DNA of 63,564 nucleotides, counting the filler, from Octopus bimaculoides (Eukaryota): the NCBI RefSeq assembly GCF_001194135.2. It is 10 parts of 10 records of this genome, joined end to end, with 100 filler letters (N's around TTAATTAATTAA, not from the genome) between each part and the next. Parts side by side here need not be neighbours in the genome. Positions count along the whole stretch, not along the records: positions 10,693 to 26,534 come from NC_068984.1; 9 more parts are not named here. One strand, 5' to 3'. Shown here piece after piece: positions 1-63,564 of this stretch (positions are counted from its first letter, which is position 1; every line of letters begins with the position of its first letter). A program made the position numbers and the translations under genes. The notes below the pieces were generated by a model. The model made no database searches. It worked only from the letters and a program-made list of their open reading frames with translations, and was not told the origin of the DNA.

Positions 1-505
1 TATACATATACATACATATATGTATATATACATATCTATATTTGTATGTATGTATGTATGTGGAGATTTGTATGCTTTGCTTTATGTATGTATTCTCATG
101 CATATAGTTACATATCTAGACCTGCTCATATATATTTAAATAATAAACTTCTGGAAAGTTTTACAGATTTTTACTGTTCCACTGATGGATTGGATCTGTA
201 GTTTCGAATTAGCTTTCCCCTTTCTGGTTTGGAGAAGTCTAATTTCTTAAAATTGGCATTTAGGCAGTGTGTTACATATCCCAGGGCCCCAATAATTACA
301 GGTATAAAACTAAACTTGTAATCTGGATAGAGTTACTGCAGTTCAATGTATGTATGCATTGTTTTACTTCTTTCAGTCATGTGACTGCTGCCATGCTGGA
401 GCATGTATGTATGTATGCATGCATGCATGTATGTATGTGTATATCTGTATATATATATATATATATATTTATATTTATGGAAATGTTACGATTATTCCTC
501 ATAAT

Positions 506-878
506 AGGTGCAGTAGTGGCTGTGTGGTAAGTAACTTGCTTCCCAACCACATGGTTCTGGGTTCAGTCCCACTGCGTGGCACCTTGCACAAGTGTCTTCT
601 ACTATAGCCTCGAGCCGACCAAAGCTTTGTGAGTGGATTTGGTAGACGGAAACTGAAAGAAGCCCGTCATATGTGTGTGTGTGTGTGTGTGTGTGTGTAT
701 TTGTCCCCCCCCCCACTACTTGATAACTGTTGATGATTTATTTAAACCCTTCCCCCGTTACTTAGCGGTTCGGCCAAACTGACCGATGAAATAAGTATTA
801 CACTTACAGAAAAAATATATAATTACTGGTGTCGATTTACTGGACTAAAATTTTTCAAAGCAGTGCTCCAGCATGGCC
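506..878 (+). mobile_element. tRNA-derived SINE family A, near full length, with internal (TG)n
   Basis: A-box-like TGGCTGTGTGG and B-box-like GGTTCAGTCCC, then CORE-like GCACCTTGCACAAGTGTC, an internal microsatellite and tail ...CCAGCATGGCC. More than 10 homologous copies occur in the window. Confidence 0.85.
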
Positions 879-1689
879 TCAGATAGATGAGCAGATGCAG
901 GGTCAAGATTGACCGGTGGCTATCGTGTTTTTGTAATTGACTTTCTTTTTCATTCGTGAATCAGTAATTTCCGTTAAATAACTACGTAAAACACAATAAA
1001 AACACCATTTTACGGACACTGTAACGCAACGATAATCAATCCGCCATTATACGTAGACATACTGTCTTCAGGCAAAAAAAGGATTTCAGAATGATATGCA
1101 CGGTTTTGACGTCAAATCAAGTACACCAATGAAATTGGTCTAGCTTTGGGCAGCTATACATTATATGCAATTTCATTTGAGAATGCTTAACAAGATAATA
1201 ATTCAGATGCGGTTAGTGGGGTGGAATGTGATTTTTCTTAAGAGTGAAAACTAGCAGCAGGTTATACTAGTACGTTGATTCTTTCGATGTTTAGATTAAT
1301 TATTGCTGTTAGAAATATTCCAACTTCTTTTCATTTTAATTTGTTAGATCGATGAGATGAAAATGACGTGTAAGGTAGATTCAGTCGGTTTTTACTTGTG
1401 GCAGTTTTCTTAACATCTCTTATACGAGTTAAGCGTTCTTTTCAAACTATCGAAAGTAATCGAAAAGAATAGCACAATTTATGTATGTGGTAGGGGGCCT
1501 TCTTTTTGCTCTCAGTTTATTTGGTTTTGTTTTTGCTTGTTTATATTTCCATTCCAGCTCTATCGTAAAAGTACATGGAGTCGACAGCATTTTATTTTCT
1601 AACGAAGCAAAATATTCACGTGATTTAAGATTGATACTATCATGACTAAAAGCTGACTAGCAAAGTCAAAGAGCTGGATGATGATACGT

Positions 1690-1858
1690 AAGCGCGGACA
1701 TGGCCGTGCGGGCGGTTACGAAGCTTGCTTCGCAACCGAGTGGTATCGGGTTCTATCCCACGTTGCGGTACTTTGGGCACGTGTCTTCTAATATAGCCAT
1801 GGGTCAACCAATGCCTTTTGAGTAAATTTAGTCGATTGAAACTGATTGAAATCTCATC
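1690..1858 (+). mobile_element. Diverged SINE family A head
   Basis: Aligns by eye to the 5' half of 506-878 (GCTTGCTT..CAACC, GGTTCTATCCCAC, GTGTCTTCTAATATAGCC). Confidence 0.6.
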
Positions 1859-1917
1859 ACACACGCTTACACATGTGTGCGTGTGTGTGTGGGTATCTAT
1901 CTATATGTATACACACG

Positions 1918-1957
<40 letters not shown>

Positions 1958-2212
1958 TGTGTGTGTATACATGTAGATAGATAGATAGGAAGATAGATAC
2001 ACACACATGCACACACACATATATATGTATGTATCTATCTATATGTATATACACGCACACACACGTGTGTATGTGGGTGTCTGTGTATTAGTGCCTGTCC
2101 TCCAACCTATGTATGTGTGTGAGTGTGTTTGTATGTGTGCGTGTGTGTGTGTGTGTGTTTATGCAGGTATGTATGTGTTTTGTATGTATTGGTGTGTGTT
2201 TTGTGTCTGATT

Positions 2213-2420
2213 TGTTTTCCACCACCGCTTGACAACCAGTGTTTGTAACCTAAGAGTACCCGTAATCTAGCAGTTCGGCAAAAGAGACCGACAGAATAAG
2301 TACTAGACTTCCAAAAGCAACGTTAGTACTGGGGTCAGGTCATTCGATTTGCTCGACTAGACACTTCAGGGCGATGCCCCAGCTTGGCCACATCCCATTT
2401 ACTGCGACAAGTAAAAGATA
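2213..2420 (+). mobile_element. SINE family A 3' half
   Basis: CCGCTTGACAACC...GCAGTTCGGCAAAAGAGACCGACAGAATAAGTACTAG...ACAAGTAAAAGA. Confidence 0.75.
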
Positions 2421-3880
2421 ACTGAGACAGACTTTGACTGCTTTGTACGAAAGATCAAGATTTCCAATCTTTACCAATTCCATAGATTTGTCATTTCAAC
2501 ATTCCCCCAGAATACACCACCCACGACCATCACACAAGAATTTTTAATTTGTCACTGATAAATTAAAAATTCTTCTTATCATTTAATGAAAAATCTATTA
2601 ATTGTTTACCTAATCTCTCTATCAAACTTTCTCTCATTCTTCCTTTCTCTCCCTCTTTCCCTCTCTTTCTCTCCCTATCTATCTATCTATCTATCTATCT
2701 CTCATTTTATCTCTCTCTCTCTCTCTCTCTCTCTCCCCTTACATCTCATTCATTTTCTATCTCTCTGTCTTATTTTCTCTCTCTCTCACTCTCTCTCTCT
2801 CTCTCACTCTCTCCCTCTGTCTCTATCTATCTATCTCATTTATTACTCTCTCTCTCTCTCTCTCTCTATCTCATTTTCTATCTCTCTCTCTATCTATCCA
2901 TCTATCTATCTATCTCATTTTCTCTCCCTCTCCATCTCATTCATTTTCTCTCTCTCTCTCTCTCTCTCTTGACGGCTCAATGAATCATTACATTCTGGGT
3001 TCAAACTCCACCGAAGTCAAGTTTGCATTTTATACTTTCGGGACTCGAAAAAACTATAGTACTGATCCTCTTCCTCTCCCATTTCCCTTAAAATTGCCAA
3101 CCCTGTACCTAAATTGGTTTCAAATTCTTGGTACNNNNNNNNNNNNNNNNNNNNNNNNNNNNNNNNNNNNNNNNNNNNNNNNNNNNNNNNNNNNNNNNNN
3201 NNNNNNNNNNNNNNNNNNNNNNNNNNNNNNNNNNNNNNNNNNNNNNNNNNNNNNNNNNNNNNNNNNNNNNNNNNNNNNNNNNNNNNNNNNNNNNNNNNNN
3301 NNNNNNNNNNNNNNNNNNNNNNNNNNNNNNNNNNNNNNNNNNNNNNNNNNNNNNNNNNNNNNNNNNNNNNNNNNNNNNNNNNNNNNNNNNNNNNNNNNNN
3401 NNNNNNNNNNNNNNNTTTTTTTATATTTCTTTATTGTTTCTCTCTTTTATTTTTTGTCATTTTTTTTCATTTTTTTTAACCAGAACATATGAAACAAGAA
3501 TATACTTTAAAAATGGTCTGAAAAGTGCATGGATGTTTAGGACAAACTAATGAAAATGCTTTGGACAGCCAAAATGTTAAAGCCGAGGTAAACTCTCTCC
3601 ACATGCTAGTAATAGCAACCACATTCTCTTCAAATAGAGGAACTGTTCTATTTTTTGTCCTTCTTTGATCCTTTGCACGTCCCTTGTATCCATATAATAT
3701 ATAGGACATATTTCTCTGCGGATTGAAGGGTACTGCCCAGGTGTCAAAACCATAATGATATCCGTGGGGCAGTTTATGATGCTGATATGTTGAATTTTTG
3801 GTATGGCTGTTTTTGTATACGTAGATTAGTATTACTGGAATGTTGGTATGGCGGTGGAATAGTATTATAACACATCTCTT

Positions 3881-3910
<30 letters not shown>

Positions 3911-3911
<1 letters not shown>

Positions 3912-4067
3912 CGACGGGCTTCTTTCAGTTTCCGTCTACCGAATCCACTCACAAGGCTTTGGTCGGCCCGAGGCTGTAGTAGAAAACACTTGCTCAAGGT
4001 GCCACACAGTGAGACTGAACCCGAAACCATGTGATTGGGAAGCAAGCTTCTTACCGCACAACCACTC
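3911..4067 (-). mobile_element. SINE family A 5' half
   Basis: Reverse complement of the family A head, ending at the internal (TA)n. Confidence 0.8.
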
Positions 4068-4525
4068 GAAGAAACTTGTGAAAATGCTCTGGACAGTCAA
4101 AGTGTTAAGGTATTCTTTGATCATAGACATACTAGTTGTTACCATCTGGCCTGTTTCGTGTACCTTGGACTACATTGGCCAGTGAGTCCTTCATTTCTTT
4201 CAGAAGAAAAAGGCGTAATTCTATGGACATACGACTATAGACTAGTAAGTGCATTTTATGTATGTATATATATATATAATAATATGTAAAGGAAGGTCCG
4301 AGGATTGAGGTGTAGGAAGCTAGTAAGCTTCGAGTAGTCTATAGAAGTTATAAAAAACATCTTTCAGGAACAATAGAGGTTTATTTACGTAGAAGGTTGT
4401 AAGTTTTTCCTGTATCGAAATTCGATAAGCTGAAAAAATTGTTTTTAGAGCTAACGGTTAGCAGCAGGGGTTGCTGTGCATGCGAATAGAAATCCAGAAT
4501 TAGGGAATTCCATTCTCCAATTTTG

Positions 4526-4561
<36 letters not shown>

Positions 4562-5294
4562 ACACACACAAACACATACACACAGATTTAACTTCTAATT
4601 TTTGTATGCAGGTCGAACCACTACATTGCGGTTCGCTCATTGGCTCTGCTTCTGTTTTTTCATTGCTTGTTTATGTGGTAATTCATCGTGTCGCTGTTGC
4701 TTTTGTGCTATTGCTTGTTGATTCGACTCAAAAGATGTGAGATCCATCATCAGAGATCGAAAAAAAAAACAAAGAAAAAATACAACAAATGTGACTCGAT
4801 ATTACTGAAGTATAACCTTCAATTAACTCTTAAACAAATACAGTAATTTATTTAGCTCTCTCTCTTAATACAATATTAATGTTACTTGCCAGAAATATCG
4901 TCTGATGTAAAGAGAGAAAAAAACCAACAAATAAACATATACGTATGTATGTTTACGTGTGTATATGTATATATATATATATGTGTGTGTATGATTGAAC
5001 TTTGTTTTCAGTTTAGTCTTCAGCCGTAACAACGGCAATAGTTACTTCACTGTTGTTTTCGCGTTATGGACGATTTATTGCGTTTACGGTTAAATAAATA
5101 TTGCATATATTCGCATACATACTTCCAAAGATATATGTCTATATTGCACAGACACAAAAGCGCAGACACATATATTCATACATGCGTATATACTTGAATT
5201 CTTTAACACATACATAATATACATATAAATATATATATACTTTTATATTTATCATCTATATATTATATATATATATTTATATTTATCATCTATT

Positions 5295-5339
<45 letters not shown>

Positions 5340-5609
5340 CACAAATATTGATTAATAATATAATACAATATATGTGCTTGTAATGTTATAAATTATGATA
5401 TATATTCATACATACATGCATATTCACATACAAACATAATGTATGTATAAAATATATATTTTACATATATCTAACGTGTGCGTAAGTACGTATCAATATA
5501 TATGTGTGTGCGTAGAGAGAGAGAGAGATGGGAGTGGAGGGATGTATGTATACTGATGCACTGAAAAGACGCAGTGTCTATACTGCAAGAACCAGCATCA
5601 GGTCTGTTG

Positions 5610-5960
5610 ACTGGTGCTTATTTTATCGACCCCGAAGGGATGAAAGGAAAGTCGATCTCAGCGGTATTTGAACCCAGAATGCAATGAGCCGGAAGAAATG
5701 CCGCTAAGTTTTTAGTCCGCCGTGTTAGCGATTTAGTCTGCTTGCCGCCTTCACGTTGATAATAATAATAATTCCTTTAAAGTTTGGTATAAGACCAGCA
5801 GTTTTGAGGGTAAGTCGATTACATCGATCCCAGTGGTTCCGATTTTATTGACCCCCCCCCCCACCAACTCGGCCGAATTTGAACTCGGAGACTAAATAGC
5901 CGGAAGGATTGCCGCAAGTTATTTTTTCCGATACGCTAACGATTCTGCTAGCTCGACTCC
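5610..5960 (-). mobile_element. Two adjacent SINE family B copies
   Basis: TTTATCGACCCCGAAGGGATGAAAGG...GAACCCAGAA at about 5620-5750 and a second decayed copy at about 5780-5960. Confidence 0.65.
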
Positions 5961-6476
5961 GTTTTCGCCGCTGGAGAGCGGGGAGTTCACATGGGCTGTG
6001 AGATATTACGAGGACAGCTTACAATCTGTGTGGGGTTTTGGATAAAAGCTGGGAGGAAGAAGTGGAACGGAAGGGGAAATGAAATAAAAAGGATATCTAA
6101 TATAAAAACATATGAACAGATCCATGTAGCAGTCCTTCCGAAACGAAACTTCTGATTAGAGCCAATCAAGGAATGTATTTAGTCTCGAAGTTTCTGTAAG
6201 GGTCATCAGCGCTGCCCGTTCCCCTCCAGGTCCTGCACAAAAAAAAAATTCAATCATCGGACTTTGGCCATGCTGGAGCACTGCCTTGAAGCGTTTAGTT
6301 GAACAAATCGACCCCAGGATTATTCCATTAACAAAAAAGCTGGTATTTATTTTATCGGTTTCCTTTGTTTCACTTCTAGGTTAAGGGGAATTAAACAAAT
6401 CAACAGCAGTGGGAGGACAAACACATGCACATACACACACGCACACACATACATACATCTGTAGACATATACATAC

Positions 6477-6826
6477 TGCGGCCATACAGGAGCACCGCGT
6501 CTTGAAGAGTCCTTGGTCGAATGAATCGACCCCATTACTTTCTTTTTAAGCCTGGTAACCACTAACTTACGTGGATATAAACGCACCAACACCGGTTGTC
6601 AAATGGTGGTGGGTGATAAACTCAGATACACACACACTCACGCATAAACACATACACACACACACACACACGCGCACACATATATACATACGGTGGGTTC
6701 TTTCAGTTTCCTCTACCAAAGCCACGTGAGTGGCTTTGGTCGGCCCGAGGCTATACTAGAAGACACTGGCCCAAGGTGCCACACTGCGCGACTGAATCTG
6801 GAACAATGTGGTTAGGAAGCAAGACC
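6477..6826 (-). mobile_element. SINE family A near full length, with an extra tail fragment at about 6258-6350
   Basis: Head, internal (CA)n and tail are all present on the minus strand. Confidence 0.75.
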
Positions 6827-6878
6827 ATTAATGTTTTTTCTCTGTTTTTTTCTTCTCTCTCCATCTTTTTCCCTCATC

Positions 6879-6916
6879 CCTTTCTGTCGAAGAGCGTAGG
6901 CTCGAAACATCAAAGA
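6879..6916 (+). ncRNA. Minimal type I hammerhead ribozyme motif, family H2, degenerate
   Basis: CCTTT-CTGTCGA-A-GAGC(GTAG)GCTC-GAAACATC-AAAGA. Stems I and II pair. The core differs from CTGACGA and GAAACGTC by single substitutions. Confidence 0.55.
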
Positions 6917-7009
6917 CTTTTCCATTTTTCCCGAGCGTCAAACTAATGCACTTTGCTTGTTGGTCCTTTTCCTGTCTCTGTCTTTTGTTTTTTGTACATT
7001 TGAAACACA

Positions 7010-7052
<43 letters not shown>

Positions 7053-7087
7053 GCGTGCGTGTGAGTGTACTTCAACACAGTTTCTCT

Positions 7088-7221
7088 TTACCAAATTCCC
7101 TCAACAGGCATTGATCGGCTCGGAGCTGTATTAAAAATAACATTTACCCAAGGTACCGCTAAGTGGGATTGAACACCTGAAACCACATGGTTACAAAGTG
7201 AGCGTCTTAACGACACAGCCA
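7088..7221 (-). mobile_element. SINE family A-like head fragment
   Basis: TGGCTGTGTCGTTAAGACGCTCAC...GTTCAATCCCACTTAGCGGTACCTTGGGTAA on the minus strand. Confidence 0.6.
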
Positions 7222-7589
7222 CACAGCCATGTTAAACTTTAAGGCTGCTTTTATTCAAAATCCGGGTTATCGGAAACCTTACGCTTCGAGGTTTTTTGTT
7301 TTGTTTTTTTTTTGTTTTTTATTCGCTTTTTTGTAAGTGATGATTAAGAGATGAACTAATTTGGTAACATTTTCCAAAACACACAACATGCGTACGTAAA
7401 GCGTGTGTATGTGTAGGTGTTTGCATCTGTATATGTGTGTGTGTGTGTGTGTGTACGTGAATGTGTGTGCGTGTGTTTATTCTTTTTATCAATTCTGTGG
7501 AAACAAAACAAAAAAACAAAAGAGATGAATACTAACTAACGTAATGATTTTCAATCGATTAGCTCTATTATTCATTACTAACAAGAACA

Positions 7590-7597
7590 ACAATAAC

Positions 7598-7633
<36 letters not shown>

Positions 7634-8050
7634 GTAATAATAATAATAATAATAATAATAGTAATAATAATAAATAAATAAAACCCGCCTTTGATCTTTG
7701 CACAGCAAAATTCATCTAGATTAACTTTCTACATTTTAAAAAGGAGGGGGTGAGGTGAAAATATCTAAAGTCTGGTGTTATTGCTGTTGTCCACGCTGTT
7801 GTTGTTGTTGTGGTTGTTATCATTATTATTGTCATCATCATCATCATCATCACTACTACTACTACTACTACTTTATTTATTTTTATTATTAATTTTATTA
7901 TTATGATCATTACTATTATTATTGTTACTATTATTATTATTGTTGTTGTTGTTCGTATTATCATCATCATCATCATCATCGTCATCATTATTATTAATAT
8001 TATTGTTGTTGTTGTTGTTGCTATTAACGTTGTGGTTTTTTATGTTATTA
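7590..8050. repeat. Compound trinucleotide microsatellite region: (AAT)n, (GTT)n, (ATC)n, (ACT)n
   Basis: Direct reading. It explains the poly-I/V/T ORFs. Confidence 0.9.
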
Positions 8051-8280
8051 TTAATAGAATCTTTGACACAGTAGAATCTTCTGGAAACAAGTTTGTTTTA
8101 CATGTTTCAAAGACAGCTTATTCAAACACTAAAACGCTATCGTTTGCTTGCCAAATTCCTCCAGTTACTGCTAAGCAATGCATCCTTATACTTAATATCA
8201 AGTGACTCATCGACTGCAATATAAAATTGTAAAGCCAATTGATTGGTTGGTCAGTCGGTTTTTCGGTTGGTCGGTCGGCC

Positions 8281-8318
<38 letters not shown>

Positions 8319-8319
8319 G

Positions 8320-8478
8320 AACAAAGACGCAATAGAGGACAATAAAGCATTCGGGCAGATGGACGATGCAAAAGCGACAAGAGAAACAACAATAGAAAGA
8401 CAGGCGAAAAAATTCGGGGCATTCGTCGCCTCCTTTCCTCAGTCAAGACCCAGAAGTCACGACCGTTTCGGGCAATAT
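8320..8478 (-). mobile_element. Short dispersed repeat family H4 (Penelope-like?); other copies at about 16657-16935 and 44985-45300
   Basis: 8320 and 16657 share the end GGAACAAA(G/A)ACGCAA(T/C)AGAGGACAATAAA beside (TG)/(TA)n. All three copies share TYGACTGASGAA..(G/A)AATG on the minus strand. Confidence 0.45.
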
Positions 8479-8652
8479 ATATATATATATTATAATAATA
8501 ATAATAATACAAATAATATGTGAGCATATGTATGTATACATACATATATGTACATACCTACATCTACATGTATATATAGATGCATATCCGGGTACAGGAC
8601 GTCAGAAAAATGAACGGGGACATAGGAAACAGAACGAAAACATAGGAAATCA

Positions 8653-8713
8653 GACAAGCCAGTTATGGAATTATTCCTTCATCAGTTGCCTCTATTCTAA
8701 ACTAGGCGTTTCG
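8653..8713 (-). ncRNA. Degenerate tandem hammerhead-like motifs, family H3
   Basis: Minus strand: CGAAACGCC...GGCAA-CTGATGA-A-GGAA(TAA)TTCC-ATAACTGGC-TTGTC. Stems I and II pair, but GAAAC is replaced by ATAAC. Confidence 0.35.
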
Positions 8714-8714
8714 A

Positions 8715-8747
<33 letters not shown>

Positions 8748-9251
8748 NNNNNNNNNNNNNNNNNNNNNNNNNNNNNNNNNNNNNNNNNNNNNNNNNNNNN
8801 NNNNNNNNNNNNNNNNNNNNNNNNNNNNNNNNNNNNNNNNNNNNNNNNNNNNNNNNNNNNNNNNNNNNNNNNNNNNNNNNNNNNNNNNNNNNNNNNNNNN
8901 NNNNNNNNNNNNNNNNNNNNNNNNNNNNNNNNNNNNNNNNNNNNNNNNNNNNNNNNNNNNNNNNNNNNNNNNNNNNNNNNNNNNNNNNNNNNNNNNNNNN
9001 NNNNNNNNNNNNNNNNNNNNNNNNNNNNNNNNNNNNNNNNNNNNNNNNNNNNNNNNNNNNNNNNNNNNNNNNNNNNNNNNNNNNNNNNNNNNNNNNNNNN
9101 NNNNNNNNNNNNNNNNNNAGGAATCGACATTACCACTTTTCTTAATCCTATTTAGTAAAGTCGATTGCCATAGAATAGCCATAGAGATGTGGCGATAAGC
9201 ATTACTTTTTGGTATGGTTACTGTTTTCATCTCGTCTAAAGATTTTCTAAC

Positions 9252-9302
<51 letters not shown>

Positions 9303-10129
9303 ATGTGTGTGTGTGTTTGTGTGTGCGTGTGTGTGCGTGCGTGTGTGTGAGAGTGTTTGAGTGTGTGTGTGTGCGTATGTGTGTGAAGGGCGTGTGTGTG
9401 TGTGTATAAAGTTATAATGGACAGAGAAATAGGTTGATGAAATTTTATTTAACAATAAGAAAATTCTAATATCACGATGAATTGTTTCGTAACTTAAAAG
9501 CATGTAAATAATTTATATTATTATATCTAATAATAAATAAATTACTTACATGCCTGTATCAATGCAAAATGCAAAAATTCCTTCAACTCGAAGTAAATAT
9601 AAAACTATAGAGAACAGTATGTATATTTAATGGTTTGAAAATCCCTCTTAAATAGAAAAAGTCGACGGCTGCCCGTGGAACACATTGTAACCATGTCAGG
9701 CATTCAACCACTGGCCTAGAGCATTTTTTAGAATGTTTCTACCCGTTCTAGAAACTTTATTTTTAGTGGCAAGAATTTTACGTTGACGTCATAAGAATTT
9801 ATAAAGTTTCGAGAGAATATGAAATAATTTTTATTTAGAATCGTATATCTCGAAGCAAATAGTGATATAAATAAAATCATGTAAATATCGGGTTGAAAAA
9901 CCATTTGGGATAGAATAAGTCGAAGGCTGCCATTGGGACAAGAACCGGCATCTGCTGTAGAGAAGACAGACGCCCTACCACTGGACCATAAAAAGACATA
10001 ATACACTTAGATTGGTTTTAATCTCCGATTCAGCGTCAATCTAACTACACATTGTTTTCACTTGGCCTCCTTTGTGTGTTGACGTCGTTAGAGCTTATAT
10101 ACATACATGTGTATGTGTATATAATATAA

Positions 10130-10592
<463 letters not shown>

Positions 10593-10692
10593 NNNNNNNN
10601 NNNNNNNNNNNNNNNNNNNNNNNNNNNNNNNNNNNNTTAATTAATTAANNNNNNNNNNNNNNNNNNNNNNNNNNNNNNNNNNNNNNNNNNNN

Positions 10693-10723
<31 letters not shown>

Positions 10724-11609
10724 TATATTATACATATATATATATATACTATATAAATTTATGGCTAAGTTAGCGAAATGCTAATTTGAAAATTACAAAA
10801 TAACGTGTATATATATATACAAGTATGCTGAGAAATAACAGACTAATCTTCAGAACGATTCATGGTAGTCTAATACATCAACTCTATTACAGAAAACAAG
10901 TTGACCCAATATATATCCTACAGGCGAGAGATGTACTCAGCAGGTTACCACATGGTCATTCGTTTTGGCCATGCACCAGACGGAGAGCTAAATGTGAGAC
11001 TTCTTTCATTCTCTGACTCCCTATTACTACTAATATATATANNNNNNNNNNNNNNNNNNNNNNNNNNNNNNNNNNNNNNNNNNNNNNNNNNNNNNNNNNN
11101 NNNNNNNNNNNNNNNNNNNNNNNNNNNNNNNNNNNNNNNNNNNNNNNNNNNNNNNNNNNNNNNNNNNNNNNNNNNNNNNNNNNNNNNNNNNNNNNNNNNN
11201 NNNNNNNNNNNNNNNNNNGACTATCCCCCCCCCCTCCTATTCCACAAAATTTCAGGTTTTACACCTAGCAGAAAGTTTTATTCGTATTAATCTCATAAAG
11301 GGAGTGCAAATATGGCTGTAAAGTTGAGAAGTTCAGTTTGCAAACATGCGATTTGGGTTTCAATCCTACTGTATGACACATTAAAGAAATGTCTCCTGCA
11401 CTTCTTATTTTCATCAGCAACGCCGAAATAGTCGATAAAGCCAGCATCCCCAGTGGCACTCACAACAACCTGAAAAATCATTTCAACAGGCTCCTAAAAG
11501 GAATTCTACTGTGATTGAAGATTTCTTTGAAACGTGCCCCAGCATACTCCACACAGCCTTGGTGTCGGGGCTACCAATATATGTGCGAGGTATGGTTAGG
11601 AATATAATG

Positions 11610-12490
11610 CCAGGTGGTATCAAAACGTTCCCAGATTAGTCATGCTTAATAAAACATAACTTATTTACTTAAGTTTTAACATCATCTCCTTCGAAATAGT
11701 CACCTTGCACAGCAATACACCGGTCCCAGCGTTCCTTTTTTTTTCTTTTTTTTTTCGGAATCCGACCTCGAAGTCGTTTTCCGTAAGCGAGTCGAGGACC
11801 TTCTGCGATTGGCTCTGGATCTCGAAAACGGTGTTAAAACGGTGACCTTTGAACTGCATTTTCATCATGAGGAAGACATGGAAGTCCGCAGGTGCAGAAG
11901 CAGCACTATGTTGATTTTTCCGAGAAACTCACGTGTGGGGATTGCTCGGTGACAGGGTGCATTGTCGTCACGAAGAATCCAGTTCTTCGTGCTTCGCAGA
12001 TATTTGCTGAATATCCTCCCTCAAACACTTCAAAACGTCTGGCCCTGGAGGTCGAATTCTCGATGCACAATGCCACATTTCTGGGGGTGGCGCTCGTAGC
12101 AGGTCTTCCAGATCGCTCATCGTCTTCTAGGGACGTTCTTCCGCTTTTGAAGAGCCTGTGCCACTCGAAACATTGCATGCGAGCCATTACCTCATCGCCA
12201 TAAGCTTACCAAAACATACTCTCACGTCTTTGTAGCAGACTTCACAAGTTTGACGCGAAATTTCACGTTGGCTTTTTGTTCCAACTTCCTCTCCATGATA
12301 AGATTGCAGACTACAGCATACACATGATCACAAAAACACAAATTTAACAAGTTGCAAAGTAAACACAACGATGTCACTCGGCACACTTCCTCATGAAGGT
12401 CTCTGATAACTTTCACTGCCCACGCAACCGTGTGCTGTCCTCTGTTGGTGTGCAACAGAAGTACTCCGGGAACTTTTTGATACCACCTCC
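11610..12490 (-). mobile_element. Mariner transposon, internally deleted non-autonomous copy
   Basis: Terminal inverted repeats AGGTGGTATCAAAA(C/A)GTTCCC. Translated pieces CFEWHRLFKSGRTSLEDDERSGRPATS and LKGHRF-like C-terminal segment (MQFKGHRFNTVFEIQ). About 880 bp. Confidence 0.85.
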
Positions 12491-13264
12491 TACATTCAGA
12501 ATATTTGGCTAAGTCCCAACCACCACTTCACTGTCTTAGGAATCGAACGTGAATCATTGTATTCACATTTAGAAATAACTAAATAGCAATAGACAGGATA
12601 CTATCGAAGACCGCTGATGTCAGCAAAAGACTTACCCATTCAAATCCGATAAACATGTTAAGAATTTGTTTTTTATCAGTAACTAGTTGATCAACAAAAA
12701 ATATGATGGACCCAGCAGATGTTTAACCTATGAGAATTGCAGTGTTCTAAACAACATATGGGATTGCCATTAACAATTTAGTCATTGGTGCCCTTTTTTT
12801 CTTTTTCTTTTTTGAAAACATTAGCTATCTATATAGGTTGTTTTTCTTCTAACTCACCAGTAGTTGCACCTCAGCCAAAGCCATTGGCTGAATCATCTAT
12901 GCTACTCAGCATCGATGATAATGCTGTTGACGACAACAGTGGTTGTAGTTCAGTAGCTTGAATTTACACCACTCAACATCGGTTCCAGTCCACACAACGG
13001 CGGTTACTGTCGTTACTGACACAACGCTTCATGTCTTAGTCCACACAATTTGATGACTGCTACAGCTTGCTACCATTGCTGATATCATCTCTAAGAACAA
13101 CTGGACAGACTCACTTAGTTTGAATATTCTTTTGTGTTGTTCATCGCAACGGGAACTTTCGAAATATTTTTATCGCTAAAGACTTATGGACGCCATTCCT
13201 CCAAACTAGACCCAAATGTAATTCTACTTACTTATAGTAATGTAACATGTAGTTATTTAGTTAT

Positions 13265-13740
13265 ATTATGGACGACTTCTCTTTGTTATTTGGACTGGAT
13301 ATTACGCTGTAATTCCATTTGCTAAATAAAATCTTGGTATATAATTTCGATTTACATTATTTGTATGTCAAACTGCACCAACAAACATTACGTTGGAAAT
13401 TGCTGCAGATTGAGAAAGCGATAAAATGTCTCTAGGATATTTGAACTTAACCAGTGAATAAGGTTTTTGCAAAACACCAATTCATAAGATGCAAGCAACA
13501 ACCAACAGAATCACTGAATCAATTTCTTCAAGCCTTAAAATCTCTAAGCAAAAAATGCAACTTTACAGCAGTATTATAAGAACAGTCTACGAAGAACAAT
13601 AACCAATAAGAGATAGTTCTATTTTAGGAATAATGGTGACAGACATAAAGCTATGCTTTCTCGGAAATAATGCAGCATACTTGGAAATAGCAGTACTACA
13701 AGTCAAAGCAGACTTAGCTAAAAAAAATGCAGCTGCTTAA
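13265..13740 (+). mobile_element. Gypsy/Ty3 LTR retrotransposon gag relic
   Basis: Frame from 13451 reads PVNKVFAKHQFIRCKQQPTESLNQFLQALKSLSKKCNFTAV, matching the Gypsy gag pattern ARH..R.Q..ES..YL..L..L...C.F. Stops and frameshifts surround it. Confidence 0.65.
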
Positions 13741-14065
13741 AACCCGATATCATCATGAACATTATTACTATTCCAAAGTATGTTTGACAAGAAACTATTG
13801 CTTCTCAGAAGTGATATCATTTGAGGTGGAGGTATAAATAGATAATCGTAGAGAAGATGATGTACATCAAAAGATATCATATATCTGAGGCGTACATCTG
13901 AGTGTACTAATCCAGCAGTAGGCCAATCTCCAATGAATTAATTTTCTCAAATTTATTAAGTCCTTCAACTTAAGTGGAATTCACCTTACCTCGTGCATTC
14001 ATTACTCTTTCCATTAACAATCACTCAATGAAACTTAAAGTGACAGTGAAAGCTCTGAAATTTTT

Positions 14066-14450
14066 GGTTGGTTGGCACTCCGTCGGTTGCGACGACGAGA
14101 GTTCCATTTGATCCGATCAACGGAACATCCTGCTCGTGAAATTAACGTGCAAGTGGCGGAGCACTCCACAGACACGTGTACCCTTAACGTATTTCTCGGG
14201 GAGATTCAGCGTGACACAGAGTGTGACAAAGCTGGCCCTTTGAAATACAGGTACAACAGAAACAGGACGAAAGAGTGAGAGAAAGTTGTGGTGAAAGTAC
14301 AGTAGGGTTCGCCACCATCCCCTGCCGGAGCCTCGTGGAACTTTAGGTGTTTTTGCTCAATAAACACTCACAACGCCCGGTCTGGGAATCGAAACCGCGA
14401 TCCTTCGACCGCGAGTCCGCTGCCCTAACCACTGGGCCATTGCACTTCCA
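14066..14450 (-). mobile_element. tRNA-derived SINE family C, full length, 13-bp TSD
   Basis: Head TGGCCCAGTGGTTAGG...GTTTCGATTCCC and tail ...ACCGACGGAGTGCCAAC. TSD CTCTGAAATTTTT at 14053-14065 and 14451-14463. Confidence 0.9.
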
Positions 14451-14883
14451 CTCTGAAATTTTTAGTTGAGTTGATATTGCTAAGTCGACTGATTAACCCA
14501 TTCATAGGCAACATTGTAATGACATCAACACAGCTTTGTTTCCGAATTACAGGAATATGTGAAGTTGATACAGAGAAACTAATTGCCATACACAGTCTCT
14601 GATCAAATGTAATACGCGTCCACAATTTCGTGTCACAATATTCTTTAGTGGCATGTAAAATGAATGGCCAGAAGCCCCTTGATTGTTGAGAAATTTTGAT
14701 ACGTAGCAATTTTGTAACAACCTTCACTAAATTTTAAACTAAATTTTGCTACGTCTACGCAAAAGTATTCAATGCACGATTGCACCACGTACTTCAGAAA
14801 AAGACCTAAACTATCTAGTCAAAGAATGTATCAGAAACCATCACGAACGAAATATGAAATAAAATTGACTCCTGACAAGGCAA

Positions 14884-14938
<55 letters not shown>

Positions 14939-15735
14939 AATAAACGAATAACTTGCAATGTTAAAGAATTCAAATGGAACTACTTTGATTCTCCCTCATT
15001 AATGCAACACAGTTGTTGTGAATATGTGACTGAGCAACCTGTTGCTCAGACCTATGCGAAGGAGAACGCGGACAGACACGTTACTGAATGTGGTTAGAAT
15101 TACACAACATTTTATAGCTGTACAACTGAGAAGCGGCCAACTACATAACTGCGACTATAGTTACAACTGCATCTGCAACAGTTATGTTCTCAGGAAAGAA
15201 AATAAATTGGGACTTTTCCAAACTAATATTTCAACCTGTTTACTTCTCTTTCAATACAACAAGGGAACATTGAACAAAAATGACTTCCTCCATGTGAAAT
15301 GTTCCCATCATATACCTTTCCTAGCTCTCTCTTTCCAAAATGTTTCCTTCGTAAATAAATCCTTAAATACTTCGAACTGAAGAGATTTGATAAAGTCAAT
15401 ATGATAATTTCTGTTTTTTGGTTAACCAAAAAACCTCTAACTGAATCCTATATACATACATACATACATACATACATTATTATATTATATANNNNNNNNN
15501 NNNNNNNNNNNNNNNNNNNNNNNNNNNNNNNNNNNNNNNNNNNNNNNNNNNNNNNNNNNNNNNNNNNNNNNNNNNNNNNNNNNNNNNNNNNNNNNNNNNN
15601 NNNNNNNNNNNNNNNNNNNNNNNNNNNNNNNNNNNNNNNNNNNNNNNNNNNNNNNNNNNNNNNNNNNNNNNNNNNNNNNNNNNNNNNNNNNNNNNNNNNN
15701 NNNNNTATACACATATACACACACACACACACATA

Positions 15736-16636
15736 CACGAGGGTGATCCCAAAAGTAAGGTCTCCAAAAATATTTAGAAATCACAGAAACGTTTATTGTC
15801 AATGATGTTTACATCATTTTAAAGTTTGAACATTTATCTATTTTTCTACATAATCGCCATTCCGGTCGATGCATTTTTATAGGCGTTGGGGAAGTTTTTG
15901 TATGCCCATGTCATACTAGTTCACCGCTATGTCGTTGAGGAAGCGTTGAACCCCATCTTTCACCTCGTCGTCGTTGCTAAAGCGCGTTCCGGCCAAATGT
16001 TCTTTCAACTTAGGGAACAGGTGGTAATCACTCGGTGCCAAGTCTGGATTATAAGGCGGGTTGCCGTTTATGGTCTTCTGTGAGCATTCGTGAGACCTAT
16101 CTTGCGCATACCTTCCGATATTGCAATTTTTCACTCAAAACCCTATGAATGGTGCTTAGGGAAACCTCAGGAACCAAAATACGGAGATTATCCAGTGATT
16201 CGCCGGTTTTCACGCAGGATTTGCTTAACCTTTGTGACTGTCTCGTCAGAAATTGATAGTCACCCGCTGCTTTCTCCGTCATGAATTTCAGTACAGCCAG
16301 CTGAAAACTCCCTACACCACTTGCGGACGTTTTTGACATCCATGCATGACTCGCCATACACTTCCCTTAATCGGCGATGAATTTCAATCGGTCTAATGCC
16401 TTTTGGGTTCAAAAACCGAATAACTGCACGAACTTCACACTTGGCAGTAGCATCAATCGGAAGCTCCATCAGATAGGACTGCCAAGCCAAGACTGAGAGT
16501 AGTAGCAAAGCGCGCGCAGGAGCAGGCGCAGGCGCAGGCGCATGCACAACAAAAACAACAGTGTTGCCAACAGCCGTACGCAGTTTCCCCTCGTCCCCAG
16601 CGCTTAGGAGATCTTACTTTTGGTATTATCCTCGTG
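15736..16636 (-). mobile_element. Mariner transposon, internally deleted copy
   Basis: TA-flanked TIRs CACGAGG(G/A)T(G/A)AT..CAAAAGTAAG.TCTCC. HTH peptide EVRAVIRFL..IEIHRRLREVYGE and PPYNPDLAPSDYHLF motif. About 900 bp. Confidence 0.9.
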
Positions 16637-17894
16637 TATATATATATATATATATATGGAACAAAAACGCAACAGAGGACAATAAAACAAACGGACATAT
16701 AGACGATACAAACGCGGACAAGAAAAACAACAATTAGAGGGTCAAGGAAGGAAAAGAGGACGAGTCATTTGTAGCCTTCTTTCGTCAGTCAACTTACCAG
16801 ATGTCCTTACAGGTTCGGACAGTTACATTTGAGATTGTTCGATCTGGTTGCCTCCAAAAAGGTCTAAGCTAAAAGCATTAGATTTTTTGTAAGAAAGCTA
16901 GCGAATGTGTGCGACAACAAAGACAAAAACCTGAGAGCACAATTATACATACATATATATATATGTATATATATATATATAAATTTATTTATGAGGGTAG
17001 AAATTGATATTAATCAATTTGAACCAGTGGTCTAGCATATTAAAAAAATCCGAAATTAAAATTATATTACATACAAAAATAAGAGGGATGACCAGCAAAA
17101 GTGGACTCCTATATGCTAGAAATAGATGCCGAATCATCTAACCACGAAAAAAATATATGTTCTCAGTAAAAATTCAGCGACACAACAGACTGTAAAAGGG
17201 CAAGACAAATGAAAAAATACTAAATAAAAACGATTAACCTACGTACCATAGTTTCACCTGTTAAAATTTNNNNNNNNNNNNNNNNNNNNNNNNNNNNNNN
17301 NNNNNNNNNNNNNNNNNNNNNNNNNNNNNNNNNNNNNNNNNNNNNNNNNNNNNNNNNNNNNNNNNNNNNNNNNNNNNNNNNNNNNNNNNNNNNNNNNNNN
17401 NNNNNNNNNNNNNNNNNNNNNNNNNNNNNNNNNNNNNNNNNNNNNNNNNNNNNNNNNNNNNNNNNNNNNNNNNNNNNNNNNNNNNNNNNNNNNNNNNNNN
17501 NNNNNNNNNNNNNNNNNNNNNNNNNNNNNNNNNNNNNNNNNNNNNNNNNNNNNNNNNNNNNNNNNNNNNNNNNNNNNNNNNNNNNNNNNNNNNNNNNNNN
17601 NNNNNNNNNNNNNNNNNNNNNNNNNNNNNNNNNNNNNNNNNNNNNNNNNNNNNNNNNNNNNNNNNNNNNNNNNNNNNNNNNNNNNNNNNNNNNNNNNNNN
17701 NNNNNNNNNNNNNNNNNNNNNNNNNNNNNNNNNNNNNNNNNNNNNNNNNNNNNNNNNNNNNNNNNNNNNNNNNNNNNNNNNNNNNNNNNNNNNNNNNNNN
17801 NNNNNNNNNNNNNNNNNNNNNNNNNNNNNNNNNNNNNNNNNNNNNNNNNNNNNATATATAGGCTTAATAATATTCGTACCATGCATACTGATGA

Positions 17895-18075
17895 CATGAT
17901 ATATCTCTTACTAATTAAGGATCAATGAATGAAGAATTTATTTGTAAAAAAGCTAAGTCTCTTTACGAGCAGCATGAGAAGGATTCTCCGAGTACCACCG
18001 CTGATAGAAATGCCAAGCCACTACAACTTAAAGCTGTCAGTCAAGAGTTGGCTCGAATTTTTTTGAAGAAACCTT
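17895..18075 (+). mobile_element. Tigger/pogo transposase fragment (CENP-B-type HTH)
   Basis: ICKKAKSLYEQ...KAVSQELARIF resembles the Tigger I.EKAKSLY...ASKGW..F segment. Confidence 0.55.
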
Positions 18076-18559
18076 GCATAATGATTCTTTTCTTCTTTTT
18101 CTTGAGCGGTGACGTGGGGAGGCGCATGTAGGGGTAAAATATTCCTAGAGTAACTCTGCCTGGAAAAATATTTCTGTGTGTAGTTACAGTTGCTGTTTAT
18201 ACAACAAATTAGTTTCACAAGCTCGTTTTCGTATTACTTCCCGACTGCAGGTTAGGATTTCTGGCTGTTATTTCGTATTCTGCTCTTCATCGGGATGAAT
18301 TAGAATAGAATAGATATTCTTGCCGCCAGTTTTCGTGGATAATCATAGAATATCTAACTTTATATCAATCCCTAATGACCTGCCCATATACCTCTATACA
18401 TAAATGGATGTTATTCTTTCCTGCTTTTCTTATTTCCATTTTCATATATCCACACTGATTTCGTCACTGAATCTCCTTCGCTTACAGACTTTTATTATAT
18501 GATTTCTGACATTGATACAATGCTACATTTTGAGGTGAGGATGAGATGAGAAAGTTTAG

Positions 18560-18915
18560 TTCAGTTGAGTTCCTCCTGTGCTCTTGAGCATATTGGGTAA
18601 CAAGACGAAGCTACTGGTTTCTGTTGGCTGCAGTTTTCTCTGCATCCGATTATGTAATATTGACCTCTTTCATATCGGTTATGAATGTTCAATTTCGTGT
18701 AGCTTTCCGTCTTCCTTTCTTTCTCTTTCCTTCCAGTGGTGTCCATTTGAAAGCTGCTTTAGAATGGCATTGTTCTGCTGGCCGAAGTACGTGACCTGCT
18801 AGTTTGAATTTTTGTTCTGTGATGGTTTCGCTAAGAGGTCTTGTGTTGTCTCTCTTTAGAATGCCTTCATTCGTTATGTAAGATGGGAAAATGCAGTCAA
18901 CTGAATTGATCACAG
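18560..18915 (-). mobile_element. RTE-clade LINE 3' fragment
   Basis: LAGHVLRPAEQCHSKAAFKWTPLEGKRKKGRRKAT matches the RTE C-terminal W.GHV.R...W.P.GKR.RGRP pattern. Confidence 0.75.
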
Positions 18916-18929
18916 TGCTTAGCTATCGC

Positions 18930-19415
18930 TCTATCTTATAGAATCCGGAAGGATGAAAGACAAAGTCGATCAGGTCGCTATATGAACTCAGAACCTAAAT
19001 AGACGTAACTAAATACTTTGAGTGACAGAATTGATGGAGTGTCGGATAAAATGCTTTGTAGTATTTTTTTCGACTCTTTACGTTCTGAGTTCAAATACCG
19101 CTGAGATCAACTATGCCTTTAATATCTTCGTTGTCGACAAAATGAAGCACCAATCATAGTTATAAGAAAACAACTTGCTTTTATTGTTTCCAGTTATATT
19201 CTTTTCTACTCTAGGCACAAGGACCGAAATTTTTGGGGAGGGGACCAGTCGATTAAATCGACCTCAGTACGCAACTGGTACTAAATTTATCGACCCCGAA
19301 AGGATGAAAGACAAAGTCGATCTCGGCGGAATTTGAACTTAGAACGTAAAGACAGATGAAATATCGCTAAGCATTTCGCCCGGTGTGCTAACGTTTCTGA
19401 CAACTCGCCGCCTCT
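18930..19415. mobile_element. Cluster of three SINE family B copies in mixed orientation
   Basis: Minus fragment at about 18930-19000, plus fragment at about 19020-19160, full minus copy at about 19205-19415. Confidence 0.7.
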
Positions 19416-19787
19416 CCAGTTATATTGCGTTTAATAATTAATTATTTTTTTATTTTTTAAAATACGTTATATTTAATATGGCCGTAGAGTTGGCCTGGTA
19501 CTTGGCCCGCAAGAATAATGAATTTTTTAATCTACTAATGCACATTCAGTACTTATTATGTCGTAATGTATTGTCAGGCATACAATATAGGGGTCAAAGG
19601 ATCACTATAGTTGGGCCGTGCTTAAGGCACCAGTTGGTTTTATTCTGGCCCAGCCAAGAAGCCTGAGAATCTCCTTTTTTCTTTTTTATATATATTTTTA
19701 CGTTTTTCCTTCAGTTAACAGAAATAGTGAATGAAGTTAAATATTCGTTCTCAGAAAGTTAAATATACTTCCAAATTATTGTGAGAC

Positions 19788-19822
<35 letters not shown>

Positions 19823-21124
19823 CAGTTACTAGACGGTTGGTATAAATGTCATGCTGTCTATTTAATCGCTAATCGACTACGATCAATTTTTGATCTGTTT
19901 TTCTTTCTGTCTTCTCCAATAAACTTTGGAATTTTTCTTTTAGGAAATTATTAGATATAAAACATTTTCCTATAGATTTTCATTGAGATACGTGGACGTT
20001 TCGATTGGACAAGGTCGGTATACATTAGTGGTAATGGATGGAGAGAACTATATGCTCCCTTAGACTACACGTTCTTAATTCTACAGTTATTGCAGGTGTG
20101 ATCTTCGCGTTGTGGATAATTTCTACATTATTCGTTCAGCAAAACAAACAAACAAAACGAATAAAGAAATCTTTTTGCCGATGAGCTCAACAGATATTCT
20201 GCTTGTATGCGATCATGTATTATTTCTGAGAGAATTTGCGCTCTGCCCATTTGAAGCTGGGAACGCTGAAATCACCTAATAAGATTACGTCTGTATTTTA
20301 ATCTATATTGGTTGATATTGCTTCTATCTTGCCGTTGGATGATAAGTTGTGAGTATACTTCAAATGAAGTTCTTTATAGCTAATAGTGCATCAGAGAGTT
20401 TCAACGTGACAGAAATAATGATGGTGTTATATTTTCGTGGACCTACATCGTAGCTCTTCTTGTAAATGAAAACAAAATAATTTGATAAAATTTTCTCTAC
20501 ATCTGTAAAACAGTTTGGACCAGCAGAGTTCTTCAACACTCCAAAGACATGTAAATGAAATTGACGTAGTTAACTGCATAGGATATATGAATCTAAGCCC
20601 AACACTAAGCCTTGGGTCTTTGGGGGGGGGGGTGTTCTTGGGAACATAATAGGAGAAAACCCACACCGTAAAAGATTCCAAACATCAAAATGAGATTTTT
20701 CACCCAATTCCCGTAGCTTTAGATATCCATTTCTAGTTACAAAATTATAAATCATATCATGTAATGGGATCGTTCAGTGCCATCTCGTACTAAATCACAC
20801 AATCTATTAATCCACTTCAGTTTTTTGCTTTTTTTGCTTTTTTTAAATTTTTTTTTTTTCTTGTTTGAATGACGACATTTCGCTAAAAATCTTTGAAAGA
20901 ATTAGAACAATTTGCCTCTTAATTGGAGAAAGAAAACAAAAAACATAAACAATAATTTTTAGTGACCCTTTAAAAGACGGCAACTCACATCTTTGTAGAC
21001 AAGGTAAAGTGAAATCTGTGCACATTTCGATCTTATTAGATTTCATAAAAAAAAGCATAACTTTCTCAAACCTGCTTTAATTAGAAAGTAGGTTAAGACA
21101 GAAAAAGAATTCTCTTTTATCTTT

Positions 21125-21310
21125 CATCTTCTACTTGTTTCACTCATCAGAGCGACCATGCTGGGGCACTGCCTCAAAGGATTTTAGTCGAGCAAATCAA
21201 CCCTAGTACTTATTTTTATAAATCCAGTACTTATTCCACTGAGATATTTTTTGCCGAGCCGTTCAGTAAATAAAGTAAAAACGGTTGTCAAGCGGTGGTG
21301 TGGAATAAAC
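21125..21310 (-). mobile_element. SINE family A 3' half
   Basis: TACTTGTTTC...CCATGCTGGGGCACTGCC...GGTTGTCAAGCGG. Confidence 0.7.
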
Positions 21311-21879
21311 ATAAGCATATATCAAACATATACTAAAAGAAGCAACTTTAGTAGACCAATGATGTAAATTTAGATAATACAAGAATTTGTTGTTATCCTG
21401 AACTGAAATATGAGGGTAGACTGAAAAGGGTAGACTATGAAGGAGCTGGGAAATCTTGCATGCATCAATTTCAACTCTTCAATAATTGCATTGTTTCTTT
21501 CCAGGCAAACTGACATTTGATGTTCGAAGATGACTTCAGAAGTAACTAGTAGCAACTTCTCTTCAAAATGGACAAACTTTGACATCGTCGTGTTTTCAAG
21601 TACTTACAGTAAAAGGGTTTTGACCCCAATGACATTCATGCTGACGTAATTGATTCAATAGGGGATGACACTCCACCTTAATCAACAGTGCAAAAGTGAG
21701 CAGCTAAATTTAGGAGGGGAAGGGAGAGTCTTGAAGATGACCAGAGGTCTGGATGTCCTACACCTGCCACCACCAAGGAAAATATTGATCATGTTCACTA
21801 TATGTTGACGGATGATAGGCGATTAACTATAAACCAAATAGCCAATGCAATTAACATATCCCGTGAAAGGGTTGAGAAT

Positions 21880-22834
<955 letters not shown>

Positions 22835-23655
22835 GATTTGAGAATATTCTGCACAACGAACTTGTTTCTGCTCAGTGGGTGCCATGTCTTCTGACACCTG
22901 ATCAAAAACGCATCAGGCTGATCATATCACGGGAAAGTCTAACATTGTTGCAGGTAGATCTAGCTAGTTTCCTTGAACGTTTTCTCAGCCAAGATGTGTA
23001 TTGGCTTCATCACTATGAGTCAAAGACAAAGAGACAACTAATGCAATGAAAACACCCCTCCTCACCTACTCCAAAGAAGGTCAAGGTCGTTTCATCTGCA
23101 GGGAAGGTGATGACCTCAGTTTTGGGGGATACAAAAAGCATTGTGTTTATTGACTACCTTCAAAAGGACCACACCATGCCATTTACGGAAGCATTTGCGA
23201 AAGCTGAAGCAGTTACGAAAGGCTATCATGACCAAACGGCCAGGAAAACAAACGAAAAGGGTCTTGTTTCATCAGCCCTTGCTTTCAATGGCTGCTGTAC
23301 GTGACTGTGGCTTTGAACTGGTTGATCACCCTCCCTAGTCTCCTGATTTAGCTCTATCTGACTATCATCTGTTCTCCAACATCAGAAAAAAAATCCCACT
23401 TGGCTGAGAACCAATATCGCAGTGATAATGACGTCATATCTGCTGTTGGTGACTTTTTTGACCAACAGGATTAAATTTCTTCACGAATGGGATCCAAGCA
23501 CTGCAACATCGCTGGAAGAAATGTGTGGACCACAAGGGTGACTATGTTGCAAAACAAACCTCATTTGGTCAAATTCCACCAGAATATCTTGGTCAGCCTA
23601 TGAACTTTTCACCTGACCCCCGTATGCCTCTTAGCTTAAATTTTCTATCAGATCT

Positions 23656-24068
23656 TTACTCTTTTACTCTTTTACTTGTTTCAGTCATATGAGTGCGGCC
23701 ATGCTGGAGCACCGCCCTTAGTCAAGCAAATCGACCCCGGGACTTATTCTTTGTAAGCCTAGTACTTATTATATTGGCCTCTTTTGCCGAACAGCTAAGT
23801 TACGGGGGCGTAAACACACCAGCATCGGTTGTCAAGCGATGTTGGGGGAACAAACACAGAAACACAAACACACACATACATATATATATACATATATATA
23901 TACGACGGGCTTCTTTCAGTTTCCACCTACCAAATCCACTCACAAAGCTTTGGTCGGCTCGAGGCTATAGTAGAAGACACTTGCCCAAGGTGCCACGCAG
24001 TGAGACTGAAACCAGAACCATGTGGTTGGTAAGCAAGCTACTTACCACACAGCCACTCTTGCGCCTAC
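23656..24068 (-). mobile_element. SINE family A full length
   Basis: Head GTAGGCGCAAGAGTGGCTGTGTGG through the tail repeats (GAGTAAAA)n. Confidence 0.9.
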
Positions 24069-24076
24069 AAATGAAG

Positions 24077-24497
24077 AATGCTTACAGCACCTAGGTTTCC
24101 CAAGCGGTCACCTATCTAAGTACTAACCAGGCTCGATGTTGCTTAACCCATTACCTATCAGTGATCTCATATGAGATCACTTAAAAATTACAAATTTCGT
24201 AATTATCTGTCAATATTTACACATATCTCACCTTTTTGCTATATCTACTAGGTATATTTCTCTGATATTCAAATGAGGTTTGCTCATTTTTCACCCAATA
24301 TCTCGTTTATTTCTATTTAAAATGTTATTTTGAAATGTTATTTCGATCAGTCCAGCGTGTTTCTAAGGCTGTTTTATGCTAGAAATCAAAGTTTCATAAA
24401 AAAAAAAAAATTCCAGTTAATAGAATTATGGGAGGTAATGGATTAACTTCGGTGATCGGACGAGAACCGGTGCTTTCAACGTGATATGGCTATAATC
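24077..24497 (-). pseudogene. 5S rRNA: Full-length 5S rRNA copy split by a 296-bp insertion
   Basis: Minus 24497-24447 is GATTATAGCCATATCACGTTGAAAGCACCGGTTCTCGTCCGATCACCGAAG (nt 1-51), then TTAA. Minus 24142-24077 is GCAACATCGAGCCTGGTTAGTACTTAGATAGGTGACCGCTTGGGAAACCTAGGTGCTGTAAGCATT. The joined length is about 120 nt and matches the invertebrate 5S consensus. Confidence 0.92.
24147..24442. mobile_element. piggyBac-type MITE
   Basis: TTAA duplicated at 24143-24146 and 24443-24446. TIR CCCATTACCT / AGGTAATGGA (9/10 match). Perfect palindrome GTGATCTCATATGAGATCAC at 24161-24180. AT-rich interior with no ORF in the track. Confidence 0.85.
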
Positions 24498-24989
24498 TTT
24501 ATTAGCAGATAAGGTAAAACCTACAGGTATGTTGCTCTTTACGAGATTGCTGCTTATTTAGTTTGTTAATTTAATGGATTGTTGCTATGTAAGACTTTTT
24601 GTGTTTGTTTGTTTTTGTTTTGTCTTTGGTTCTTTTCATGTGATGCGGTGTGGTTTCATGGATTGCTGGTTTGCAAATTTATCGTGATTCTTGGATTCTA
24701 AATATCTTTGCTTTATCAGGAAAGGATAAATGCTTGATTACATTTACTGTTATCTAAAAGGACATGTATGTGTGTTTGTATGTATGATGCATGTACGTAC
24801 GTATGTAAGTATGCGTGTACATATGTATACATGCATGTATGTATGTATGCGTATGTACATATGTGTGTGTTTGTGTGTGTGTATGTAAATATATGTGTGT
24901 GTGTGTGTCTTTATGTGTGCGTTCTTCGTTAGCTGGAGCAAAACAAGGTAGATTACTTTCCTGGTAGAACTCAATACATGAAGGAAATC

Positions 24990-25230
24990 TTTTACTTGTT
25001 TCAGGCCACACCTTCAGGGGCACCACACCTTCAGGGGCACCACACCTTCAGGGGTTTAATCGAACAATTTATATACTTTATTATTATTTGTTTTATTTAT
25101 TTATTATTTTTTTTGTAAACCTGGTATTTTGTCATCTGTTTTTGCCGAACTGTTAAATTCCGGAGACATGAACAAACCAACACCAGTTGTCAGGCGATAG
25201 AGAGAGACAAACTCACAAAAAGACACACGC
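24990..25230 (-). mobile_element. SINE family A 3' half containing a 17-bp unit x3 (CCACACCTTCAGGGGCA, 25006-25054)
   Basis: Direct reading. Confidence 0.65.
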
Positions 25231-25348
25231 ACACTTATGTATATTCCCTTTCGAAATTATCCCTAATTTTCGTTTGGAGATTTGACTGCTCCTTCTAGCA
25301 GGCTAAATGTCCTATTATGAACATCTCTCTGATGTGTTTAAATGTACG

Positions 25349-25383
<35 letters not shown>

Positions 25384-25751
25384 GTTTAGATTTAGATTCA
25401 AAATTGAATATGGTACTTATGTTTAGGCACCAGAATATAGTATGGTATGGTATTATACAAAAACCATTCCAAAAACGAGGTGATCAAAAAATCAAAATAA
25501 GCAACACGGATTTTAAAGATGATTGCAGTACGCACGTTTCATGCTACTCCATTTATTTAAGTAATGCGAGCATTACATTAAACGCAATATGTAGAGCAAT
25601 CTTCAGCTGCACGAAAATGCAGAAAATTACAGTAGAATAGACATATTATAATTGTGGCAACATTTCAAATCCAAGTGAGAAGAAGAATACATAAAAATCC
25701 ATCTTGACATAGCCAAGGCTATCAGGCTATCAGGTTTATATATATATATAT

Positions 25752-25912
25752 ATACGACGGGCTTCTTTCAGTTTCTATCTACCAAACCCATTCACATGGC
25801 TTTGGTCAACCCGAGGCTATAAAAAAAAATTTGCCCAAGGTGCCACGCAGTGGGACTGAACCTGGAACCATGTGGTTAAGAAGCAAACTTCTTGCGATGC
25901 AGTGACGTCTGC
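25752..25912 (-). mobile_element. SINE family A 5' half
   Basis: Homologous to 3911-4067. Confidence 0.8.
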
Positions 25913-25938
25913 GCCTATGTTAAGTGTGTGTTTCTGTT

Positions 25939-25981
<43 letters not shown>

Positions 25982-26495
25982 GTGTGTCCTTGAATGTATA
26001 TAAGAGACCACATTTCGGCTGTTTCGACGGAGAGATTTTGTAATACATTTATTCAATTCCTTATTTTACGTATTCAGAATGGTATAGAATACGAAGAATG
26101 CAGAACTCCACGAAGCCACGTGAAATAAGTACACTACGGAAAGCAACTGGAAGTATATAGATCTTATACTAAAATATTAGGAATATTTATCTGACATTTA
26201 GTGAGAGCTTAAGAGGAGACATCAGAAAGAAAAGAACAAAGCTAGTAACAATAGATATTTATCGCTCAGTCATAAAGTTTAAATGTCAGGATAATTTTGT
26301 TTTTTTAATATTTTTCTATAAGATCTACATACATATATACTTTCAGTTGCATTCACTTTTGTATAGGATCTGAATACGTAGAGATCCGCAATGTTATTGT
26401 TGTATATCATTCAGAATATGTAAATGAGGCTTTGAAAATGTACTATATTTGACAATGCTCTTCGTTCGTGACACAGCTTTGTAGTGGAGTCTATA

Positions 26496-26534
<39 letters not shown>

Positions 26535-26639
26535 NNNNNNNNNNNNNNNNNNNNNNNNNNNNNNNNNNNNNNNNNNNNTTAATTAATTAANNNNNNNNNN
26601 NNNNNNNNNNNNNNNNNNNNNNNNNNNNNNNNNNTTATT

Positions 26640-39865: not shown

Positions 39866-41628
39866 TATTCCCCTCTCAGAGTCACATACTGCAGAGGTCC
39901 TGCAAAAGAACTCAGAAGATTGGGTCTCTAACCAGGCCTTTCTCGATATCTTTAAGGCCTGGAACTTTTCAGCACCGCATATATTCATGCTTTGAGTTAT
40001 CTTTTCTTGTTTGTATTACCAAATGTATTCGCTTGGTATAAATTTACCTGTTAGTTATAGTTCTATTCTAAAACTAAAATAATAGACAAAAATAAGAGAT
40101 ATATGAGAGATAAATATATATATTTCAGCGTTTGCATCGCATTCCATTCAATGACGTACACACGTACATATGATAAATAAAAGGCATCGCTAGTAAATGT
40201 TATCTTTAATTCGTAACATGCTTATTAATATATTAATGATACTAATGTATAAATCCTGCAAAAATTAAATTAAATATGGCGGCCATAAACACAGCATAAT
40301 GAACAATGTGATACGCGAAACGGAAATAAACTTCAATGTTACGTTATAGTATTTTCATACACCGTTGAAAGGAAGCTACTGTTTAATACAGCCATAAACA
40401 TACAGGCACACACAGACACATATGTGTTTCATCCTCTCATACATCACAGAGGAACGGTTCATTCGCACACTTAATGCACGCATGCATACGCACATGCACT
40501 CACATGAATATGCATAACCTTTTGCATAACTCGTAACGGTCTCTAGTAATTAGAGTTTACGGTGGCAAACGTAGATAGAAATCGCTTTCATTAGCAAACG
40601 GCTTCCTAATTCACTGATTGCTCTCAGCGCATACATTCCTGAAGGAGTCATTGTAATGCACATAAAGTAGATAATAAACGTTAAGTCCGGGGTATTCAGT
40701 TACTTGAAGAGCGAAAATTGGGCTTGTTAAGCTATTGTGGTTTATGATTGTAGTAAAAGAAATGATATTTCCAAATGTAAATACAGAGGAGGTGACTAGG
40801 GGGATAAAGGAAATTTCCATGGAGATACATGGAAATATCATCATAATCCTTTCAGTCATGCATCTCTCCTGTATTCTTTTTTCCTAAATTTCTGATTCTG
40901 TTCTCGTTAGTGAAAACAATTAGATATTCAAGACTTGTCCGAGCAGATCATTAAAAGAAAATGCTGATAATGTTGGAGCTACAAATGAACTTGCAGCGAA
41001 GCCAAAGCACGACATTGAAATCACTGTACATCAAGATGTTACATTACAACTGCCTGATGAAAATACAAGCGCGACGAGATACAATTATATCTTCTCATTA
41101 TGAAACCAATTTCGGACGCTATTTTCTTCAACCACAGAAGTCACATTCACATGAAAATCAGGTAAACAATTGGAGGTTTGGAGATATATGAGGCAATCTA
41201 CTGGTGTTAGTATTTGCTATTTAACTTCATACAAATTGAACAGAAATATGTCAAAATCTATTGAGCTAAATGGATTAAAATACTGTCTAATTACATACTG
41301 GATCTAAGTTGAAATGTACGAGGTGACACGATTCTTTTATGATTCAGAACATTTGTTAACAAACCAGTTACAGCCTGAAATGTTTTAAGCTAAGTTTATT
41401 TATATCTTCAGGAAATATGCTGTCAAATGCAGAGAAACATGTGTGTGTGAAGCACTATAGTATACCGTAACAGCGATACGTGGTGTAAAAATGAACATGC
41501 AGATAGATACATGCGAATAATAATATGCCTGGCTAAAATAAGTTCAATAACTAAAGATGTAACACGAACATATATGTATACATGTATACATACATACATA
41601 CACACACACACATACTTACATGCACACG

Positions 41629-41700
<72 letters not shown>

Positions 41701-41826
41701 GCGGAAGGTTAATAATCAATTATTCATTCTCTCCTGATTTTTGATTGTTTCACTAGATAATAATAGAGTCAATAATGTCTTCGCAAATATTTGCTCCTGA
41801 ATTATTTGCTCCGTATATATATATAA

Positions 41827-42017
41827 TACAGTTCTATATTTAAGAGATGAGGAATTATGTGCATTATTTACATTATTTACATTTGACGGATATTTGCCTT
41901 CATCGTGTTTATTCTTAACACAACGTTTCGGCTGATATACCCTCCAGCCTTCATCAGGTGTCTTGAAGAAATTTCAGAACCGGGTTCTCATTCCTGAGGT
42001 ATTTTCGATGTTATTAC

Positions 42018-42076
<59 letters not shown>

Positions 42077-42110
42077 GTACTATTATTATTAGTATTATTA
42101 TTATTATCAT
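41827..42110 (-). mobile_element. H1 element copy 2 ((AAT)n, hammerhead and complete 3' end; no tRNA head visible)
   Basis: Homologous to 21880-22010. The 3' end ...CCTCATCTCTTAAATATAGAACTGTA matches 22788-22834. Confidence 0.8.
41917..41962 (-). ncRNA. Minimal type I hammerhead ribozyme, H1 copy 2, intact core
   Basis: GACAC-CTGATGA-A-GGCTG(GAGGGTATAT)CAGCC-GAAACGTT-GTGTT. Confidence 0.75.
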
Positions 42111-42111
42111 T

Positions 42112-42800
42112 GCATTTGCATTGCTTCTAACGCTAGAGATGTACTACGGTGTCAGATGTTCACTACCATTGAACTAAGGTAACACCTCTTATTTTTCGAG
42201 CACCTTCCGGAGTATTCGAACGGTTCCAAGCAGAGATGTTTTTGTGCAAGTGTTCCACCCTTATTGCAGCCTCTGTTTGTTCCACGTACTTCTCGAGATT
42301 TTTGCTCACTGTACCCAGGGCTCAGACAATTATTGGTACTACTGCTACCTTTTACATCGACCACAACTGCTTAACTTCCCAAGGTAACCTGTCATATCTC
42401 TCGACTTTTCTTTCTTCCTTATCGCATACCTTGTTGTCAGCTGAGCATGCTATATCTAAGATCGACCCACCATAATTTGCTTTTTTTCTCAATTAAGACT
42501 ATGTCCGGCTTCCTATTCTCTATCTCATGGTCTCACTGAATCATAAAATCCAAATAGGATCTTTGTATATCTATTTTCGACGGTGCCTTCAGGTTTGTGG
42601 TCGTACCAATTTTTGCCCTGTCAAGTTCATACTTGTTGCAAAGTATCCAATGGACATGCCTTGCTATATTGTTGTAGCCTCTCTTATATTCCTCCATCTG
42701 TTACCTACCTGGCGAAGGTGTTGTGTATCTCTTCAATCTTTTATTTTTTGCCGGTTTCAGTGATTAGACAGCGGACATGCAAGGGTAACGCCTTCAATAA
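42112..42800 (-). mobile_element. R4/Dong-clade LINE 3' end (restriction-like endonuclease domain)
   Basis: HNNIARHVHWILCNKYELDRAKNWYDHKPEG and VAVVPIIV.ALGTVSKNLEKY are typical of the R4/Dong C-terminus. The 3' end abuts (TAA)n. Confidence 0.8.
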
Positions 42801-42859
42801 GTTTTCGTTAAATTAATAAACCCAGTTACATAATTTTTAAGCTACGTACTTATTCTATA

Positions 42860-43125
42860 AGCATTTTGCCGAACCATTAAGTTATGTGGATGTCAACACA
42901 CCAGCACCGGTTGTCAAGCGAGAATGGAGGACAAACATAAACGCGCGCGCGCGCGCACACACATACACACACACACACAGTTTTCTCTACCTAATCCACT
43001 CACAAGTCTGTGGTCGGTCCGATGCTATAAAAGACACTCGCCCAAGGTATCACATTCGATGGGAGTGAACCTAGAACCATGTGACTGGAAAGCAAGCTTC
43101 TTACCACACATCCACACATGTGCCT
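42860..43125 (-). mobile_element. SINE family A, decayed
   Basis: Head and part of the tail around (CA)n/(CG)n. Confidence 0.65.
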
Positions 43126-43204
43126 ACTGATACACTCCTGTATTTATGCACTCAGGTAACACGAACATATTTAAGTCCAAATCTGGTATATATATAATCC
43201 CTTC

Positions 43205-43410
43205 TACTAATTGCACAAGACCTGAAATTTGCGGAGAGAGAACTAGTAGATTACATCGACCCAAGTGCTTCACTGGTACTTAATTTATCGACCCCCGAAA
43301 GGAAGAAGTGCAAAGTCTCCCTTGGCAGAATATGATCTCAGAACGAGTAGACGGACGAAATTTCGCTTAGCATTTTGCCCGGCGTGCAAACGATTCTGCG
43401 AGCTCACAGC
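43205..43410 (-). mobile_element. SINE family B
   Basis: GGTACTTAATTTATCGACCCCCGAAAGG...GATTCTGC. Confidence 0.75.
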
Positions 43411-43694
43411 CTTAACTCGTTATATATAATACGATATAGTTCTATTTAAGCTATATGCCTTCAGTAAGTATGGATAATTTCATATTAATATATAGCAGTT
43501 TAAAATCCTTGCTTCTTTCCCCGCTTTGGTATCCAATTTATATAAAATTCGGTTTTAGTTCAATAGAGATATGCCTACAGTTGTTTTTGAATCACTTAGT
43601 CTACATAACTTACACAAATTTGTATTTTAAGATTCCAGCTTATTGAGATATTTGTAAGATAATTCTTAAGAATTATATTCATATTTTGTTTTTG

Positions 43695-43762
<68 letters not shown>

Positions 43763-44119
43763 GTTTGTCTATCTATGAGCTACAGCAGATATTCTGCTCA
43801 ATACAACAGATTTGTTTGTCAATAGCTTGACCATAACCAGTTGAGCATGTACTTTGATATGTGCAGCTCTAATCACGAGCAGGAGTGAGAGAGCATCATA
43901 GCCATGTGTTGAGAGGAATTCTTTGGGGTTTGAATAATTCACCACTGGAATCAGTAGTGTTCCGCTCAGCATCCTTAAACAAACCCTATTCGGGAACTTT
44001 TTAAGTGGGATTGGCTACTCGGGCTAAAGAAAATTCTACCTGGACGCCACCTGCAAGATCATGCACTGTTTATCTTGATATGAGATCACGATGTCGCGTA
44101 CATATGGTTGTGATGCATG

Positions 44120-44480
44120 TGCTTTCACGTTCCCTAGACTTGACTAGCCTGGATTTTTTCTTCTAAGGATACTTGAAAGAGAGGGTGTACGTCAACAAAC
44201 CGGAAGCACTGGTGCAGCTGAAGAAGAACATCAATAGAGAAATCAGAGAAGTGGGTTCTGAAACTCTTGAGGGTGTTATGGTGCAAGTTTTGGAAAGAGC
44301 ACGGGCGTGCGAAGCCAAAAATTGCTGCCATTTAAAAGATGTCATTTTTATATGTGATCTAGGGGTGTTGCAAATGTTGACGCATGCCTATTAATTTCCA
44401 TTATGTTCTTTATCCTGTATTGAAATTTAATGTATTTATTTGTAAAGTTAAGGAAGTTATTAAAAATTGAAACCCCTCAG
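44120..44480 (+). mobile_element. Tc3/maT/rosa-like transposase C-terminal fragment
   Basis: SLDLTSLDFFF*GYLKERVYVNKP..L..LK..I...I, the WPPRSPDL..DF.LWGYLK..VY pattern. Confidence 0.7.
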
Positions 44481-44739
44481 TGACTTTTCGGACATTGTGT
44501 ACAAAGAAACTCTCCAAGCCGAGACAATTTCGACTTCTCTTAAAGCATTTTCAAAAAATTATTCGAAGTTTAAGCGATGATTCCAAAGTATTCACCTTAT
44601 ATTGCAGAATACATAATCCCCAGATCGATATTGTTAGTGATATTAATATCATCAACGTCACATCTACACGATCAATACTGAAGTGGAAAAGTCGGTCGAT
44701 TACATTTTGTGAAGATGCGTGACGCTTCGTACTAATATT

Positions 44740-44950
44740 GGCTTCAGATATAGGCACAAAGCAAGCAACGTCGGAGCAAGGAGAAAGTCGATTACATTGA
44801 TCCCAGTGCTCAGCTGGTACCTATCTTTTGACCCTGAGAGGATAAAAGGCAAATTCCACCCCGGTGGAATTTCAATTAAGAGCGTGAAAACGAACGACAT
44901 GCCGCTGAGCATTTTGTTCGGCGTGATAACGATTCTTCGGCTAACCGCCT
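44740..44950 (-). mobile_element. SINE family B, decayed
   Basis: GTCGATTACATTGATCCCAGTG..CTGGTAC...GGATAAAAGGCAAA. Confidence 0.6.
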
Positions 44951-45616
44951 TCTCTTGTGCTAATATACGTAAACTATATAAGCCGAAATGGGACAACAAA
45001 ACATCCAGATAGACGAAACAAATAAAACAAGGACGGGTCATTCGAAGTTTTCGTTCCTCAGTCGAGTACCAGATTATCTTCGCAATTTCGGCTGATTATA
45101 CTCGAGATTGCTCTAATCTGTCCAGCTCGAAAGGAAAAACTAATCTAAGAGCATTAGATTGCTTGGAAGAAAGCAGCGAATGTATACAAAAACAAGGACG
45201 AAAAAAACGGACAATGTTACACAAATACAATAAACATGATACCAGGACATAACAACAGGTGTCTTTCGACTAAGGACGAATTAAATTAAGGTGGCGTGTT
45301 TGGAAATAAAACCTTACGGCAGGGATACAGATTTCAAAATCACTGAGAGGAATATCGATGTTGCACGGACAACGGCCAGCCAAATATATATATATAAATG
45401 TGAAACAATTAGGAAAAAAATAGTTCTCGAATACCGGCGGTAGAGTAATATGCTTTATTATTATTAAAGCTGGAAAATATCACAAAAAATATCACAAAAA
45501 TCTGCTACTCAAACTTTCACGTTCCCGTACATCGGACAGTTTAGATTAAGATTTTTGTGATATTTTAGTGATGTTTTTGCTGCTCTAATAATAATAACCC
45601 GTATACATGTGTGTGT

Positions 45617-45919
45617 GTGGCGGCACATAGTGTTTAGAGCAGCGGATACGCGGTCGAGTTATCGCGGGTTCGAATTTCAGATCGGGCGATGTATGCGTTT
45701 ATGAGCGAAACACCTAAGCTCCACGCGGTTCCGGCAGAAGGTAATGGCGAATTTCTGCTGACTCTTTCGCCACAACTTTCTCTCACTCTTTCCTCCTGAA
45801 TCTAGCATCTCAGCTGCGACGGACCGGCGTTCCGTCCAGGTGGGGAACCTATACGCCAAAGAAACGTGAAAATCGGCCCTTATGAGCCAAGCATGGCTCG
45901 AGAAAGAACAAACAACAAC
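45617..45919 (+). mobile_element. Chimeric SINE: family C head/body plus family D tail
   Basis: Body ...CCACAACTTTCTCTCACTCTTTCCTCCTG as in C, followed by GCTGCGACGGACCGGCGTTCCGTCCAG..GGGGAAC as in D, then (AAC)n. Confidence 0.75.
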
Positions 45920-45964
45920 GTGTGTGTGTGTGTGCGTGCGCGTGCACTCGTTCCATTCTTCCGG

Positions 45965-46185
45965 GCTTGGTAATGCCTGTGTTTGTTCCCCACCACTACT
46001 TGACGACCAGTGCTGTTGTGTTTACAACCGTGTGACTTAGCGGTTCAGAAAAGAGACCGATAGAATAAGTATCAAATAAAAATAGCAAAAAAGGCGGGTC
46101 GATACATTCGACTAAAATCTCTTCAAAGCGTTGTCCCAGCATGGCCGCAGACTAGTGAATGAATCACGTAAAAGATAAAAGATAA
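45965..46185 (+). mobile_element. SINE family A 3' half
   Basis: GACTTAGCGGTTCAGAAAAGAGACCGATAGAATAAGTA...CCAGCATGGCCGCAG. Confidence 0.75.
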
Positions 46186-47428
46186 CAATCGTGTTTGCTG
46201 GTTGTGATGATGTTTGTTTTCTTATTACTACATACGTGTGTGTATGTGTGTTTATAAATACGTATGTATATTATAATATATATAGAAATACACACACACA
46301 TACACGCACGCGCACAAATACTTTAATACGTATATGTAAATTGAACGATTACGACCATACACAGAAATGTACAAACCAATAATCGTGGGCTCATACCAAA
46401 ACACACACACAAACACACACACACACACGCATACATTCACGTACACACACACGCACGCATACGTGCACACGCAATCTATGCACAAATACTTCATATCTAT
46501 GTCTGTCTGTCTGTCTGTCTGTCTGTATGTATGTATGTATGCATGTATGTATGTATGTATGTATGTATGTATGCATAATGTGTGTATAATATCATCTATG
46601 TGCATATTTGCTTTCTGCATGTATTTGTCTCTGTATGAATGCGTTTATATAGTATCTATCCAGATATAGCCCCATTTGTGTTTGTATCCTTTGTTATACT
46701 TAGCCAGTGGGTATTTTGAAATACACGATCATCATACAATGAACAATAACGGACTTCCCTACATACTAAAACAGTTGTTTGTGGCTGAATTTCTATCGTT
46801 TTCGTCTTTCGATTCATAGGCAAATCAAATTATGTAGATTGTGTTTGGCATTTAGTGCTAGCTATACTATGCTTAGAAAGACAGGCAATTTAAAACATCC
46901 ATATATATAAAGAAATTAGAAAGAGAGACAGCGAGATAAAGAGGTAGAGTGAGAAAAAGCTTAATAGAGAGTGAACGAATAAGGGAGATAATAAACGAAG
47001 AAGGACGAAAATAAAAAGGCAATGATGATGGATGCTAAATATACCCAAACATCACATATGAAAACAACACAAACATGCAAAACAAAAGTCTAACAAAGCA
47101 AACTACTCACCTTTTGAGTAAATGTAATTTTCATGTTAAAATTACTGTTGTTATTTGATTATTGCAATAAATGGGAAAATTAATAGACATGAGAGATGTC
47201 CTGCCCTAAGCTGTTGATAAACAACTATTTAAGGAAAAGGTTTTTCACCCGCCGATCTGCGACACGCAACGTATACGCCTACAATATATGCATGTGTATG
47301 TTTATGTATGTATGTACGTATGTATGTATGTATGTATGTATGTATGTATGTATGTATGTATGTATGTATGTATGTGTGGGTATGACATGATATATATATA
47401 TATANNNNNNNNNNTCTATCTAACTATC

Positions 47429-47461
<33 letters not shown>

Positions 47462-47462
47462 A

Positions 47463-47521
<59 letters not shown>

Positions 47522-47598
47522 ATCTCCGTCTAGCTATCTGCAAGCATCTATATATAAGAGTCTGTGTATGTGTGTTTGTGTATGTAGTCACAATTGAA

Positions 47599-47907
47599 GT
47601 GGCACTCCGTCTTTTACGACGATGTGTGTCCCAGCTGATCCGATCAACGGAACAGTCTGTTTGTGAAGTTAACATACAAGTGGCTGAGCGCTTCACAGTC
47701 ACGTGTACCCTTAACGTAGATTCCATGAAATTACAGCGTGACGCAAAGTAGCCCTTTGAATTGCAGTTTCAACATACATTTGCCAGCTGAGTGAACGGGA
47801 CCATTAAGAACTAGAGTGCTTAATGACACAACCGGCCACCAGGAATTGAAATCAGGAGCTTACGATCGTTAGTGTAATACCCTAACCACTAAGCCACGCA
47901 CCTTCAC
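47599..47907 (-). mobile_element. Chimeric SINE: family D head/body plus family C tail
   Basis: Head GTGAAGGTGCGTGGCTTAGTGG..CGATCGTAAG as in D. Tail TTCAAAGGGC..GTTAAGGGTACACGTG..GTTGATCGGATCA..GACGGAGTGCCAC as in C. Confidence 0.7.
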
Positions 47908-48369
47908 ATATCAAATAAAAGAAGAAATATATATCTTACAAATACGGTGGATCAGTCATTCTCACTGTTCACTTGTATATGTGTGCGTGCGTGTGTGAGT
48001 GTGTGTGAGTGTGTGCATGCGTGCGTGTTCCTATTCTTATGTGTACGTGTATATATATATATGTATATATGAGTGTGTGTATACAGACAGACACACACAC
48101 ACGCACACACATATATAGATGCTTACAGATAGATATATAGACAGACAGGCAGACATACCGATAGATAGATAGCAAGCTAGCTAGATAGATGTGTGTGAGA
48201 GTGTGTGTGCGTGTGTGTGAGTGTGTGTCTGTGTGTGTGAGTGAGTGTATGTGAGTGTGTATGCACGTGTGTATGCCTATTTATATGTCTACGTGTATAT
48301 ATATGTGTGTGCCTATACAGACATACAAACACACGCACGCACTCTCACACACACACACACATGTATATA

Positions 48370-48520
48370 TAGCGATTCGGCAAAAGCGAACGATAGTATA
48401 AGTACCATTCTTAAAAGCAAGGAAGGAATACTGAGGTGGATTCATTCGACTAAAAAAAAAAGAAAGAATCAAGGTGTTGCCCCAGGATGGTCGTAATTTG
48501 GTGACTGAAACAAATAAAAG
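48370..48520 (+). mobile_element. SINE family A 3' fragment
   Basis: TAGCGATTCGGCAAAAG..GATAG..AAGTACC...GACTGAAACAAATAAAAGA. Confidence 0.6.
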
Positions 48521-48647
48521 ACCAAGAGAATATATATACACGGTATATTTCATGTTGAGAACAATTTAGGTCTTATTAGACACAAGATGTGATCTATTTC
48601 TAGCACATAGAATGTCCACGTTAGTGGTCAACGTCATATATAAAATA

Positions 48648-48727
<80 letters not shown>

Positions 48728-48857
48728 NNNNNNNNNNNNNNNNNNNNNNNNNNNNNNNNNNNNNNNNNNNNNNNNNNNNNNNNNNNNNNNNNNNNNNNNN
48801 NNNNNNNNNNNNNNNNNNNNNNNNNNNNNNNNNNNNNNNNNNNNNNNNNNNNNNNGA

Positions 48858-48893
<36 letters not shown>

Positions 48894-49775
48894 TTATATA
48901 TATATATATATGGACAGGAAAGGAAAGAGAATGAGGGTAAGGGAGAGAGAGACAGAGAAAGAGAAAGGGAGGGAGAAAGAAAGAGATGCTCAATCCACTG
49001 TCCTTCTTCCTCTCCGTTCCATTTTCTCTCCGTTTTCGTTCCTATTACCATCATCATCATCTCGGCTCATTCTAACTGCACCATCCGCAAGCGATTTGGA
49101 AAAGAAGACGATATTTGATTCATAAATGCTTTATAATAAAGTAGAGTCACGCAGTATGAGTGCACCATTGTACGAGAAACTTGCTGTATGAGCCCAGACT
49201 CGAGCGAATTTTAGTTTTGAAGTACGAGTGGAAATCCGCATCCGAGCACACAGATCGTCCCAGTTTTACTGTAATTCAGTTAATAAAACCAATTTATATA
49301 TTTCTTTTTAAATTCCCTTTTTCTGTTTTAAAAGCCATAAAAAATTATTTTTTACAGTTTTTGCAGGCTGGAACGGTTTAATTGCATTTTAGTTAATTTC
49401 AATGGGAAAAATTGATTTGTAAAACGAGTAAATCGTAATACGAGCTCGGTCATGGAACGAATTAAACTCGTACTGTGAGATATCACTCTAATATCAAAAT
49501 ATCGTAAATGTTTGTACACACGGTTCAGTGTTACCAAAATAGTTCTGTTTAGTCATTTTCTTGCATTTAAAACATTTCCAAAGCATATTAATTTATACGC
49601 TGCAAATCCAGAAGAAAAAACAAAATTATGTTTAAAATAATAACATTGATTTTTTTTTTTTTCTCACGATCCCTTTTGATCGGAGTTTTATTTTTCTCCT
49701 TTTTTTCCGAAAAGAAAAGCTCTACATTGTATTTTGTCCCCTCTCTGTTCGGCCCATTGTGGCTAATAAAGAGAC

Positions 49776-49820
<45 letters not shown>

Positions 49821-49834
49821 ACTTGCGTAGCCGC

Positions 49835-50195
49835 TGTCTTCTTTACGGTGTTGATCATGTTGAAGGCTATCCTGAATATATTAATAGCAAACCTCCCAGG
49901 TATGGTGTTTGAAGCTCATTTCTAGTTTGTACCCGAATGGGTAGACAGCTAGTTAGAGTAGAACACGAGACCACTGATTTGTTGAACATCAAATATGGTG
50001 TCCGGCAAGAGTGTAATCTTTCACCTATCTGCCTTGACCGCCACGATGAGGAGGTGGAACACTGGTCAGCAAATCAACTTCGGCTAAATAAACTTCTTAT
50101 AATAATATCATGCTGGTCACAACCTCGCAGCTTGAACTCCAGTCATGTCTCTGGGGATTTTCAACTAGACATGAACAAAAACAGTTTAAGATGAC
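49835..50195 (+). mobile_element. RTE-clade LINE RT fragment
   Basis: VRVEHETTDLLNIKYGVRQECNLSPICL is a decayed GVRQGC.LSP.LF motif. Confidence 0.7.
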
Positions 50196-50586
50196 ATTAG
50201 TCGCAAATCGTCCATACAATATTAGAGGGTCACGCTGGACAATGTTGATATATTCACATACCCGGAGCCAATCAGCATTGAAGATAGGACATTAATTTAA
50301 GAGGCAGGTAATATTCCTTCCTTCCATCCGTCCTCTTTTCCTTCTTTCCTTCCTTCCTTCCTTCCTTCCTTCCTTCATTATATACCTGATGTATGTGTAT
50401 GTGTGTATGTATGCCTGTGTATATATATATATNNNNNNNNNNNNNNNNNNNNNNNNNNNNNNNNNNNNNNNNNNNNTTAATTAATTAANNNNNNNNNNNN
50501 NNNNNNNNNNNNNNNNNNNNNNNNNNNNNNNNACACACACACACACACACACGCACGCACGCACGCACACACACACACACACACAT

Positions 50587-50629
<43 letters not shown>

Positions 50630-51221
50630 CTAGGTGTTTTATTAGCGTTGCTATAGGCGCCTATTTACGAGTATATTTTGGGATGTATGCTTGGCAGAAA
50701 TTGTATTTTGTGACAGATAAAATAATTTTTCAGACATCCAAAGGAATCATGCAAACGAAGAGGGGAAGAATGAAGAAAATAATTTTGTGAAGAAGTAAAT
50801 AGTTGAAGGAAATATTTTAAGCGTAGTTAGCGTGATTAATATGAGTAGTATGCAGCAATTTTCATAGAGCGAGTTGAAGTATACGCAGAAATGTTTATAT
50901 TGGTTATTAACTAAATTACTTGTATACAAATTATTACAAATTAAAATGATCAAATGAAAAATATGTAAACAGTTACAAATAATTATTAAATGCATGAAAA
51001 CGATGGAGAAATTTTTGGAGGTGGTGTAATAGATTTCTAAGGTCATATTTTAGAGCCGTTTTCAGTACTTGAGAAATTACGAGTACACAGAATTCAATGC
51101 TACCCAGAAAGTATTTGATAACTGAAATGAAAGAGAAACTTTCTTCATCAGAAATTTTAATAACACAAAAAAAAATTCTCCAATCGTGTGCATTTTAATT
51201 GATATTCCTTGGAAGAGTAAG

Positions 51222-51432
51222 GGGGCGAGCTGGCAGAAACCGTAGCACGCCAGAGGAAATGCTTTGTGGTACTTCGTCTGTCTTTACTTTGTCAGTCCAA
51301 ATTCCAGCGAAGTCGACTTTGTCTTTTGTCCTTTCGGGGTCGATAAATTAAGTACCAGTTGCGTACTGGGGTCGATCTAATCGACTGCCCCACCTCCCCA
51401 AAAGTTTGAGGGCTTGTGCCTAGAGTAGAAAA
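51222..51432 (+). mobile_element. SINE family B full length
   Basis: GGGGCGAGCTGGCAGAAAC...CTTTCGGGGTCGATAAATTAAGTACCAG...CTTGTGCCTAGAGTAGAAAAG. Confidence 0.85.
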
Positions 51433-52267
51433 GGATATCCCTTGGACAAACGATACATGGCTTGTAATAAGCTGCTGAACAATTCTATATTAGAATATAA
51501 AAACGTTGCAACTTTGTATGTCAAGTATATGAAAGTCATCTAACACGTATCTTGAAAACAAACAGAATAAATAAATAAATGTGTACTTGTTAGTAACTTT
51601 CACCTTAATAAATGTTGCAGTCTGATACAATACTGTGAAAATTATGAGTGAAGACTATTTTATTGGTGCTATAAAGAAACGTTATGTAGGGTAAAATCTC
51701 AAGCTACAAAAAGATATATGGCGACGCAAGACACATGACTTTGCATATGTCGAATATGGCGGGAAAACACGCTACTACAGTATTTCTCCACCCAGTAAAT
51801 AACAGATGTTAAAAAATATTTTCTCCCCTCTTACTAATGGTTTATGATCTTGAGGCAAGTCCAGCGATACTGAGGGAGGAGTTGAGTCAATTCAATCGAC
51901 CTCAGTATTTCAAGTATTCTTCAGTTCTTCTGCCCAATAGAGACAAATTGTGATGAAATTTGACATGACTGTGATTGAAACCCAGATATACTGAGTCGAA
52001 ACAAACCAATAATTTAGCGGCTCGACAAATGCCACCGATAGAATAAGTTCAAAGCTTAAAAATTAGTACTGAATTCAACTTGCTCGAGTAAAACCTTCAA
52101 GGTGGTAGCTCATCATTGTTGCTATCTAATAACGGAAACAAGTTAATGAGGAAAGATTACAAATTCGAACAACTGTAAACCAAACACCATACAAGATAAA
52201 ATCCTAATTCATTGTAACTTTCTTTTAAGCAAGGAATTGGCTTTGGTCAAATGTTTGATCAATTATA

Positions 52268-63564: not shown

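What the first reader, a model, noticed from the sequence alone, without database searches (positions are those of the whole stretch)
24077..24497. piggyBac-type MITE inserted into box A of a full-length 5S rRNA gene (Pokey-like targeting of 5S?)
Seen: removing 24147-24442 and one TTAA rebuilds a complete 5S rRNA of about 120 nt. The TTAA is 5S nt 52-55 (GAAGTTAAGC), inside box A of the internal promoter. The insert has CCC...GGA ends, a 10-bp TIR and a TTAA duplication. Known: piggyBac inserts at TTAA, Pokey is a piggyBac that targets a TTAA in Daphnia 28S rDNA, and many invertebrate 5S genes carry TTAA here where vertebrates have CTAA. Inference: this may be a non-autonomous member of a piggyBac family that prefers 5S genes as a safe haven. 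I do not know of such a family, but a single copy cannot show site preference.
Basis: partly seen in the sequence, partly recalled or inferred. Interest (0 to 1): 0.85.

Follow-up and report, generated by a model that had tools for sequence, protein, structure and literature searches.

The report
Transposon insertion splitting an octopus 5S gene
A 296-base non-coding transposon of the piggyBac type sits exactly at the single TTAA of a lone 5S ribosomal RNA gene copy in an octopus-like genome. One copy is what chance can give, so it does not show that the element seeks out 5S genes.

Summary
A 5S rRNA gene copy lies on the minus strand (24497 to 24079). It is split at its only TTAA (nt 52-55, inside box A) by a 296-bp AT-rich insert (24147-24442). 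The insert has TTAA on both sides and 10-bp terminal inverted repeats matching at 9 of 10 positions (CCCATTACCT / TCCATTACCT). Removing the insert and one TTAA restores a 121-nt 5S that is colinear with intact 5S genes and keeps 31 of 34 consensus base pairs.

The best reading is a non-autonomous piggyBac-type element pasted in by a transposase supplied in trans. The insertion pushes box A 300 bp away from box C and puts a T13 Pol III stop signal into the 5S sense strand, so the copy should be dead.

The 5S copy is solitary, lacks a T4 terminator, and has three broken pairs plus loop E/box C changes.

The proposed preference for 5S genes could not be tested. No second copy of the element was found in the 15.8-kb piece, in 50 kb of Octopus sinensis DNA, or in any searchable collection. 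Published Octopus vulgaris repeat totals make roughly 1-100 chance piggyBac-in-5S hits per genome plausible.

Verdict: a real but ordinary insertion, and a cheap lead worth one genome BLAST.

The parts
24447..24497 (-). 5S rRNA copy, nt 1-51 (helix I 5' strand, helix II/III, loop C)
   Evidence: Rfam 5S hit 24408-24497, 30.0 bits. 96-98% identical over 48 nt to four of the five intact 5S genes of L001, 81% to the fifth.
24443..24446 (.). TTAA, right copy of the target-site duplication (5S nt 52-55 read on the minus strand)
   Evidence: Sequence. Intact 5S genes have one TTAA here.
24147..24442 (+). 296-bp non-coding insert (MITE-like), 29% G+C, no open frame longer than 41 codons
   Evidence: No similarity to anything else in the piece.
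24147..24156 (+). left terminal inverted repeat, CCCATTACCT
   Evidence: (I3)
24433..24442 (-). right terminal inverted repeat, TCCATTACCT on the minus strand (9 of 10 matches to the left one; the terminal base differs)
   Evidence: (I3)
24160..24181 (.). perfect 22-nt palindrome AGTGATCTCATATGAGATCACT, 3 nt inside the left repeat; no counterpart at the right end
   Evidence: (I5)
24316..24343 (+). 13-bp unit repeated 2.2 times inside the insert
24398..24410 (+). A13 run. Read in the 5S sense it is T13, 32 nt into the insert, a strong Pol III termination signal.
   Evidence: for the coordinates. The terminator role is inferred from established Pol III biology.
24143..24146 (.). TTAA, left copy of the target-site duplication
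   Evidence: (I3)
24079..24142 (-). 5S rRNA copy, nt 56 to the 3' end (rest of box A, intermediate element, box C, helices IV/V, helix I 3' strand)
   Evidence: Rfam 5S hit 24079-24187, 33.8 bits; alignment A1
23655..24067 (-). Context, not part of the element: a tRNA-like SINE that starts 11 bp (24068-24078) downstream of the 5S 3' end
   Evidence: Second copy at 25737-25917. Copies in O. sinensis loci L002 and L003 end at window 24067; those in L004 stop at 24058 and 24079. Sequence.

Best explanation
A non-autonomous piggyBac-type DNA transposon (MITE) was cut and pasted by a transposase supplied in trans. It landed at the one TTAA of a solitary 5S rRNA gene copy in an octopod genome and duplicated the TTAA.

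The hit on a 5S copy is incidental, or at most helped by open chromatin at a Pol III gene. It is not the work of a 5S-specific targeting system.

The insertion separates the first five bases of box A from the rest of the internal promoter by 300 bp. It also places a T13 stop signal 32 nt downstream of the junction in the 5S sense. The copy therefore cannot make 5S rRNA.

Shown: the anatomy (TSD, TIR, exact restoration of a 5S) and the solitary state of the copy. Inferred: the transposase family, the loss of transcription, and the lack of site preference.
For: - Exact TTAA duplication and a 9/10 terminal inverted repeat at the very points where 5S homology breaks. P is about 3e-5 for the repeat alone.
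- The left terminus is CCC. piggyBac elements have TTAA duplications and termini of the form C[C/A/T][C/A/T] (PMC5381638).
- No coding capacity in the insert.
- piggyBac is present and recently active in Octopus: 36 families, 15.6 Mb, 474 recent insertions in O. vulgaris (PMC13282606).
- The window is octopod. Its SINE has 74-94% identical copies in three O. sinensis loci.
- The 5S copy is alone in 15.8 kb.
- TTAA density is 0.005-0.006 per bp. With 9.8 Mb labelled SINE/5S, the expected number of chance piggyBac-in-5S events is about 0.8-98 per genome.
- Reviews list no piggyBac aimed at 5S (PMC10946416; PMC8869645; search).
Against: - Only one copy was seen, so neither mobility nor family size is shown.
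- The repeat is 10 bp, whereas the piggyBac survey gives 12-19 bp.
- The right terminus is ...GGA, not ...GGG.
- No autonomous partner was found.
- A chance hit in any one 16-kb piece is rare in absolute terms (about 1e-4 or less). A real enrichment in 5S genes is therefore not excluded.
- The base-rate figures come from another Octopus species. The 'SINE/5S' label there may cover things other than 5S-like copies that carry this TTAA.
Confidence: 0.65

Rival explanations
1. One reading: the element belongs to a piggyBac lineage that preferentially or specifically integrates at the box A TTAA of 5S genes. This would be a Pokey-like safe-haven strategy moved from 28S to 5S.
For: - The insertion is at the sole TTAA of a 5S copy that still keeps 31 of 34 pairs, including two compensated pairs. 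It was therefore derived from a working 5S not long before or after the insertion.
- A chance hit within one 16-kb piece is improbable in absolute terms.
- Pokey shows that a piggyBac can favour one rDNA TTAA (PMC8869645).
- Other DNA transposons (Dada-5S) and a LINE (Mutsu) do target 5S.
Against: - There is a single copy.
- The 5S is solitary and not in an array.
- No 5S::element junction was found in any searchable collection, although those collections hold almost no cephalopod DNA.
- No such family appears in reviews up to 2024.
- The base rate allows chance.
Confidence: 0.1
2. A soft bias without sequence-specific targeting. An ordinary piggyBac-type element inserts more often into nucleosome-free, heavily transcribed Pol III genes, so 5S copies are hit somewhat more often than random TTAA sites.
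For: From general knowledge, piggyBac integration favours open chromatin and transcription start regions. The 5S copy looks recently functional.
Against: Nothing in this window can measure a bias. The flanks of this TTAA (GAAG/GCAA) are not the AT-rich context that, from memory, piggyBac mildly prefers.
Confidence: 0.15
3. The element is a Tc1/mariner-type (Stowaway-like) MITE with a TA duplication and termini A...T. The apparent TTAA arises because the target happened to be T-TA-A.
For: - The junctions can be read as TA + ACCCATTACCT...AGGTAATGGAT + TA, with a 10/11 inverted repeat.
- Tc1/mariner is about eight times more abundant than piggyBac in O. vulgaris: 119 against 15.6 Mb.
- Two mariner relics lie in the same piece.
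Against: - Only about 7% of TA sites are TTAA in this DNA, and the element would also have to begin with A.
- The CCC directly after TTAA is the piggyBac signature.
- From memory, known Tc1/mariner termini do not look like ACCCATT.
- My rough odds are 9 to 1 or better for piggyBac.
Confidence: 0.06
4. Assembly artefact: a draft scaffold mis-joined a repeat into a 5S copy.
For: The piece is a draft with four N gaps.
Against: A mis-join would not produce an exact 4-bp duplication plus terminal inverted repeats at the breakpoints. There is no gap within 1.2 kb of the locus.
Confidence: 0.02

Closest known systems
piggyBac-superfamily non-autonomous elements (MITEs such as mPok of Daphnia; TFP3/tagalong as a short TTAA-specific element)
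   Same: TTAA duplication, a CCC terminus, short terminal inverted repeats, small AT-rich non-coding body, and precise restoration of the target when the element and one TTAA are removed.
   Different: The repeat is only 10 bp with one mismatch at the outermost base (...GGA). There is no matching subterminal repeat at both ends. No autonomous partner or second copy was seen.
Pokey (piggyBac of Daphnia that favours one TTAA in 28S rDNA)
   Same: A piggyBac-type element sitting at a TTAA inside a conserved ribosomal RNA gene, which it inactivates.
   Different: Pokey's preference rests on many independent insertions in rDNA arrays plus copies elsewhere. Here there is one copy, in a solitary 5S, a Pol III gene unrelated to the 28S site.
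Dada-5S (fish DNA transposons specific for 5S genes) and Mutsu (5S-specific LINE)
   Same: Mobile elements found inside 5S rRNA genes.
   Different: Dada makes 6-7-bp duplications, and Dada-5S inserts at ATTCCCAGGCGGTC, the complement of 5S nt 90-103 or thereabouts. It does not insert at nt 52-55 with a 4-bp TTAA. Mutsu is a retrotransposon without inverted repeats.

Membership tests
piggyBac superfamily (non-autonomous member) | TTAA target-site duplication | tested here: met
   TTAA at 24143-24146 and 24443-24446. Intact 5S genes have one TTAA at this place. The junctions can also be parsed as TA or TTAAC, so a single copy leaves some ambiguity.
piggyBac superfamily (non-autonomous member) | Termini C[C/A/T][C/A/T] ... 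(usually CCC...GGG) | tested here: inconclusive
   The left end is CCC. The right end is ...GGA, that is, TCC on the other strand. The rule is from PMC5381638. The mismatch may be a later G-to-A change.
piggyBac superfamily (non-autonomous member) | Terminal inverted repeats of 12-19 bp | tested here: not met
   Only 10 bp (9 of 10 matches), and it does not extend. Short repeats are common in MITEs, so this weakens the assignment but does not exclude it.
piggyBac superfamily (non-autonomous member) | An autonomous partner with the same termini that encodes a DDD transposase | not testable with these tools
   No cephalopod genome can be searched by DNA here. There is no piggyBac coding remnant in the piece.
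piggyBac superfamily (non-autonomous member) | Multiple dispersed copies (evidence of mobility) | tested here: inconclusive
   No second copy in the 15.8-kb piece, in 50 kb of O. sinensis, in metagenome, viral or prokaryote contigs, or among translated frames in the protein collection. All of these samples are far too small or of the wrong kind.
Target-specific rDNA transposon (Pokey-like) | Repeated independent insertions at the same site of a multicopy RNA gene | not testable with these tools
   Only one insertion is available.
Target-specific rDNA transposon (Pokey-like) | Residence in the tandem gene array | tested here: not met
   No other 5S between 10693 and 26534 (Rfam scan).
Dada superfamily (Dada-5S) | 6-7-bp duplication at ATTCCCAGGCGGTC of 5S | tested here: not met
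   The duplication is 4 (at most 5) bp at nt 52-55.
Functional 5S rRNA gene | Consensus structure and conserved loop E/box C residues | tested here: inconclusive
   31 of 34 pairs are kept, with compensatory U-A at 3/116 and 14/65. Pairs 2/117, 17/61 and 85/92 are broken, and G81A and C95U fall at positions invariant in six reference sequences. The rebuilt sequence could not be scored with the Rfam model.
Functional 5S rRNA gene | Uninterrupted internal promoter and a T-run terminator | tested here: not met
   Box A is split by 300 bp. The 3' flank ATTCTTCATTTG has no run of four T before the SINE begins.
5S-derived SINE head | 5S-like head joined to a SINE body and tail as one repeated unit | tested here: not met
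   The adjoining SINE has its own 5' end at 24067. That boundary recurs in a second window copy and in O. sinensis copies in L002 and L003, none of which carries a 5S. A different 5S-SINE family is not excluded.

The most novel reading that the evidence does not exclude
Octopods harbour a piggyBac lineage, with this MITE as a non-autonomous member, that preferentially integrates at the box A TTAA (nt 52-55) of 5S rRNA genes. That would be the first piggyBac, and the first DNA transposon outside Dada, known to use 5S genes as a safe haven.
Probability: 0.1. Interest if true: 0.75.

Novelty: new member of a known kind. Interest (0 to 1): 0.3.

Why it matters
As it stands, this is one more transposon insertion that killed one dispensable gene copy. 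It would matter only if the preference proved real. Sequence-specific DNA transposons are rare: Pokey for 28S, and Dada for small RNA genes. A TTAA-using enzyme that homes to a 120-bp multicopy gene would be of interest for transposon ecology. It would also interest piggyBac-based targeted integration, since piggyBac is already a workhorse vector. The test is cheap, which is the main reason to keep the lead alive.

Tried and rejected
1. Exact-pattern scans for the element ends and for the 5S/element junction found nothing. I scanned JGI metagenome contigs, IMG/VR and prokaryote genomes. These collections are unlikely to hold cephalopod DNA, so the result is uninformative.

2. I looked for other copies through translated frames.
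   - Exact look-up of five ORFs of the locus: none is in the protein collection.
   - A search with nine concatenated open frames of the insert and its junctions: the only hit was an ORF running over intact 5S genes of another animal. That hit did give useful reference 5S genes.
   - A search with the 133-aa SINE/5S-end ORF: no hits.

3. I used a mariner relic of the piece to reach octopus DNA. Three O. sinensis loci (50 kb) were fetched. They hold the window's SINE but no 5S and no copy of the element.

4. Literature string searches for the SINE and for the terminal repeat returned nothing relevant. No paper links piggyBac with 5S insertion.

5. Readings considered and rejected:
   - Dada-5S: wrong duplication length and wrong site.
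   - 5S as the head of the adjoining SINE: the SINE boundary recurs without a 5S.
   - The Rfam microRNA hits next door: these are microsatellite artefacts.

6. Sola3 may also use TTAA. That is my recollection only; the two papers I opened did not state it, so it remains unchecked.

Full report
**What is there.** Rfam detects two halves of one 5S rRNA on the minus strand. They are 24079-24187 (33.8 bits) and 24408-24497 (30.0 bits). Each falls just under the gathering score of 38 because the model has to skip the missing half. 5S homology stops on both sides at a TTAA (24143-24146 and 24443-24446). Between them lie 296 bp of 29% G+C.

The insert begins CCCATTACCT and ends AGGTAATGGA. This is a 10-bp terminal inverted repeat with 9 of 10 matches, the outermost base being the mismatch, and it does not extend inward (pair I3). 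At fixed positions such a match has a probability of about 3e-5.

Deleting the insert and one TTAA gives 121 nt that align to five intact 5S genes (83-118 bits) on an ENA contig, which I reached by accident. There is no internal gap apart from one small indel near the 3' end. Identity is 87-90% over nt 8-114 to four of them and 81% to the fifth, which carries a deletion. The TTAA is nt 52-55 and is the only TTAA in the molecule. It lies inside box A (+50 to +64 in the Xenopus numbering, from memory).

**The 5S copy.** It is full length and keeps 31 of the 34 pairs of the Rfam consensus structure. Its differences at 3/116 and 14/65 are compensatory (C-G to U-A). It therefore descends from a working, lineage-specific 5S rather than from a long-dead relic.

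It also has three broken pairs (2/117, 17/61, 85/92). It carries G81A and C95U in loop E/box C, at positions invariant in all six reference sequences. Eleven of the twelve window-specific differences at such invariant positions are C-to-T or G-to-A.

Its 3' flank (ATTCTTCATTTG) has no run of four T. Eleven bases after the 3' end (24068-24078) a tRNA-like SINE begins. That SINE is a separate insertion. A second copy in the window and copies in two of the Octopus sinensis loci (L002, L003) end at the same base (24067) without any 5S beside them.

There is no other 5S in the 15.8-kb piece. This is a solitary copy, now somewhat decayed. Whether it was active when hit cannot be told.

**What the insert is.** It has no coding capacity. 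The longest open stretch is 41 codons. Its landmarks are:
- a perfect 22-nt palindrome 3 nt inside the left repeat (24160-24181; I5);
- a 13-bp unit repeated twice;
- an A13 run at 24398-24410.

An exact 4-bp TTAA duplication with a CCC terminus is the signature of the piggyBac superfamily (TTAA duplication, termini C[C/A/T][C/A/T]; PMC5381638).

Because TTAA is a palindrome, the junctions can also be parsed in two other ways. One is a TA duplication with an element that starts with A and ends with T, which would point to Tc1/mariner. The other is a TTAAC duplication. I rate the TA reading unlikely for three reasons:
- Only about 7% of TA sites here are TTAA.
- The element would have to begin with A.
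- CCC directly after the TTAA would be a coincidence.

Tc1/mariner is about eight times more abundant than piggyBac in O. vulgaris, and that still leaves odds of roughly 9 to 1 or better for piggyBac.

Two weaknesses in the assignment remain. The repeat is shorter than the 12-19 bp given for the superfamily. One terminus is ...GGA, which, if original, breaks the terminal-C rule. If it is a later G-to-A change, the copy is probably immobile, because removing the terminal G abolishes excision of piggyBac (cited in PMC5381638).

**How it most likely works.** The following is inferred from established piggyBac and Pol III biology and is not shown here. A DDD transposase from an autonomous relative bound the ends of this element, excised it elsewhere, and joined it to a TTAA with a 4-nt stagger. 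Repair of the stagger duplicated the TTAA.

In the 5S sense, the first five bases of box A now sit 300 bp upstream of the rest of box A, the intermediate element and box C. A T13 run lies 32 nt into the insert. TFIIIA/TFIIIC could not assemble on the split promoter in register with the old start site, and any read-through would stop at T13. The copy is dead as a 5S gene, just as Pokey or R2 kill the rDNA unit they occupy.

**Is there a preference for 5S?** This is the interesting part of the finding, and I could not test it. No collection available here can be searched for cephalopod DNA. Pattern scans of metagenomes, viral contigs and prokaryote genomes found nothing. Translated frames of the element have no relatives among 5.8 billion proteins. 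The 50 kb of O. sinensis that I could reach through a mariner relic contain the window's SINE (74-94% identity, which places the window in an octopod) but no 5S and no copy of the element.

What can be said concerns base rates. A 2026 census of O. vulgaris lists 9.8 Mb as SINE/5S (4 families), 15.6 Mb as piggyBac (36 families, 474 recent insertions) and 119 Mb as Tc1/mariner (PMC13282606 and its supplement). TTAA density is 0.005-0.006 per bp. With generous ranges for copy sizes, the expected number of purely accidental piggyBac-in-5S insertions is about 0.8 to 98 per genome. One such case is therefore not evidence of targeting.

On the other side, meeting such a case in one 16-kb piece is rare under the chance model. 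A family that really favoured 5S would make it much less rare, so I leave the targeting idea about a 10% chance. I also keep a separate soft-bias rival, in which open chromatin at Pol III genes raises the hit rate.

**Comparison with what is known.**
- Pokey is the only piggyBac reported to favour an rRNA gene (28S). It is known from many insertions in arrays as well as elsewhere.
- The 5S-specific elements on record are Mutsu, a LINE, and Dada-5S. Dada-5S makes 6-7-bp duplications at ATTCCCAGGCGGTC near nt 90-103. Neither matches a 4-bp TTAA duplication at nt 52-55.
- A 2024 review of rDNA-transposon relations and my searches list no piggyBac in 5S genes.

If the preference were real it would be new. 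As observed, this is a new, single, probably immobile member of a known kind of element.

**Verdict.** The piggyBac-type MITE reading is well supported but not proven. The 5S preference is untested and not favoured. Interest is low to moderate as it stands. The lead can be settled by one BLAST of the 296 bp against any octopus assembly.

Noticed in passing
window 23655-24067 (-) and 25737-25917 (-); L002, L003, L004: An abundant tRNA-like SINE with box A/B-like motifs, an internal TA/TG microsatellite and an (AAAGAGT)n tail. Copies that are 74-94% identical lie in three Octopus sinensis loci, which places the window in an octopod. One copy starts 11 bp after the 5S 3' end, where the Pol III terminator would be expected.
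   Followed up: partly
window about 15706-16600 (-) and about 11219-12300 (-): Two internally deleted, frameshifted Hsmar1/SETMAR-like mariner relics (HTH and C-terminal parts kept, catalytic core missing). The closest full-length relatives (up to 79% identity) come from unnamed assemblies. Named hits include Octopus, bees, a bichir and ticks, a spread that suggests horizontal transfer.
   Followed up: partly
window 24776-24888: Rfam E-value hits to mir-297, mir-1277, mir-3149, mir-466 and others fall on a TG/TATG microsatellite and are far below the gathering scores. They are composition artefacts, not microRNA genes.
   Followed up: yes
window 25006-25054: A perfect tandem repeat of a 17-bp unit (CCACACCTTCAGGGGCA, 2.9 copies) in otherwise AT-rich DNA.
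   Followed up: no
window 18936-18999, 19075-19141, 19286-19352: Another short repeat family is present as two direct copies and one inverted copy within 420 bp (81% identity). It is possibly a second SINE or MITE family.
   Followed up: no
window 21971-22345 and gaps 11042-11218, 15492-15705, 17270-17853, 22346-22788: A long (ATT)n microsatellite faces an (AAT)n tract just before an assembly gap. Four N gaps show that the piece is a draft scaffold.
   Followed up: no
L001 (ENA ERZ26859061 contig ctg13296, 10388-16978): An unidentified invertebrate contig carries five 5S genes in both orientations at irregular spacing (83-118 bits). One has an 8-nt deletion. A gene caller had read a 196-aa 'protein' straight across two of them.
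   Followed up: partly
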